From contig CAWFJP010000014.1 in assembly GCA_963816145.1 (NCBI GenBank), positions 384,001-448,000 of the forward strand: a stretch of 64,000 nt of DNA, written 5' to 3'. Within the stretch, counting starts at the first letter, position 1, and each line of letters opens with the position of its first letter. This document shows positions 1 to 64,000 of this stretch, in pieces. The notes beneath the pieces are model-generated. The model searched no databases, had not been told where the DNA came from, and saw nothing but the letters and a program-made list of their open reading frames with translations. Source of the DNA: an uncultured delta proteobacterium (GTDB lineage Bacteria > Desulfobacterota > Binatia > UBA9968). Position numbers and translations under genes: made by a program.

Positions 1-1223
1 GCCAGCAGGCTGTACAAGATTCCCGACAGAAAAAACATCACGACTAGCCCCCAAAGCATCGGTTCGTAGGTGTGCCAGCGGTCCCAGATCGCGCCCGCGA
101 CCACCGGGCCGGTGACGCTGCCCCAGACGTAAAATACGCTCATGTAGCCGCGAATCTTGGCGAAGTGTTTGCGGCCGAAGATATCGCCGACCATCGCCCA
201 CGCGACCGGGTAGGTTGATTCGACGGTGGTAAACAACAGGACGAAGAGTAAGAGCGGTGCCATCGATGAGCCGAAGATCGGCAATAAGATCGACGCGCCG
301 GCGACAAATAGGATCGCCGCGATCATTCGCGGCTTGTTCATCGAGTCGGCGAGCCAGCCCAACAGCACCGTCGAGGTGAAGCCGAGAAAAGCAAAGGCGC
401 TCAATAGAAACGTCGCCTGCTGCGCGCTCATGCCTTTCCAGATCATCATCGGGATGAAATGGGTCGAGATCGCGTGGTACGAGGCGTTGCGTACGGCGGC
501 GCCGAAGACCAGCGCCCAGAAGGCAAATGAGCGCATCGCTTGACGCGGTGTGATGGCGATTTCCACGCCGCCGTCCTGCGCGCTGGTGCGAACGTGAAAA
601 GCCTCCTGAGTCTCGCCGTCCGGCAGCAACCCCATGCTCTCGGGTGAACGGCGAATAGTGAGACAGATCGGGATGCCGACCACTAAAAATATAATTCCTG
701 CGAAGGCCGCGCCCCAGCGCCAACCCCAGCTGTTGACGATCATGCTCAGGATCGGCGCGATCAGCACGCCGCCGAGGCCGTAGGCCGCGCTGTTAATCGT
801 CATGGCGCGGGCGCGCCAGCGGATGAACCAAGTATTGATCAGCGTCATCGGCGCGTGCATGAATCCGCCGGAGTGGGTGAGCGAGATCAGCACGGTGTAA
901 ACCAGAACGAAGCTCCAGTAGCTGTCGACTTGCGAAAGCAGCAGATAGCCGATGCCCATGAGCGAAACTGACGCGATCATCACCGGACGCGGACCGTAGC
1001 GCTCGAGCAAGTGGCCGACGATCGGTCCCTCGATGGCGCCTTCGGCGCGCGACAATGAGAACGCGAACGACGTCGCCGTGCGGCTGAGGTTTAATTCTTG
1101 ACTGAGCGGCAGGAAGAAGACCGTGAAGCCGTAACTATGCAGTCCGGCGCCGAGCAAGCGCACAGCGGCGGAAGCGCCGACCATATGCCAGCCGTAAAAA
1201 AGGCCGAAAAACTTTTTGAACAT
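1..1223 (-). CDS. MFS transporter (runs off window start); paralog of 3925-5181
   Basis: Manual translation from ATG at 1223 gives MFKKFFGLFYGWHMVGASAAVRLLGAGLHSYGFTVFFLPLSQELNLSRTATS..., closely matching the MFS at 3925-5181. Absent from the ORF track because there is no stop in the window. Confidence 0.85.
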   Translation of the reverse strand, partial: MFKKFFGLFYGWHMVGASAAVRLLGAGLHSYGFTVFFLPLSQELNLSRTATSFAFSLSRAEGAIEGPIVGHLLERYGPRPVMIASVSLMGIGYLLLSQVDSYWSFVLVYTVLISLTHSGGFMHAPMTLINTWFIRWRARAMTINSAAYGLGGVLIAPILSMIVNSWGWRWGAAFAGIIFLVVGIPICLTIRRSPESMGLLPDGETQEAFHVRTSAQDGGVEIAITPRQAMRSFAFWALVFGAAVRNASYHAISTHFIPMMIWKGMSAQQATFLLSAFAFLGFTSTVLLGWLADSMNKPRMIAAILFVAGASILLPIFGSSMAPLLLFVLLFTTVESTYPVAWAMVGDIFGRKHFAKIRGYMSVFYVWGSVTGPVVAGAIWDRWHTYEPMLWGLVVMFFLSGILYSLL

Positions 1224-1260
1224 CGATTTAGTTTATGAAGCACGGAAGCAAGAAGTGACA

Positions 1261-1345
1261 AATGGATAATGGATAATTGAAAATTGATAATGGGAGAATT
1301 CGGAATTCCGGAAATTATCCATTGTCCATTTTCAATTATCCATTG
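1261..1345. repeat. Palindromic 7-mer tandem array (AATGGAT/AATTGAT family), copy 1
   Basis: Left arm aatggat-aatggat-aattgaa-aattgat-aatgg; inverted right arm attatcc-attgtcc-attttc-aattatcc-att. Confidence 0.85.
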
Positions 1346-1348
1346 ATT

Positions 1349-2443
1349 TTATTCCGCCTCGCCGTTTTCGGCGGCTTTGAGGCGGCGCTGGCGCACGGCG
1401 TCGGCAAAGGTATCGATCAAGGCGCGGCTGTCTTCCCAGCCGACGCAGGCGTCGGTGATGCTTTGGCCATAGACGAGCGCTTTGCCCGGAATGAGATCTT
1501 GGCGGCCGGCTTTGAGGTGGCTTTCGATCATGACGCCAAAGATGCGCGCATCCCCGGCGGCGATTTGCCCGGCGACATCGCGGCCGACGCCGACTTGCTT
1601 GGCTGGCTCCTTGCCGCTGTTGCCGTGGCTGCAGTCGATCATGATGCGCGCGGCGGTGCCGGCTTCGGCGAGACTCTTGGCCGCGGCATCGACGTTGGCG
1701 GCGTCGTAGTTGGGCTGCTTGCCGCCGCGCAGAATGATATGGCAGTCTTCGTTGCCGAGAGTCGAGACGATCGCCGAGTGGCCGTCCTTGGTGACCGAGA
1801 GAAAATGATGCGGCGCCTGGGCGGCGCGGATAGCGTCCATGGCGATGCGCACGTTGCCGTCGGTGCCGTTCTTGAATCCGACGGGGCACGAGAGGCCTGA
1901 GGCAAGTTCACGATGCACCTGGCTCTCGGTGGTTCGCGCGCCGATGGCGCCCCAGGAGACCAGGTCGGCGGTGTATTGCGGCGTGATCATGTCGAGAAAT
2001 TCGCAGCCGGCGGGCATGCCCGACTCGTTCAATTCGCGCAGCAATTGCCGGCCGATGCGCAGTCCTTCGTTGATTTGAAAACTGCCGTCGAGATTGGGAT
2101 CGTTGATCAAGCCTTTCCAGCCTACGGTGGTGCGCGGTTTTTCAAAATAGACGCGCATGACGATCAACAGATCGGCGAAGCAGCGTTGTTTGGCTTCCTT
2201 CAGGCGCGTGGCATACTCTTTCGCCGCTTTGACGTCGTGGATCGAGCAGGGGCCCATGATGACCAGCAGACGATCGTCGGCGCCGTGCAAAATCCGATGG
2301 ATATCGCGGCGCGCCTCGAACACGGTCTGCGCCGCCTTTTCGCCGATGGGAAAATCCTCGAGCAATCGGGCGGGCGGTAGCAGCTCTTTGATTTCTTTAA
2401 TTCTCAGGTCGTCGGTTTGGTAGGTCATGGCGGTTCTTTTCAC
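1349..2443 (-). CDS. aroG: Class I DAHP synthase (AroF/G/H family); likely start ~2428
   Basis: Motifs GPCSIHD, RVYFEKPRTTVGWKG, GAIGARTTESQVHRELASG, IDCSHGNS, YGQSITDAC. Confidence 0.95.
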   Translation of the reverse strand: MKRTAMTYQTDDLRIKEIKELLPPARLLEDFPIGEKAAQTVFEARRDIHRILHGADDRLLVIMGPCSIHDVKAAKEYATRLKEAKQRCFADLLIVMRVYFEKPRTTVGWKGLINDPNLDGSFQINEGLRIGRQLLRELNESGMPAGCEFLDMITPQYTADLVSWGAIGARTTESQVHRELASGLSCPVGFKNGTDGNVRIAMDAIRAAQAPHHFLSVTKDGHSAIVSTLGNEDCHIILRGGKQPNYDAANVDAAAKSLAEAGTAARIMIDCSHGNSGKEPAKQVGVGRDVAGQIAAGDARIFGVMIESHLKAGRQDLIPGKALVYGQSITDACVGWEDSRALIDTFADAVRQRRLKAAENGEAE

Positions 2444-2511
2444 GATTCGATCGAACGATTATAGACGATATTCGGGGAAAATCTATCCGACGATTCAGCG
2501 GCGGTGTTGGG

Positions 2512-3735
2512 CTACTTTTCGAGTGTTTCGCGCGCCACGACGGCCAGTAGGAACGCTGCTAGGATGAGCAAAGGGGCATAGGCGAGGAAGGGCACGCCGG
2601 GATTGAACTTGTCGGCGAGGAAGCCGCCGATCAACGGTGCGCTGACGCCGCCGATCTCAGCCAGGGTGCGGCGCGCTGCCTGGAGCCGGCCGCGCGCGTG
2701 GGCCGGCACGACATCGAAAGTCGATGTCGCCAAGGAGCCAAGGGACAGTCCGTTGGAGATGCCGAGAAACGACAACAGAATGGCTAACTGCAAAAACGAG
2801 TCGGCGAACGGAATCAGCAGAAACGCGATCGCCGGTATCCCCGTGCTCGGCACGGTGGCCCATTTGCGCCCGACTTTGTCGATGACAAACCCCGCCGGCA
2901 AAATCATCACGAACACCGATAGCCCGGAGATGGTAAATAGCAAGCCAATATCTTTGGGCGTCATGTGCAGCATCTCGCTGGCAAACACCGGCACGATGCT
3001 CTGGGTGGTCACCCGGTGCACGAAGCTTGTGAAAGTCGCGAGCACGATCACGAGATAAGTCGCGCGCAGCTCAGGACGAATCTCGTAGAATAGATTTCTG
3101 ATGCCGCGCAGGCGCTCGGCGATGGCGGCGAAGCTCCGGCCGGTCGCGGCCCGGCCCGGGGTGTTTGCAGGGGCCGGGTGATGGCGCGCTTCGATCTTCC
3201 AGCCGATGACCGTCGATAGTCCGGCGCAAGCGGCGTAGGCTAGGAACACGGCGCGAAAGCCGATGCGCTCGGTGAGCATTCCGCCGATCAGCGGGCCGAA
3301 GGCTAGCCCGAGATAATTGATGCCGTGAAAGCCGCTGAGCACGCGGCCGCGCTGATCGGCGCGCACCAGGTCGACGCCGGCGATCTCACGGGCGATTACC
3401 CAGATACTGTCGGCGATGCCGATGAAAAATACCGGAATTAAAATCAGCGAAAACCATGGCATGAGCGAAGCGATGATCGCGGAAACGCAAGCGATGAGCG
3501 GTCCGGCGATCATCGCCGTGCGCGCGCCAAAGCGATCGAGGACGAAGCCGCTAATCGGCATGCCGGCAAAGCGGCCGACGGAAAGCGCGGTGATCAGCTG
3601 CGCCGCGGTGCCGGGGGTGATGGCAAAATTTTTCGCCAACACCGGAATCGTCGGCACCACCATCGCCCACATGCCGGCCATCAACGTGCTGGTGTAAAGC
3701 GTGATCAGGCTGCGAGTCGTCGGTGTGAGTGGCAT
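2512..3735 (-). CDS. MFS transporter
   Basis: About 12 hydrophobic segments; motif A-like LDRFGAR and IDKVGRK. Confidence 0.85.
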   Translation of the reverse strand: MPLTPTTRSLITLYTSTLMAGMWAMVVPTIPVLAKNFAITPGTAAQLITALSVGRFAGMPISGFVLDRFGARTAMIAGPLIACVSAIIASLMPWFSLILIPVFFIGIADSIWVIAREIAGVDLVRADQRGRVLSGFHGINYLGLAFGPLIGGMLTERIGFRAVFLAYAACAGLSTVIGWKIEARHHPAPANTPGRAATGRSFAAIAERLRGIRNLFYEIRPELRATYLVIVLATFTSFVHRVTTQSIVPVFASEMLHMTPKDIGLLFTISGLSVFVMILPAGFVIDKVGRKWATVPSTGIPAIAFLLIPFADSFLQLAILLSFLGISNGLSLGSLATSTFDVVPAHARGRLQAARRTLAEIGGVSAPLIGGFLADKFNPGVPFLAYAPLLILAAFLLAVVARETLEK

Positions 3736-3798
3736 ACGGTGTCGGCGCGACGTTGTCTGCGTTAGGTCAAATTTTTCTACTAAGACGATCTTGATTTT

Positions 3799-3879
3799 TC
3801 ACCACGAAGGCACGAAGGACACGAAGGTTTCGGAAGAATAATATTCCGAAACTTCGTGCTCTTCGTGCCTTCGTGGTGA
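3799..3879. repeat. Gene-less CACGAAG 9-mer inverted-array element
   Basis: TCACCACGAAGGCACGAAGGACACGAAG ... CTTCGTGCTCTTCGTGCCTTCGTGGTGA; same termini as the element at 50320-50774. Confidence 0.9.
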
Positions 3880-3924
3880 GAGAATCCGATGACTGTACTA
3901 CCGCCGTGACAATATTTCCTATTC

Positions 3925-5181
3925 TCAGCGCAGACGGCCCGTGGCGCGGTTCCAGGAGTTGGTCAGGCTGGCGAAAAAAATCCCGGCGCCGGCGAAGACG
4001 CCGACCAGCGACCAGAGCAGCGGTTGGTAGGTTCCCCAGCGGTCAAACACCGCGCCCGCCAGGACTGGTCCGAGGACGCCGCCCCAAGTGTAAAATAGCC
4101 CCATGTAGCCGCGGATCTTGGCGAAGTGTTTGCGCCCGAACAAATCGCCGGCGATGGCCCAGCCGACGGTGTAGGTTGCTTCTACTGCGGCAAACAGCAT
4201 GGTGAAAAGCGCCATGAGCCAGAATGAGCTGGTGTAGATCGGCAACAGCATGGCGATGGCGGCGCTGAATAATATCATTGCGCATAAACGCGGCTTATGC
4301 GCGCGGTCGGCGTACCAACCAAAGATCAGAGTCGACGCCATGCCGAGAAAGGCAAAGCCACTTAGCAACCAAGCTGCTTCTTGCTGGCTCAGCCCTTTCC
4401 ATATCATCAGCGGAATGAAATGCACGGACACGGCATGATAGGAGGCGTTGCGCACGCCGCTGGCGAGCACCGCGCCCCAGAAGGCGAAGGAAGCCAATGC
4501 TTGAGCGAGTGTGACCTCAACTTCGACGCGCGGCGTTTGGCTGCCGCTCGCTGCCGCGTCCGGCGGCGCGTCGCCGTCGGGCAATAGTCCCATGCTTTCA
4601 GGCGAGCGGCGGATTGTCGAACAGATCGGTACGCCGATGACGAGAAACGCAACTCCTGCGACCACCGCGCCCCAACGCCAACCCCAGGCTTGGACGACCA
4701 GGCTCAAGAGCGGTGCGATCAGCACGCCGCCCAAGCCGAAGGCGGCGCTGTTCAGCGTAATCGCGCGGGCCCGTCGGCGGATGAACCAGGTGTTGATCAG
4801 CACCATCGGCGCATGCATGAAGCCGCCGGCGTGGACCAGTGAAATGATGCCGAGATAGACGATTAAAAAACTGGCGTAGCTGTTGACCTGGGAAAGGATC
4901 AAATAGCCCGCGCCCATGAGCAACGCCGCCGCCAGCATGATCGGCTTGGGACCGTAGCGGTCGAGCAGATGACCGACGATGGGGCCTTCGAACGCGCCTT
5001 CGGCGCGCGCCAGCGAGAACGCCAATGACGTCGCTGTCCGATTGATGTTCAAGTCTTGGCTTAACGGCAGAAAGAAAACCGTGAAGCCGAAACTATGCAA
5101 CCCGGCGCCGAGCACACGCAATGCCGATGCGGCGCCGACCATGCGCCAACCGTAGTAAAGCCCGGAGAGTTTAGCGAGCAA
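3925..5181 (-). CDS. MFS transporter (OFA/MCT-like)
   Basis: YYGWRMV start, LLDRYGPK motif A, WFIRRR, GDLFGRKHF. Confidence 0.88.
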   Translation of the reverse strand: MLAKLSGLYYGWRMVGAASALRVLGAGLHSFGFTVFFLPLSQDLNINRTATSLAFSLARAEGAFEGPIVGHLLDRYGPKPIMLAAALLMGAGYLILSQVNSYASFLIVYLGIISLVHAGGFMHAPMVLINTWFIRRRARAITLNSAAFGLGGVLIAPLLSLVVQAWGWRWGAVVAGVAFLVIGVPICSTIRRSPESMGLLPDGDAPPDAAASGSQTPRVEVEVTLAQALASFAFWGAVLASGVRNASYHAVSVHFIPLMIWKGLSQQEAAWLLSGFAFLGMASTLIFGWYADRAHKPRLCAMILFSAAIAMLLPIYTSSFWLMALFTMLFAAVEATYTVGWAIAGDLFGRKHFAKIRGYMGLFYTWGGVLGPVLAGAVFDRWGTYQPLLWSLVGVFAGAGIFFASLTNSWNRATGRLR

Positions 5182-5350
5182 GAATATTGTCCTGTACGGC
5201 GAATTGGCAATTCACGAATCATGTCTGACTTAGCACGAGGTCGTCTGAAAAGGGAAGAACCGCTCAAGACCCAACGTCGGATATCGACCTCCCTTAGTGC
5301 TATTGAACGTCGAACGGCCGACATTGAATAACCATCGGTTGTAAGTCGGA

Positions 5351-5471
5351 TTCTGAATTCGTCGACTAGAAGTCGACTCTTCTATTCGTCATGCCGGCGG
5401 AGGCCGGCATCCATCTTCATTTGCACTATAGGGTCAGAAAAAAACTGGATTCCGGCATGCGCCGGAATGAC
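5351..5471. repeat. REP-like GTCAT(G/T)CCGGC doublet with GTCGAC hairpin tail
   Basis: gtcatgccggcggaggccggcatcc ... ggattccggcatgcgccggaatgac, preceded by ttctgaattcgtcgactagaagtcgac. Confidence 0.8.
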
Positions 5472-5523
5472 GATTCTTTACTTTCTTGAAGACGAGGGGT
5501 TTCGGTTATCCGTGAATTGGCAA

Positions 5524-6916
<1,393 letters not shown>

Positions 6917-7068
6917 AGGGTCGAAGTATCGGATAACCGATTAAGATGTCAACGGGTTGCGCGCCAGAGTCTCCGGCGATCGATTGACGATTCTGTGCTA
7001 ACTGTCGATCGTCGATAGCGACCGCAGTGGCAAGCCAGGGGAACCGCGGCGGCGATAAATGATTTCGC

Positions 7069-7107
7069 CAAAAAAAAACGGGCAGCATCGACGCGATGCT
7101 GCCCGTT
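7069..7107 (-). terminator. Rho-independent terminator
   Basis: Perfect stem aacgggcagcatcg/cgatgctgcccgtt, followed on the minus strand by a T run (A run at ~7070-7078). Confidence 0.85.
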
Positions 7108-7134
7108 GACCGTGACGGGATGGTAGCGGCGTGG

Positions 7135-7852
7135 TTACATCATGCGGCTTGATCGTCACGCGAAGCACTTTATCGGCTGCGGAGTAGGTCTTACCGTCCT
7201 GGACCTTGCTCACGATGCCGTTTTCCGCTGCACCCGTATTGGCGACCTTTTGCCGCGGGCCCTGGTCGGGGCCGATGCCGGGCTCTTGATCGACTTCGGT
7301 GCCGGCGTTCCAGAGTATGATCTGACCGCTGATGTCGCCGCTGATCGCCTTGCCGTCCGTGAACAACTCGATACCGGATTCCGCCGGGGCGTAGAACCAG
7401 TCATTGGACTGGCCCATCATCAGTGTCAGCGAAAGCTTGTCGCCGGGCACAGCCAACACGGTCGTTTCATATGCGGCGCCGGGGGTGATCGGTCCGGGAT
7501 TCTTCGCGCCCACCGGAGTATTGTAGACGGCGACTGATTTGATTCCCTTGGCGCCGTTCAGCGCCTGGGCGAGCTTACTCGGATCGCCGTCTTCGGACTG
7601 GGCTTCAAGACCTTGTCCGCGGTCTTTCTTGCCTGAAGTGAAAATCGGCGCGCTATCGTTATGGACCACCGCGGTTCCTGGTGAAAATGCTAGTGACCAT
7701 TTCACTCCGTTGGACGCCGTAAACGCATCCGGCTTGGTGGTGTTTTCGATGCGGATGGTGAACTTGGTCGGCTTGTCGCCGTTTGCCGATACAAGCCCGG
7801 TTAAGCCGTTGCTGCCGATGAGCATTGCCGCTGCGACGGTTAAGAATTTCAT
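7135..7852 (-). CDS. Secreted spondin-domain protein (true stop likely TAA at 7135; ORF-track extension to 6998 runs through the terminator)
   Basis: Signal peptide; FSPG, QSEDGDP, MMGQSNDWFYA, LWNAGTEVDQEPG are typical Spondin_N-like motifs. Confidence 0.8.
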
Positions 7853-7925
7853 ATGACGTTGGACTCCTTATATTTTTGGTTTTGCTACTTGCGATGAAAA
7901 AAAGCTCGAACCGGTTCTTGCGGAA

Positions 7926-7954
7926 TTAGATGCGCCGCCGGCGCTGAAAGGTGC
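7926..7954 (-). promoter_or_regulatory. Putative ECF promoter GCACC-N17-CATCTAA
   Basis: Matches the motif shared by six upstream regions with identical 17-nt spacing. Confidence 0.65.
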
Positions 7955-8094
7955 GCTCGTGCGATCAACTAACGTCTGGGACGGTTCGGAGACTAGATTT
8001 TCACAATCAATGGTATTGGGTCGGCGTAGGGCTGGGGCGGTTTTGAGCTTTAAGATCCGTTGCCCGAGCCGTTGACACCGGAGGATTTGGGTTG

Positions 8095-9125
8095 TTAGAA
8101 GCCGGCACCTTTGGTTGTTAGCTTTAAGCGATAGACGTTAGTGTTCGAGGTGATGAACAGCGTTGAACCGTCTTCGCCCCAAGCGAGATTGCCGGTGGGA
8201 ACGCCGGTTTCGATGCTGCCGAGATGCTTGCCGACGGGCGAGATTACGTGAATACCGCCGGGGCCGGCGCCGAAGATGTTGCCTTCGCGGTCGACTTTCA
8301 TGCCGTCGGGCACGCCCGCTTAGTTTTCGTCCACGCTGTGGCGTTGAACAGCACTTGCCATTCTCGATGGCACCGTCCGGTTTGACATCGAAGACCAACC
8401 AGACGGCATTGGCCGGGTCGGCGTTGCTGACGTAGAGCTTTTTCTCATCCGGCGAGAAGGCGATGCCGTTGGGCGCTGTCATTTCTTTCGTCAGCAGCGT
8501 GAGCTTGCCGTCCTTGGCATAGTGATAAACCCCGTGGAACGGTGTCTCTTTGCGCGGGTCGTCGTAGGATTTCGGCAGCCCGAACGGCGGGTCGGTGAAA
8601 TAGAGATCGCCGTTGGATTTGAACACGACATCGTTGGGGCTGTTGATGCGCTTTCCTTCGTAACGGTCGACCAGGGTGATTTTCTTGCCGTTCTTTTCCA
8701 AGCGCGGCGACGCGCCGGTCGCCATGTTCCGCGGACACCAAGGCGACCTTCGGGGTCGAACGCTAAGCCATTGGATCCTGGTTCTGGTCCGTCGAAAGGC
8801 GCCTTTCCGGTGTAGCCGCTCGGAGCACAAACACACTGGTGCCTTTGCCCTCCTGCCACTTGATGATCGAGTTGGTCGGAATGTCGGAAAACAGCAGATA
8901 CTTTTCCTCTCGGTTCCATACGGGTCCTTCGACCCAACTACGGCCGCTGACGATGCGTTCGACCTTGACGTTACGCGGCACCAGTTTGTCGAACCGCGGG
9001 TCGAGCCGGACGATGTCGATTTGCTGAATCGGTTTGACGGGTTGCGGCTGGGCGAAGGCGCTGGAACCGATGGCCATGCCGGCAGCAAGCAATGTGAATG
9101 CGGCTAATCGTAATATGGGTTTCAT
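8095..9125 (-). CDS. SMP-30/gluconolactonase/LRE family protein (multiple frameshifts)
   Basis: Fragments WVEGPVW, LLFSDIP, GSNGLAFD, INSPNDVV, YFTDPPFG, PNGIAFSPD, PDGMKVD. Confidence 0.85.
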
Positions 9126-9126
9126 A

Positions 9127-9306
9127 TCAGTCGGCAATTCTGGTCGCCATGGCGCCGCAGCCTGGACAGCAATGATTTTCTTCGATCAAGCCACCCAGAG
9201 CTGGGTCGGTGGTCTCGCTTTTGAGCTCAGCGAGGTAAATCAATTTGTCGGCGTGATGATTCATTTCCGCGCCGCACTTGGGGCAAATTATTTTTCGATT
9301 TGGCAT
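9127..9306 (-). CDS. Small zinc-ribbon protein, 59 aa (missed by ORF track)
   Basis: MPNRKIICPKCGAEMNHHADKLIYLAELKSETTDPALGGLIEENHCCPGCGAMATRIAD*; GGAG RBS; fills the operon gap exactly. Confidence 0.75.
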   Translation of the reverse strand: MPNRKIICPKCGAEMNHHADKLIYLAELKSETTDPALGGLIEENHCCPGCGAMATRIAD

Positions 9307-9319
9307 TGGCGTCTTCTCC

Positions 9320-9895
9320 CTAGCCGTCGAGCGCGATGTGTTCTCGGCCGTGGCGCAGCGTCTTCGCCATCCAGACGAGCTCGTTCAAGAATTTATCGGC
9401 ACGTTTGATAAACGGCTTGATCGAGCAGGTTGCCGGAGTGCGTCGAAGACACTCGCGACGTTGCCGAAATTGACGTCCCAAAAAATGTTGACCAAGCCGA
9501 GTTCGCGAATCACCGGAAGAAAGTCTTGAATCGCCCGCACGCCGCCGAATGGGCCGGCGGAAACACCGACGATGCCGGCGGCCTTGTGGATGTATTCTTT
9601 CAGACAGCTGTCCAACACGTGTTTGAGCAAACCGGGAAAGCTGTGGTTGTACTCGGGGGTGACGATGACCAGGGCGTCGGCTAGCGCCATCCTGTTCGAG
9701 AAGGTGGAATCCTTGATGGCTTCTCGCCGCGTCGTCAATCGGCATGGGCAGGTCCGATAGATCGATTAGCGCGGTCGGTAATACACGGGCGTTTTTCGAT
9801 CTGTGCAACCATGAAGCGCGCGGCGTGAGCGCTCATCCGCCCCTTGCGGGTGTCCCGAGGATAACCGGTATGTTCAGAGGCCGGTTGGTTGTCAC
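9320..9895 (-). CDS. NADPH-dependent FMN reductase (frameshifted)
   Basis: IPVILGT N-terminus; ADALVIVTPEYNHSFPGLLK and GVSAGPFGGVRA flavodoxin-fold motifs. Confidence 0.85.
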
Positions 9896-9934
9896 GTGCG
9901 CTCAACTATTCGCATTAATTCCGCTGTGGTAAGG

Positions 9935-11755
9935 TTATCGACCGATCGGTGCCAGGTCTGATCGCCGGACACATTCAATGGCATGCGATAGAGAGTGTCC
10001 TGCGCGGTGATGTAGAGCGTCTTGCCGTCGGCGCCGCCCCAGGCGATGTTGTGCGGATGTCTTCGGCGCCATGATCGTGCCGAGGTGTTTGCCTTCGGCC
10101 GAGATCATCCAGATACCGCCGGGGCCGCAGACGTAGAGGTTGCCGTGCTGATCGACTTTGATGCCGTCGATCGCGTCTTCGCCGGGCGCTTGGGTCATGT
10201 CGAAGAAGACTTTGCCGTTGGAGGCGTTGCCGTCGCGCGTCGATGTCATAGCGCATGACGATCTTTTTTCGTCGGATCCCAGTTGCCGACGTAGAGAAAT
10301 TTCTCGTCCGGTGAGAAGGCGATACCATTGGGACCTTTGAGATCGGTGCTGACCAGTTTCAGCTTGCCATCTTTCAGGCTGAAGACGCCGCTGTAGGGCA
10401 GTTGTTTTCGCGGATCGTCGTAGAACTTGGGCAGACCGAAGGGCGGATCGGTGATGAACAGAGCGCCGTCGGAGCGATAGACCAGATCGTTGGGACTATT
10501 CAGCCGCTTGCCTTCGAAGTTGTCGGCCAGCACGGTGATGCGCCCGTCATTTTCCATGCGCACGACGCGGCGATTGCCGTGCTGGTTGATCGTCAGCCGG
10601 CCGTGTTTGTCGAGGGTGAGGCCGTTGGAACCAGGCTGGCCGTATTCGGCGATGTCCTTGCCCGACGTAACCGCTCTGGGTCTTGAAGTACCGACAGTTG
10701 CCCTTCCGGGCTCGTATTTGTAAATCTTGTTGGCGTTGGGATCACTGAAGAGCAGAATAGCCGGGCTTTGACCCAGATCGGACCCTCGGTGAATTGAAAA
10801 CCTTCGGCGAGTTTAAAGATCTTCGGATTGAGCGGCACGATGGCATCGATGGCAGGATCGACACGCTCGACGTCGACGTTGACTTCCTGCGGCGCGACGG
10901 CAACCGGTCCGGCCGGGACTTTGTGGAATTCCAAGCGGCGTAGCGCATCCAGATATAGTTGGTCGGCGGCTGCGATAGCGGACCGTTGACGCCGAAGATG
11001 GCGAACTGGATGGTTTGCCCGGGCTTGACGCCGCGGCCGACGACTAGACGATTCGCCGCGTTCCAGCCTTTGATCACCGAGCCGCCACTCTGGCCCGTCG
11101 CACGCGGCAATTCGCCGTCGACCCAGATCTCGGCGTAGTCATCGAGCGAAGTCGCGAACACGACCGTCGAGCCGGTCGGATCGAAGTTGCCGATGCGCTC
11201 GGGGACGGTGATCTTGATTCGATACCAATTGAAGGAGAGCCTGCCGTTGGTACGCCGTTTGTCCAGGTTGGTCGGTTCGATTACTTCCCAATTGGAGTCG
11301 TCGAAATCGGCCCGTCCGGCATGCGGCGTGATGTCGTAGGTCTTGTTCGGCGTCGTCGACGGTTGTCCGTCTGCGCCGACGGCTTTGAAATCGACTTCGA
11401 TGATCTTCGTGTCGCTGTAGCGCCACTGGGCTTTGACCAGTTCGGTGCCGGCTTTGGTGCCGAGGTCGATGCGCGCTTCGGGGATGCGTTTACCGAGAGT
11501 CTCGTCGAGGGCGGCGGCGTGAATTGATTTCGGCAGCCAAAGTGAAATTGCCGCCACCAGGGTTGCCGCAGTGAGCCTTATGGTGGCGCTCCGAGCCTGC
11601 TCTCGCTGGAGGGGCGCGGATTGACGGGAGAGTGCTGGATGGATATTACCCCTCACCCTCGCCCTCTCCCGCAAGGGGAGAGGGAACCGGAACAGCGGAC
11701 AGGATAAACGCTGCGAGAGTGAATTATATGAGTGAAAAAGGTTCTTCGATGTCAT
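9935..11755 (-). CDS. SMP-30/gluconolactonase with N-terminal galactose-binding-like domain (multiple frameshifts)
   Basis: N-domain WYRIKITVP...DDYAEIWVDG; C-domain FTEGPIW, LNSPNDLV, ITDPPFG, PNGIAFSPD, DGIKVD. Confidence 0.8.
11649..11684. repeat. CCCTCACCC...CCTCTCCC/GGGAGAGG palindrome inside coding frame
   Basis: cccctcaccctcgccctctcccgcaaggggagaggg; encodes PLPLRERARVRG. Confidence 0.7.
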
Positions 11756-11763
11756 GATGAGCC

Positions 11764-12632
11764 TCAATTGGCGGCGCGGACTTTGACGACGTAGTAGTTG
11801 AGCGGGCCTTTGACTTCCTTGAACCAGTGCGGCGTGTTGTGCGGCACGACGATCACGTCGCCTTTGCTGACGCTGCGGCTCTCGCCGCCATCGACATCGC
11901 TGCCGCGAATCTCTTCGGGTTCAATGTTTTTACCGGCGACAATAGTGCCGCCGGTGACCAATGTCGCGCTGCCGTCGAGCATGTAGATTATGTCGGTATC
12001 TCGGGTGTTGACTTCGACCACGCCAGGATCGTCACGGTGGCTGGCGTGGACTTTATAGTTGGCGATTTCCAGTAGCGGCATGCCTTTTTCAAATGCCTTG
12101 CTCACTTGACCTGCGGAAAAGTATTTCACCTTGGGCGCCGCTGCTTGCGCCACGTCAGTTTCTGCGGTGAACGCCAACACGCCGGCCTTGGCGATGTCTT
12201 CGTCTTCCTGCGGCGTGTTGCCGCTGACGCCGATGGCGCCGATGTCTTGCCCTCGTAGATCAGCGGCAGTCCGCCTTGCAGCGGTGTCGCGCCAGGCAAG
12301 ACCAGCGACGCCACGCGGCCGTTCTTGATCTGGTCTTCGAAATCCCGGCTCGGCCGGCGAAAGATCGCCGCGGTGCGCGCCTTGCCGATGCCGACGTCGA
12401 CGCTGGCAACCTGCGTGTCGTCGAGACGCTTGACGATCACGGATACCCGCCGTCGTCGACGACGACAATGACCACGGTGGCGTTGCGTTTCTTGGCTTCT
12501 GTTTCCGCGGCAGCGGCAATCTTCTCCGCCGCAGCCAGTGTGAGTATCTTCTTGTCTGATAGCTGTGCCGAGCCAGTTGAAGGCGCGATCAGCAAGAGAA
12601 ACAAACATCGAAAAAATTATGTTGAGTTGCAT
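11764..12632 (-). CDS. GlcG/HbpS heme-binding domain fused to C-terminal cupin (frameshifted)
   Basis: IGKARTAAIFRRPS, LQGGLPL, IGAIGVSG; then cupin DIIYMLDGSATLVTGG...GDVIVVPHNTPHWF. Confidence 0.8.
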
Positions 12633-12694
12633 AGCTGCTCTCCTTGATCCGGAGCTCGAACTTTTGAACCTGGAACCTTTGAACGGTGCTTTTC

Positions 12695-13168
12695 TTATCG
12701 CAGCGCTGCCGCGCCGGCCATGGCGAGATCTTCATCCTGCTGGGCGCTGGCGGCGCCGCTGACGCCGATGGCGCCGACGATTTGGCCATCGACCATGATC
12801 GGCACACCGCCTTGCAACGGTGTGAAGTCGTTGAGCGAAGTCATGGCGGTGCGGCCTTGATTGATGATGTCTTCAAAGGCTTTGGTCGGCTTTTTGAAAA
12901 TCGCCGCGGTGCGCGCTTTGCCGATGGATATGTTGGCGCCGGCGGCGAAAGTGTTGTCCAAGCGCTCGACGGCCATCAAATTGCCGCCCTCGTCGACCAC
13001 CGCGATAGCTGCACCGGGCGCGTTCAATTTTTTCGCTTCAGCGACCGCTGCGGCGATGACTTTCTTGGCGCCGTCGCGGTTGAGGCCGATTTTTGCCGCG
13101 GTCTGTGCGTTCGCATTGGAAAAGACCAGGATGAAAAACAAACCTACCGTGGCTGGTAAATCTCTCAT
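12695..13168 (-). CDS. Exported GlcG/HbpS family heme-binding protein
   Basis: Signal peptide; IAVVDEGGNL, SIGKARTAA, QGGVPI, VGAIGVSGA...QDE. Confidence 0.88.
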   Translation of the reverse strand: MRDLPATVGLFFILVFSNANAQTAAKIGLNRDGAKKVIAAAVAEAKKLNAPGAAIAVVDEGGNLMAVERLDNTFAAGANISIGKARTAAIFKKPTKAFEDIINQGRTAMTSLNDFTPLQGGVPIMVDGQIVGAIGVSGAASAQQDEDLAMAGAAALR

Positions 13169-13203
13169 GGCATCTCCTATCGGATCTGTGGACGATTTGC
13201 GGG

Positions 13204-13232
13204 TTAGATGCGCGGTGTCGCCAAAGAGATGC
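13204..13232 (-). promoter_or_regulatory. Putative ECF promoter GCATC-N17-CATCTAA
   Basis: Shared motif, 36 nt upstream of the GlcG start. Confidence 0.65.
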
Positions 13233-13532
13233 GCGGCACAGGGCGGAAGGGATAATCGATAATGGGGAATGCAGGTTTTGTTGTTTGGACGATGGATGAG
13301 AAAATGACTTGGCGGATTGTGGACGTGAAGCGAAAATGAAATTCGGCAGTCAGAAATCACACGAGGGCCGGTCGCGTTTCTGATTGCCGATAGCGGATTT
13401 CTGAATTGGTTATGGGGTCTGACACAACAATCTATCAATCTTTGGTTTTGACGCTAAAGGTGAACAGGACCCGCGCGTTGGTGAACCCATTTGCGCTTAT
13501 TGCGTTGGCCGGCGCGTGAGACCGGCGCTTCC

Positions 13533-13757
13533 TCACACCTTTGACAGCCGTTTTTCGATCGCGTCAAACTCGGCTTTGGCAATGCCACAGGGATCTAGAA
13601 CGCGTTGTAGTCTACCGGATCTCCCAATAACAAAAACGCCTCTAGTCTCTGCTCGTATCAGTCGACAGGTCATCCCGCATATTTGAAGGGCATCTCTGTT
13701 GTCCGCCGACTTAGGGTAATATTCCGCCCAAACCCGGCCGATCTCTTTTTCATCCAT
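13533..13757 (-). CDS. Hypothetical protein, 74 aa
   Basis: ATG with AAGGTG RBS-like sequence; no recognised motif. Confidence 0.45.
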   Translation of the reverse strand: MDEKEIGRVWAEYYPKSADNRDALQICGMTCRLIRAETRGVFVIGRSGRLQRVLDPCGIAKAEFDAIEKRLSKV

Positions 13758-13868
13758 TGGTCACCTTAGTAGTCGAGGATCAGGAACTCGTCTCGGCGGG
13801 CGCACCTACTCACGTTGCGTCACTCGCCTGACGCACTGTACGCGCAAAAAGCCGTGGCGGATATCAAG

Positions 13869-14150
13869 TTAGCGCTTTTTCGGTTTCTTTTTCTTGGGTT
13901 TAGCTATCGGCAGCGATTGTTGCCCGAGCAAGGTTGCCAGGGTCTTACCGAGTGGAAACTTCTTTACGACGGTTTGAATAACGTCGTGCAGCTGCTTTTC
14001 GCTGCAAGTAAAGGCACGTTTTCCGTCGGCCACCGGAAGGGCGAGATCGAGCGCGTTATAGCCGATGGAGTTCCTAGGGAGGCAATCTTTCAAAAGCCTA
14101 AATTCGTCAGTGGGCAAAATAATAAAGAAGTCGCGAACCGGTTCACTCAT
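13869..14150 (-). CDS. Hypothetical protein, 93 aa with basic tail
   Basis: ORF only; Lys-rich C-terminus. Confidence 0.4.
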   Translation of the reverse strand: MSEPVRDFFIILPTDEFRLLKDCLPRNSIGYNALDLALPVADGKRAFTCSEKQLHDVIQTVVKKFPLGKTLATLLGQQSLPIAKPKKKKPKKR

Positions 14151-14239
14151 TACAGTGGTTAGTCAATACCAAATCAGGAGAATAGCAAGTCCCAGTACGG
14201 TCTCTCGCGGCCGAGACATGAAAAACGCTCGGTTCTCAC

Positions 14240-15202
14240 CTAAGCGAATTGCGCCGCGCCGGGCTCGGCCCAGCGCGGCCGGATGCCGGCCATGTCGAGG
14301 GACGCCATAACGCGTTTCGGTTCGCCGAGGTCGTTCCAACGCACGCCGGTGACTTTCAAGACCGCCAGCCGTTCGGGTTTGAGCGCCAACACTTGGTGCG
14401 AAAAGTTGACTTCGGCCAGGCGGCTATAGAGCAACTCGATCGCTTTCACTTCTGCTGTAGTGCTGAATAGCGGGGTCAGTGCGGTGAAGGAGCGATAGAG
14501 TTCTGGAATCGCGCTTTCAATTATGTCGAGCAACGCTTGCACCGAGGCGACCATGACAAAGCTGTTCCACAGGCAGCCGCGCAGTTGCAGGACCTGGGCG
14601 AGCATGTGGTTGGGTTTTTCCCAGAAGCGCCGCACGCCGAACAATTTCGCGTCGCCATGAACTGCCTGTGCCGGTTCGATCCAACCATACTCCACTTCCG
14701 GGCTTTCCGGCTCGACGCCGAGGAGCACGACCAGATCGGGCCGCATGGCGGCGGTATCGAGAGCGCTGCGGATCTGCGCCATGAACTTGGCGTTATCGGA
14801 GATGTAATGATCGGAAGGAAAGAAAGCGACGATGGCGCGCGGATCCCGCGCCGCGATGCGCAGGAGGCTATAAAGGATCGCCGGCGCGGTGCCGCGATTG
14901 CCCGGCTGCACGACTAAGCTGTCAGTCGGTTCATTGATCAACAGCGGCCGGTAAAAGTTTTCATGGGCGCGGTTGACGACAAAGAGCGTGCGCTCCGGGA
15001 TGATCTCCAAAGCCGCGCGGTCTTGGGTTTCTTCGAGCAGCGTGGCGCGGCCGAGCACCGAGCAGAATTGTTTGGGCCTCTCGTCGCCGGCGATATGCCG
15101 AGTCAGAGATTTGAGCCGGGTGCCGTCGCCGCCGGCCAAGATCACCGCCCAGTCGTTGCTGTGCGCGTTGCCCGAGATGTTTTGCTCCTGCCGTTTCGTC
15201 AT
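14240..15202 (-). CDS. Sugar-phosphate nucleotidyltransferase (mannose-1-phosphate guanylyltransferase-like)
   Basis: WAVILAGGDGTRL, PKQFC, NRGTAPA, FPSDH, EYGWIE, FWEKP, WNDLG. Confidence 0.88.
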   Translation of the reverse strand: MTKRQEQNISGNAHSNDWAVILAGGDGTRLKSLTRHIAGDERPKQFCSVLGRATLLEETQDRAALEIIPERTLFVVNRAHENFYRPLLINEPTDSLVVQPGNRGTAPAILYSLLRIAARDPRAIVAFFPSDHYISDNAKFMAQIRSALDTAAMRPDLVVLLGVEPESPEVEYGWIEPAQAVHGDAKLFGVRRFWEKPNHMLAQVLQLRGCLWNSFVMVASVQALLDIIESAIPELYRSFTALTPLFSTTAEVKAIELLYSRLAEVNFSHQVLALKPERLAVLKVTGVRWNDLGEPKRVMASLDMAGIRPRWAEPGAAQFA

Positions 15203-15318
15203 TCTGTCCTCGTGGTCTGCTGTTGATCGGTAAGTCTGCACGGTTGTTGTTTGTTTCGTTACGGTTACGCTTTTGCTTGTTTTTTTAGATGCCGCGGGCG
15301 GCGTGATCGGTGCACCGA

Positions 15319-15936
15319 TCACATGCCGCCATCTCCGCCGGCGCCACCCGATCGGGTGCTTGATTCGTCGCGCCGAGCGCGGTCGATCTCTTGGTCAAAT
15401 TCCTCGGCGATGTCCTGGGCCGCTGTCGCCAACTCGTTATCACCCAATCTGGCGGCCAAGGTTTGCTTGACTGCGCCGCGAATCGCCATACCGGGGTCCC
15501 AATAGAGACCGTACACCCGGTCCGCAGCGATGTACTCAAGCGTGTCGTCGATCGCTTTGAGGCCAGCTTCGATCTCTTTCCGGCCGCGTTCGCGTTCGCT
15601 TGTCCGCAGCATGGCCAAACCGAGATAGACATGTGCTAACGGATCGCCTGGGTGAATGCTGACCGCCTTTTCCAGGGTCTTCCGCGCTGCGGCGTAATCG
15701 CCGGTTTCGTAGTAGGCCCGGCCCAAATAGGTAAGCACTCGTTCCGGCACCCGATCGGGGGTTTTGTAATTGGGATCCAATTCCGCCGCGCGCGCCAGAT
15801 AGCCGATGGCCTCGTTGGGCCGTCCGGTCTGCAGCGCATTGCGGCCGGCAAGAAAGTCGGTGCCGACACTGCTGCAGCCGGAGAGGTAGATGAGTGCCGA
15901 TAAGCAGGCTGGCGCCATGAGCTTGGTTACTTTCAT
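15319..15936 (-). CDS. Tetratricopeptide-repeat lipoprotein
   Basis: Lipobox LSGC; TPR pattern LGRAYYETGDYAAARKTLEKAVSIHP. Confidence 0.8.
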   Translation of the reverse strand: MKVTKLMAPACLSALIYLSGCSSVGTDFLAGRNALQTGRPNEAIGYLARAAELDPNYKTPDRVPERVLTYLGRAYYETGDYAAARKTLEKAVSIHPGDPLAHVYLGLAMLRTSERERGRKEIEAGLKAIDDTLEYIAADRVYGLYWDPGMAIRGAVKQTLAARLGDNELATAAQDIAEEFDQEIDRARRDESSTRSGGAGGDGGM

Positions 15937-15977
15937 GGAGAACCTTCCGATTTTTGTTTGACGCTACACCTCTCCGT

Positions 15978-16767
15978 TTAGCTGTGGAAGGGCGGTTTGC
16001 CGCAGAAGATGCAGCGCTTGGGATTATCATGATGCAACTTGGCGCAGGCGACGCGTGAAACGCCTTGCTTTCGGACATAGACTTCGGCAGCGGCGAGCAT
16101 GCCGATCAGCGGTGCTGTGAAATAAACCCACAGGCTCGTCCAAGAGTTCCCGACTAACGCCGAGGCGAAGCTGCGCGCCGGATTCATGCTCATGCCCGAG
16201 ATCGGCGCTTCGAGCGTAATGTAAGTCGCTACCAATATGCCGGCGCACACACCGGTGAATTTATGCAGCTTGGCGTGACTCGACACATGCAAAATGACCG
16301 TCATGAGAATGAAGCTGATAATAACTTCGGCGCTGAACGCTGCGAGAGCGCCCCACGCACCAGGAATGGTCACGACATAATTGACCGACGCATGCGCCGC
16401 CCTGGGATGAAGCAACTGTGCTGCGGCGATGCGCACCGATGGTGCCGCCGAGAAATTGCCCGGCGACGTAAAAGACCGCGTCCCACCTGGCGACCTTGCC
16501 GAGCCTAAAAAAAGTTAAGGTCGTCGCCGGATTGATGTGCGCGCCGGATTGTTGGCCCCAGGGGGAATATATGATGGCGATCGCCGTGCCGCCCATCGCC
16601 AGGCCCATCAAGAAACGGCGCAGTGTGGCATTAGCGATAGCCTGGTGGACGGCGGAGGATGGGTGTTCGAGCAGGGTGGCGAAGCTGAACGCCGAGATCA
16701 TGAACAGACCCAGGCAAATCGCTTCGATCAAGTATTCCGGCCAGTGGTGTTTGAGAGCATCCGCCAT
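15978..16767 (-). CDS. Aquaporin (MIP family), one frameshift near 16435
   Basis: SGAHINPA and SMNPARS NPA boxes; C-terminal CAKLHH...CIFC. Confidence 0.9.
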
Positions 16768-16809
16768 GCGCTATTGGATGACGGTGCGCAAGCGAACGGT
16801 GCGGATAAT

Positions 16810-16867
16810 CGTGATCGTGCCTCGTGTTCGTGATTCCGAGCGAACACGAGCCACGAGCACGAACACG
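16810..16867. repeat. Palindromic 6-mer array (CGTGxT / AxCACG)
   Basis: cgtgatcgtgcctcgtgttcgtg ... cgaacacgagccacgagcacgaacacg. Confidence 0.7.
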
Positions 16868-16868
16868 T

Positions 16869-17982
16869 TTAATTCAGTTGGATTACATTTTTGATCCCGG
16901 TGGCTTTGCCGAGCAGCAGCTCGCGATGGTCGGCCATGGCAAAGCGGCCGGTGATCAAAGATTTGACCGCCTCGGGCCAGCTGTCGTTGAAGGTCTGCAA
17001 CTCACGAATCGCAGTTTCGAAGGTATCGCGTCCGGCGTTGACGGTGCCGAAGACCACTTGGTTCTTGAGTACCAGATTGCGCATCATTAGATCGGTGTCG
17101 ACTTCCACCGGCCCTTTGCGGCCGGGAACGCCGGTAAAAATAAAGATGCCGTTGGTGCCGAGATATTGCATCATGTCGAAGGACAAGCGCGACGCGCCGG
17201 TGGCCTCGTAGACCAAGTCGACGTTGCCGATCTCCGACCGCCAATTGTTCGAGCGAATGGGTCTGCGCCGAGCGGTATTGGGCGCCAATCATTTCGGCGA
17301 CGGCGGATTTGGCATTGGGGGCCGGTTCGCGGGCGTAAACGTAGGTGTCGAAATCGGCATTCACCAGAGCCATCGCTCCTAAGAGTCCGACTGGACCGGC
17401 GCCCAGCACCACGGCTTTATGGCAGTGAGCCTGGGCTTTGCCCGGCGCCACAGAGCACCCCCAAGGCAACCGTTGCTGGATGTTCCAGACCTGGGCCAAA
17501 CCTTTTTCCGCGATGGTGAGCGGCTCGACGAGAACGGCGATGTCGCGCAGAGCCGTGGGCACGAGGTTCATAAATTTTTCATCGTCGACGACAAACTGCG
17601 CCATGAAGCCGTGCTGCTCTTTAATCCCCCGTTCGGTGAAATCGCCGGTGAAGCAAAAGTCCTGGCGGCTTGCGCGGCAGGCCATGCAATAATCGTGGGG
17701 GCAGGGACGGCGCACCATTGGCACCACCAGGTCGCCGACTTTGACCCTGGTAACATTGGCGCCGACCTCGACGACTTCGCCAAGCGATTCATGACCGATC
17801 ACGAGATCCGCCATGCCGGACGGCGGCGTGCCATATTCGAAGGAGCAGATTTCCCGGTCGGTGCCGCAGACACCCGCTTCGACCATGCGCAGCTTGACGT
17901 CGGTGGGCGATGACAGTTTGGGTTCGGCCAGGTCGATCAGCGAAACAGCTTTGCTTGACGCGGTGACAGCGATGGCGCGCAT
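16869..17982 (-). CDS. Zn-dependent glucose 1-dehydrogenase (MDR family), frameshift near 17240
   Basis: GVCGTDRE, IGHESLGEV, VRRPC...C..C...RQDFC, ERGI, LVEPLT, GAGPVG, NLVLKNQVVFGTVNA. Confidence 0.85.
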
Positions 17983-18097
17983 GGTGTGCTCCTATATTTT
18001 TGTACTCCGAAATAGTTAAATCGTTAGTTCGAATCGCGGGAAAGTTTGGCAGGGAAATCCACCGACAATCAGCCGCCTGCCTTGCAATTGTAACTTC

Positions 18098-18126
18098 TTA
18101 GATGAGGCTGGTCGGAGAATAGTTGC
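18098..18126 (-). promoter_or_regulatory. Putative ECF promoter GCAAC-N17-CATCTAA
   Basis: Shared motif upstream of the glucose dehydrogenase operon. Confidence 0.65.
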
Positions 18127-18157
18127 AGCTCAATCGATCTGGCAGCCGGATCGAATG

Positions 18158-18418
18158 CTACGGCCGTAGCGTCAAATGCAACGGCGGCTGGTTCGGCAAG
18201 TGTCCGCGCAGAAAGCTCCGGCTCAATTCGATGGTCTTTTTGTAGGTTGCCAAAAATGCGCCGCAGTCTCGGCAGGCGCTCAGGTGGTTTTCGAACGCTA
18301 GGCGATCGGATCTGCTCAGATTGTTAGTGAGATAATCGCTGATCAGACTGACTTCGTCTCGACAGGTCGAGATCGGGCGGTGAGCGCTGCGGTTTTTTCT
18401 GGCTGGCTTCGAAATCAT
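18158..18418 (-). CDS. zf-HC2 (ZAS) anti-sigma-like protein, copy 2
   Basis: CRDEVSLISDYL...FENHLSACRDC (HxxxCxxC). Confidence 0.85.
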   Translation of the reverse strand: MISKPARKNRSAHRPISTCRDEVSLISDYLTNNLSRSDRLAFENHLSACRDCGAFLATYKKTIELSRSFLRGHLPNQPPLHLTLRP

Positions 18419-18514
18419 GTGTGTATCCGGCGCGGCGGCGGTGCTATTTCACCCGGTGAATGGTCACCTGATCAGCTCGGCCCTTGGTATCCTCAGAGCA
18501 ATTTTGGAGTTGCC

Positions 18515-18739
18515 CTAAGCGCATGCCGCGCCACGCCGCCTCGGTCTGCCGCTGGCCAGACGTACCGGCGCTAATTTATGACCGAATCGGACGCGATATG
18601 AGGAGAATATATTTTCTAGACTCTCGATCACCGAAGCATCGTCCGTGGTCTGGCTGGTCAGCGCCTGTAAGATTTCCAGCAAATTCGTCTTGATTGTCGT
18701 GGCTTTGATTTTTACGTAGTTGTTTCGGCTGGTTTTCAC
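18515..18739 (-). CDS. Small hypothetical protein, 74 aa
   Basis: GTG start with GGAGG RBS, directly downstream of an ECF-type promoter. Confidence 0.6.
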   Translation of the reverse strand: MKTSRNNYVKIKATTIKTNLLEILQALTSQTTDDASVIESLENIFSSYRVRFGHKLAPVRLASGRPRRRGAACA

Positions 18740-18773
18740 GTGGGACCCCTCCCTGTTGGTTGCATTCCTACAG

Positions 18774-18802
18774 TTAGACGTGTGTTCTTGGAAATAGGTT
18801 TC
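18774..18802 (-). promoter_or_regulatory. Putative ECF promoter GAAAC-N17-CGTCTAA
   Basis: Shared motif. Confidence 0.65.
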
Positions 18803-19069
18803 AGATTATCCAGGTTTTCTTACGCCGCCGCAGCCAGACCTGCGGGACGGCTATAAATCTCCGGGCTCTCGACCGATTCGTACATTAGCCCGAGACCTAG
18901 GTTTCCTTAGCGCATCGTCCGAAGATCTTGCGAGCCGTCATGTCAGTGCCAATGCGGGCCACCGCGCGATTCCCCGGAAAGTGGCGCCGCGTTAGCGATT
19001 CATATCAGTTGGTTAATGTTTCAATCCAGGGTGTTGGGAATCCCTCACCTTTAGGCGAAGCGAGGATTT

Positions 19070-19190
19070 GTCATGCCGGCGCAGGCGGCATCTATCGTTG
19101 GTTACATTGGAAGGCCGAAGAAAACCTGGATTCCGGCCTGCGCCGGAATGACGAAAGAGAGTGTCGACTTCCAGTCGACGAATTCAGAAC
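19070..19190. repeat. REP-like GTCAT(G/T)CCGGC doublet with GTCGAC hairpin tail
   Basis: gtcatgccggcgcaggcggcatc ... ggattccggcctgcgccggaatgac ... gtcgacttccagtcgacgaattcagaac. Confidence 0.8.
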
Positions 19191-19215
19191 CCATTGGCTT
19201 GGAGCCGAGGGTGAT

Positions 19216-19389
19216 TCAGTTTCGGCTGGCGTTATCGGTCTGGGTTGGTTGACGCTTACGCAGATAATTCCGGCGCGCCTGCAACCAAGTGGCGCTTGGC
19301 CACTCCCAGCGCAGGTGCGGCAGTTCGTGCTCGTCGTAGTAGCCGTCATTGACCGGGCTTTGGCTGAAAATCGCTTCCCAGGAATTCAT
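19216..19389 (-). CDS. Small Trp-rich hypothetical protein, 57 aa
   Basis: ATG with GAGGAG RBS; MNSWEAIFSQSPVNDGYYDEHELPHLRWEWPSATW...; ECF-type promoter upstream. Confidence 0.55.
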   Translation of the reverse strand: MNSWEAIFSQSPVNDGYYDEHELPHLRWEWPSATWLQARRNYLRKRQPTQTDNASRN

Positions 19390-19459
19390 GGTTATTGCTC
19401 CTCGTCTAGGGTCTCGACGTTGTTGCTGTGCCAAGGGGTCGGCCGTCAGCATTTGTCGG

Positions 19460-19488
19460 TTAGACGCTAGTGGAGCTGTTTTCGGTGC
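19460..19488 (-). promoter_or_regulatory. Putative ECF promoter GCACC-N17-CGTCTAA
   Basis: Shared motif. Confidence 0.65.
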
Positions 19489-19587
19489 GGGTAGTCGATA
19501 TGCGTTGTCATTTCGAGCGCAGCGAGAAATCTCTTCGCCTTGCGGCTCAGGAAGGAATATGCAACAGAACCAAGTCGCGAACGGCGA

Positions 19588-19908
19588 TTACGCCGCCAGC
19601 TGGCAAATCTGGGTAATCAGGTATAAAACGATGGCGCTGATACGGCGGAGTTTTTTGCGCAGGAAGCCGAGAACGTTGTCGCGCACTTTGGGCGGAATCT
19701 CTTCCGTATGCAAAGTCGCCGTGCTTTGCACGGTCTTTTTGTAAGTATTCACAAAACTGACGCAGTCGGGACAGATGCTCAGGTGCCTGGCAAATTCCTG
19801 CTTAACGGTTGGGCTGAGTTTGTCGGTCAGGTAGTCCAACATCAGATCCGCGATCTGTTTGCAGGTTTTTGCGGACAATGGGCGGCGTGTGGTTTTTACT
19901 TGGGGCAT
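19588..19908 (-). CDS. zf-HC2 (ZAS) anti-sigma factor
   Basis: CKQIADLMLDYL...FARHLSICPDC; immediately downstream of the ECF sigma gene. Confidence 0.9.
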   Translation of the reverse strand: MPQVKTTRRPLSAKTCKQIADLMLDYLTDKLSPTVKQEFARHLSICPDCVSFVNTYKKTVQSTATLHTEEIPPKVRDNVLGFLRKKLRRISAIVLYLITQICQLAA

Positions 19909-19922
19909 CGGTGACTCTTTCT

Positions 19923-20684
19923 TTACGCTGCGGAGTAGCCGAGTTGGACGGCCAGTTTGCCGCGCAGGAACAGGCGCGCGCGATGCAGCCGGGTCTTGAC
20001 TGCCGAGACGGTCAAGCCGGTGGCAGCGGCGATTTCCTTGTCGGACAAGCCTTCGAGATCGCTCAAGACGATGACGGTTTTGTCTACCGGCTTCAATTGA
20101 TCGAGGGCTCTGGCGATCAGACCCTGGGTTTCGCTCTTGGCGTAGTGTTCGTCGAGGGTATCCGACCAGTCGACCACCGGCCGCATTCGGTGGTGGCCGT
20201 CGTCTTGAAACTTGGGCAAAAATTCATCGTAGGCCACTTCCTTGGATTTCTTGCTGCGGCGAATCCGACCCAAAGCTGCGTTGACGGTGAGCCGATAGAG
20301 CCAGGTGGAGAATTGCGAATGGCCCTGGAACAAATGGGCTTTGCGGAACGCGGTATGAAAAACGTCCTGGATCACTTCTTCGGCATCCGGAGCATCGCCG
20401 CCGAGTATGCGCAAGGCGAGGTTGTAAAGTTTGCCCGAGTAGAGATGGAAAATATTCTCCAGCGCGTCGTGATCGCCGGCCTTGAGGCGCTCGATCAAGC
20501 CGGTATCGGCTTCGGCGCCTTTGGCGCGACGTGTCGGTGCGCTCGAGCGAACCACACCGCGCTGTGGCAATGGCCGAGCCATCCGTGTCTCGGTGAGCTT
20601 GGGAGTGATGGCGAAGTTGGTTTCGCGGGACATAAGAATCTCCTCGTTTGCTGTAATCGACTCGGCAAAACTTCTTTGAATCAT
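19923..20684 (-). CDS. ECF sigma-70 factor
   Basis: Region 2 DAEEVIQDVF...FQGHSQFSTWLYRLTVN; region 4 LSDLEGLSDKEIA...VKTRLHRAR. Confidence 0.93.
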   Translation of the reverse strand: MIQRSFAESITANEEILMSRETNFAITPKLTETRMARPLPQRGVVRSSAPTRRAKGAEADTGLIERLKAGDHDALENIFHLYSGKLYNLALRILGGDAPDAEEVIQDVFHTAFRKAHLFQGHSQFSTWLYRLTVNAALGRIRRSKKSKEVAYDEFLPKFQDDGHHRMRPVVDWSDTLDEHYAKSETQGLIARALDQLKPVDKTVIVLSDLEGLSDKEIAAATGLTVSAVKTRLHRARLFLRGKLAVQLGYSAA

Positions 20685-20965
20685 TCCGCTAACTCCCCTT
20701 TGGCAATTGTCTCTAAGAGCGTAGCGATGAACGGCGAGCAGTTGATGATCCGCAGTTTTTCATTGCTCATATCGATCAAACCGCGCGCCGCTTGATCGTT
20801 CATGAACTCGACTCCCGCCATGTCCAAGATGACGGTGCATTCGACGCCGTCGCGATGCGCCGTACAGGCATCGGTCAAGTCGCTAAAGGCCTCATTCGAT
20901 AGGGTACCGTCGAGACGCAGGCGAACGGTGTTGCCAGTTTCAAAGCTTTCGGTGATTTTGAGCAT
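20681..20965 (-). CDS. STAS-like domain protein
   Basis: MLKIT...LRLDGTL...VILDMAGVEFMN...IINCSPFI. Confidence 0.75.
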   Translation of the reverse strand: MLKITESFETGNTVRLRLDGTLSNEAFSDLTDACTAHRDGVECTVILDMAGVEFMNDQAARGLIDMSNEKLRIINCSPFIATLLETIAKGELAE

Positions 20966-21000
20966 TTACGGTAACTCCCTGTGAACTGTTAAGCTTATAG

Positions 21001-21017
21001 AGCAGGGCTCGTGCCAA
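21001..21017 (-). promoter_or_regulatory. Sigma-54 (-24/-12) promoter for STAS-ECF-anti-sigma operon
   Basis: Minus strand TTGGCACGAGCCCTGCT fits YTGGCACG-N4-YTGCW. Confidence 0.8.
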
Positions 21018-21082
21018 TAAGCTAACTAATTGGAATTACGCATTTTTTAAATTTTAGGTCGCCTACTGGTTGTGGTATTTCG

Positions 21083-21117
21083 TCGCGATATTTCGCAACG
21101 GTTGTGAAATATCACAA
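21083..21117. promoter_or_regulatory. Putative enhancer (UAS) pair for the sigma-54 activator
   Basis: TCGCGATATTTCGCAA and TTGTGAAATATCACAA: two near-palindromic 16-mers, inverted relative to each other, 65-100 bp upstream of the -24 box. Confidence 0.6.
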
Positions 21118-21169
21118 TCGGGGGTAGTAACGGGGGAGTTGGGGATCTATCGCAGAATTTGGAGCGATT

Positions 21170-24100
21170 ATGGCGGGAGAAAAACTGGCGGATGTGGACT
21201 TGGGAGGCACCCAGAGCGGCTGGCCCGAATCGGCGCATGTCGCGTACTTTTGGAACACCGCAGAAGAATTCTCTGACGGCGTCACGTTTCTTGAAGTCGG
21301 CCTGCGTGGCGCAGATCACGGCGTAATCTTCGGCCACGACGATGCTAACCGTGAGGTTTGCCGGATCCTCGAAAGTCGCGGTTTGGATCTCACCCAGCTC
21401 GCTGCCGATGGTCGGCTAACGATTTTGCGCGGCCACCCCGATGTCGACCAGATGCTCGATGAGATCGGTCAAGCCTTCGAGCGCGCACTTGCGGGCGGTG
21501 CCAGCCTGGTTCGGCTGTTGGGCAATATCGGCTGGAGCCACGCTGATTGGCCCGATGAACAGGCTTTGCTCAGGTTCGAAGCACGAGTCACCGACGCAGC
21601 GAAACAGTTTCCCTGCGTGGTGGTCTGCATGTATGACGTCGCGGGTCTGCCGGGGACCATCGTCCATCATGGCGGGCTCGGCACCCATCCGCATGTACTT
21701 CGTAACGGTCATCCGCAGAACAACCCGCAATATCTTCCGCTGGATATTTTCTTGCGCCGAATTGAAACTCTGGCTGGCGCCATCGGCGAGCGCCGGCGCC
21801 ACGACGAGACGCTGCACCATATTACCGAAGGCACGGTGCAGTTCATCGGCGACGAATTTTTTCGCCAGTTGGCGCGCCATTTGGCTGACGCACTGCATGT
21901 CCGTTATTGTTTCGTCGCCGAATGCACCGACGACTCGCAAACGCGGCTGCGCGCGCTGGCGTTCTGGGACGGTCAAGGGTTCGCGCAAAACGTCGAGTAT
22001 CCGATACGCGGCACTCCCTGCGAAAAAGTCATCGAGGGCAACATCTGTTCCTATCCGGATCGGATTCAACAACTCTTTCCGGAGGACCAAGATCTGGTCA
22101 CCCTCGGCGCCGAAAGCTACGCCGGCGTGCCGTTGCCGAACTCACAGGGAAAGGTGCTTGGCCACTTGGTGGTGATGGACAACCGGCCGCGCCACTTCGA
22201 CGAAAATGAGCTGCGCGTATTGCGTATCTTCGCCAACCGCGCCGGCATCGAACTCGAAAGGTTGCGCGCCGATCGCAAGGTCAGCCAGCTCAATGGCGAA
22301 CTGACCGCGCTGCTCGAAATCAACCGCGCCATCGGCCGCCAACTGGAGCGCGAGCATTTATTTGGCGCGCTGTCCGATTGCTTGAAAAGCGTCGTGCCGA
22401 CCGAACGATTCGGCATCGAAATTCCGCTCGACGGTAACCGCCTCGAAGGGCATATTCTTTCCAATGGCGCGTCGATCGGCGCGCCCACCGAGCCGACGAT
22501 TTTGCCGGCTGCCGGAACCGCGTGTGATTGGGTGCTGCAAACGCATCAATGGTTTATCGCCGGCAGTCGCGACGAGTTTCGCGACCGCTTTCCGGTCACC
22601 TACAGGGTCATGAGCGAGCAAGGCATGGAATCGCTGTGCGCCGTCGCCTTGGTCAGCGGCGGGCGCAACCGTGGCGCGCTGTTTTTCATGGCGTCTGTCA
22701 AGGATGCCTATCGCGATTTGCGCCGTAACTTCATCGAACAGGTCGCCAATCAAATCGCCCTCGCCATCGAAAACGTCAACTCCTACGAAGAAATCGCGGC
22801 ACTCAATCAAAAGATCGCGGCGACCGCAGCGCGCCGGCAAACTCTGCTCGAAGTCAACAATGCGATTGTCACCAAGCTGACCAGGGAGGAGCTTTTGGCG
22901 GTGGCCTGCGACGCTCTTAGCAAGGTGATCTGGTTCGACCGGCTGGCGCTTTCCCTCTACGATCCCGCCATCGAATCTCTGCGGATTGTCGCTTGCGCCG
23001 GTCCTTATCAGCGGCAGGACTATTCGCCGATCGGACGTCAGCTGAAGCTTGACGATAGTCCGGCGGGGCAAGCGTTTCAGAGCCAGCGGCCGATACTGTG
23101 CGGCGATCTTGAAACCGAGCGCCGGACCGCCTCCGAGGAGCGCGCTTACGGCCACGGCTTCCGCTCCATCTGTGTCCTGCCCTTGGTTGTTCATGGCAGA
23201 TCTCTCGGGGCGATCACCGTCGGCAGCCTGACCCGTTGCCAATATTCCGCAGCCGACGCCGAGTTTCTCATGGAGGTGGCTAATCAGATCGCCATCGCGG
23301 TTGAGAATATGCAGCTGCACGAAGAGACCGCCGCTTTGAAAGCACGCTTCGAAGCCGAGACGGTTTACTTGCAGGAAGAGATCAAGACCGAACACAATTT
23401 CGAAGAGATCATCGGCCAGAGCGAAAAGGTGCGCGAGCTGCTGCGCAAGGTCGAACAGGTCGCGCCCACCGACGCTTCGGTTTTGATCTGCGGCGAGACC
23501 GGCACCGGCAAGGAGTTGTTGGCGCGCGCGGTGCACGATCGCAGCAAGCGCAAAGATCGCGCCTTGGTGAAGGTGAACTGCGGCTCGATTCCGTCCGGCT
23601 TGGTCGAAAGCGAGCTGTTCGGCCACGAAAAGGGCGCCTTTACCGGTGCCATGCAGCAACGCATCGGCCGCTTCGAGCTCGCCCACGGCGGCACGATCTT
23701 TCTCGACGAAGTCACCGAGCTGCCGCTCGATACTCAAGTGAAACTCTTGAGAGTGTTGCAAGAAGGGGAGTTCGAGCGGGTCGGCAGCAGCAAGACGATG
23801 AAAGTCGACGTGCGCGTGATCGCCGCGACGAACCGCGATCTGAACCAGGTAGTCAGCAAGGGCAGTTTCCGCGCCGACTTGTATTATCGTCTTAATGTTT
23901 TTCCGCTCGAATCGCCGGCGCTGCGCGATCGCAAGGACGACCTTCCCTTGTTGGTGAGTTTTTTCTTGAGCCGTTTCGGCAAGAAACTCGGCAAAGAGGT
24001 GCGCGGCGTGGCGCAAAAATCGATGGAGAGTCTAGTTCGCTACAACTGGCCAGGCAACATTCGCGAACTGCAAAACGTCGTCGAACGCGCGGTGGTGCTG

Positions 24101-24337
24101 GCCCGCGGCCCGGTGGTGCAAGTGGACGAATCGATGCTGCGCAGCGACTCGGCCGCGGCGGCGGAAGTTTCGGCCATCGATACGTTGGAAAATAACGAGC
24201 GCAATCATATCCTGCACGCTCTGGCTGAAACTAATTGGGTGATCCATGGCAAAAAAGGCGCGGCAGAGCTGCTTGGCATCAATCCCAGCACGTTGCGCTC
24301 GCGCATGGATAAACTTGGCATCAAGCGGCAGGCGTGA
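21170..24337 (+). CDS. Sigma-54 enhancer-binding protein, MEDS + 3 GAF + AAA+ + HTH (FhlA-like)
   Basis: MEDS-like VRLLGNIGW...VCMYD...THPH; [36 protein letters not shown]-terminal HTH. Confidence 0.93.
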   Translation: MAGEKLADVDLGGTQSGWPESAHVAYFWNTAEEFSDGVTFLEVGLRGADHGVIFGHDDANREVCRILESRGLDLTQLAADGRLTILRGHPDVDQMLDEIGQAFERALAGGASLVRLLGNIGWSHADWPDEQALLRFEARVTDAAKQFPCVVVCMYDVAGLPGTIVHHGGLGTHPHVLRNGHPQNNPQYLPLDIFLRRIETLAGAIGERRRHDETLHHITEGTVQFIGDEFFRQLARHLADALHVRYCFVAECTDDSQTRLRALAFWDGQGFAQNVEYPIRGTPCEKVIEGNICSYPDRIQQLFPEDQDLVTLGAESYAGVPLPNSQGKVLGHLVVMDNRPRHFDENELRVLRIFANRAGIELERLRADRKVSQLNGELTALLEINRAIGRQLEREHLFGALSDCLKSVVPTERFGIEIPLDGNRLEGHILSNGASIGAPTEPTILPAAGTACDWVLQTHQWFIAGSRDEFRDRFPVTYRVMSEQGMESLCAVALVSGGRNRGALFFMASVKDAYRDLRRNFIEQVANQIALAIENVNSYEEIAALNQKIAATAARRQTLLEVNNAIVTKLTREELLAVACDALSKVIWFDRLALSLYDPAIESLRIVACAGPYQRQDYSPIGRQLKLDDSPAGQAFQSQRPILCGDLETERRTASEERAYGHGFRSICVLPLVVHGRSLGAITVGSLTRCQYSAADAEFLMEVANQIAIAVENMQLHEETAALKARFEAETVYLQEEIKTEHNFEEIIGQSEKVRELLRKVEQVAPTDASVLICGETGTGKELLARAVHDRSKRKDRALVKVNCGSIPSGLVESELFGHEKGAFTGAMQQRIGRFELAHGGTIFLDEVTELPLDTQVKLLRVLQEGEFERVGSSKTMKVDVRVIAATNRDLNQVVSKGSFRADLYYRLNVFPLESPALRDRKDDLPLLVSFFLSRFGKKLGKEVRGVAQKSMESLVRYNWPGNIRELQNVVERAVVLARGPVVQVDESMLRSDSAAAAEVSAIDTLENNERNHILHALAETNWVIHGKKGAAELLGINPSTLRSRMDKLGIKRQA

Positions 24338-24348
24338 AATGCGTCTCT

Positions 24349-24456
24349 GTTCCAATTGTTCAAAGGTTCAAGTTCCAACGCTTCGGATCCTGGCACTTCG
24401 TGCCAACTCGTCTATGGAACGTTTTGAACGACTGGAACGATTGGAAGCTTTGGAAC
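24349..24456. repeat. Palindromic GTTCCA/TGGAAC 9-mer-type array
   Basis: gttccaattgttcaaaggttcaagttccaa ... tggaacgttttgaacgactggaacgattggaagctttggaac. Confidence 0.8.
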
Positions 24457-25042
24457 TTCCTAACGATAGTGATGCCCAGCTTGGCGACCAGACCGATAGC
24501 CCAACAGAAGCAGCCAGCACCGCGCCGTACTGAACCGGGCGGCGGATATCGGCTTTGACCAACCAATAGAAGTGCACCACGCCTAACATTGCGATCCCAT
24601 AGACGAGATAGTGGAGTTGTTGCCAGCGTTTGCCGAGGCGCCGGATCATCGCCGCGTTCGAAGTCAGCGCCAGCGGGATCATCAACACCAGCGCGCTGAA
24701 GCCGACCGTGATATAGGGCCGCTTCAAGATATCTTTGCCGATGGCGGAGAAATCGAAAAACAGATCGAGCACCATGTAGGTGGCGAAGTGGAGGGCGGCA
24801 TAGAAAAAAGCGAACAAGCCGAGCATGCGGCGTAATTTTATCAGCTCGTTCCAGCCAGTGAGCTTCCGTAGCGGCGTGACCGCCAAGCTTGAGAGTAAAA
24901 TTAGCAATGCATAGGAGCCGGTGAAGCGGGTGATGTACTCGATCGGGTTGGCGGTCAGATTGTCGCTGTAATAATTAAAGACAAGCTGGCCTAATGGAAT
25001 AAGACAGATCAGAAAGGCGGCGGATTTGACCAGGCGAAACAT
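24368..25042 (-). CDS. msrQ: Methionine-sulfoxide reductase heme-binding subunit MsrQ (3' end probably frameshifted, true stop ~24460)
   Basis: ANPIEYITRFTG, LAVTPLR, RRMLGLFAFFYAALH, KRPYITVG, WQQLHYLVY. Confidence 0.93.
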   Translation of the reverse strand: MFRLVKSAAFLICLIPLGQLVFNYYSDNLTANPIEYITRFTGSYALLILLSSLAVTPLRKLTGWNELIKLRRMLGLFAFFYAALHFATYMVLDLFFDFSAIGKDILKRPYITVGFSALVLMIPLALTSNAAMIRRLGKRWQQLHYLVYGIAMLGVVHFYWLVKADIRRPVQYGAVLAASVGLSVWSPSWASLSLGSSKASNRSSRSKRSIDELARSARIRSVGT

Positions 25043-25048
25043 CGGAGT

Positions 25049-25158
25049 AATGGATAATTGATAATGGAGAATGGAAAATTAGAAGAGTTGCTGCCTCAGT
25101 CGAGTACGGTTTCGATCCCTTCCGGACATTATCAATTCTCAATTATCCATTCTCCATT
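25049..25158. repeat. Palindromic 7-mer array (AATGGAT family), copy 2, between msrP and msrQ
   Basis: aatggat-aattgat-aatggag-aatggaa-aatt ... attatc-aattctc-aattatcc-attctcc-att. Confidence 0.85.
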
Positions 25159-25161
25159 GTT

Positions 25162-26124
25162 TCAGTAATATTTTTTCAGGTCCATGCCGCTGTACAAGCT
25201 TGCGACTTGGTCGCCATAGCCGTTGAACATCAGGGTTTTGCGCCGGCGGAATTCGCCGATGCGCCGTTCAGTGGCCTGGGTCCAGCGCGGGTGATCGACT
25301 TCGGGATTGACATTGGAGTAGAAGCCGTACTCTTGCGGCTGCATCATGTTCCACGACGCGGCTGGCTGCTTTTCGACGAAGCGGACTTTGACGATCGACT
25401 TGATGCTCTTGAAGCCATATTTCCAGGGTACGACGATGCGGATCGGCGCGCCGTTCTGGGCCGGCAGGACCTCACCGTAAAGACCGACCGAGAGAATCGT
25501 CAGAGGATGCATCGCCTCGTCCATGCGCAATCCTTCGACATAGGGCCATTCCAAGGTCGCAAGTTTTTGACCAGGCAGCCGTTTGGGATCGTTGAGGGTG
25601 ACGAACTGGATGAACTTGGCGTTGCCGGTGGGCTCGGCCTGCTTGATCAGCGAACTGAGCGGAAAGCCTATCCACGGAATCACCATCGACCAGGCTTCGA
25701 CGCAACGCAGGCGGTAGATTCGTTCTTCCAGCGGCGCTAATTTAGTCAGTTCTTCGATGTCATAGGTTTTGACTTTCTTGACTTCGCCCTCGACTGCGAC
25801 TGTCCATGGACGAGTGGTGAGATACTTGGCGTTGGCTGCCGGATCTTCTTTGTCCGGGCCAAGTTCATAGAAATTATTGTAGTTGGTGATTTCTTTCAGC
25901 GTGTTCAGTTTTTCGTTGGTGCTGAACGAACTCTTCTTGACGTTGGCAAGTTTCTCGGCGCCGTACGCCGAGGCGAAATCCTTGCCGGGCTCGATGCCGC
26001 TGAGAATCGCGCCAGCGCCTAGCGCCATGGCGGACGCCGAAAGCATGAACTGCCGGCGGTTCAGGTAGTGCTCTTTGGGGGTGATCTCCGCCGACTTGAT
26101 GTCGGCAGGCTTTTTAATAAGCAT
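25162..26124 (-). CDS. msrP: Protein-methionine-sulfoxide reductase catalytic subunit MsrP
   Basis: Tat motif NRRQF; [51 protein letters not shown]. Confidence 0.96.
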
Positions 26125-26155
26125 GGATTCTTCTCCTCGGTATTCGCGTGCGCCG

Positions 26156-26677
26156 CTATTCAGCGATCAGTTGTTTGATCGTCGCTTCGGTTACGCTGTA
26201 GGCGCCTTCGCCAATATGGCTGTAACGAATTACGCCCTTTTTGTCGACCAGCACGATGGTTGGCCAAGCCCAGACGCCGTAGCGGTGCCAAATGTCAAAG
26301 TTGTTGTCTTGCACCACTGGGAACTTGATACCGAGACGCGCGGTCGCTTCCTTCACTTTGGCCAAGGGTTTTTCCCAGGGAAATTCCGGCGAATGGACGC
26401 CGACGATGGTCAACCCGGCTTGTTCAAACTTATCATGCCAACCCCGCAACTGCGAGATGATGTTTCTACAGTTGATTCAGCCATAGGTCCAAAACTCGAC
26501 CAAAATCACCCGGCCTTTGAGGCCTGTGATGTTGAGAGGTTTGCTGTTGATCCAGTTTTCGCCGGCGAGCTCGGGCGCAGGTGTACCGTTGGTGAGCGCC
26601 GTGCCGGCGCGCGGCCAAGCCGCCCAAAGCGCCAAGGCGAGAACGAGAGCCGTTGAAAAAGCTGCCAGACGTACCAT
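26156..26677 (-). CDS. Exported thioredoxin-like redoxin (TlpA/DipZ-like), selenoprotein with UxxC (TGA at 26477-26479)
   Basis: Two ORFs are in frame across one TGA: [20 protein letters not shown]...VGVHSPEF...[11 protein letters not shown]...HIGEG. Confidence 0.85.
26424..26459 (-). promoter_or_regulatory. Putative bacterial SECIS hairpin
   Basis: Minus strand ATCTCGC-AGTT-GCGGGGT; apical loop 25 nt after the UGA, with GU in the loop. Confidence 0.55.
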
Positions 26678-26743
26678 GATTTTGCCAGTTCTCTTTGCCC
26701 CGCCTGGCCGGATGAATCGCCGTGCCAAGCTATCGTTGTACGA

Positions 26744-26772
26744 TTAGATGACACCCAGCCAGTCCGGGTTGC
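26744..26772 (-). promoter_or_regulatory. Putative ECF promoter GCAAC-N17-CATCTAA (redoxin-msrPQ operon)
   Basis: Shared motif. Confidence 0.65.
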
Positions 26773-26894
26773 AAGATTTTCTTGATTGCTTTTAGAACGT
26801 TAACTTACCTGGCAAAGTTCCCCGGCGGCGGAATCGCAGTGGTCTAAAATGCGCGGCCGGAGCCCCTGTGGGCCCCGGCGCGCTTGGCGGGCGG

Positions 26895-27107
26895 TTAGTG
26901 GATGAGTTGCGAGGGGGACGAGAGATTTTCTAATTCTTCAGTTAAGTCGGTCGGATGGGCGCTCTTCTTGATCATTTCCATTAGCGCCAACTGCGCCAGT
27001 TTGTAGGCATCCTTGTCGTTGTCGGTACATGCGAACGCAACTTCGCTGGCGGCGGCGATCAAATCTCCCAGGGTGGTGTCGATTCTTCGGCTGTTGGATT
27101 TTTCCAT
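26895..27107 (-). CDS. Small hypothetical protein, 70 aa
   Basis: MEKSNSRRIDTTLGDLIAAASEVAF...; AAAGGA RBS-like sequence; near-match ECF promoter at 27139-27166. Confidence 0.6.
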   Translation of the reverse strand: MEKSNSRRIDTTLGDLIAAASEVAFACTDNDKDAYKLAQLALMEMIKKSAHPTDLTEELENLSSPSQLIH

Positions 27108-27238
27108 ATTCTCGCGGGTCCTTTCTTCCCTTGCTTGTTTAGACGATGGCGGGGAAAAAAGGATGTAGTGTGAAATTGTGGCCAGCGGCCATAATGGCCG
27201 TGACTCCAGCAGCATTGATCCTTGTGAGGTGAAAGCCA

Positions 27239-27320
27239 GTCATGCCGGTGGAAACCGGCATCCATTTGAATCTCCAGTTCTCGGCACAATCGCCTGGATT
27301 CCGGCCTACGCCGGAATGAC
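27239..27320. repeat. REP-like GTCAT(G/T)CCGG doublet
   Basis: gtcatgccggtggaaaccggcatcc ... ggattccggcctacgccggaatgac. Confidence 0.8.
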
Positions 27321-27420
27321 GGATCGGAGGATGCGCCTATCAGACAAACTCATGACCCGCCGGTTTGGCGCCGCCGGTTGTTAAGTTCGGTTGAATCGAC
27401 AATCACTTAGTCATGGCAAA

Positions 27421-28182
27421 TTAATCATCTCCTGGTTGTTCAATCTCAGCCTCTTCAGCCTTCCTGGCCGGGGGAGCCTTTTGGGCATTTTGATTTTCGC
27501 TCTGACTCAGGTAGCCGACGCTGGCGAGGCGATTCAATATTAGATTGCGCCGGGCGGCCAGACCGCGTTCTTTAGAATTGCGCGGGCTGGGCAGCAGGGC
27601 GGCCAATGTCGCCGCTTCCACCAGGTCGACGTCAGCGGCGGACTTGCCGAAGTAGCGCTGCGCCGCCGCTTCGACGCCGTAGATGTTGCGGCCCAACTCG
27701 ACGACGTTCAAGTAAATCTCAAAGATGCGTTGTTTGGACAGGGCATTTTCCAGCTGGTGGGCAATGACGATTTCCTTCAATTTACGCAGTGGGTTTTTCG
27801 ACGGGTTGAGATAAAGGTTCTTGGCGAGCTGCATGGTGAGGGTGCTGCCGCCGCGGCTGAAGCTCAGAGTCTCGAGGTCTTTTTTGAGCGCGGCTTTAAG
27901 CTCGGTCATGTCGACGCCCTTATGGCTGAAGAATGCCGCGTCCTCGCTGACCAGGATGGCCTTTTTGATATGCTCCGACACGGCGCCGTAGGACACCCAG
28001 GTTTGCCGGCGCGGACCGCGGATGTTGTGCTTTTTATATTCGCGCTCGCGCAATTCTATCAGCGCTGTAGTCGCGGGGTTCTTCTGCTTGAGCACTGCAA
28101 CATCGGGCAAGGAGAAGTAGAAATAATAGCCGGCGCTGACCAGCAAAGTCGCAAGCAGGGTGCTAAGCAGGAGTCTTTTCAT
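27421..28182 (-). CDS. mtgA: Monofunctional peptidoglycan transglycosylase
   Basis: SEDAAFFSHKGVD, RGGSTLTMQLAKNL, RKLKE, KQRIFEIYLNVVE. Confidence 0.92.
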   Translation of the reverse strand: MKRLLLSTLLATLLVSAGYYFYFSLPDVAVLKQKNPATTALIELREREYKKHNIRGPRRQTWVSYGAVSEHIKKAILVSEDAAFFSHKGVDMTELKAALKKDLETLSFSRGGSTLTMQLAKNLYLNPSKNPLRKLKEIVIAHQLENALSKQRIFEIYLNVVELGRNIYGVEAAAQRYFGKSAADVDLVEAATLAALLPSPRNSKERGLAARRNLILNRLASVGYLSQSENQNAQKAPPARKAEEAEIEQPGDD

Positions 28183-29227
28183 AATCGATAAATAGCTTGA
28201 CGGCTTTGCTGGTCAGCGCCGAAGTCGCGTAGTGATGCAGCTGGGTTGGGACGATCCAACGCCACTCGGGCTTGTCTTGGGGCACGGGTGTGTTCACCGG
28301 CCAGCGATATAGTAACACCGGCGCATGGATGCGCCGGTTGGTGATGCTATGGCGCAGCTCGCCCAAACACTGCGCCTCCAGGCCCGTGACTGAAAGCGGT
28401 CTTAGTTCTTTCTTGATGACTGCTTCAGGCTTTGCCGTCGGTTCAATTTCAGCACCCGGCAGTTCCCATAATTTAGCGAGCAAGCCATCGGCTTGACGGC
28501 GTCGCAGGAGGATTTTGCCCCGATAGTTGACGATGGCGAGCGGCCAGGTGACCTCGCGAAAAGTTACTTTCGCCCGTGGCGCTTTCGCGAGACGCTGGCC
28601 CGGTTGGCTTCGGCTCCGGCAATGGGCGGCCACCGGGCAGTTGTCGCAGTCGGGCTCGCTGGGCGTGCAAACCGTTGCGCCAAGTTCCATCAAGGCTTGG
28701 TTGAGATTTCCTGGTTGCGAGGTTTTCGCTAGTTTAGCGGCGTAGGTGTGAATCTCCTGGTTCGATTTTGTCACAACCAGTCGGCCAACCACGCGGCGCA
28801 CGTTGCCGTCGATGGCGGGATATTTTTCGCCGAAGGCGATGCTCAGCAGCGCGCCGGCGGTGTAGTCGCCGATGCCGGGGAGGGCGCGCAGTCGTGCATA
28901 GTCACGCGGCACGATGCCGTCATACTGCCGAACAATCTGGCGCGCGGCCTTGTGCAAATTCTCCGCGCGCCGGTAGTAGCCGAGCCCGGACCACGAGCGC
29001 AGAACTCTTGGCAATGGCGCGCGGGCGAGCGACTGCACGGTCGGAAACGCCGTCATGAAGCGGCCGTAGTAGGGCAGGACGGTTTTGACTTGAGTTTGTT
29101 GCAGCATGGTCTCCGAGATCCAGATGGCGTAGGGATCGCGCGAGCGGCGCCAGGGTAAATCGCGCCGGCTTTGCCGGTACCAGTTGAGCAGCCGGCGCCG
29201 CATGAGAGAAAGATTCGCTTCAATCAT
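28163..29227 (-). CDS. mutY: A/G-specific adenine glycosylase
   Basis: WISETMLQQTQV, WSGLGYYRRA, LPGIGDYTA, DGNVRRV, FeS CTPSEPDCDNCPVAAHC. Confidence 0.95.
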   Translation of the reverse strand: MIEANLSLMRRRLLNWYRQSRRDLPWRRSRDPYAIWISETMLQQTQVKTVLPYYGRFMTAFPTVQSLARAPLPRVLRSWSGLGYYRRAENLHKAARQIVRQYDGIVPRDYARLRALPGIGDYTAGALLSIAFGEKYPAIDGNVRRVVGRLVVTKSNQEIHTYAAKLAKTSQPGNLNQALMELGATVCTPSEPDCDNCPVAAHCRSRSQPGQRLAKAPRAKVTFREVTWPLAIVNYRGKILLRRRQADGLLAKLWELPGAEIEPTAKPEAVIKKELRPLSVTGLEAQCLGELRHSITNRRIHAPVLLYRWPVNTPVPQDKPEWRWIVPTQLHHYATSALTSKAVKLFIDYEKTPA

Positions 29228-29285
29228 GAATGCAGTGGGGCGGGTTTTCAGTTATGGTTAATGCAGGTTTCCTGTTAAGAAGAAT

Positions 29286-29371
29286 TCACCGCCGAGACAC
29301 GGAGCGCGCAGAGTTCGAAGAATTTCTTAATCAAAAATTCTTTACTCCGCGTTCTCCGCGTCCCGGCGGTG
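29286..29371. repeat. CGCAGAG-type 9-mer inverted-array element (TCACC...GGTG termini)
   Basis: tcaccgccgagacacggagcgcgcagag ... ctccgcgttctccgcgtcccggcggtg. Confidence 0.75.
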
Positions 29372-29466
29372 CAAATTCCGAAATCTGTTTCACGGGAACT
29401 CCAGAAGCGCTTCAATTATGAGGCACTTTAAATGAAATCTACTTTGAAGGGAACTCGCTGCGCGCC

Positions 29467-30333
29467 GTGCTGCCAATCTTATTCGGACTGTTGACCTCGG
29501 TTTGCTTTGCGGTGGCGAGTCTTTTGGCGCAGCGCGGCTACCATCTAGGGCCGGCGCCCTGGGGCGCGTGGATCACCATCGTTGCCAACGCCGCGTTCCT
29601 CTTGGCCGGCCATCTCCTTCTCGAAGGCGAGACCCGTCTGTTCGTCGTCGACAATCTCATATTTATCGCTGTTGGTTTGTTCGTTCCTGGCGTCACGCGG
29701 GTTTTGAGTTTTCGTGGCATCCGTACCATGGGCAGCTCGATAACGTCGACCATCGTCAATACCACGCCGATGTTTTCGACGGTATTGGCGATTCTCATCC
29801 TCGGCGAGCGCCCGAGCGCGTTGGTACTTGGCGGCGTGCTTCTCACCGTCGGCGGGCTGATTACGGTGTCCTGGGGCGGCGAGAAAACCTCGTATTCAAA
29901 GGTCGAGCTGGTATTTCCGTTTCTCTGCGCGTTGTTGTTCTCGATGAAAGATATTTCGGTGCGCTGGGGGTTGGGCGCCGGCGGGGCGCAGCCGATTCTC
30001 GCCGCCGCGATTGCGGCGCTGACTTCGACCGTCGAGATTTTTTTGATTACCCGCTACCTCCAGGGTCAGAAGTTCGCATTACCGCCTTTGCCGGTGCTGC
30101 GCTGGTTTGTCTGGTCGGGGATTTTTACCGGCGGCTCATTCTTGTTCATGTACGTCGCATTCAGCATGGAGCGCGTCTCGATTGTTGCGCCGCTAGTGAA
30201 CAGCTATACGGTCTTCGTCGCCGTCTTGACGCCGTTCATGGCGCGCCAGATCGAAAGCTTAACGCCGCGCAAATTGGCTGGTGCCGCATTGGTAGTTGCG
30301 GGGATTTTTGCCGTGTCGCTCGGCAGGAATTGA
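29467..30333 (+). CDS. EamA/DMT family transporter
   Basis: Ten TM segments in two repeats; ILILGERP motif. Confidence 0.85.
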   Translation: MLPILFGLLTSVCFAVASLLAQRGYHLGPAPWGAWITIVANAAFLLAGHLLLEGETRLFVVDNLIFIAVGLFVPGVTRVLSFRGIRTMGSSITSTIVNTTPMFSTVLAILILGERPSALVLGGVLLTVGGLITVSWGGEKTSYSKVELVFPFLCALLFSMKDISVRWGLGAGGAQPILAAAIAALTSTVEIFLITRYLQGQKFALPPLPVLRWFVWSGIFTGGSFLFMYVAFSMERVSIVAPLVNSYTVFVAVLTPFMARQIESLTPRKLAGAALVVAGIFAVSLGRN

Positions 30334-30405
30334 GAATGGATAATTGATAATGGAGAATTGTCGATCGAGTTTTGTGATCCGCTAACCTCGATCATCCATT
30401 TTCGA
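30328..30405. repeat. 7-mer AATGGAT family array, copy 3 (degenerate right arm)
   Basis: aattgag-aatggat-aattgat-aatggag-aattg ... atcatccattttcgatt. Confidence 0.7.
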
Positions 30406-30406
30406 T

Positions 30407-30808
30407 TTATTTCCCGACACCACCGACGGTCAGCGATAAGACCGTATCCTTTTCTTGCTTGCTGATGCCGATGAGCACAGACTTGCCATCTTTGCTGTAG
30501 GCGAGCACGGCGCCGCCGCTGACCAGGTTCATGCTCTCCTGCCAGCCTCGGGCTGGCAATTCCTTTTTGTAAAACTCGACGAGCTTGGCGCTCTCCATGT
30601 TGCCATGAAAGCTCGCTTGGCCCGCGCCAAAACCGAAGATAGAGATTTCCACCGGCTTCTCTGCGTCTTTCTTCATGGCGCTCGGCACAGGCAGGATTGC
30701 GCCCGCGACGGTCTCATCGCGGGGGCCGGCGCAGGCGCTTGCCAGCATCAACAGCAGAAGCACAGCGAATGAAGAACCAGCGCGAACTGAGTTAAATGCC
30801 CCACGCAT
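30407..30808 (-). CDS. Hypothetical lipoprotein
   Basis: Lipobox ASAC; VEFYKKELPARGW motif. Confidence 0.65.
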   Translation of the reverse strand: MRGAFNSVRAGSSFAVLLLLMLASACAGPRDETVAGAILPVPSAMKKDAEKPVEISIFGFGAGQASFHGNMESAKLVEFYKKELPARGWQESMNLVSGGAVLAYSKDGKSVLIGISKQEKDTVLSLTVGGVGK

Positions 30809-30842
30809 GGGATCTCCAAAGGAACCTTTGAGTACTGGCATC

Positions 30843-32018
30843 CTACGTATCGGATTGGGGCGGCACCGGCAGGCCGAGAAAAAACCAGCTAATTAGCACG
30901 CCGACGCCGATCAATTCCGGCAGCGCCGGTGAAATATGGATCAAAGCGCCGCCAAGCATGCCACCGAGGGACGAGCCGATGAAGCCAAAGGAGTTATAGA
31001 CGCCGCTCGCCGTGCCGCGTCCGGCGGCGGGCACTTGCTGGGTTAGAAATGTCGGCAGTATCGGCTGGTAGATGCTGTAGCCAAGGAAAAATGCCGCGCC
31101 GCTGACGTAGAGCAACAGCTCGTATTGCGCGCCGAAAAGGTAAATCGCGTAGCCTACGGTGGCGCTAAGCCAGCCGATCATGATCGGCCGGCGAAACCGT
31201 CCAGCTTTCTCGGCACGCCGCATGTAGGGGAAGACCAGTAGGACGCTGGGCGAGAATATAATCAAGTAGACCTTCCAGAGCTGGGCTTTGTCGAAGCCAA
31301 CCTCGGTCCAACTCAATGGATAGGTGAAAAAAAACAGATTGAGTGCGAACGACAGCACGAACGTCGCGATGAAAATCGGTCGCAATCGCGCTTGGGCGAG
31401 GACGGATTTGAATCCCATCGGCGATTCGGACCCGGTGCGCGGTTGCTCCAGTGGGAACGAAGTGGCGGTTAAAACCATCGAGAGAAATCCCAGGGCGGCC
31501 AATAGATAAAACAAACCGTTAAGACCGATTTTCGCGGCAAGAAACGGCCCGGCCAGCAGGCCGATCATGAACGACGCGCCGATGGCGATCCCGGTGATCG
31601 TGTAGGCTTGGGCGCGCACGCTCGGTCGGGTGAGATCGGCGAGCACGGCGAAGGCAACCGCGCCCACAGCGCCGGTCCCTTGGAGCGCCCGCGCCAGAAT
31701 CAGTCCGTAAATGTCGTGCGCCCAAGCGCAACCGACGCTGCCCAAAGTAAACAGCAGCAGACCAGCCAGCAGGACCGGTTTGCGTCCCCAGCGGTCGCTG
31801 GCCCACCCTAAGGGAATTTGAAAGAAGCATTGCACCAGCGCGTAAATGCCGAAGGCGACACCAGCCAAAGCGGGCGACGCGCCCGGGTAGCGCACCGCGT
31901 AGGCGCTGAAGATCGGCAGCATGAGGAAGATTCCAAGCAGCCGCAGGGCGGAGATCAGGCTAACGGTAATGACCGGCGCGATCTCTGCGCGAGTGAAGGA
32001 GTTGGAACTGTCAGCCAA
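30843..32018 (-). CDS. MFS transporter (YajR-like)
   Basis: LRLLGIFLMLP, FQIPLGWASDRWGRKPV, RALQGTGAVG. Confidence 0.88.
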   Translation of the reverse strand: MADSSNSFTRAEIAPVITVSLISALRLLGIFLMLPIFSAYAVRYPGASPALAGVAFGIYALVQCFFQIPLGWASDRWGRKPVLLAGLLLFTLGSVGCAWAHDIYGLILARALQGTGAVGAVAFAVLADLTRPSVRAQAYTITGIAIGASFMIGLLAGPFLAAKIGLNGLFYLLAALGFLSMVLTATSFPLEQPRTGSESPMGFKSVLAQARLRPIFIATFVLSFALNLFFFTYPLSWTEVGFDKAQLWKVYLIIFSPSVLLVFPYMRRAEKAGRFRRPIMIGWLSATVGYAIYLFGAQYELLLYVSGAAFFLGYSIYQPILPTFLTQQVPAAGRGTASGVYNSFGFIGSSLGGMLGGALIHISPALPELIGVGVLISWFFLGLPVPPQSDT

Positions 32019-32127
32019 TGTGAAGCGTGGTCTCCGATGCCGTTGGAATAGACCGTTAAATTACATGCTTTGCCGGAAATAGGAAGAGGCTGAGGTCGGA
32101 TGCTGTGCCGTAAAGTGAAGAGGGTTG

Positions 32128-32207
32128 TCACCACGAAGACACGAAGAGCGCGAAGTTCGGAAAAGTATTCATCCGAAACCTTCGTGCCCTTCGTACCTTC
32201 GTGGTAA
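32128..32207. repeat. Gene-less CACGAAG 9-mer inverted-array element
   Basis: TCACCACGAAGACACGAAGAGCGCGAAG ... CTTCGTGCCCTTCGTACCTTCGTGGTAA. Confidence 0.9.
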
Positions 32208-32218
32208 GTCCCGTGATT

Positions 32219-33109
32219 TCATGACGTCGCAGCCGTTGCTGTAATTCTGGTAGCCACGCGTGGTGTTATGCCCAGGTCGATGCCTTCGCTGTCGAAGGCT
32301 TTCTTCAGGCGGCGGCGGTATTCGCGGCCGACGGCGTATTGCTGCGAGGGTAGAGTTTTGAAGCGGGCTTTGATGATTAAGGTAGTGTCGGTGAAGTTGT
32401 CGACGCCGAAAATTTCGATGGGCTCGATCATGGCGCGGGCGTACTCGGGTTCTTTGCGCATCTCCTCGGCGACCCGTTGCATGACGGCGACGACCCGGTC
32501 GGTGTCTTCTTTGTATGACACCGCTATGTCGATCACATATGCCGACCAGTCCATGGTTGCGTTGGCCAACGTGGTGATCGACCCATTGGGAAAGACATGG
32601 ACGACGCCGGCTTGATCGCGCAGCACCACGGTGCGAAAGGTGACCGATTCAACCACCCCGCCGGTGCCGTTGACGATGGCGATGTCGCCTACGCGAATCT
32701 GATTTTCCAGCAATAGAAAAAATCCGCTGACCAAATCACGCACCAAATGCTGGGCACCAAAGCCGACGGCCAGGCCGACGACACCGGCGCCCGCCAGGAT
32801 CGGCCCGATGTTGACGCCGATCTGACTCAGCGCGATCAAGACCACGACAAACCACAGCAGGCCGCTGCTGATGGTCCAGAGCACGCCCAACAAAGTCTTG
32901 ATGCGTTTCGCGACCGCACCTAGGTCGGGTTCTCCGTGGCCGGTGTTACGGATCAAGAACGCTTCGAGTTTGGTTACGCCGGTGCGCAGCAGCTTGACCA
33001 AGATGTAGGCTAGGGCAACGATCAGTACGATGCGTACCAGCCCCTGCAGCGTGTTGACGCCGAGAGTCATGATTCTAGCGAGGAAAGTTTCCCAAGTGTT
33101 TGGCGACAT
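32219..33109 (-). CDS. Small-conductance mechanosensitive channel (MscS/YbiO-like)
   Basis: ILAGAGVVGLAVGFGAQHLVRDLVSG, ENQIRVGD, FPNGSI. Confidence 0.92.
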   Translation of the reverse strand: MSPNTWETFLARIMTLGVNTLQGLVRIVLIVALAYILVKLLRTGVTKLEAFLIRNTGHGEPDLGAVAKRIKTLLGVLWTISSGLLWFVVVLIALSQIGVNIGPILAGAGVVGLAVGFGAQHLVRDLVSGFFLLLENQIRVGDIAIVNGTGGVVESVTFRTVVLRDQAGVVHVFPNGSITTLANATMDWSAYVIDIAVSYKEDTDRVVAVMQRVAEEMRKEPEYARAMIEPIEIFGVDNFTDTTLIIKARFKTLPSQQYAVGREYRRRLKKAFDSEGIDLGITPRVATRITATAATS

Positions 33110-33348
33110 GATGGATCCTCCTTATTGATCGCTTTTTCAGCGGTTGTCGCAGGAATTCAGTGAAGTTGCTAGATCGACGTACATACTGAGCGACAAATAT
33201 TTTCTTGACTTGAACCGGCGCTGGGATAAGTTGCGGCAAAATAGCACGTCGAGAGGAACGCTGTTCAAAAATTCAAGGTTTAGGAATTCGGATGAATGTC
33301 CGCAAATTATCGCCGTGGGATTCTTGGATTGCGATTTGCGCCTAGGAG

Positions 33349-34404
33349 TTGTCGATGCAATTCGGTAGTGGCTCAATGACGTTTTACAGACCGACTCCAA
33401 CGAGCGTCCATGACCGACTGAAAGGTCCCGCGAGAATCATGCTTTTGCTCCTTCTGTCGTTGCTGTTTTTGTACCCGGTTTTGGCACAAGCGCAATCGGG
33501 GACCAAGAAAGTCCGTATCGCTCTGCCGACCAAGAGCGTGTCGTTTCTGGCGTTCTATGTCGCCCATCGCAAAGGTTACTATCGCGACGAGGGGATCGAT
33601 CTGGAACCGATCCTGATGCAACCATCACTGGCGAGCACGGCGGTATTGACCGGCGATCTCGACTACAATGGCGCTGTGACCGGCGTGATCGGCGCAGCAG
33701 TGGCCGGGCGGCCGATGAAGGCGGTGCTGTTTACCGTCGCGCGTCCGTTGCAATACCTGATGAGCAAAAAAGAGCTGAAAGACCCGCGCGAACTCAAGGG
33801 CAAGAAAATCGCCGGTAGCTCTCCCGGCGGTACAGTGACATTTCTCACCAAGCTGGTGCTGAAAAATTACGGTCTCGACGTCGAGCGAGACGTTTTCCTC
33901 AATCCGATGGGCGGCACTGGAGCCAGCCGTTTGGCTGCCTTGGAGTCCGGCGTAGTCGACGCGGTGATCCTCGAAAGCCCCGACAATATTCTCGCTCAGC
34001 AAAAAGGTTTTCGCGAACTGATCTTTTTCGGTGATTCCATCGAATTCCCGCAGAATGGCTTCGGCACATCGGAAAAAAAGCTCAAGGAAAATCCCGACGA
34101 GGTATTCAAGATGGTGCGCGCCACGTTGCGCGGCTTGATGTTTAGTTGGGACAAAAAGAATCGCGACCAGGTCCTCGACATCATCATGCGCGAGATGAAA
34201 CCGATCGCGCCGGCGATGGCCAATGAATCCTTCGAGCAGATCATGCGCGTGATCACCAAGGACGGTTCGGTCAAAGCCGAGTCGATCCAAGTGCTCATCG
34301 ATTTGGTGCGCGAAAACGCCAAGGTGACCCGGCCAGTGACGGTCAACCAAGTCGTCGATTTCTCGTTTCTTGAGAAAGCGCAGAAGGAGTTGGGGTTGCG
34401 TTGA
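33349..34404 (+). CDS. ABC substrate-binding protein (NMT1/SsuA-like); likely start 33439
   Basis: Signal peptide; YVAHRKGYYRDEGIDLE, ELKGKKIA, ALESGVVDA. Confidence 0.85.
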   Translation: MSMQFGSGSMTFYRPTPTSVHDRLKGPARIMLLLLLSLLFLYPVLAQAQSGTKKVRIALPTKSVSFLAFYVAHRKGYYRDEGIDLEPILMQPSLASTAVLTGDLDYNGAVTGVIGAAVAGRPMKAVLFTVARPLQYLMSKKELKDPRELKGKKIAGSSPGGTVTFLTKLVLKNYGLDVERDVFLNPMGGTGASRLAALESGVVDAVILESPDNILAQQKGFRELIFFGDSIEFPQNGFGTSEKKLKENPDEVFKMVRATLRGLMFSWDKKNRDQVLDIIMREMKPIAPAMANESFEQIMRVITKDGSVKAESIQVLIDLVRENAKVTRPVTVNQVVDFSFLEKAQKELGLR

Positions 34405-34453
34405 GACGTCGCAGCGCTGGGCTGTATGCAAAGATTAACATCGCTGGCTGCAA

Positions 34454-35236
34454 CTAACCATCTACGATTTGTCTTGCGCTCATGAGATGCGGATCGTCGT
34501 GAATCATGCGCGCGAAGTTGGCGTGAACGATCCGAGTGATTTCTGCCGACGTTGAATCCCGCAGCGTTGCCACAGTGTTAACGACGTCGGTAATCGCCAG
34601 TGGCATACCCACCTCGTCGTTCTTTTTCAGCCACTTCAGTGCGCCGGGATTATCCGTCTCGGTTAGCAGCAGACGAGCCGGTATCGCTCGCGCGATCTGT
34701 TTGATGTAGTCGGAGTAGAGCACTTCGACACCGATGGTGAAGTAACAGCCGAAGTCGATCATCGCATTGAGAATATCCATCGGGCCGGAGTACCAGTGGA
34801 TGATGGCGCGGCGGACGTTATACTTTACCAGTAAGTCGAGAATTTCCTTCTCGCCGGCTTTGGTGTGAAGATTGACGAATTTGTTCTGCTCGCCTGCCGC
34901 GGCGATGAAATATTCCAGGACTTTTCGTTGTGCGGGATAAGTGCCGGTGTCTTTGACCCAGTGAAAATCGAGACCGATCTCGCCGATGGCCGGGCTCATA
35001 TCGATGTAGCGGCGGAGTTCCGGTAAACGATCCGCGTAATCGGCGGCGCGTCGGGGATGGACGCCGAAGGTTGGCAGAACCAGCGCGGAACGTTTGCCGA
35101 TTTCTTGCAGCTCCAGGTAGGAAGGCAGATCCATCGCCGTGGCGACTGTAAAGATTTGCTGGCTTTCGATCTCTTGCAGCGCGCGGTCCAGTAAATCGCC
35201 GTACTTGTCTAAATGAACATGGGCGTCGATGAGCAT
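34454..35236 (-). CDS. TatD family hydrolase
   Basis: MLIDAHVHLD, GVHP, AIGEIGLDF, LHTK, IHWYSG, LLTETD. Confidence 0.92.
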   Translation of the reverse strand: MLIDAHVHLDKYGDLLDRALQEIESQQIFTVATAMDLPSYLELQEIGKRSALVLPTFGVHPRRAADYADRLPELRRYIDMSPAIGEIGLDFHWVKDTGTYPAQRKVLEYFIAAAGEQNKFVNLHTKAGEKEILDLLVKYNVRRAIIHWYSGPMDILNAMIDFGCYFTIGVEVLYSDYIKQIARAIPARLLLTETDNPGALKWLKKNDEVGMPLAITDVVNTVATLRDSTSAEITRIVHANFARMIHDDPHLMSARQIVDG

Positions 35237-35268
35237 AGTTGGTTCCGTTTCTGGGGAAGTGAGTTTAA

Positions 35269-35423
35269 GTCATGCCCGCGCTATCGTCACCCCGGTGAAA
35301 ACCGGGGTCCATCCCATCCCGAAAATCTGGATACCGTTTTTCAACGGTATGACGAACTCTGTCCGTCGCCTGATTCCCGCTTTCGCCGGAATGACGATAA
35401 TGTGAAAGTCGACTGCCAGTCGA
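35269..35423. repeat. Nested REP-like GTCA(T/C)CCC doublets with GTCGAC tail
   Basis: gtcatgcccgcg, gtcaccccggtgaaaaccggggtcc, ggataccg...cggtatgac, gattcccgctttcgccggaatgac, gtcgactgccagtcga. Confidence 0.75.
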
Positions 35424-35594
35424 TGCCCCTGTAAATCTTCGGTTTGTAGCCGAAAGTTGCGTAACGTCAGCGACGATCATAGTTCTCGCCATTCTCCACC
35501 GCAAGCAGGTTGTTTGAACTTGAGGCTGCCTAGGGCTGCGTGTATCATCCGGCGATATCTCGGTGTAGCGAGTTGGCTCTAAGCAAAATTTGAG

Positions 35595-36563
35595 GTGCGA
35601 AATTTCATGAACGTTGTCATTGTTCTCTTGATTTTATTGGGTTTGACGGTGCCGGCCCACGCGCGCAAAGTATCGGTCGGCATTCCGGTGGTCGACGTGT
35701 CGCAGAGCGTGCTGTATGTTGCGCGCGACCGCGGTTACTTCCAGAAGGAAGGGCTCGAAGTCGAGCTGGTGTTGATGCGTGGCGGAGTGGCGAACCAGGC
35801 TTTGATCACCGGCAATGTCGATTTCACCACAGTGCCGACGGCGGCGCTGCAAGCGGGTTTGCAAGGCGCGCCGGTGAAGGTGTTGCTCAGCACCTTTCAC
35901 AAGCCGATGTTCTGGCTTTACTCGCGCCAGGCGATTCGCGCGCCCAAGGATCTGAGCGGCAAGAAGGTCGCGGTGTCGAGCTTGGGCGCGGCGGGAGATT
36001 CGGCGTTGCGCGAGTGGCTCAAGAAAAACGGCATGGACGAGAATCGCGAAGTGGCGATCCTCGCGATCGGCACCACCGCGACGCGCCTGGGTTCGCTGTC
36101 CACCGGCGTCGTCGACGCGGCGATGATGACTTTTCCGCATAACATCACCGCTGCCGAGCAGGGCTTTCGCGAGCTGGTGTCGTTTATCGCCTCGGATATC
36201 ATTCAACTCCAAGGCGCCATCGTCACGCGTGACGGCTTGTTGCAATCCGATCCTGTCATGGTCGAGAAGTTTCTCCGGGCGACAATCCGCGGGCTGATTT
36301 ATTATTCGACCAATCGCAGCGGCGCGGTGCCGATCCTGGCGCGCAACGCCAAGTCGTCGGAAGATTTAGCCGGCAAAGTTTATGATTTGGTCAAGCCGGC
36401 GCTGACCCCGGACGGAATTTTGAACGACGATTTGCAGCGGCGGGTGATGAGTCCGCTGTTGGAGCGGGTTGGGCGCAAGGATATTTCGATCGGCAGATTT
36501 TTTGACTTCGCTATGGCCCGGAAGATTCATGCGGAGCTGAAGGCGGAGAAATGGAAGCCGTAA
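35595..36563 (+). CDS. ABC substrate-binding protein (NMT1/SsuA-like)
   Basis: Signal peptide; YVARDRGYFQKEGLEVE, DLSGKKVAVS. Confidence 0.85.
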   Translation: MRNFMNVVIVLLILLGLTVPAHARKVSVGIPVVDVSQSVLYVARDRGYFQKEGLEVELVLMRGGVANQALITGNVDFTTVPTAALQAGLQGAPVKVLLSTFHKPMFWLYSRQAIRAPKDLSGKKVAVSSLGAAGDSALREWLKKNGMDENREVAILAIGTTATRLGSLSTGVVDAAMMTFPHNITAAEQGFRELVSFIASDIIQLQGAIVTRDGLLQSDPVMVEKFLRATIRGLIYYSTNRSGAVPILARNAKSSEDLAGKVYDLVKPALTPDGILNDDLQRRVMSPLLERVGRKDISIGRFFDFAMARKIHAELKAEKWKP

Positions 36564-36647
36564 AAATCAGTTCCAACCGTTCCAAAGGTTCCAGAAGTTT
36601 CAACCGTTCCGAACCTTTGCGATTGTGGCGCGTCGGTTGAGGGCCGG

Positions 36648-37925
36648 TCAACGCAGAGTCTTGAGTCTTTCTTTCCAGTGCTCTTGCCAGTCGGCGCCGG
36701 GGGCGAGGACTTCGGACTCGACGGTGAGCTGCGGGAAGCGGTTGGCGTTCGGCTCGCGGATCACGTGCGGCCCTTCGCGGCCGGCTTCGACGTCGCGGAT
36801 CGCCCGCAAGAGCTGGCGGCGCGCGACGATGATCGCTTTGTCGCTGGGTCCTAAGAATTCTTTGCTGCGGTCGACGATTTCGCCGCAGCCTTCGACGATG
36901 GCGACGTCATGCACGTTGAAGATCCGCCCCATGCCCGAGAAACTCCAAGTCTTCATCGCCTCGCGGTCCTGCAGATAGCGGTTAGCCTTATTGCGTTTGG
37001 GCCGGTAGTCGGGGCCGAGCTCGTCCAAGATTTCTCGATCGCGCTCGATGTCGCGCGGTTCCATGGGCGCGCTGCGGCGAAACACGAAGTCGTAGCGCCA
37101 ATGGTGCGTGTCGTCGATGGGGACATGCCAATAAAGATTGTAGCCGTCGCCGGACATCGGTCCCGGGATCGTCGCCTTGTTGGGAAAGACGAAGTTGGTC
37201 ACGCGAAAAAACGTCCGGCCGTCGACATCGCGCAGCGAGAAGATACGCACGCCATAGTCGGTCTCTTCGGCGTCGATGCGCGGCGCCATGTCGGCGTCAT
37301 AGAGCGCCAGCGGCAGCTTACCGTCGGTGCCGGTCACGGTACGTTTCAAATTATCCGGCACGTTGGCTTGGCGGTGTAGATAGGAAACATGGCTCGGATC
37401 GAGATTGCCTTCGTTGGCCTGAAAGAAATTGCACTCATGATAAAATTTGGAGACCAACACATGGCCCGCTGGCGCGACTAGCGGTTCGTAGTCGGGTAGG
37501 AGCGGCGGTTCGCCCGGTCCCATGTAGGCGAAGACAACGCCGGCGCGCTCCTGGCACGGGTAGGCGGGGTGGTGCACTTTTTCGCAGAAGCGCCGGTCCG
37601 GCGGCTCGCAGGGCTGCTCGATGCAACGGCCTTGGCGGTCGAACAACCAGCCATGATACAGACAGCGCAGGCCGCCATTTTCTACTCGCCCGTAGCTCAA
37701 GTCGGCGCGCCGGTGTGAGCAGTATTGGCCGATCAAACCGAGTTGGCCGTCGTCGCCGCGGAACAGCACCAGATCTTCACTCATGATCCTGACCGGCAGC
37801 GGCGCACCGTCGCTCGGCAATTCTTTGACAAGGGCGACCGGGTGCCAATAGCGGCGTAACAAATTTCCTCCCGGCGTGCCGGCGCCGGTATTAGTGAGCA
37901 AGGCATTTTCTTCTGGAGACAGCAT
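36648..37925 (-). CDS. Rieske aromatic ring-hydroxylating oxygenase alpha subunit (phthalate 4,5-dioxygenase/LigX-like)
   Basis: CSHRRADL...CLYHGW Rieske motif; EGNLDPSHVSYLH mononuclear Fe motif; HVPIDD. Confidence 0.9.
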   Translation of the reverse strand: MLSPEENALLTNTGAGTPGGNLLRRYWHPVALVKELPSDGAPLPVRIMSEDLVLFRGDDGQLGLIGQYCSHRRADLSYGRVENGGLRCLYHGWLFDRQGRCIEQPCEPPDRRFCEKVHHPAYPCQERAGVVFAYMGPGEPPLLPDYEPLVAPAGHVLVSKFYHECNFFQANEGNLDPSHVSYLHRQANVPDNLKRTVTGTDGKLPLALYDADMAPRIDAEETDYGVRIFSLRDVDGRTFFRVTNFVFPNKATIPGPMSGDGYNLYWHVPIDDTHHWRYDFVFRRSAPMEPRDIERDREILDELGPDYRPKRNKANRYLQDREAMKTWSFSGMGRIFNVHDVAIVEGCGEIVDRSKEFLGPSDKAIIVARRQLLRAIRDVEAGREGPHVIREPNANRFPQLTVESEVLAPGADWQEHWKERLKTLR

Positions 37926-38066
37926 CTTGTTATTTTGGATTCTCGATTTTGGATTTTGGATTGACAGAGTGGTTTTATCACTATCTGCACGTTGGCGGCA
38001 ATCCCCAGTTGACGGGTGATCATGGCCCGTGGTTACTTACGAAGAATATGCTACCGGAGGTACATT

Positions 38067-38778
38067 ATGCCTAACAATTGGGAGACGGTAAGAGTTGATA
38101 ACAGTGACATGCCGCTTTACGTCAATTTACCCGCGAGCGAACGCACCGTGCCGGGGATCATCGTCGTTCACGGGCGCTCGGGCCTGGAGGATTTTATCAA
38201 AGATACCACCAAGATGTTCGCGCAGCTGGGGTACGCGGCGGTGGCGCCGAGCCTTTATCATCGCGACGGACCGGACTGCAAAGACGACAACGAAACGCGC
38301 AAGGCGCGCCTGCGCGACCCGTCGATCATTCGCGACATCGAAGGCGCCATCGGCTTTCTCAAAAATCATATACAGGTCGACGGCAGCCGGTTGGGCATCG
38401 TCGGCTTCTGCATGGGCGGACGGTTGGTCTATCTCTTGTCGGCGGCGAGCAAGGACTTGAAAGCCGGCGTGATGTTTTACGGCAGCAGCACGATGGTGCC
38501 CTACGGTGAAGGCGGACCGACACCCTTCGACCGCACCCGCGAAATCAATTGTCCGATCCAGGGCCACTTCGGCGCCGAGGATCAAAATCCGTCGCCGGAG
38601 GACATGCGTAAACTCGACGCCGAACTGACCAAGTTCGGCAAGCCGCACGAGTTTCACGCCTACGCCGGCGCGGCGCACGCCTTCGTCAACTCCGGATCGA
38701 GAAATTACCGCCCCCACGCCGCGGCGCTTTCGTGGCCCAAGGCGATGGAGTTTTTCGCCCGGCATCTGGTCGGGATAG
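38067..38778 (+). CDS. Dienelactone hydrolase family protein (true stop probably TAG ~38776; ORF-track extension runs into a repeat)
   Basis: GIVGFCMGG nucleophile motif, GHFGAED, YAGAAHAF, W...FF..HL end. Confidence 0.88.
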
Positions 38779-38920
38779 TCCATGGCCGAGTTTCAGTCGT
38801 TCAAAAGGTTCAAGCCGTTCAAATCGTTTGGATGGGTTCGCGTGCACAACTGATGTCATTCTTAGGCTTGACACTTCTATGGCGTTTGGCGCAAATATGC
38901 TTCATTAAAAGGAGGTCTTT

Positions 38921-39358
38921 ATGGGACAACTCAAAATCGAGGGCGTGACACATTGGTCGATTCCGGTGAACAATTTGGACGAGTCGGAGAAATTTTATGG
39001 CGATCTGTTGGGGCTCAAGCATCTCGGCCGGCTCGGCAATTCGGGCATGTCTTGCTTCAACGTCGGCGACCACAACATTTTGCTCTGTGAGCGTTCCAAG
39101 GACGTCGACAAGGCCCACGTCGAGGAACGCAACGTGCATCACTCGTTTACGGTGGCGCCGGAGACGATTCCCCAGGCGTGCAAAATTTTCAAGGAAAAGA
39201 ACGTGAAGATCGAGGAGCTTTATTATCGCAAGGGCGGCTACTTCCCAGGGCGGGAGCTCTATTTCTTCGATCCCAGCGGCAATCGTTTGGAACTGCGCGA
39301 CCCGACTTGGAAGGCCGGGATGCCGGAGCCTTCTTATGACGAAGTCGCTAATGGGTAG
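38921..39358 (+). CDS. VOC/glyoxalase family protein
   Basis: HWSIPVNNLDESEKFYGDLLGL ... YFFDPSGNRLEL; AGGAGG RBS. Confidence 0.88.
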   Translation: MGQLKIEGVTHWSIPVNNLDESEKFYGDLLGLKHLGRLGNSGMSCFNVGDHNILLCERSKDVDKAHVEERNVHHSFTVAPETIPQACKIFKEKNVKIEELYYRKGGYFPGRELYFFDPSGNRLELRDPTWKAGMPEPSYDEVANG

Positions 39359-39370
39359 CAGATAGCGTTG

Positions 39371-39479
39371 GTTCCAATCGTTCCAGCAGTTCCACGGGTT
39401 CCAGATTCGGTTATGAATTCGCGGGAAATCCCGGGGTGGTCACGATTGGAACGGCTGGAACAATTGGAACGTTTGGAAC
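39371..39479. repeat. Palindromic GTTCCA/TGGAAC 9-mer array
   Basis: gttccaatc-gttccagca-gttccacgg-gttccag ... gattggaac-ggctggaac-aattggaac-gtttggaac. Confidence 0.85.
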
Positions 39480-39595
39480 CGTCCAATTGCTCCAGCCGTT
39501 TGCGCTAACGCTTCTGTCAACTACTTCTTAACCGGCTCGGGGACGCCGGGCAGCTTGGTTTTCTCGTTGTAATATTCTGCGGAGAATTCCGGTTT
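39442..39595 (-). repeat. 154-bp direct repeat of 48064-48217 (remnant 3' end of enoyl-CoA hydratase plus downstream DNA)
   Basis: Encodes KPEFSAEYYNEKTKLPGVPEPVKK* versus KPEFSQEYYNEKTKLPGVPEPVKK*. Confidence 0.92.
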
Positions 39596-39681
39596 AGCTC
39601 CAAGCGACGAATACCTTTGCGCCTTTGTCGCAGTCTTCGCTGTTTCCGTTCGTTCGATATACAAGCTTGGGTGTGACCACC

Positions 39682-39718
39682 GTAGACTTTTCACTACTAG
39701 GGGTAGAGGAAAGACTAC
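39682..39718. promoter_or_regulatory. Putative enhancer: two GTAG-N8-CTAC boxes 21 bp apart
   Basis: gtagacttttcactac (39682-39697) and gtagaggaaagactac (39703-39718). Confidence 0.55.
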
Positions 39719-39819
39719 CCTGTGGTCGACACTTTGCCCCTCTCTTGCGGTACCTCGCCAGCGGCGGTTCTTCTGTTCGCATAACCATTTACGCACGCGG
39801 AGTGTCACGCCGGCATTCG

Positions 39820-39835
39820 TGGCATGGCCATTGCG
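39820..39835 (+). promoter_or_regulatory. Sigma-54 promoter
   Basis: TGGCATGGCCATTGCG fits TGGCA-N6-TTGC; 50 nt upstream of the ATG at 39885. Confidence 0.7.
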
Positions 39836-39884
39836 CTATGCTTGCGTCAGCCCCTACACTCGTTTTTTTCCAGAAGATGGAAAT

Positions 39885-40994
39885 ATGGCACCTGCTGAAC
39901 AGATCAAACTCAAACGTTCGGGTCTTGGCTTACGCGCGTGTGATGCCGAGCGCGCCTGTCCTGGATTTACATTGTTCGCTCCACTAAGTGACGGAGGCAA
40001 GATTTATCTGATCGACATCGATGGCAAGGTCGTTCACACCTGGCAGATGCCTTATCCTCCGGGTAACTACGGTTATCTGACCGAGCGGGGAACCCTTTTT
40101 TACAATGGCAAGATCGCCGAGGATTCGACTCGATTTATCGACCGGCAACCGTGGAAAGGCGGTGCCGCGCTCGAAGCCGATTGGAATGGGCGCGTCTTGT
40201 GGGAAGTACGCCATTCCGATCACCATCACGACGGCATACTATTGCAGAACGGGAATGTATTGCTCCTTTGCCTGGCACGGCTGCCGCAAGATTTCGTTTC
40301 GAAGATAAAGGGCGGCATGGCGGCCACCGAGCACGGCGGCGAGATGTACGCGGATTATCTCGTTGAGATGACGGTTGAAGGCCGAATCATTTGGGAATGG
40401 CGGAGTTGGGAGCATCTCGATCCAGAAATCGACGTAATCACTGCAGCGCAAGAGCGGCGCGACGAGTGGACGCATGGAAATGGCGTGGCGGAATTGCCGA
40501 ATGGCGACATCGTTGTGAGCTTTCGCACGATTTCGACGGTCATCATCATTGACAGAAAGACCGGAAAGATTGTTTGGAAGCTCGGAGCGCCGCCTTTAGC
40601 TGGCCAACACGCGCCGACGCCGCTGCCGAACGGCAACCTTTTACTTTTCGACAACGGCCCGCACCGTCTCGATCACCCGATGCCATTCTCACGGGTCATT
40701 GAAGTCGAATTGTCGACGAAGCAAATCGTTTGGAAGTATCAAGAGAAAAGAGTCAGCGATTTTTTCAGTCCGAGGATTTCAAACGCGCAGCGACTGCCTA
40801 ACGGCAACACGTTGATTTGCGAGGGGTACTTTGGACGGTTGTTTGAGGTCACGACGGACGGAGAACTGGTTTGGGAATATGTCAATCCCTACTTCGGTGA
40901 AGACCGCGCTGGGTCGAACAATCGCGTATTCCGTGCGTATCGATACGGCGCCGACGAAATTGCCAGAGCCAAAGCGACGGGAGGTGCGGCATGA
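39885..40994 (+). CDS. Aryl-sulfate sulfotransferase (ASST) family protein
   Basis: GFTLFAP, HHHD, WTHGNG, GQHAP, LLFDNG, ISNAQRLPNGNTLICEG, VWEYVNP, VFRAYRY. Confidence 0.88.
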   Translation: MAPAEQIKLKRSGLGLRACDAERACPGFTLFAPLSDGGKIYLIDIDGKVVHTWQMPYPPGNYGYLTERGTLFYNGKIAEDSTRFIDRQPWKGGAALEADWNGRVLWEVRHSDHHHDGILLQNGNVLLLCLARLPQDFVSKIKGGMAATEHGGEMYADYLVEMTVEGRIIWEWRSWEHLDPEIDVITAAQERRDEWTHGNGVAELPNGDIVVSFRTISTVIIIDRKTGKIVWKLGAPPLAGQHAPTPLPNGNLLLFDNGPHRLDHPMPFSRVIEVELSTKQIVWKYQEKRVSDFFSPRISNAQRLPNGNTLICEGYFGRLFEVTTDGELVWEYVNPYFGEDRAGSNNRVFRAYRYGADEIARAKATGGAA

Positions 40995-41938
40995 AAATAT
41001 TCCTGTTGTGTTCCTTGTTGTTAAACATCTGCGTATGCACCGAAGCGGCAGAAAAAATCAGGATCACGGTTCCCGACACGAATGCCGCTTATATGACTTT
41101 TCCATTGGCGCAGAAAAGAGGTTTCTTGACTCATCAGGGCTTCGCAGCCGACGTTCTTTTGATGCGGGGCACGCTGACGGTACCTGCGCTCAATAACGGC
41201 GATATTGATTACCACACAGGGCTTCCGGTTGGCGTTCGAGGGACGGTCGCAGGTTTTCCTCTCAAGATCGTCGCCTGTTATCTGCCGCGCTCCAGCCTCA
41301 TGGTGGTTAGCCGTCCTGACATCAATTCGGTGCAGGATCTCAAAGGAAAAACGGTGGCTGTCAGCTCGTTCGGGAGCACCAATTCCGGAGCATTGCAGCT
41401 AATCGCCAAGCATTTCGGTCTCGATGCGGGAAGAGACATAAAACTCTTGGCTGTGGGTGCCAACGAGGCCCGGCTCGCGGCGCTGAAACAGGGAATAGTC
41501 GCTGCGATGGTGGTGCCTCCGCCCTGGGACTTTTATGCGAAAAAAATGGGGTTCCATGTGATAGCTCGAAGCTACGAATTTTTCAGCTATCCTCAGGTCG
41601 GGCTTATAGTGAACGAAAGCAAGATTAAGCGAAGACCCGACGAAATTAAGCGGGTGATTAAGGCAGGAATCGAAGCCAATCGATACATCCGATCAAATCG
41701 AGAAGGCACAGTGCAAGTCCTCATGGACTGGATGCGGATCGACAAGGATGTCGCTGCGGCTACTTATGAAGCCTTTTTGCCGGCGTTGAGTGAGGATGGA
41801 AACTGCCCCGAAGACGGCATGGGTTTAGTGATTGAAGAAGCAAAGAAAGCGGCCAAGGTAAGTCGCGATGTTTCAATGAAGGACGTCGCGGATCTCTCCA
41901 TTCTCAGGGAGGCGCAGAGGGAACTTGGAATCAAATAA
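40991..41938 (+). CDS. ABC substrate-binding protein (NMT1/SsuA-like)
   Basis: Signal peptide; DLKGKTVAVSSFGS; LREAQRELGIK end; overlaps the ASST stop codon. Confidence 0.85.
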   Translation: MKIFLLCSLLLNICVCTEAAEKIRITVPDTNAAYMTFPLAQKRGFLTHQGFAADVLLMRGTLTVPALNNGDIDYHTGLPVGVRGTVAGFPLKIVACYLPRSSLMVVSRPDINSVQDLKGKTVAVSSFGSTNSGALQLIAKHFGLDAGRDIKLLAVGANEARLAALKQGIVAAMVVPPPWDFYAKKMGFHVIARSYEFFSYPQVGLIVNESKIKRRPDEIKRVIKAGIEANRYIRSNREGTVQVLMDWMRIDKDVAAATYEAFLPALSEDGNCPEDGMGLVIEEAKKAAKVSRDVSMKDVADLSILREAQRELGIK

Positions 41939-41954
41939 CAAGGAAAGGTAATTC

Positions 41955-42165
41955 ATGAAAATCATCCTTTCGGCTTTGCTTGATTTTGTTTTTTCACTTC
42001 TCAGCGTACGCGGCAGAGAAGATCCGCATCGCGATTCCCGAGCCGAACGCCGCCTATATGACATATCCAATAGCGTACAAGAAGGGTTTCGTGACGAACC
42101 AGGGCGTGGCAGTCGAGGTCATTTTGATGAGCGGTAAACTCGCGATGCCGGCGTTAAGCAACGGA
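41955..42165 (+). pseudogene. Truncated paralog of the preceding substrate-binding protein
   Basis: AAEKIRIAIPEPNAAYMTYPIAYKKGF...PALSNG, after which similarity stops abruptly at GTTAGGG (42166). Confidence 0.8.
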
Positions 42166-42219
42166 GTTAGGGCCTGCACCAACACGGGTGTCGAGGCTAT
42201 GTTGAAGATAGGAAAAACC

Positions 42220-42393
42220 ATGAAACGACTCACTCTATTATTTTTCGTAGCGTTGTTGCCCTTCACGGGCTACTCGTCCGCTCAGGAGTCAATCGAGGGA
42301 AAGGGCCAATCAATAAAACGCAAGATCGAAGAAGTGATTTCCGGCTATCTGACCGAACTCAACGGTAAATATAAGTTCGGCAGCCCTGCCTAG
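42220..42393 (+). pseudogene. Short signal-peptide ORF, probably a truncated cassette gene
   Basis: MKRLTLLFFVALLPFTGYSSAQE...; AT-richer; 57 aa. Confidence 0.4.
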
Positions 42394-42429
42394 GGTTTGT
42401 TGCAGGTGGGATAGAAAGGAGGGATTTCC

Positions 42430-43405
42430 GTGAACTTCAAGCAAGCCACGTGCGCTGTGATACTCGCTCTTGGAAGCGTCCTTGGCGTTGCCCTCTCCGA
42501 GGCGCAGCAGCCGGGAAAGATGACGCGTGTGGGGTTTCTCGGCACTGGCCCTGCCCCCACGCCCGCCACGCCCTATGGCCCGTTGCGGGAATTCCGGCAG
42601 GGCCTTGACGAACTCGGCTATGTCGACGGCCGGGACGTCGTCATCGAAACGCGCTGGGCAGACGGGCGGATCGACCAGCTCCCCGCCTTGGCTGCCGAAC
42701 TGGTGGGGCTCAAGGTGGACATCATCGTCGGCGTCGGTGCAGTGGTGGCGCGGGCGGCCAAGAGTGCGACGACGACCATTCCCATCGTGATGGCGGTGGT
42801 GATCGACCCCGTTAAATTTAGTCGCGGAGCGGCCCGGTGGCAACCTGACGGGGCTCACCACCTTTGACCCGCAGGAGGCCAGGAAGAAGCTCGAACTCCT
42901 GAAGGAGGTGGTGCCTGGGCTGGCGCGTGTGGCGCTCCTCGGGGATCAAGCGGTGCGGGACGTGAGGGGGCATGCAGAGCAGGCACGTGCATTGGGTCTG
43001 CAGCCGCAGAGTCTCACGATTGCTGGGGCTAGCCCGGATCTGGAGGCAGTCTTCCAGGCCATTAGGAGAGAGCACGCCGACGCGCTCCTGGTCCTGGACC
43101 TGCCCGCGACGGCAACCCATCGCAAACGGATTGCCGAGCTGGCGGCGCAGCAGCGGTTGCCCACCTTGTTTTGGGGCGGCTCGTCGGACGCAGGGGGGCT
43201 GCTCGGCTATGGCACCAGGGTCACCGAGGCGGCGCGGCGCCTGGCGGCCTATGTGGACCGGATTGTCAAAGGGGCGCAGCCCGCCGACCTGCCTTTCGAG
43301 GTCGTCGTGCGCCCCGAGCTCATCGTCAACCTCAAGACGGCGCAGGAGATTGGCGTCACGATCCCGCCAGAGGTGCTCAAGCGGGCAGACCGGGTCATAC
43401 AATGA
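42430..43405 (+). CDS. ABC_sub_bind-type substrate-binding protein (frameshift ~42820)
   Basis: FRQGLDELGYVDG, AELVGLKVDIIV, TTTIPIVM, YVDRIVKGAQPADLP, VNLKTA...RADRVI; visibly higher GC than neighbours. Confidence 0.85.
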
Positions 43406-43445
43406 GGGGCTCAGCTACCAGCTCGACAATAGGCGCGACCGAGCT

Positions 43446-43532
43446 GCCGAACAACCGCCTGCAGCCGACGCCTTCAGCGTCCGCTGTGCGTCGCTGCGGC
43501 TTCCGGGCAGCGGCTGAGGCGCAGCGTTGGCC
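43446..43532 (+). mobile_element. Integron attC site (solo)
   Basis: GCCGAAC-aacc-GCCTGCAGCCG ... CGGCTGAGGC-gcagc-GTTGGCC; L boxes pair with one extrahelical base. Confidence 0.75.
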
Positions 43533-43584
43533 CTCTCAAGCACCGTCCACCTAAGGCGCGTCCCTTTGGAAAGGAGATCAGGCC

Positions 43585-44565
43585 ATGAATTCCCGCACGG
43601 TACGTGTCGTCTCGCACCTGATTTGTCTGCTTTTCACTGGATTAACGCTGTTTATCAGCCACGCGTTTGCCCAGATCTACAACATTAAGGAAATGAACAC
43701 GGAACAGATCAAGGCGCTCGATCGGGAGAAGACGGTCGTGCTTCTCCCCGTCGGTATCCTCGAAGAGCACGGCCCGTATCTGCCGTCGTTTTCGGACGGC
43801 TATTCAGCCGAGCGACGTACCGTAGACCTTGCCAATGCGATTGTAGAAAGGCCAGGGTGGAAAGTGCTGATTTTTCCTCTCATTCCTTTGGGTAGTGTCG
43901 GAGCCAATATCCTTGGCCAGAAATACGTTTTCCCCGGCTCTTACACCGTCCGTCCTTCAACGCTACGGGCTATCTTTATGGACCTGGCAACGGAGCTAGG
44001 CGAGCAGGGCTTTCGCTGGATCTTTGTGGTGCAGTCGCACGGCGGCTTGGATCACAATCGGGTTCTCAATCAGGCCGGCGACTACTTTCACGGCAGTTAC
44101 GGCGGGCACATGATTAATCTGCGGGCGCTCCTTGGACCCGAACTCCGGCCAAACACGCGCAGCGAAGAAGAACAACGAGACGATCATGCCGGGGTAGGTG
44201 AGACCAGCACCATTCTTTTCCTGCGGCCTGATTTGGTTAATCCGTCTTACAAGAATGCGGAGCCACTCCCGGCACGCGATCGGAAGCATCGCGTCGAGAT
44301 CGCAAAAGCGAGTAACTGGCCTGGTTACTGGGGTTCGCCCGGGTTTGCGAGCGCAGCCTCCGGGGCTAAGCAGTGGAAAGTCAGTTCCTCAAGTTGGGTC
44401 GAGCTTGCTCTCAAGATTTTGGATGGCTTTGATTACCGGCAGATGAAACGCCTCGGCGATGAGATTCGTGTGGATGAAGCTAGCGTCGAGAGAAACTTCC
44501 GGCAGCACAATCAGGAAATCGAAGCAAAGCAGCGGGAATGGTTGCAGCAAAAAGGGCTGGAATAG
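43585..44565 (+). CDS. Creatininase family protein with signal peptide
   Basis: LLPVGILEEHGPYLPSFSD, QSHGG, DHAGVGETS. Confidence 0.85.
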   Translation: MNSRTVRVVSHLICLLFTGLTLFISHAFAQIYNIKEMNTEQIKALDREKTVVLLPVGILEEHGPYLPSFSDGYSAERRTVDLANAIVERPGWKVLIFPLIPLGSVGANILGQKYVFPGSYTVRPSTLRAIFMDLATELGEQGFRWIFVVQSHGGLDHNRVLNQAGDYFHGSYGGHMINLRALLGPELRPNTRSEEEQRDDHAGVGETSTILFLRPDLVNPSYKNAEPLPARDRKHRVEIAKASNWPGYWGSPGFASAASGAKQWKVSSSSWVELALKILDGFDYRQMKRLGDEIRVDEASVERNFRQHNQEIEAKQREWLQQKGLE

Positions 44566-44773
44566 CCCGGCGGCAGCCGATGAAGCTATGAGCGATCTGT
44601 ATGTCGTGTATTTCTTGGAGACAAACCCTGGTATCAGGGCCACGAGCCACGTAGCGGATCTCTCGATCCTCAGACAGGCGCCTCGGTGATAAGATTCCTC
44701 CTCCGGCTGAACCCACTGTTGACGGGAAAACCTTTACACAGCAGAATCAGAAAATCGAAAGGAAACAGCAGGG

Positions 44774-46576
44774 ATGGCTGAAGCAGAAAGGGGTTTTTGG
44801 AGCCAGCGGGGGATTAAGCCATGGTTATTTGAAGCTTTGGCGGAGAACGCAGCGCGAGTTTGCGGCGATAGCGACGCAATTATTTTTCTCAAGAGAAATG
44901 GCGCGCTTCGACATGTCGCGCATTATGGCGCGATACCGACAGCTTCGAAAAAAGGAGAATCTGGCCCGCCGATCGATGACCGCCGCTCCGTGCCTGGCCG
45001 TGCGTTCGTCGATGGGCAAACCGTTCATGTACATGACGTTCAGGCAGGGGACGAGTTTCCGCTCACCAAGGCCGAAGGGCTCGCCTACGGGGTGCGCACG
45101 TCATTGGCCATGCCGTTGTTGCATGAAGGGGTCCCCATGGGCGTGATTCTGATGCGCCGAACGGAAGTACTCCCGTTTTCCGATAAAGAGATAGCTCAGG
45201 TCAAGATTTTCGTTGACCAAGCGGCGAGGGCGTTTGAGAATGGCCAGCTGTTTCGAGAGATAGATGCAAGAAACCATGACCTTGCTGAGTCCCTTGCCCA
45301 GCAAACCGCCACGAGCGAAATTTTGCGCGTGATTGCCAGCTCGCCCACCGACCTTCAGCCTGTTCTTAATGCGGTGGCCGAGAACGCCGCTCGAATATGC
45401 GAGGCGAACGACGCCTTGATTTATCGTTATGACGGTCATCGGATCAGAGGCGTGGCCGACTACGGACCTCTGCCTGGAGACATCGGCAGGGGACCGCGAG
45501 CTGTCGACAGTCAGTCGATTCCTGGCCGAGCGGTCATCAATGGGCAGACGATTCACGTCCATGATTTGTATGCGGTTCCAGAGAGTGAGTTGCGGGCGGG
45601 CTTCTTGAGAAAACATAATACGCGAACGGTTCTTGCGACACCGCTACTATGCCAGGGCAATCCCATCGGAGTGATCATGATCCGCCGAATGGAAGTCCGA
45701 CCGTTTTCGGACCGGCAAATCGCGCTTCTCGAAACCTTTGCCGATCAGGCTGTGATCGCGATCGAAAATGTTCGCCTCTTCCAAGAGATTCAGAACAAAA
45801 ACCGCCAGCTCGAAGTCGCCAATGAGCGGCTGCAGGAGCTGGACCGATTGAAATCGGACTTTGTTGCCAACGTTTCCCACGAGCTGAGAACGCCGCTCAC
45901 CGCGATTAAAGGCGCCATCGATTTGCTGCTCCGCGAAGTGGCCGGACCGCTCAACGAAAAACAAACACATTACCTCGCACGTGTGCGTTCGAACACGCAT
46001 CGTCTCGCCGGGCTGATCAATGATGTTCTGGATCTCTCGAGGATCGAGGAAGGAAAGATCGAGCTGCAAGCCGAGCGGGTGTCACTTGCGGGTCTTGTGC
46101 ACGAAGTTGTCGAGACCTTGAAGCCGCTCGCAACCGAAAGAGAAATTGTGCTTCAGGCGACGATTCCGGAAAGCTCATTGCTCGTGTGGGCAGACCGCGA
46201 CAAGATTACACAGATTTTGACCAATCTGATCGGCAATGCGGTGAAGTTTATCTCAACGGGCGGACGAGTGGCTGTCTCGGCGATAATTGATGGCGAATGG
46301 GTTCGAGTGTCGGTTGCTGACAACGGACCGGGCATTCCCCTGGACGAAAAAGACCGGATCTTCGATAAGTTTTATCAGATTGCCGATGTCGGGGGAGCAA
46401 AGCCGAAGGGCACCGGCCTCGGGCTTGCCATTTCCAAAGCGTTGGTAGAATTGCACGGCGGAAAGATTTGGCTTGAATCGGAGCGGAACCGCGGCAGCAT
46501 TTTTCATTTCACCTTGCCGGTATCCGGGTCGAGGCAGGCCGATTCCCGCGTAAACATTAGTAGCAATCTCGACTAA
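44774..46576 (+). CDS. GAF-domain sensor histidine kinase
   Basis: Two GAF repeats (RRTEVLPFSD, RRMEVRPFSD); NVSHELRTPL, NLIGNAVKF, DNGPGI, GTGLGLAI. Confidence 0.92.
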   Translation: MAEAERGFWSQRGIKPWLFEALAENAARVCGDSDAIIFLKRNGALRHVAHYGAIPTASKKGESGPPIDDRRSVPGRAFVDGQTVHVHDVQAGDEFPLTKAEGLAYGVRTSLAMPLLHEGVPMGVILMRRTEVLPFSDKEIAQVKIFVDQAARAFENGQLFREIDARNHDLAESLAQQTATSEILRVIASSPTDLQPVLNAVAENAARICEANDALIYRYDGHRIRGVADYGPLPGDIGRGPRAVDSQSIPGRAVINGQTIHVHDLYAVPESELRAGFLRKHNTRTVLATPLLCQGNPIGVIMIRRMEVRPFSDRQIALLETFADQAVIAIENVRLFQEIQNKNRQLEVANERLQELDRLKSDFVANVSHELRTPLTAIKGAIDLLLREVAGPLNEKQTHYLARVRSNTHRLAGLINDVLDLSRIEEGKIELQAERVSLAGLVHEVVETLKPLATEREIVLQATIPESSLLVWADRDKITQILTNLIGNAVKFISTGGRVAVSAIIDGEWVRVSVADNGPGIPLDEKDRIFDKFYQIADVGGAKPKGTGLGLAISKALVELHGGKIWLESERNRGSIFHFTLPVSGSRQADSRVNISSNLD

Positions 46577-46582
46577 GCTACG

Positions 46583-47936
46583 ATGAAACCTCTCCACGGA
46601 ACCATACTCATCGCCGATGACGACGGCGATATTCGCGACATCCTGAAGGATACGCTCACCAGCCTCGGCGCCAGGATCATTACCGCAAGCCATGGCCAGG
46701 AATGTTTGGATCGCGTGGAAGCCGCCGCGCCGGATTTAATCCTGCTTGATATCGAAATGCCGATTAAGAACGGCCTCGAGGTGCTCAAGGAACTTCGGCA
46801 GCGCGAAAGCGAAACCACCGTCATCATGATCACCGCCTACGGCACGATCGAACGGGCGGTGCAGGCGATGAAACAGGGCGCTTACGATTTCATCACCAAG
46901 CCCTTCGATCTGGATCATGTCGCGCTCACCGTGGAAAAGGCTTTGGAGCGTGAGCGGCTCAGGAGAGGCTTGGAAAGTTTTGCCAAAGAAGCGGGACAAC
47001 GCTATCGGCTGATCGGCGGCGAAAGCCCGAAGATGCGTGAAGCGATCGAAACCGCGCGCAAAGCGGCCGCCAGCAAATCAACAGTCTTGCTTTTGGGAGA
47101 AAGCGGGACGGGCAAGGAAGTTTTTGCCCGGGCAATTCACAACTGGAGTGACAGAAAACACGAGCCGTTCATCGCCATTAATTGCGTCGGTCTGTCGAAA
47201 GATCTACTTGAGAGCGAGCTCTTCGGACACGAAAGAGGAGCGTTTACCGGAGCGAGCCAGCTCAAGAAAGGCAAGCTGGAACTGGCGCACGGCGGCACCG
47301 TGTTTCTCGACGAAGTCGGTGATATCTCGGCCGAGCTGCAAACCAAGTTATTACGATTTCTCCAGGAGCGGGAGTTCGAGCGCGTCGGCGGGACGCAGCC
47401 GATTCGCGTCGATGTTCGTGTCGTCGCCGCGACCAACCGTGACTTGTCGAGCGCAATCAAAGAGGGACGCTTTCGCGAAGATCTTTTCTACCGTCTCAAC
47501 GTGATTCCAATCACGCTTCCGCCGCTGCGTGAACGAAGAGAAGACATTCTGGTTCTGGCCAAATATTTTCTCAGCCGCTTTGCTGCGGAAACCAAAAGAC
47601 AAGTGACAGAAATCGCGCGCGAGGCTGAGGAAAAACTACTGGTGTATGATTGGCCAGGCAACGTTCGCGAATTGGCGAATGTGATCGAGCGCGCGGTTGT
47701 GCTCGGCCAAGGCGCGGATATCGTGCTCAGCGATTTACCGGGGCAAAACGCGGCCAAAGGCGCTGGACTGCCCATCGGATGATCTGTCCTATCGTCATGC
47801 CCTGGAAGCCGCCAAACGCGCGTGTGTCGTCAAAGCTTTGGCCCATACCAACGGCAATCGTGCCGCTGCTGCGAGAGTTCTCGGCCTGCACAAGACTCAT
47901 CTGCTCGATTTAATCAAAACTCTTGGGATTGAGTAA
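46583..47936 (+). CDS. Sigma-54-dependent response regulator (NtrC/AtoC-like); frameshift ~47775 before HTH
   Basis: REC domain ILIADDD...LLDIEMP; [23 protein letters not shown]; [17 protein letters not shown] in the shifted frame. Confidence 0.92.
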
Positions 47937-47942
47937 GATTGC

Positions 47943-48101
47943 GTTCCAATAGTTCCAGCTGTTCGAAAGGTTCCAACCATAAAATCCGAACTGGAAAGCG
48001 GGTCCGGTTCAGGCGAGGCCCAGTTGGCGTCGCCAGTGATGGATTGGGAAATGATTGAACGAGACGATTGGAACGGCTGGAACAATTGGAACGTTTGGAA
48101 C
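47943..48101. repeat. Palindromic GTTCCA/TGGAAC 9-mer array
   Basis: gttccaata-gttccagct-gttcgaaag-gttccaa ... gattggaac-ggctggaac-aattggaac-gtttggaac. Confidence 0.85.
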
Positions 48102-48142
48102 CGTCCAATTGCTCCAGCCGTTTTCGCTGACGCTTCTGTCAA

Positions 48143-48986
48143 CTACTTCTTAACCGGCTCGGGGACGCCGGGCAATTTGGTTTTTTCGTTGTAATACTCT
48201 TGCGAAAATTCCGGTTTGCGCCGTTCGGAGAAGGCGGCTGAGCCTTCGTCGTAGTCCTTGCTGTTGCGCAGGTGGGCGTAGAATTCCCGATGCACTTCGA
48301 AACCCTTTTCCCACCCCTGTAATTCGTAGAGAAACTTGTCTTCGATGAACTCGATGGAGTGCTGCGCAATCAGCCGGCCGTTGCGGTTGATGGTAGTCGC
48401 TAGCTCGACGCAGTCGTCGATCGAGCTTGTCCGGCTCGCAGATCTTCTGCACCAGTCCGAGACGGAACGCGGTGTCGGCGTCGATCATTTGGCCGGTAAG
48501 AGCGAACCAGTAGGCCCAGCCGCTGGGCAGCTGGCCGACATAACTCGGCCAGGCAGCCAAATGGGACCAGCGCACTTCCGAGCAGCCGAATTTCGATGCC
48601 GGCACGCAGTAGCGGATATGGCAGGACAGCGCCAAGCTGAAACCGCCGCCGACCGCGTAGCCATTGATCGCGGCGATGATCGGTTTGTGCATTTGCAACG
48701 GGCGCAGGCTCGAATAGCCGCGCGGGCCGGAGCGCGGTCCGGTCATTTCACCTCTGGCGAAGGCGATGTTTTCTTTTAGATCGCCGCCGACGCAAAACGC
48801 GTCCGCGCTGCCGGTTAAAATAATCGACCAGACATCGTCGTCGGCTTTGGCTTTTTGCCAGGCCGCATCGAGCGCCCAATAAAGGTCGCGGCTGATGGCA
48901 TTTTTTTTCTCCGGGCGATTGAGCTTGATGATCGCAATATGGGGATCGCGCTTCTCGTAAATACAAAGGGGTCCTGGTTCGGCCAT
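48143..48986 (-). CDS. Enoyl-CoA hydratase/isomerase family (frameshifts ~48300-48420)
   Basis: LNRPEKKNA, AFCVGGDL, KPIIAAINGYAVGGG; C-terminus EGSAAFSERRKPEF in a shifted frame ending TAG at 48143. Confidence 0.88.
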
Positions 48987-49003
48987 GTGTTCCTCCTGTT
49001 AGA

Positions 49004-49096
49004 AATGGATAACGGATAATTGAAAATGGAAAATTTCGGACCGGTTTCGAGCAATTTCGGCTTTCATTGTCAATTTTCAATTATCCATTATCAATT
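49004..49096. repeat. 7-mer AATGGAT family palindromic array, copy 4
   Basis: aatggat-aacggat-aattgaa-aatggaa-aatt ... attgtc-aattttc-aattatcc-attatc-aatt. Confidence 0.85.
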
Positions 49097-49097
49097 G

Positions 49098-50306
49098 TTA
49101 ATAAAGCACCTTCTCTTCGTCCAATTTCTTGATCTCGTCGTCGCTGAGACCGAGTAGGTTGCGGGCGATCTCGTGGGTGTGCTCGCCCATGAGCGGCGCA
49201 ACACCGCGGACTTTGCCCGGTGTGAGCGACATACGCATGGGCACGTTCTCGGTGACGACATCGCCGGCTTCGGGCTCGGTGAGGTTGACGAGAAAGCCCG
49301 TGGCGGCGTACTGTTTGTCGTTCTTGAACTGATCTTCGACGTCTTGCACGACGGCGGCGCAGACATCGACGCTTTGGACCAGCTCCATCACTTCATAAGG
49401 ATCATGCTGCAGGGTCCAGCTGGTCACCCACTTGTCGAGTTCGTCTTTGTGACGCACGCGCTGCCAATGGGTGGCGAAATTGGCGCTGCGCTTGAGCCCC
49501 GAATTTTCCAACAGACCGGCGAGGCGTTCCCATTCGTCCTGCGTGTAGGCGGCGATCACACACCAGCGGTCGTTGCCTTTGCATTGATACGGGCCGTAGG
49601 GCGAGGCGACCAGACTGCGGTTGCCTTCGGGCTGAGGTTCGCGCTTGTTGACGGTGTATTCCAAATACCTTGGGCCGAGCAGGGCGGCGCCGATCTCTTG
49701 CTGGGCGTTGTCGATCCATTGGCCGCGGCCGGTTTTTTTCCGTTCAATCAACGCTAGGACAACGCCGAAAGCGCCCGTGACCCCGCCCATGAAATCGGGG
49801 TGCTGTGTGCGCGGCTCGGCGGTGGCCGTGGTCGCGCCCGGGTAATTCCACAAATAGGTCGTCGCCATGGTGTTGCCGACGTTGGGGCCATAGGTGAGAT
49901 CGGCGGCGTGGGGCCCGGAGCAACCCATGCCTTTGACGCGGATCAAGATCATCCGCGGGTTGATCATCTGCAAGTCGGGCCAATCGAGGCCCCACTTCTC
50001 CAAGATGCCCAGGCCGAAGTTTTCCACTAGCACGTCGGACTTTTTCACCAGCTCTTTGACCAGCTCGCGCCCCTTCGGCGTCGACATGTTGACGGTGAAG
50101 GACTTTTTACCCCGTTGCAATTTCATGAAGTCGGGCTTCTTGTTCCACAGCTTGGGGTCTTCGCCGCGATGGCCGTCGCCGCGCAGACGGGTCTCGCAAC
50201 GGATCACTTCCGCGCCGAACTCGCAGAGCACGCGGGCGACGGTGGGACCGGCGGCGCCGGTGGTCAGTTCGATGACGCGAATGCCTTCAAGGGGCAGCTT
50301 TGACAT
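49098..50306 (-). CDS. CaiB/BaiF family III CoA-transferase
   Basis: PLEGIRVIEL, GAEVIRCE, RGKKSFTVN, SDVLVENF, HPDFMGG, APLMGEHT. Confidence 0.92.
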   Translation of the reverse strand: MSKLPLEGIRVIELTTGAAGPTVARVLCEFGAEVIRCETRLRGDGHRGEDPKLWNKKPDFMKLQRGKKSFTVNMSTPKGRELVKELVKKSDVLVENFGLGILEKWGLDWPDLQMINPRMILIRVKGMGCSGPHAADLTYGPNVGNTMATTYLWNYPGATTATAEPRTQHPDFMGGVTGAFGVVLALIERKKTGRGQWIDNAQQEIGAALLGPRYLEYTVNKREPQPEGNRSLVASPYGPYQCKGNDRWCVIAAYTQDEWERLAGLLENSGLKRSANFATHWQRVRHKDELDKWVTSWTLQHDPYEVMELVQSVDVCAAVVQDVEDQFKNDKQYAATGFLVNLTEPEAGDVVTENVPMRMSLTPGKVRGVAPLMGEHTHEIARNLLGLSDDEIKKLDEEKVLY

Positions 50307-50319
50307 TGCAAAATTCCTT

Positions 50320-50774
50320 TCACCACGAAGACGCGAAGGGCACGAAGGTCAGATTTAGGATAATAGAAAACGCTTAATGCCTTTCTTCAAAACCGGTACA
50401 TTGAAATTCATCAACAGCCCTACGTTAACCTTCGCTAGTTTCATATACGTTAAGATCTGCGCTTCGTGGATCTTTAGTAATTGCTCGATGCTCTTCAGTT
50501 CCACGATCAGTCGCTGATCAACCAACAAATCAATTCGATAACCACAATCTAGCCTTGTCCCTTTGTAGCTTACTGGTAAGTCAACCTGAACTTGGAACGG
50601 AATTCCCGCTCGACTGAGTTCTGCAGCGAGGCATTGTTCATATGCGGATTCGAGCAATCCGGGGCCGAGCTCACGATGCACTTCGATGGCACAGCCGATG
50701 ACTCTGTTAGATAACGGGTCAAAATCCACTTCCCACTTTAGCTTCTCTTCGTGTCCTTCGTGTCTTCGTGGTGA
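50320..50774. mobile_element. Putative GxxExxY element bounded by 28-bp inverted 9-mer arrays
   Basis: Left TCACCACGAAGACGCGAAGGGCACGAAG; reverse complement of right arm TCACCACGAAGACACGAAGGACACGAAG (26/28 identical); encloses only the GxxExxY gene. Confidence 0.7.
50355..50729 (-). CDS. GxxExxY protein (PD-(D/E)XK nuclease superfamily)
   Basis: [46 protein letters not shown]. Confidence 0.93.
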
Positions 50775-50790
50775 GTTCCCATGATCGAAT

Positions 50791-51996
50791 TCAGATCACG
50801 CCCTCGGCCTGTAGAGCGACGAGGTCGTCGCTATTCATGCCGAGGTCGCCCACGTAGATTTCCTGGTTGTGTTCGCCCAACAGCGGCGCGGGGCGGTAGA
50901 TGTTACCGGGGGTTTCCATCAGCCGCGGCACGGGGCCGAATTGTTTATATTTGCCGACCACCGGATGGTCCATGTCGACGAATAGGCCGCGCGCTTTGGT
51001 TTGCTCCATCTCAACGAACTCCCCTGCAGTGTTGATCGGCGTTACGGCGATGCGGCGTTTCTGGCCTTCTTCGTATAGTTCCTCTTTGGTGTGCTTCGCG
51101 CAGAACTCGGCGACGGCGCCGACGACGATTTCGGGATGTTTGCGCCGGTAGGCCATCTTTTCGAACTCCGGTCCGGAGATCGACGGCGGACTGCCCATCC
51201 ACTCGACCAAACGGCGCCATTGCTCGACGGGGATGATGAAAATGCGCGCGTAGCCATTCTTGGTCTTGTACGGATCGTAAAGGTCAGTCTCCTCGCCTTT
51301 GCGTGACGCGCGCGCCGGTTTGTCGCCGGTGTAACCGTAGTTGGGAATGAAGTAGCCGGCGATGTGACCGCCGCATTCGTGCATCGACACGTCTATATGC
51401 TGGCCCTTGCCGCTGTCGAGGCGGTGATAAAGCGCCACCGCGATGCCAAAGGCGCCATAGGTCGACGCCATGCCGTAAGCGATTTCTCCCGGCGGCTGTA
51501 GCGGCGGCTCGCCCGGCTCGCCGGCGAGGTAAAGCAGATTGCCGAGCGCTATGCCGGCCATGTCGTTGGCTTTGTAGTCTTTCCATGGACCGTTTTGGCC
51601 GAAGGGCGTGATCGAAGCGACGATCAACGCCGGATTGACCGCGCTCAAATCTTCGTAAGTCAGTCGCAATTCCTTGGCGCGCGATGGCCGAAAGGTTTCG
51701 ATAATCACGTCGGCTTTTTTGCATAGTTCGAGCACGATCGCCCGGCCGTCGGGCTTCTCCACATCAAGCGTGATGCCGCGTTTGTTGGTGTTGAAGTGAA
51801 GAAAATACAGACTTTTTTCCAGGTGCGGCGTGTCGTCTTTGAACGGCGGCACGCGGCGCGATTCGTCGCCCGACGGCGCTTCGATTTTGATTACGTCGGC
51901 GCCCATGTCGGCCAAAAGCTTGGTGCAGTGCAGGCTCAGCGGCCCGCCCAAGTCGAGCACGCGGTAGCCGGTCAACGGTCCTGTCGGTGTTGCCAT
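50791..51996 (-). CDS. CaiB/BaiF family III CoA-transferase (second subunit of a BbsEF-like pair)
   Basis: [55 protein letters not shown]. Confidence 0.92.
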
Positions 51997-52130
51997 GAAA
52001 TTCCTCAGAGCGAAATGAAATTCGATTCGTCGCGATTCTTACTTGGATGAAACTGGGGTGTCAAGGCGGTCGGGACGCAGTTTCGAATTTTAATCACTAT
52101 TGTCGGAAACGAGTTAGGAAAAATACGGAT

Positions 52131-52209
52131 TCATCGCAGAGACACAGAGTTCGCAGAGGTAAGACATGGGGTTTGAAACTTGCCGGCGTGCATTTTGTCT
52201 CTGCGGTGA
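52131..52209. repeat. CGCAGAG-type 9-mer inverted-array element (degenerate)
   Basis: tcatcgcagagacacagagttcgcagag ... tgtctctgcggtga. Confidence 0.7.
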
Positions 52210-52273
52210 GATGTTTTTGGGTTTACAAACCGTCGACGCCTTGATTAGTATCAAAATGGTCAGGAGCGCAACC

Positions 52274-53281
52274 ATGATTCAGCTTGTCATCTTGTTAGTG
52301 TTGTTGTTTACGAATCCAGCGGTGTCTTCAGCCCAGACGATGGCGCAGATCGTCGAAGGCGCCAAGGCGGAAAAGGAACTGCTGACCTACGCGACGACCC
52401 AGGCGCCGGTGATGAATCGCTTGGTGCAGGGGTTCAATAAGAAATATCCGTTTATCAAGGTCGAGTACTACCGCGCCGGCGCGGAAAAGATCGCCCAGCG
52501 TTTCGATACCGAAGCCGCCGCGGGGCGTCATGTCGTCGATGTCGTCAACTTGAGCGGTTCGGAGATGTATTGGACGGCCAAGAAAGGCCATTTTGCAGTC
52601 TACGAGTCGCCAGAGCGAAAGTCGATTCGCCCAAGCTACAAGGACAAGCAAGGCTTGTGGACGGCGCAGTACTCGACCATTGCGGTCATCGGCTACAATC
52701 GCAAGCTGGTGGCGCCGGCTGACGTGCCGAAAAGTTATGACGATCTGCTCATGGCAAAATGGAAACGGCAGATCGGCTTGGACCAGACCGATGATGACTG
52801 GTACATGGTGTTAGTCCATGTGATGGGCGAAAAGAAAGCGGCGGAATTCATCCGCGCTCTGGCCAAGCAAAATGTCGAATTCCGCCGCGGCCGGCAGTTG
52901 GCGGCGGAGCTGCTCGCCGCCGGCGAGTGGGCGATGGCGCCGACCATGCGTATCGCCGCCGGCGAAGAGATTCGCAGGAAAGGCGCGCCAGTGGATTGGG
53001 TCGCCATTGAGCCGCTGTTTCCCAATCCGCCCAACGCTTTGGCGCTGGCACGGCGCGCGCCCCATGCCAACGCCGGCAAGTTGTGGATCGACTACATTCT
53101 TTCCAAGGAGGTCCAGGACTATTACGCCAACGAAGTCGGCGTCAGCGTCGGCCGCACCGACGTGGTCCTCGCTAACGAGCGGCTGCGCAAGTTGCGTTAC
53201 GGCGAGATCGATTGGCCAATCTATTTGGAGAAACTCCAGCATTACCAAGACGAATGGCGCAAAACCATGAAGCCTTACTGA
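52274..53281 (+). CDS. ABC substrate-binding protein (Fe3+/polyamine-like)
   Basis: GAKAEKELLTY, FNKKYPFIKVE, GYNRKLV, PKSYDDLL, APHANAGKLWIDYILS. Confidence 0.85.
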   Translation: MIQLVILLVLLFTNPAVSSAQTMAQIVEGAKAEKELLTYATTQAPVMNRLVQGFNKKYPFIKVEYYRAGAEKIAQRFDTEAAAGRHVVDVVNLSGSEMYWTAKKGHFAVYESPERKSIRPSYKDKQGLWTAQYSTIAVIGYNRKLVAPADVPKSYDDLLMAKWKRQIGLDQTDDDWYMVLVHVMGEKKAAEFIRALAKQNVEFRRGRQLAAELLAAGEWAMAPTMRIAAGEEIRRKGAPVDWVAIEPLFPNPPNALALARRAPHANAGKLWIDYILSKEVQDYYANEVGVSVGRTDVVLANERLRKLRYGEIDWPIYLEKLQHYQDEWRKTMKPY

Positions 53282-53295
53282 GCGCGGGAGATCTC

Positions 53296-54351
53296 ATGTT
53301 GTTATCCAGATGGAAAGTCTCGAAGGTCGTTTTAGCCGCTGTCACGGTGGTTTGCTGCGATATTGCCGGCGTGGCCGGCCAATCGTCGTTCTTCGAGGGC
53401 AAGAGTATCAGACTGATTGTCGGCTATCCCGCCGGCACCACCCACGACATCTGGGCCAGAACAGTTTCGCCTTACGTGAAAAAATATCTTCCCGGTAATC
53501 CCGATTTCATCGTGCAGTCGATGCCCGGCGCGGGCTCCATGGTGGCGGTCAATTATCTCTATGGTGTCGCCAAACCCGACGGTTTGACGCTGGCGACGTT
53601 CAACGCGGCGCTCTACTTCGAACAGCTCATCGGCCGCAAGGAAGTACAGTTCGACTGGCCCAAGCTCAGTTGGATCGGCAGCTCGACGCCGGCGACGCGG
53701 TTATTCTACATCCGCGCCGACAATCCCTATGCCACCATCGCCGATCTGCGCAGGGCCGCCGAGGCGCCGAAATGTGGCACGGCGGGGCGCGGCAATAGCG
53801 GCTATATACTGCCTAAGCTGTTCGAGGAAGCTCTCGGCCTCAAGCTCGCAATCGTTACCGGTTATCCGGGCGGCGGTGAAGTCGATTTGGCGATCGAGAA
53901 GGGCGAAGTGCAATGCAACTCCACGTCGCTCTCGGTTTATTTCGGCCGCGAACCGTTTCACACCTGGCGCAAGAAGAACTTCGTGCGCGTGCTGATTCAG
54001 ACCGGAAACAAACGTGACGCCCGGCTCGCCGACGTGCCGACGATTTACGAACTCATGGATCAATACAAGACCCCGGAGGCGAGCCGCCGTTTGACCGCGG
54101 TCTTTCTCGACGCCGGACGCTTCGGCTCCTGGCCCATCGCCGCGCCGCCGGGGTTGCCCCCCGAGCGGACAAAGATGTTTCGCGATGCCTTCGTCAGAGC
54201 GCTGAACGATCCGGCTCTGCTGGCGGAAGCGGCGAAGAAACAACTGGAAGTCGAAACCATTCGGGGTGAGGAGCTTGAAAGCCTTGCCAAGGAAGCGATA
54301 GCTCAGCCCCGTGAGGTGGTCGAGCGGCTGAAGGATTTGCTGACCAACTAG
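53296..54351 (+). CDS. Tripartite tricarboxylate transporter substrate-binding protein (Bug/TctC)
   Basis: FFEGKSIRLIVGYPAG, MPGAGS, AKPDGLTL, GYPGGGE, DVPT, APPGLP. Confidence 0.85.
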   Translation: MLLSRWKVSKVVLAAVTVVCCDIAGVAGQSSFFEGKSIRLIVGYPAGTTHDIWARTVSPYVKKYLPGNPDFIVQSMPGAGSMVAVNYLYGVAKPDGLTLATFNAALYFEQLIGRKEVQFDWPKLSWIGSSTPATRLFYIRADNPYATIADLRRAAEAPKCGTAGRGNSGYILPKLFEEALGLKLAIVTGYPGGGEVDLAIEKGEVQCNSTSLSVYFGREPFHTWRKKNFVRVLIQTGNKRDARLADVPTIYELMDQYKTPEASRRLTAVFLDAGRFGSWPIAAPPGLPPERTKMFRDAFVRALNDPALLAEAAKKQLEVETIRGEELESLAKEAIAQPREVVERLKDLLTN

Positions 54352-54424
54352 TTAATGATGCGACAATACTTTGTGATAACGTTGACAGCCCTGCGACAGC
54401 GCAGAAAGGACTGTTAATTTCGAT

Positions 54425-55441
54425 ATGTCAGCCTATGGCCGCGTGAAAATTGTGCATCGGGCTTTTGTCCGCGCTTTGCTGATCACGGCAATTCTTTTCA
54501 CCTCTCGCGGATCGGTTTGTGCCGCCGATAAGCTGCGCATGGCGTACGTGAGTCCGAGCATCACCTTGTCGCTGCCGTGGGTAGCCAAGGAGCTGGGAAT
54601 TTTGGCGAAACACGATCTGGTCGCCGAGATTCTGCTGATCACTGGCAGCCCACGCTTGGTCCAGACGCTGATCTCCGGCGATGTTGAAGTCGTGTTCGCC
54701 GGTGTCACGGCGCTCACTCGCGCGCGCATCCGCGGTGCGGATGTGGCGATACTCGGTGCAGCGGCTAATCTTTCCAGCCAGAAATTGATTGTCGGCCGGA
54801 ACTCGAAAATCCGCCGTCTCGAAGACGTGAAAGGCGCGACCATCGGCGTGTCGCAGTTTGGTTCCGAGGCCGACACCTTTACGCGCAACGCGCTGGCGAC
54901 GGTCGGACTCCGGCCGGACCGAGATGTGACGATTCTTCAACTGGGCGGCCATCCGCAGGTCGCTGCCGCCATGGTCGCGGGAAAATTGGAAGTCGGTGCG
55001 TTGGCCGGGCTCGCGGCGCTCACCGCGGAACGCGCCGGAGCGCGTCTGCTCACCAGCGCTGTGGAGCTCAAGATTCTCTCGCCCTCCGGCACCTTCGCGA
55101 CCACGCGCGGTTATATTCAGCGCAAGAGAACTGTTGTCGAGCGGCTGATGCGCTCATTTGTCGAAGCGGTGCATTATCTCAAAACTAACCGCGCCGGCTC
55201 GATCGTGTTGCTGCAAAAATACTTCGGCGGTTTGAACATGGAGGAAGCGGCCTATCTTTACGATGAACAAGTCGATTTATTGGAACGATTGCCGGGACCC
55301 AACGACAAGGCGCTGCAAGCGGTGCTCGATCGAGAGAACGATGCGAAGTTGAAAACCATGTCTCCAGCGGATTTTGTCGACGCGAGCTTTTCTAAAGAGA
55401 TCGAAAAAAGCGGCTTGATCGAGCAACTGTATCGGAAGTAG
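54425..55441 (+). CDS. ABC substrate-binding protein (NMT1/SsuA-like)
   Basis: LPWVAKELG, DVKGATIGVSQFGSEAD, FVDASF...EKSG. Confidence 0.85.
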   Translation: MSAYGRVKIVHRAFVRALLITAILFTSRGSVCAADKLRMAYVSPSITLSLPWVAKELGILAKHDLVAEILLITGSPRLVQTLISGDVEVVFAGVTALTRARIRGADVAILGAAANLSSQKLIVGRNSKIRRLEDVKGATIGVSQFGSEADTFTRNALATVGLRPDRDVTILQLGGHPQVAAAMVAGKLEVGALAGLAALTAERAGARLLTSAVELKILSPSGTFATTRGYIQRKRTVVERLMRSFVEAVHYLKTNRAGSIVLLQKYFGGLNMEEAAYLYDEQVDLLERLPGPNDKALQAVLDRENDAKLKTMSPADFVDASFSKEIEKSGLIEQLYRK

Positions 55442-55475
55442 TGTTAGTGAGAATGGCAGACCCTGAGGCAAAGCT

Positions 55476-55690
55476 CGAAATCCCAAATCCGAAAGCGGCC
55501 CCGCGGCCCGAAACAAACCCAGCAAATTCAAATCCGAAATCCGAAGTACGAAATCCGAAACAAACTCCAGTCAAATAAACCCAAACCCGAAGAAAATTAA
55601 AACGTCGAATTTAAAAGTTGTTTTGAATTTTGCATATTTTGGTCATTTGAATTTGTTTCGGATTTCGATATTAGAATTTCCGATTTTCGA
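55476..55690. repeat. Palindromic 7-mer array (AAATCCG/CGAAAT family)
   Basis: aaatccg-aaatccg-aagtacg-aaatccg-aaacaaa ... tttgtttcggatttcgatattagaatttccgatttt. Confidence 0.8.
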
Positions 55691-55760
55691 GTGTTGGCGC
55701 GGCAAATTGTATTGATTAGATTTGTTAGGAATCTAATCCCAAACACGAAAGGAGAAAATC

Positions 55761-56123
55761 ATGGCACGCATCGGACATATCGCATTACTGACCAAGGACA
55801 CTGAGAAACTCGCGGGCTTTTATAAGACTTCGTTCGGTCTCAACGAGGTTGCGCGCAGCGGCGAAGTGGGCGAGAACGGCCAGGCGATTTATCTTTCCGA
55901 CGGGCATATCAATCTAGCGATTCTGCCGGCGCGCAACCGCAAAGAGGGGATCTTTCACTTCGGCATGCAGGTGGAGGACGTCAAGGGCGCGGTCAGCACC
56001 GCCAAGGCCAACGGCGCCACCGGCGGCACGGACAAGCTGCCAAGAGACGGCCGGTTTGCCGAGACTTTCGTCCTCGATCCAGTGGGGACGCGGGTGGATT
56101 TATCGCCGGGGTGGAAAGTGTGA
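55761..56123 (+). CDS. VOC/glyoxalase family protein
   Basis: ARIGHIAL, FYKTSFGL, YLSDGHINLAIL, HFGMQVED, DPVGTRVDLS. Confidence 0.85.
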   Translation: MARIGHIALLTKDTEKLAGFYKTSFGLNEVARSGEVGENGQAIYLSDGHINLAILPARNRKEGIFHFGMQVEDVKGAVSTAKANGATGGTDKLPRDGRFAETFVLDPVGTRVDLSPGWKV

Positions 56124-56326
56124 CGTAGCGCTGCGCTGGGTATCCGGCGTCCGGTTTCAAGAGTTCATTGCTCATAAACCCCGCCTCTTGAGGCGGGCAT
56201 AACTAAATGGGGTTTCCAAGGGGGCAAGCATCCCCTTTGGTCAAGGGCGGGGTTAAATTCCCGCCCGCGAAGTAGTTTCGTTTAATGACTGACCCGGTGT
56301 TTACGCGTTGTCATTAGCTCATCGAG

Positions 56327-57346
56327 ATGGTGGGGCAGGTAATGCGATCAATCAAATTCAGCAAGCTCTGTTTGTCGGTAGCGCTCGGAATATTGGTTTT
56401 ACGAGGACAAGTGTTTGCGCAGTCGACGCTGGAGCGCATCAACGCGATCTATGCGTCGCTCGCCGGCGATCACGCCGCGCTTTACGTGGCCCAAGAGATG
56501 GGCTTGTTCCGCAAGTACGGTCTCGATGTGAATCTCAGCTATACCGCCGGAGCGGCGCAGGTGATTCAGACTATGATGGCGGGAGAGAATCAGATCGCCA
56601 CGGCCGGCGGCAGCGGCGTGGTCGACGCCGATTTCGCCGGTGCCGATCTGGTCGCAGTGGCCGGCATGGTCAACATCCCGGCGTTTTATATCGTCGTCCA
56701 ACCGGAGATCAAATCGATTCAAGATTTGCGCGGCAAGCCGGTGGGCATCACCCGCTTCGGCTCGTCCACCGATTTCACCATGCGCTATATTTTGAAGAAG
56801 GCGGGCCTGGAACCGGACAAAGACGTGCCGCTTTTACAAATGGGCGGCCAGCCGGAGCTCGCCGCGGGCATCGAAGCGCGGCGGATATTTGCCGCGCCAA
56901 TGACCCCGCCGGCATTGCAAAAGACCCTCAAGGCCGGAGCGAGAATTCAGATCCCGCCCAAGACCATCGGACTAAGCTTTCCGCACGTCGGTATCGTCGT
57001 GCGCAAAACTTATCTCGCCGCGCACCGCCAGGTCGTGAAGAATTTCATCGCCGGTTATTCCGAGGGCGTCGCCATGCTGCAAAAAGACAAGGAAGGCAGC
57101 AAGAAAGCGATCGCCAAGTTTCTCCACACCGACGACCCCGAAGTTCTCGAAGCCAGTTGGCAGTTCGGCGTCGACGTGATCGAACGCACTCCCAATCTCG
57201 ATCCCGAAATGTTCAAGCTTGTCCTCGACGAGCGCGCCCAAACCCGGCCGGAAGCGAAAAAATATAAACCGGAGCAGTTTTTTGACGACAGTGTGGTGAA
57301 GGAGCTGGAGAAAGAAGGGTTTTTCAAGAAGATCTTTGCGCGGTGA
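56327..57346 (+). CDS. ABC substrate-binding protein (NMT1/SsuA-like)
   Basis: LYVAQEMGLFRKYGLDV, DLRGKPVGITRFGSSTD, FFDDSVVKELEKEGF. Confidence 0.87.
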   Translation: MVGQVMRSIKFSKLCLSVALGILVLRGQVFAQSTLERINAIYASLAGDHAALYVAQEMGLFRKYGLDVNLSYTAGAAQVIQTMMAGENQIATAGGSGVVDADFAGADLVAVAGMVNIPAFYIVVQPEIKSIQDLRGKPVGITRFGSSTDFTMRYILKKAGLEPDKDVPLLQMGGQPELAAGIEARRIFAAPMTPPALQKTLKAGARIQIPPKTIGLSFPHVGIVVRKTYLAAHRQVVKNFIAGYSEGVAMLQKDKEGSKKAIAKFLHTDDPEVLEASWQFGVDVIERTPNLDPEMFKLVLDERAQTRPEAKKYKPEQFFDDSVVKELEKEGFFKKIFAR

Positions 57347-57496
57347 TGAGGTACAAGCGACCAAAGTAACCATCCGTAGAACTACGGTGAATGCGCAAAA
57401 GTGGAAATTGATTCGAAATCGACCCGATTAGTAGAGGAGACATGTTCATTGCGGCCTGGTATGATATCTGACTATTGAAAATCAGTGGGAGATGAA

Positions 57497-57730
57497 ATGT
57501 CACAAATGTTTGCCATTCAAATGGAAGTGCCAGACGATTTAGCACGGTTTCGGTTGCCTCCGGCCGTTGACACGCGTCTCCAACTACTACTGGACCGTCA
57601 AGATGGCGGTGAACGGTTGACTACGGCGGAACGGAAAGAAGCCCAAGGCTTGGTAAATCTAGCCGAGATGCTTTCGCTCCTGCGCTTGCGCGCTCGGCGC
57701 ATAAGCAGCGATCGTCGCGCAAAAAAATAA
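57497..57730 (+). CDS. Small antitoxin-like protein coupled to HNH nuclease
   Basis: FRLPPAVDTRLQLLLDRQ...LTTAERKE...LSLLRLRA; stop overlaps the HNH start (TAATG). Confidence 0.7.
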   Translation: MSQMFAIQMEVPDDLARFRLPPAVDTRLQLLLDRQDGGERLTTAERKEAQGLVNLAEMLSLLRLRARRISSDRRAKK

Positions 57731-58146
57731 TGAGCAACATCCCTGCTCGCTCCCGCCGCTTGGTTGTGATGCGGGCGGGAGGGCGATGCGAATATTGTGG
57801 TTTGTCGCAGGATAGCCAAGAAGCCACGTTTCACATCGACCACATCTTGCCTAAGGCCGCCGGTGGTTCATCCATCGCCCAAAATTTGGCTCTTGCATGT
57901 GTCTCCTGTTCATTGCGCAAGGAGGCCCGACGTTCAGCGATTGATCCCCATAGCGGTCGCAGAGTGGCCCTGTTTCATCCGCGTCGCCAGCGCTGGTACG
58001 ATCACTTTCGGTGGGCGGGGCCACGCGTTTTAGGTTTATCCGCGACGGGTCGGGCCACCGTTGCGGCACTTCGAATGAATCGTCCGTTAATATTGGCAAT
58101 ACGCGCGGAAGAGATACTACGGGGGCGGCATCCACCGACGAGTTAG
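57730..58146 (+). CDS. HNH endonuclease
   Basis: RAGGRCEYC...FHIDHILPKAAGG...NLALACVSCS...LFHPR...W..HF.W. Confidence 0.9.
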   Translation: MSNIPARSRRLVVMRAGGRCEYCGLSQDSQEATFHIDHILPKAAGGSSIAQNLALACVSCSLRKEARRSAIDPHSGRRVALFHPRRQRWYDHFRWAGPRVLGLSATGRATVAALRMNRPLILAIRAEEILRGRHPPTS

Positions 58147-58169
58147 GTCCTGGCGCGGCGCGATTTTTG

Positions 58170-58301
58170 AAGCTCGTCCTCGAGGAGCGCGCCCAAACCC
58201 GGCCGGAAGCGAAAAAATATAAACCGGAGCAGTTTTTCGACGACAGTGTGGTAAAGGAGCTGGAGAAGGAAGGGTTTTTCAAGAAGATCTTTGCGCGGTG
58301 A
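58170..58301 (+). repeat. 132-bp direct repeat of 57215-57346 (remnant 3' end of SBP gene)
   Basis: Five differences, all at third codon positions (four synonymous, one D/E). Confidence 0.95.
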
Positions 58302-58593
58302 GGCGACGCGCGAATGAGGAGGGAGTTGCCTGGGCATCGAAATGTTAACGCAATGATCATTTATACCCACGTCCTAAATCGCAACCAAAAATGAGTCCGG
58401 AGCTAGGCATATTTGTCGACTGTCCCCAATCGTTCGCAGTGTAATATTCATACACTGACCCGTGTATGACAGAGTGGTGTTTGGTCAAAAACGTTGATAG
58501 ATATTCGAAATCGTTGTCGAAGTCGCCCATCGTGAACGGCTTGAAAAATATTTATACGCTGGTCACTGTACTCACAAGTTAGGTGCCACTCTC

Positions 58594-59052
58594 ATGCTGC
58601 GAGTGTATTGCGACACAGGGGCGTATCGGTCCGAGCTCATGAAGTATGAGCAAGACGGACTGATCTCGGTTCATCAGTTCAAGTATGAAAATGCGAACCG
58701 TCATATAAGGCATGCAGCAGTTCCGTCCAATCCAACGTGGGACGAGATGAAGAACTACACTTGGGCCGACCTAAAGAAAATCGAAGAACTGAGAAACCTC
58801 ACCTGGGAGAGCGTAGAGCACACATCGGACAAGTTGAATGACATCATGGCGCTCGTTGGGACGAAGAACCTAATTGACGCGAAGCATTTGGATTCTGCAG
58901 TTGCTTCCGGGTGCAGCATCTTCCTCACTAGCGACAAGAAAGACATTTGGTCAAAGCGAGAAGCCCTCAAGTCGTTGACCGGGCTTCTAGTTCTTCACGT
59001 CACGACAGAGTGGGCAATCTTTGTTCAATTGGTCGAGAAAAATGACGCCTAA
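58594..59052 (+). CDS. PIN-domain-like protein (cassette 1)
   Basis: RVYCDT ... DAKHLDSAVASGCSIFLTSDKKD acidic PIN pattern; stop codon lies inside the attC R'' box. Confidence 0.65.
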   Translation: MLRVYCDTGAYRSELMKYEQDGLISVHQFKYENANRHIRHAAVPSNPTWDEMKNYTWADLKKIEELRNLTWESVEHTSDKLNDIMALVGTKNLIDAKHLDSAVASGCSIFLTSDKKDIWSKREALKSLTGLLVLHVTTEWAIFVQLVEKNDA

Positions 59053-59133
59053 CCCGCGGCTTAAGACTGATGTCAAGAACGCTCGCCTGAGAGGCTCGCT
59101 TATTCGCCACGGCTTAGCCGCATAGCGTTAAAC
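59047..59133 (+). mobile_element. attC site 1
   Basis: GCCTAAC-ccg-CGGCTTAAG ... CTTAGCCG-catagc-GTTAAAC. Confidence 0.85.
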
Positions 59134-59147
59134 GGCACCTTGATCCG

Positions 59148-59969
59148 ATGACACAAGAACACGCGACCGAGAAGCAGCCTATCGCACCCGAATGGGCGAC
59201 TCAGCCGTTTCATCGTTTTCTCGACCAAGCCGAACGACTCGGGGATGTTGTTCAACTTAGCGTCCGTGGCATTTCTGTATTTCTCGCTATCCCCAGCGCT
59301 GTTGCAGTTCTCGCAAAAGTCGAAGAGAAGGACAAGACCACTGAGCATAAGCAGCGATTAGAACGCGTACGCAAGGATGCCGAGTTGGCACAGCGCGAGA
59401 TTGAGACCGGCTTTCCCATCGTCTTCGCAAACGCAACCGTTGCTTTATGGTCGTTTCTTGAATCAATGGTCCGCGCCACTCTTGTTGCGTGGCTGAAGAA
59501 TGACTCAAAAGCGTTCCAAAGTGACGCAATCGCCAAACTGCGCGTTAGATTGGGAGAGTACGAACGACTTATGCAAGACGAGCGATATCACTACGTCGCG
59601 GAACTACTCGAGGCCGAGCTCGCCGCTGGCTTAAGAAATGGCGTCGAACGATTCGAGGTAATGCTAAAACCGTTTGGATTGGACGGTTCTGTTCCAGAAA
59701 AGCTACGTCGCGACATGTTCGAATTCGGTCAAATTAGAAACGCGATTGTTCATAGGGGCGGACACGTTGATCGTCAGCTTTCGAACGCGTGCCCTTGGCT
59801 CGGATTTGCCGTTGGGGAGGAACTGCCAATAGGTCGAGATCATTTCAACCGATACGGGGAAGCTGCACACTACTATGTTATCTTGCTTATCTGCCGCATG
59901 GGCGAGTGTTTCGGGAAAGATATGACCGACGAGAAGCAATCGGTTATTGCAAAGTATGGACCCGGTTAA
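59148..59969 (+). CDS. HEPN-like protein (cassette 2)
   Basis: Helical protein with LWSFLE and IRNAIVHRGG (RxxxxH) motifs. Confidence 0.65.
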   Translation: MTQEHATEKQPIAPEWATQPFHRFLDQAERLGDVVQLSVRGISVFLAIPSAVAVLAKVEEKDKTTEHKQRLERVRKDAELAQREIETGFPIVFANATVALWSFLESMVRATLVAWLKNDSKAFQSDAIAKLRVRLGEYERLMQDERYHYVAELLEAELAAGLRNGVERFEVMLKPFGLDGSVPEKLRRDMFEFGQIRNAIVHRGGHVDRQLSNACPWLGFAVGEELPIGRDHFNRYGEAAHYYVILLICRMGECFGKDMTDEKQSVIAKYGPG

Positions 59970-60035
59970 CAACGCGTTCGAAAGAGGACGCCGTGCGAGA
60001 AAGCGGTAGCGCGCCGTTCAACGCGGGCGTTAGGC
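59964..60035 (+). mobile_element. attC site 2
   Basis: GGTTAAC-aa-CGCGTTCGAA ... TTCAACGCG-ggc-GTTAGGC. Confidence 0.85.
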
Positions 60036-60080
60036 AGGCTTGCCGGGTGCGGCCGAGAATGGAACGGGTATAAGACAGAG

Positions 60081-64000: not shown

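Follow-up and report, generated by a model that had tools for sequence, protein, structure and literature searches.

The STRR repeats of cyanobacteria were reportedly treated by Vioque in 1997. They are hairpins that lie between operon genes in filamentous cyanobacteria; their function is given as unknown, and they have been proposed to act as transcript stabilisers (PMC2670836). The intervening sequence (IVS) of the Coxiella 23S rRNA has a 28-bp terminal stem and tandem heptamers ahead of an S23p ORF, is excised by RNase III and has been termed a selfish element (PMC4990558). In the REPIN/RAYT systems (PMC3116915; PMC3337134; bioRxiv 10.1101/2022.05.22.493013) a gene of low copy number has its own repeat on either side, and tens to hundreds of gene-less palindromes lie in intergenic DNA. 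Here we analyse an element from an uncultured delta proteobacterium in which a small gene of the GxxExxY family lies between inverted arms of tandem units and which has 185 gene-less copies elsewhere in the genome; the assembly comprises 31 contigs (7.82 Mb, 56% GC). The window referred to below is the whole 64-kb stretch of DNA analysed (C14:384001-448000).

Like STRR, the gene-less hairpins are intergenic and operon-internal with arms of tandem short repeats, and within the available text of PMC2670836 STRR is their nearest described relative; unlike STRR, which has 7-bp units and for which that text describes no associated gene, they have a period of 8-9 and a cognate nuclease gene. The gene-bearing element resembles the 23S rRNA IVS in enclosing one small ORF within a complementary stem of ~28 bp and in its tandem short repeats (PMC4990558). 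It differs in lying between CoA-transferase genes, where the IVS sits in helix 25 or 45 of 23S rRNA, in having an ORF that matches PF13366 only, where that of the IVS is S23p, a four-helix bundle (PF05635), and in its 185 gene-less copies. With REPIN/RAYT, as portrayed in the portions of that literature available, it has in common the low-copy gene flanked by its own repeat, the numerous intergenic gene-less palindromes, the possibility of several gene/repeat pairs of distinct sequence in one genome, the lack of target duplication and, with exceptions among related genomes, a higher number of repeats where the gene is present. It departs from them in that the gene encodes a PD-(D/E)XK protein and not a Y1/HUH tyrosine transposase, the arms consist of three tandem 8-9-bp units and not of a short imperfect palindrome, and the gene is often inside a single hairpin; whereas REPIN/RAYT are described as vertically inherited, the present unit seems to move between phyla, and alleles switch at one site.

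Terminal inverted repeats and the existence of gene-bearing and gene-less forms recall IS/MITE pairs. Unlike these, the element shows no target-site duplication (177 hairpins) and no known transposase family, its sole ORF encodes a 124-aa PD-(D/E)XK protein, and the gene-bearing form stays at 1-2 copies per genome. As with free-standing homing endonuclease genes, a nuclease gene lies in the middle of a palindrome that also occurs unoccupied; unlike them, occupancy is 1 of about 186, and many of the genes are flanked by whole hairpins. Our literature searches, of incomplete coverage, returned no account of these periodic arms, nor of any connection of GxxExxY genes with repeats. Systems in which a low-copy gene is the partner of a population of repeats are already known; what appears to be new, judging from these searches, is the association of a putative GxxExxY nuclease gene with periodic arms.

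Layout of the element and its setting

Table 1. Features of the window discussed in the text (positions in the window)
Feature	Position	Strand	Details
Gene-bearing hairpin element	50320..50774	.	455 bp; arms and gene
Left arm	50320..50348	+	29 nt; TCAC-CACGAAG-A-CGCGAAG-GG-CACGAAG-G; sequence TCACCACGAAGACGCGAAGGGCACGAAGG
Right arm	50746..50774	-	29 nt; sequence CTTCTCTTCGTGTCCTTCGTGTCTTCGTGGTGA, GGTGA at end
GxxExxY / PDDEXK_3 gene	50355..50729	-	124 aa, GTG start
Downstream flank, family III CoA-transferase gene	49098..50306	-	AAGGA ribosome-binding site between element and ATG
Upstream flank, family III CoA-transferase gene	50791..51996	-	stop codon 16 nt from element
Gene-less hairpin, CACGAAG family	3799..3879	.	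spacer ~24 nt
Gene-less hairpin, CACGAAG family	32128..32207	.	spacer ~24 nt

An earlier note, made from the letters of the sequence, had described a GxxExxY gene between inverted arms and two co-oriented CoA-transferase genes, and the sequence at 50320-50774 is as described (Table 1). The element occupies all except 29 bp of the 484-bp gap between the two CoA-transferase genes, and the stop codon of the gene lies 6 nt from the left arm and its start codon 16 nt from the right arm. The arms had been given as 28 bp of three CACGAAG(N2) units; the three units are there, but each arm is 29 nt long, the first spacing in both arms of this copy is 1 nt, so that the periods are 8 then 9, and the left arm has CGCGAAG as its middle unit. 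On the minus strand the right arm reads TCAC-CACGAAG-A-CACGAAG-GA-CACGAAG-AG. The ends TCACC and GGTGA are present as claimed, with the conserved palindrome reaching 1-2 bases further outward, (T)TCACC...GGTGA(A).

Searched at one mismatch or fewer, CACGAAGNNCACGAAG is found 6 times in the window, where 0.03 would be expected; none of 100 shuffles reached that number. Chance or artefact as the origin of the arm pattern is ruled out by these shuffles together with the period-9 excess and the random-ORF control given below. A known RNA family was rejected for the element, as an Rfam search of the 64-kb window at gathering cut-offs gave 0 matches and no RNA gene. The metatranscriptome contigs, whose word shares with the locus are small, cover parts of the flanking genes and are uninformative on transcript ends.

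The GxxExxY protein

The gene is AT-richer than its surroundings, as first reported, with a GC content of 46% compared with 57-58% in the 2-kb flanks. Its product matches PF13366 (1.1e-44, 152 bits; cut-off 22) and TIGR04256 (1.5e-45, 154.3 bits; cut-off 35), and these matches, together with the modelled fold, agree with its earlier assignment to the PD-(D/E)XK superfamily. The AlphaFold model (pLDDT 96.3) has a PD-(D/E)XK restriction-endonuclease-like fold, for which the best structural matches in VIA-align were BpuSI (Z 7.8), Cas4 SSO0001 (Z 7.5) and Hjc (Z 6.3). As modelled, this is a generic PD-(D/E)XK fold, that of a predicted nuclease without a close solved relative: there were 0 PDB sequence matches at E<=1 and 0 Foldseek matches at E<=1e-3. 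The family motif is formed by G24-E27-Y30, and D67, E77 and K79 are the predicted catalytic residues. In 71 aligned GxxExxY sequences G24, E27, Y30, D67, K79, H88, Q91, N108 and F109 are invariant and E77 is at least 90% conserved. The gene is under purifying selection, with codon positions 1 and 2 being 81-89% identical against 32-50% at position 3. A homodimer prediction gave 'no answer' with a score of 0.00, which counts neither for nor against a dimer.

The function of the GxxExxY/PDDEXK_3 family is given as unknown in the portion of Steczkiewicz 2012 available (PMC3424549), in keeping with the earlier statement that none had been assigned. PF13366 is a large family, spread across prokaryotes. 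Assignment of the gene to a defence or phage family was rejected, with 0 matches in PADLOC and 0 in PHROGs. A tblastn search with the protein found no match among 50,697 phage records; in plasmids, matches were confined to 8 records out of 72,556, all of them typed as non-mobilizable.

Gene-less hairpins of the same family

The two gene-less copies of the arms reported earlier in the window were both found, and they fold very stably (-63.9 kcal/mol, z -13). The genome contains 193 CACGAAG arm pairs in forward-then-reverse order, of which 185 have a spacer of <60 nt (mode 24); the pair at 50320-50774, with a spacer of 399 bp, is the sole one that encloses a gene. The genome-wide count for which the earlier note had called is thus 185 gene-less hairpins and 1 gene-bearing element. 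Exact arrays of three 7-mers number 200 at period 9, compared with 0-9 at periods 7, 8 and 10-14. For 105 modal copies the consensus reads TTCACC-(CACGAAG+N1-2)x3; the inner stem TTCGGA comes next, then a loop of ~10 nt that is AT-rich and variable, and finally the mirrored half. The outer terminus (T/C)TCACCACGAAG is nearly invariant among 177 anchored copies. A search around these 177 hairpins for direct repeats (2-5 nt, offsets 0-7) gave no excess over chance, in agreement with the earlier remark that no target-site duplication is visible.

The hairpins are intergenic, at a median of 36 bp past a stop codon. Of 161 hairpins, 116 have co-oriented ORFs on their two sides, 28 convergent and 17 divergent ones. 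Their orientation relative to transcription showed no bias among the gene-less hairpins (61 same, 48 opposite). The hairpin at 3799-3879 is kept at the orthologous site in four other species (G003, G036, G004 and G007), while G003 has the one at 32128-32207, G007 lacks it, and G036, G004 and G009 have other inserts at that site.

Paralogues and specificity within the genome

All five PF13366 genes of the genome lie within inverted tandem-unit arms, each with its own unit. The units are CACGAAG, CACAGAG, CGCCAAG, AACGGAG and GCGCAAA, for which the genome holds 185, 10, 11, 17 and 3 gene-less short pairs, respectively. Two of the five genes are within a single hairpin, and three (C5, C1 and C24) are between two whole hairpins. 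A second protein family has the same setting: the full-length genes of PF05635 (the '23S rRNA IVS protein', a four-helix bundle) are within inverted tandem-unit arms in 8 of 8 cases in this genome, each with its own 7-9-bp unit.

Among 4085 ORFs of 60-260 aa in this genome, 24 have a flank inverted-repeat score of at least 32. All 5 GxxExxY genes and 7 of the 8 four-helix-bundle genes are among them; the remaining 12 belong to neither family. The score is thus reached by 12 of 13 full-length GxxExxY and four-helix-bundle genes as against 12 of 4072 other ORFs, and most of those 12 either are ordinary genes with a whole hairpin on each side or have GC-rich, non-periodic palindromes. Random ORFs of 100-170 aa had a flank score of at least 30 in 5 of 600 cases. 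The genome-wide screen returned no cargo family beyond GxxExxY and four-helix-bundle. RAYT/IS200 was considered as the mobiliser of the hairpins and rejected, as the Y1-transposase (PF01797) loci of the genome had periodic arms in 0 of 7 cases. There are also hairpin families without a gene-bearing copy, namely a period-7 GGATAAT type in this genome and a period-8 GGAGT type in relatives.

These figures bear on the possibility that the hairpins serve the host, as regulatory or mRNA-stabilising sequences of the REP/STRR kind, and that small genes were trapped between them by chance or by inter-hairpin recombination. Such a role would fit their intergenic, operon-internal position, the conservation of some of them at one site across species and the proposal that STRR stabilise transcripts (PMC2670836), and ordinary genes can indeed sit between two hairpins. 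Trapping, however, would not single out two protein families (12/13 vs 12/4072 ORFs), nor would it keep gene and arms together across phyla as seen below, and we regard this explanation as very improbable.

Gene and arms across the genus and across phyla

In 31 genomes of the genus and G017 of the sister family, 40 of 45 testable PF13366 loci had a flank score of at least 27, with reversed controls at 13-27. Three of the other five loci have shorter periodic arms, and at two (L034 and L170) no periodic arms were found. The arm classes that recur in the genus are CACGAAG, CACAGAG, CACGGAG, CGCAGAG, two CGCAAAG types and CACGAAA. There is usually one gene per arm class in a genome, and at most two in the genus set; full gene-bearing elements show little trace of recent copying within a genome.

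A cross-phylum scan with one genome per species yielded 79 PF13366 loci at 52-73% identity, 76 of them testable, from Planctomycetota, Acidobacteriota, Chloroflexota, Pseudomonadota, Bacteroidota, Verrucomicrobiota, Cyanobacteriota and others. A flank score of at least 30 was found at 56 of these 76 loci, as against 3 of 76 for the reversed control; the direct control, at 19 of 76, reflects whole hairpins at both sides of the gene, an arrangement present at L078, L083 and L094. The enrichment of arms at GxxExxY homologues that the earlier note had proposed to look for is therefore found at all three levels (5/5, 40/45 and 56/76, vs reversed 3/76 and random ORFs 5/600). Nearly all cross-phylum arms are built of C-R-C-R-R-A-G units with a period of 8 or 9 and end in (GAA)TTCACC or AACC. 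In Bacteroides finegoldii, a plasmid record has the gene-in-arms arrangement between radA and its neighbouring gene.

The arms appear to be under constraint of their own. At nine cross-phylum loci the third codon positions are saturated, being 26-47% identical to the window's gene, while the arms are 23-30/30 (77-100%) identical to the hairpin consensus of this genome; the nine loci were picked by their CACGAAG arm class, and the comparison is hence partly circular. The type of arm unit clusters on the protein tree, with 36 changes compared with a shuffled mean of 52.7. In the cross-phylum rows with kin removed, 24 changes were counted against a shuffled mean of 28.2 and a minimum of 22; beyond kinship, the arm unit tracks the protein only weakly.

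The stem in the transcript

Across the phylum (29 genomes, best locus in each), periodic arms were found at the PF05635 locus in 24 of 29 genomes, and they are mostly heptamers. The period-7 arms around four-helix-bundle genes look closer to STRR than do those of the GxxExxY genes. Because four-helix-bundle genes share it, the architecture of a gene in a periodic hairpin needs no nuclease, and an RNA-level role of the stem has a precedent, since RNase III excises the Coxiella 23S IVS.

The arrangement could therefore be read at the level of RNA: host RNase III would cut the arm stem and so excise a small selfish ORF from the operon transcript, the gene-less hairpins would be remnants or RNA elements of the REP/STRR kind, and the nuclease would be unrelated to hairpin spread. 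The four-helix-bundle genes, of a family first found in rRNA IVS, argue for this with the same architecture in 8/8 cases here and 24/29 in the phylum, as does the Coxiella IVS with its 28-bp stem, tandem heptamers and excision by RNase III (PMC4990558). In the minimum-free-energy fold of the transcript 50310-50785(-), 476 nt, the two arms pair with each other. Where both neighbours run in the same direction, the GxxExxY gene is co-oriented with them in 32 loci and opposed in 5, and the predominance of hairpins between co-oriented genes, a median of 36 bp past the stop, likewise speaks for it. Against it, the arm sequence itself, and not just its pairing, is conserved across phyla despite saturated synonymous sites; a separate unit and a separate gene-less family go with each paralogue; and the gene-less hairpins show no orientation bias. 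Excision from RNA would also leave the origin of the 185 copies and their co-occurrence with the gene unexplained. As a full account of the element we think it rather unlikely, while the RNase III excision of the 23S IVS (PMC4990558) lends weight, by analogy, to the idea of the earlier note that the long hairpin could remove the gene from the operon mRNA by looping. The 'joints' seen in metatranscriptome run X10 are other genomic hairpins and not excision products.

Co-occurrence of gene and arrays

We counted exact three-unit arrays in 200 genomes of the phylum, in which the reversed control pattern was almost absent. At least 5 arrays were present in 42 of 72 PF13366-bearing genomes, compared with 7 of the 128 genomes that lack the gene (odds ratio 24, Spearman 0.62); the Fisher and Spearman values overstate the association because the compared genomes are related. 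There are exceptions in both directions, since the 7 of 128 genomes without the gene hold 12-85 arrays and 19 of the 72 genomes with the gene hold no exact array.

The same holds within the genus. In the nine genomes that carry a gene with CACGAAG arms (its frame left unchecked in G012 and G025) there are 28-222 arms (median 104), compared with 1-78 (median 16) in the 21 without one, and the median share of exact arms is 0.65 with the gene vs about 0.29 without it. G005, an unpublished genome, supplies one of these pairs of counts and one gene-bearing allele in the comparison below. G036, G032 and G037 are exceptions, with 38-78 arms, 60-82% of them exact, and no cognate gene found; G075 and others are further exceptions to the relation between repeat abundance and gene presence, in which, again, the genomes are related.

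Alleles at the CoA-transferase site

The CoA-transferase gene pair is conserved in the genus, and the content of its spacer differs among genomes. A comparison of this pair in relatives had been suggested in the earlier note; it turns out that the gene is carried there together with its arms and that alternative alleles exist. Seven genomes (G000, G005, G006, G007, G009, G012 and G025) have a gene-bearing element at this site (483-532 bp), and G008 has a broken gene-bearing copy (342 bp). In G003 the site holds a gene-less CACGAAG hairpin (140 bp) with an interior similar to the inner ends of the gene-bearing copies; this allele has the look of a gene-bearing copy that suffered an internal deletion. 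G037 has a composite of three arm types, and 14 genomes have an unrelated hairpin of period-8 GGAGT(N3) units (92-123 bp).

On the tree of the flanks, the gene-bearing, gene-less and GGAGT states are interleaved: G025, with the gene, is sister to G023, with GGAGT, at branch lengths of 0.013 and 0.010, G009 groups with G033, and G000 stands beside G036, G003 and G004. Seven genomes of the genus thus share the occupied site, yet the states are patchy on the flank tree. At this 'orthologous' site the gene is 39-50% identical at codon position 3, whereas the flanks are 79-87% identical at the nucleotide level, and the arm subtype of G000 agrees with those of G005 and G006 and not with those of its flank-tree neighbours. 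The interleaved states, the greater divergence of the gene than of its flanks and the mismatch of arm subtype together indicate that the site has been re-occupied, or alleles exchanged, several times. A further locus, B, is common to G003 and G017, which are members of different families.

Repeated re-occupation of one site is also what a homing-type lodger would produce. In that case the hairpins would spread by other means, the nuclease would target an intact hairpin and its gene would enter the loop by repair from an occupied copy. It would suit this explanation that the gene takes the place of the loop in an otherwise typical hairpin, that unoccupied hairpins with the same arms exist, that arms and protein are conserved together and that the gene is more diverged than its flanks with an arm subtype that contradicts the flank tree. 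The low occupancy (1 of about 186 CACGAAG hairpins) speaks against it, as do the genes at C5, C1, C24, L078, L083 and L094, which lie between two complete hairpins and not in one loop, and the 19 of 72 gene-bearing genomes without exact arrays. Moreover, the gene-less consensus has an inner stem, TTCGGA/TCCGAA, that does not persist on both sides of the gene. We consider homing of this kind improbable as the main explanation.

Gene and arms belong together as a single conserved genetic unit, which has gene-less copies, shows specificity and constraint and undergoes gain and loss. Both checks by which the earlier note could have been refuted turned out in its favour. The enrichment of arms at homologues, the alternative alleles and the 185 gene-less copies support the gene-bearing/gene-less pair of one repeat family that the earlier note had postulated under the name of an autonomous/non-autonomous pair. 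The claim is supported in part: that the nuclease itself spreads the hairpins is a hypothesis, four-helix-bundle genes have the same architecture and some hairpin families have no gene-bearing copy.

Proposed mechanism and implications

In eukaryotes, foldback transposons have arms made of tandem subrepeats. From its sequence features, the unit described here points to an undescribed family of selfish repeat elements of the foldback type. The reading we favour, and to which we give a probability of roughly 45%, is a REPIN/RAYT-like pair in which the predicted nuclease recognises the arm units and drives or maintains the hairpin population. Speaking against it are the four-helix-bundle genes in the same setting, the hairpin families that lack a gene-bearing copy, the exceptions to co-occurrence in both directions, the weak tracking of the protein by the arm unit and the scant traces of recent copying of full elements. 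The ends of such an element would be the inverted arrays of three C-R-C-R-R-A-G units, with a period of 8-9 and finishing in TTCACC, the GxxExxY nuclease would be its only gene, and the 185 hairpins of ~80 bp would be gene-less members of its family. The nuclease would recognise the repeated arm units, as hairpin, cruciform or duplex DNA, and cut at or near the TTCACC boundary. Cutting would let the gene-bearing copy, and the gene-less hairpins in trans, be copied into or kept at other intergenic sites, and this copying or maintenance would proceed without target duplication. The relationship of gene and repeats would then be that of REPIN/RAYT, with an unrelated enzyme and differently built repeats. 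The 29-bp stem in the transcript is probably also a processing site, by analogy with the action of RNase III on the 23S rRNA IVS, and such processing would render insertion inside operons tolerable. Excision of the ORF from RNA and homing into the hairpin loop can both coexist with a pair of this kind.

A wider proposal, which we put forward tentatively and with the odds somewhat against it, is that GxxExxY proteins in general are the enzymes of widespread undescribed replicators, each paralogue propagating its own hairpin family as a non-HUH counterpart of RAYT/REPIN. Together with the heptamer-armed four-helix-bundle genes, these would form one 'gene-in-periodic-hairpin' super-class uniting STRR, the ORF-bearing 23S IVS and the large GxxExxY and four-helix-bundle families. 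The parallel with the four-helix-bundle genes suggests by analogy that rRNA intervening sequences and STRR repeats are the same class of element.

The tandem-unit arms that flank its genes give the GxxExxY family a concrete candidate substrate. Should the nuclease act on these arms, it would have reached the REPIN/RAYT lifestyle by a second route with an independent mechanism, would account for the hundreds of hairpins that lie between genes in a genome and would offer a small sequence- or structure-specific nuclease with paralogue-specific targets. Intergenic hairpins of this type break assemblies, create spurious ORFs and likely shape the processing of operon mRNA. The architecture is present in culturable Bacteroides, and experiments are therefore feasible.

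Other occupants of the insertion site and a second site

The intergenic site at which the armed GxxExxY gene lies in the window, between two co-oriented genes for family III CoA-transferases, was found to have other contents in related genomes. A hairpin of period-8 GGAGT(N3) units, unrelated to the element, occupies exactly this position in 14 genomes of the genus (loci L049, L050, L052, L054 and L057-L066). It measures 92-123 bp at these orthologues of window 50307-50790, and a search of the genome of the window (G000) found no gene-bearing copy of its family. The orthologous site of genome G008 (locus L055) holds a decayed copy with both arms intact, in which fragments only of the GxxExxY gene, including a TGA stop, are left in a spacer of 342 bp. 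In genome G037 (locus L056) the site contains a composite 166-bp spacer with partial arms of the CACGAAG, CGTTCAA and GCGCAAA families, which looks like the outcome of nested or successive insertions.

A second conserved insertion site of the CACGAAG-armed GxxExxY gene, here called locus B, is common to genomes G003 and G017, which belong to different families of the same order and are about 70% identical in the flanks of this site. Locus B occurs on two contigs of G003 (C7 and C23), the flanks being 94-96% identical between them, and this could reflect either a duplication or a mixture of strains.

The gene-plus-arms unit is also carried by a named and culturable species, Bacteroides finegoldii (positions 1140-1610 of locus L226, plasmid record NZ_OY725952.1). 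Here an arm of TTCACC-ACAGAGGA-CGCAGAGGA-CACGGAGG is followed by the GxxExxY gene and the mirror arm, and the unit is placed between radA and a gene for an FAD-dependent protein, with all three genes in one shared orientation.

Periodic arms and hairpins of other families

G000 has eight full-length four-helix-bundle genes (PF05635, annotated as '23S rRNA IVS protein'), all outside the window. Every one of them is bracketed by inverted arms that repeat a unit of 7-9 bp in tandem, and the unit sequence is particular to each gene. Such arms were present at 24 of 29 PF05635 loci sampled across the phylum, with heptamer units in most.

Coordinates of armed genes and periodic hairpins
Feature	Sequence	Position	Locus
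Locus B, CACGAAG-armed gene	G003	C7:2150-2500	L017
Locus B, CACGAAG-armed gene	G003	C23:36192-36542	L027
Locus B, CACGAAG-armed gene	G017	C6:750868-751218	L021
PF05635 gene, periodic arms	G000	C31:553039-553353	
PF05635 gene, periodic arms	G000	C11:340835-341149	
PF05635 gene, periodic arms	G000	C30:613970-614287	
PF05635 gene, periodic arms	G000	C15:203427-203741	
PF05635 gene, periodic arms	G000	C15:185578-185892	
PF05635 gene, periodic arms	G000	C11:62976-63293	
PF05635 gene, periodic arms	G000	C11:381465-381782	
PF05635 gene, periodic arms	G000	C31:434758-435075	
Hairpin, period-7 arms, GGATAAT/TGAAAAT type	window	1256-1340	
Hairpin, period-7 arms, GGATAAT/TGAAAAT type	window	25045-25160	
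Hairpin, period-7 arms, GGATAAT/TGAAAAT type	window	49007-49102	
Period-9 hairpin, GTTCCA family	window	39368-39483	
Period-9 hairpin, GTTCCA family	window	47942-48122	

No cognate gene was identified in G000 for the GGATAAT/TGAAAAT hairpins. The GTTCCA family, with around 110 arms in the whole genome, is similar in sequence to the CGTTCAA arms of two four-helix-bundle genes on contig C15. When translated, GTTCCA hairpins give spurious ORFs, for example a WNGWNNWNVWN frame at window 48024-48194.

In G000, the flanks of a Y1-transposase fragment (C3:724440-725081) carry a palindrome of the GGGGCGGGTTTGAAACCCGCCCC type, which is GC-rich and lacks periodicity and which was seen again in a relative, within the G009 orthologue of window positions ~32100-32300. 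These palindromes may constitute a REP/RAYT-like family of the classical kind that exists in addition to the periodic hairpins.
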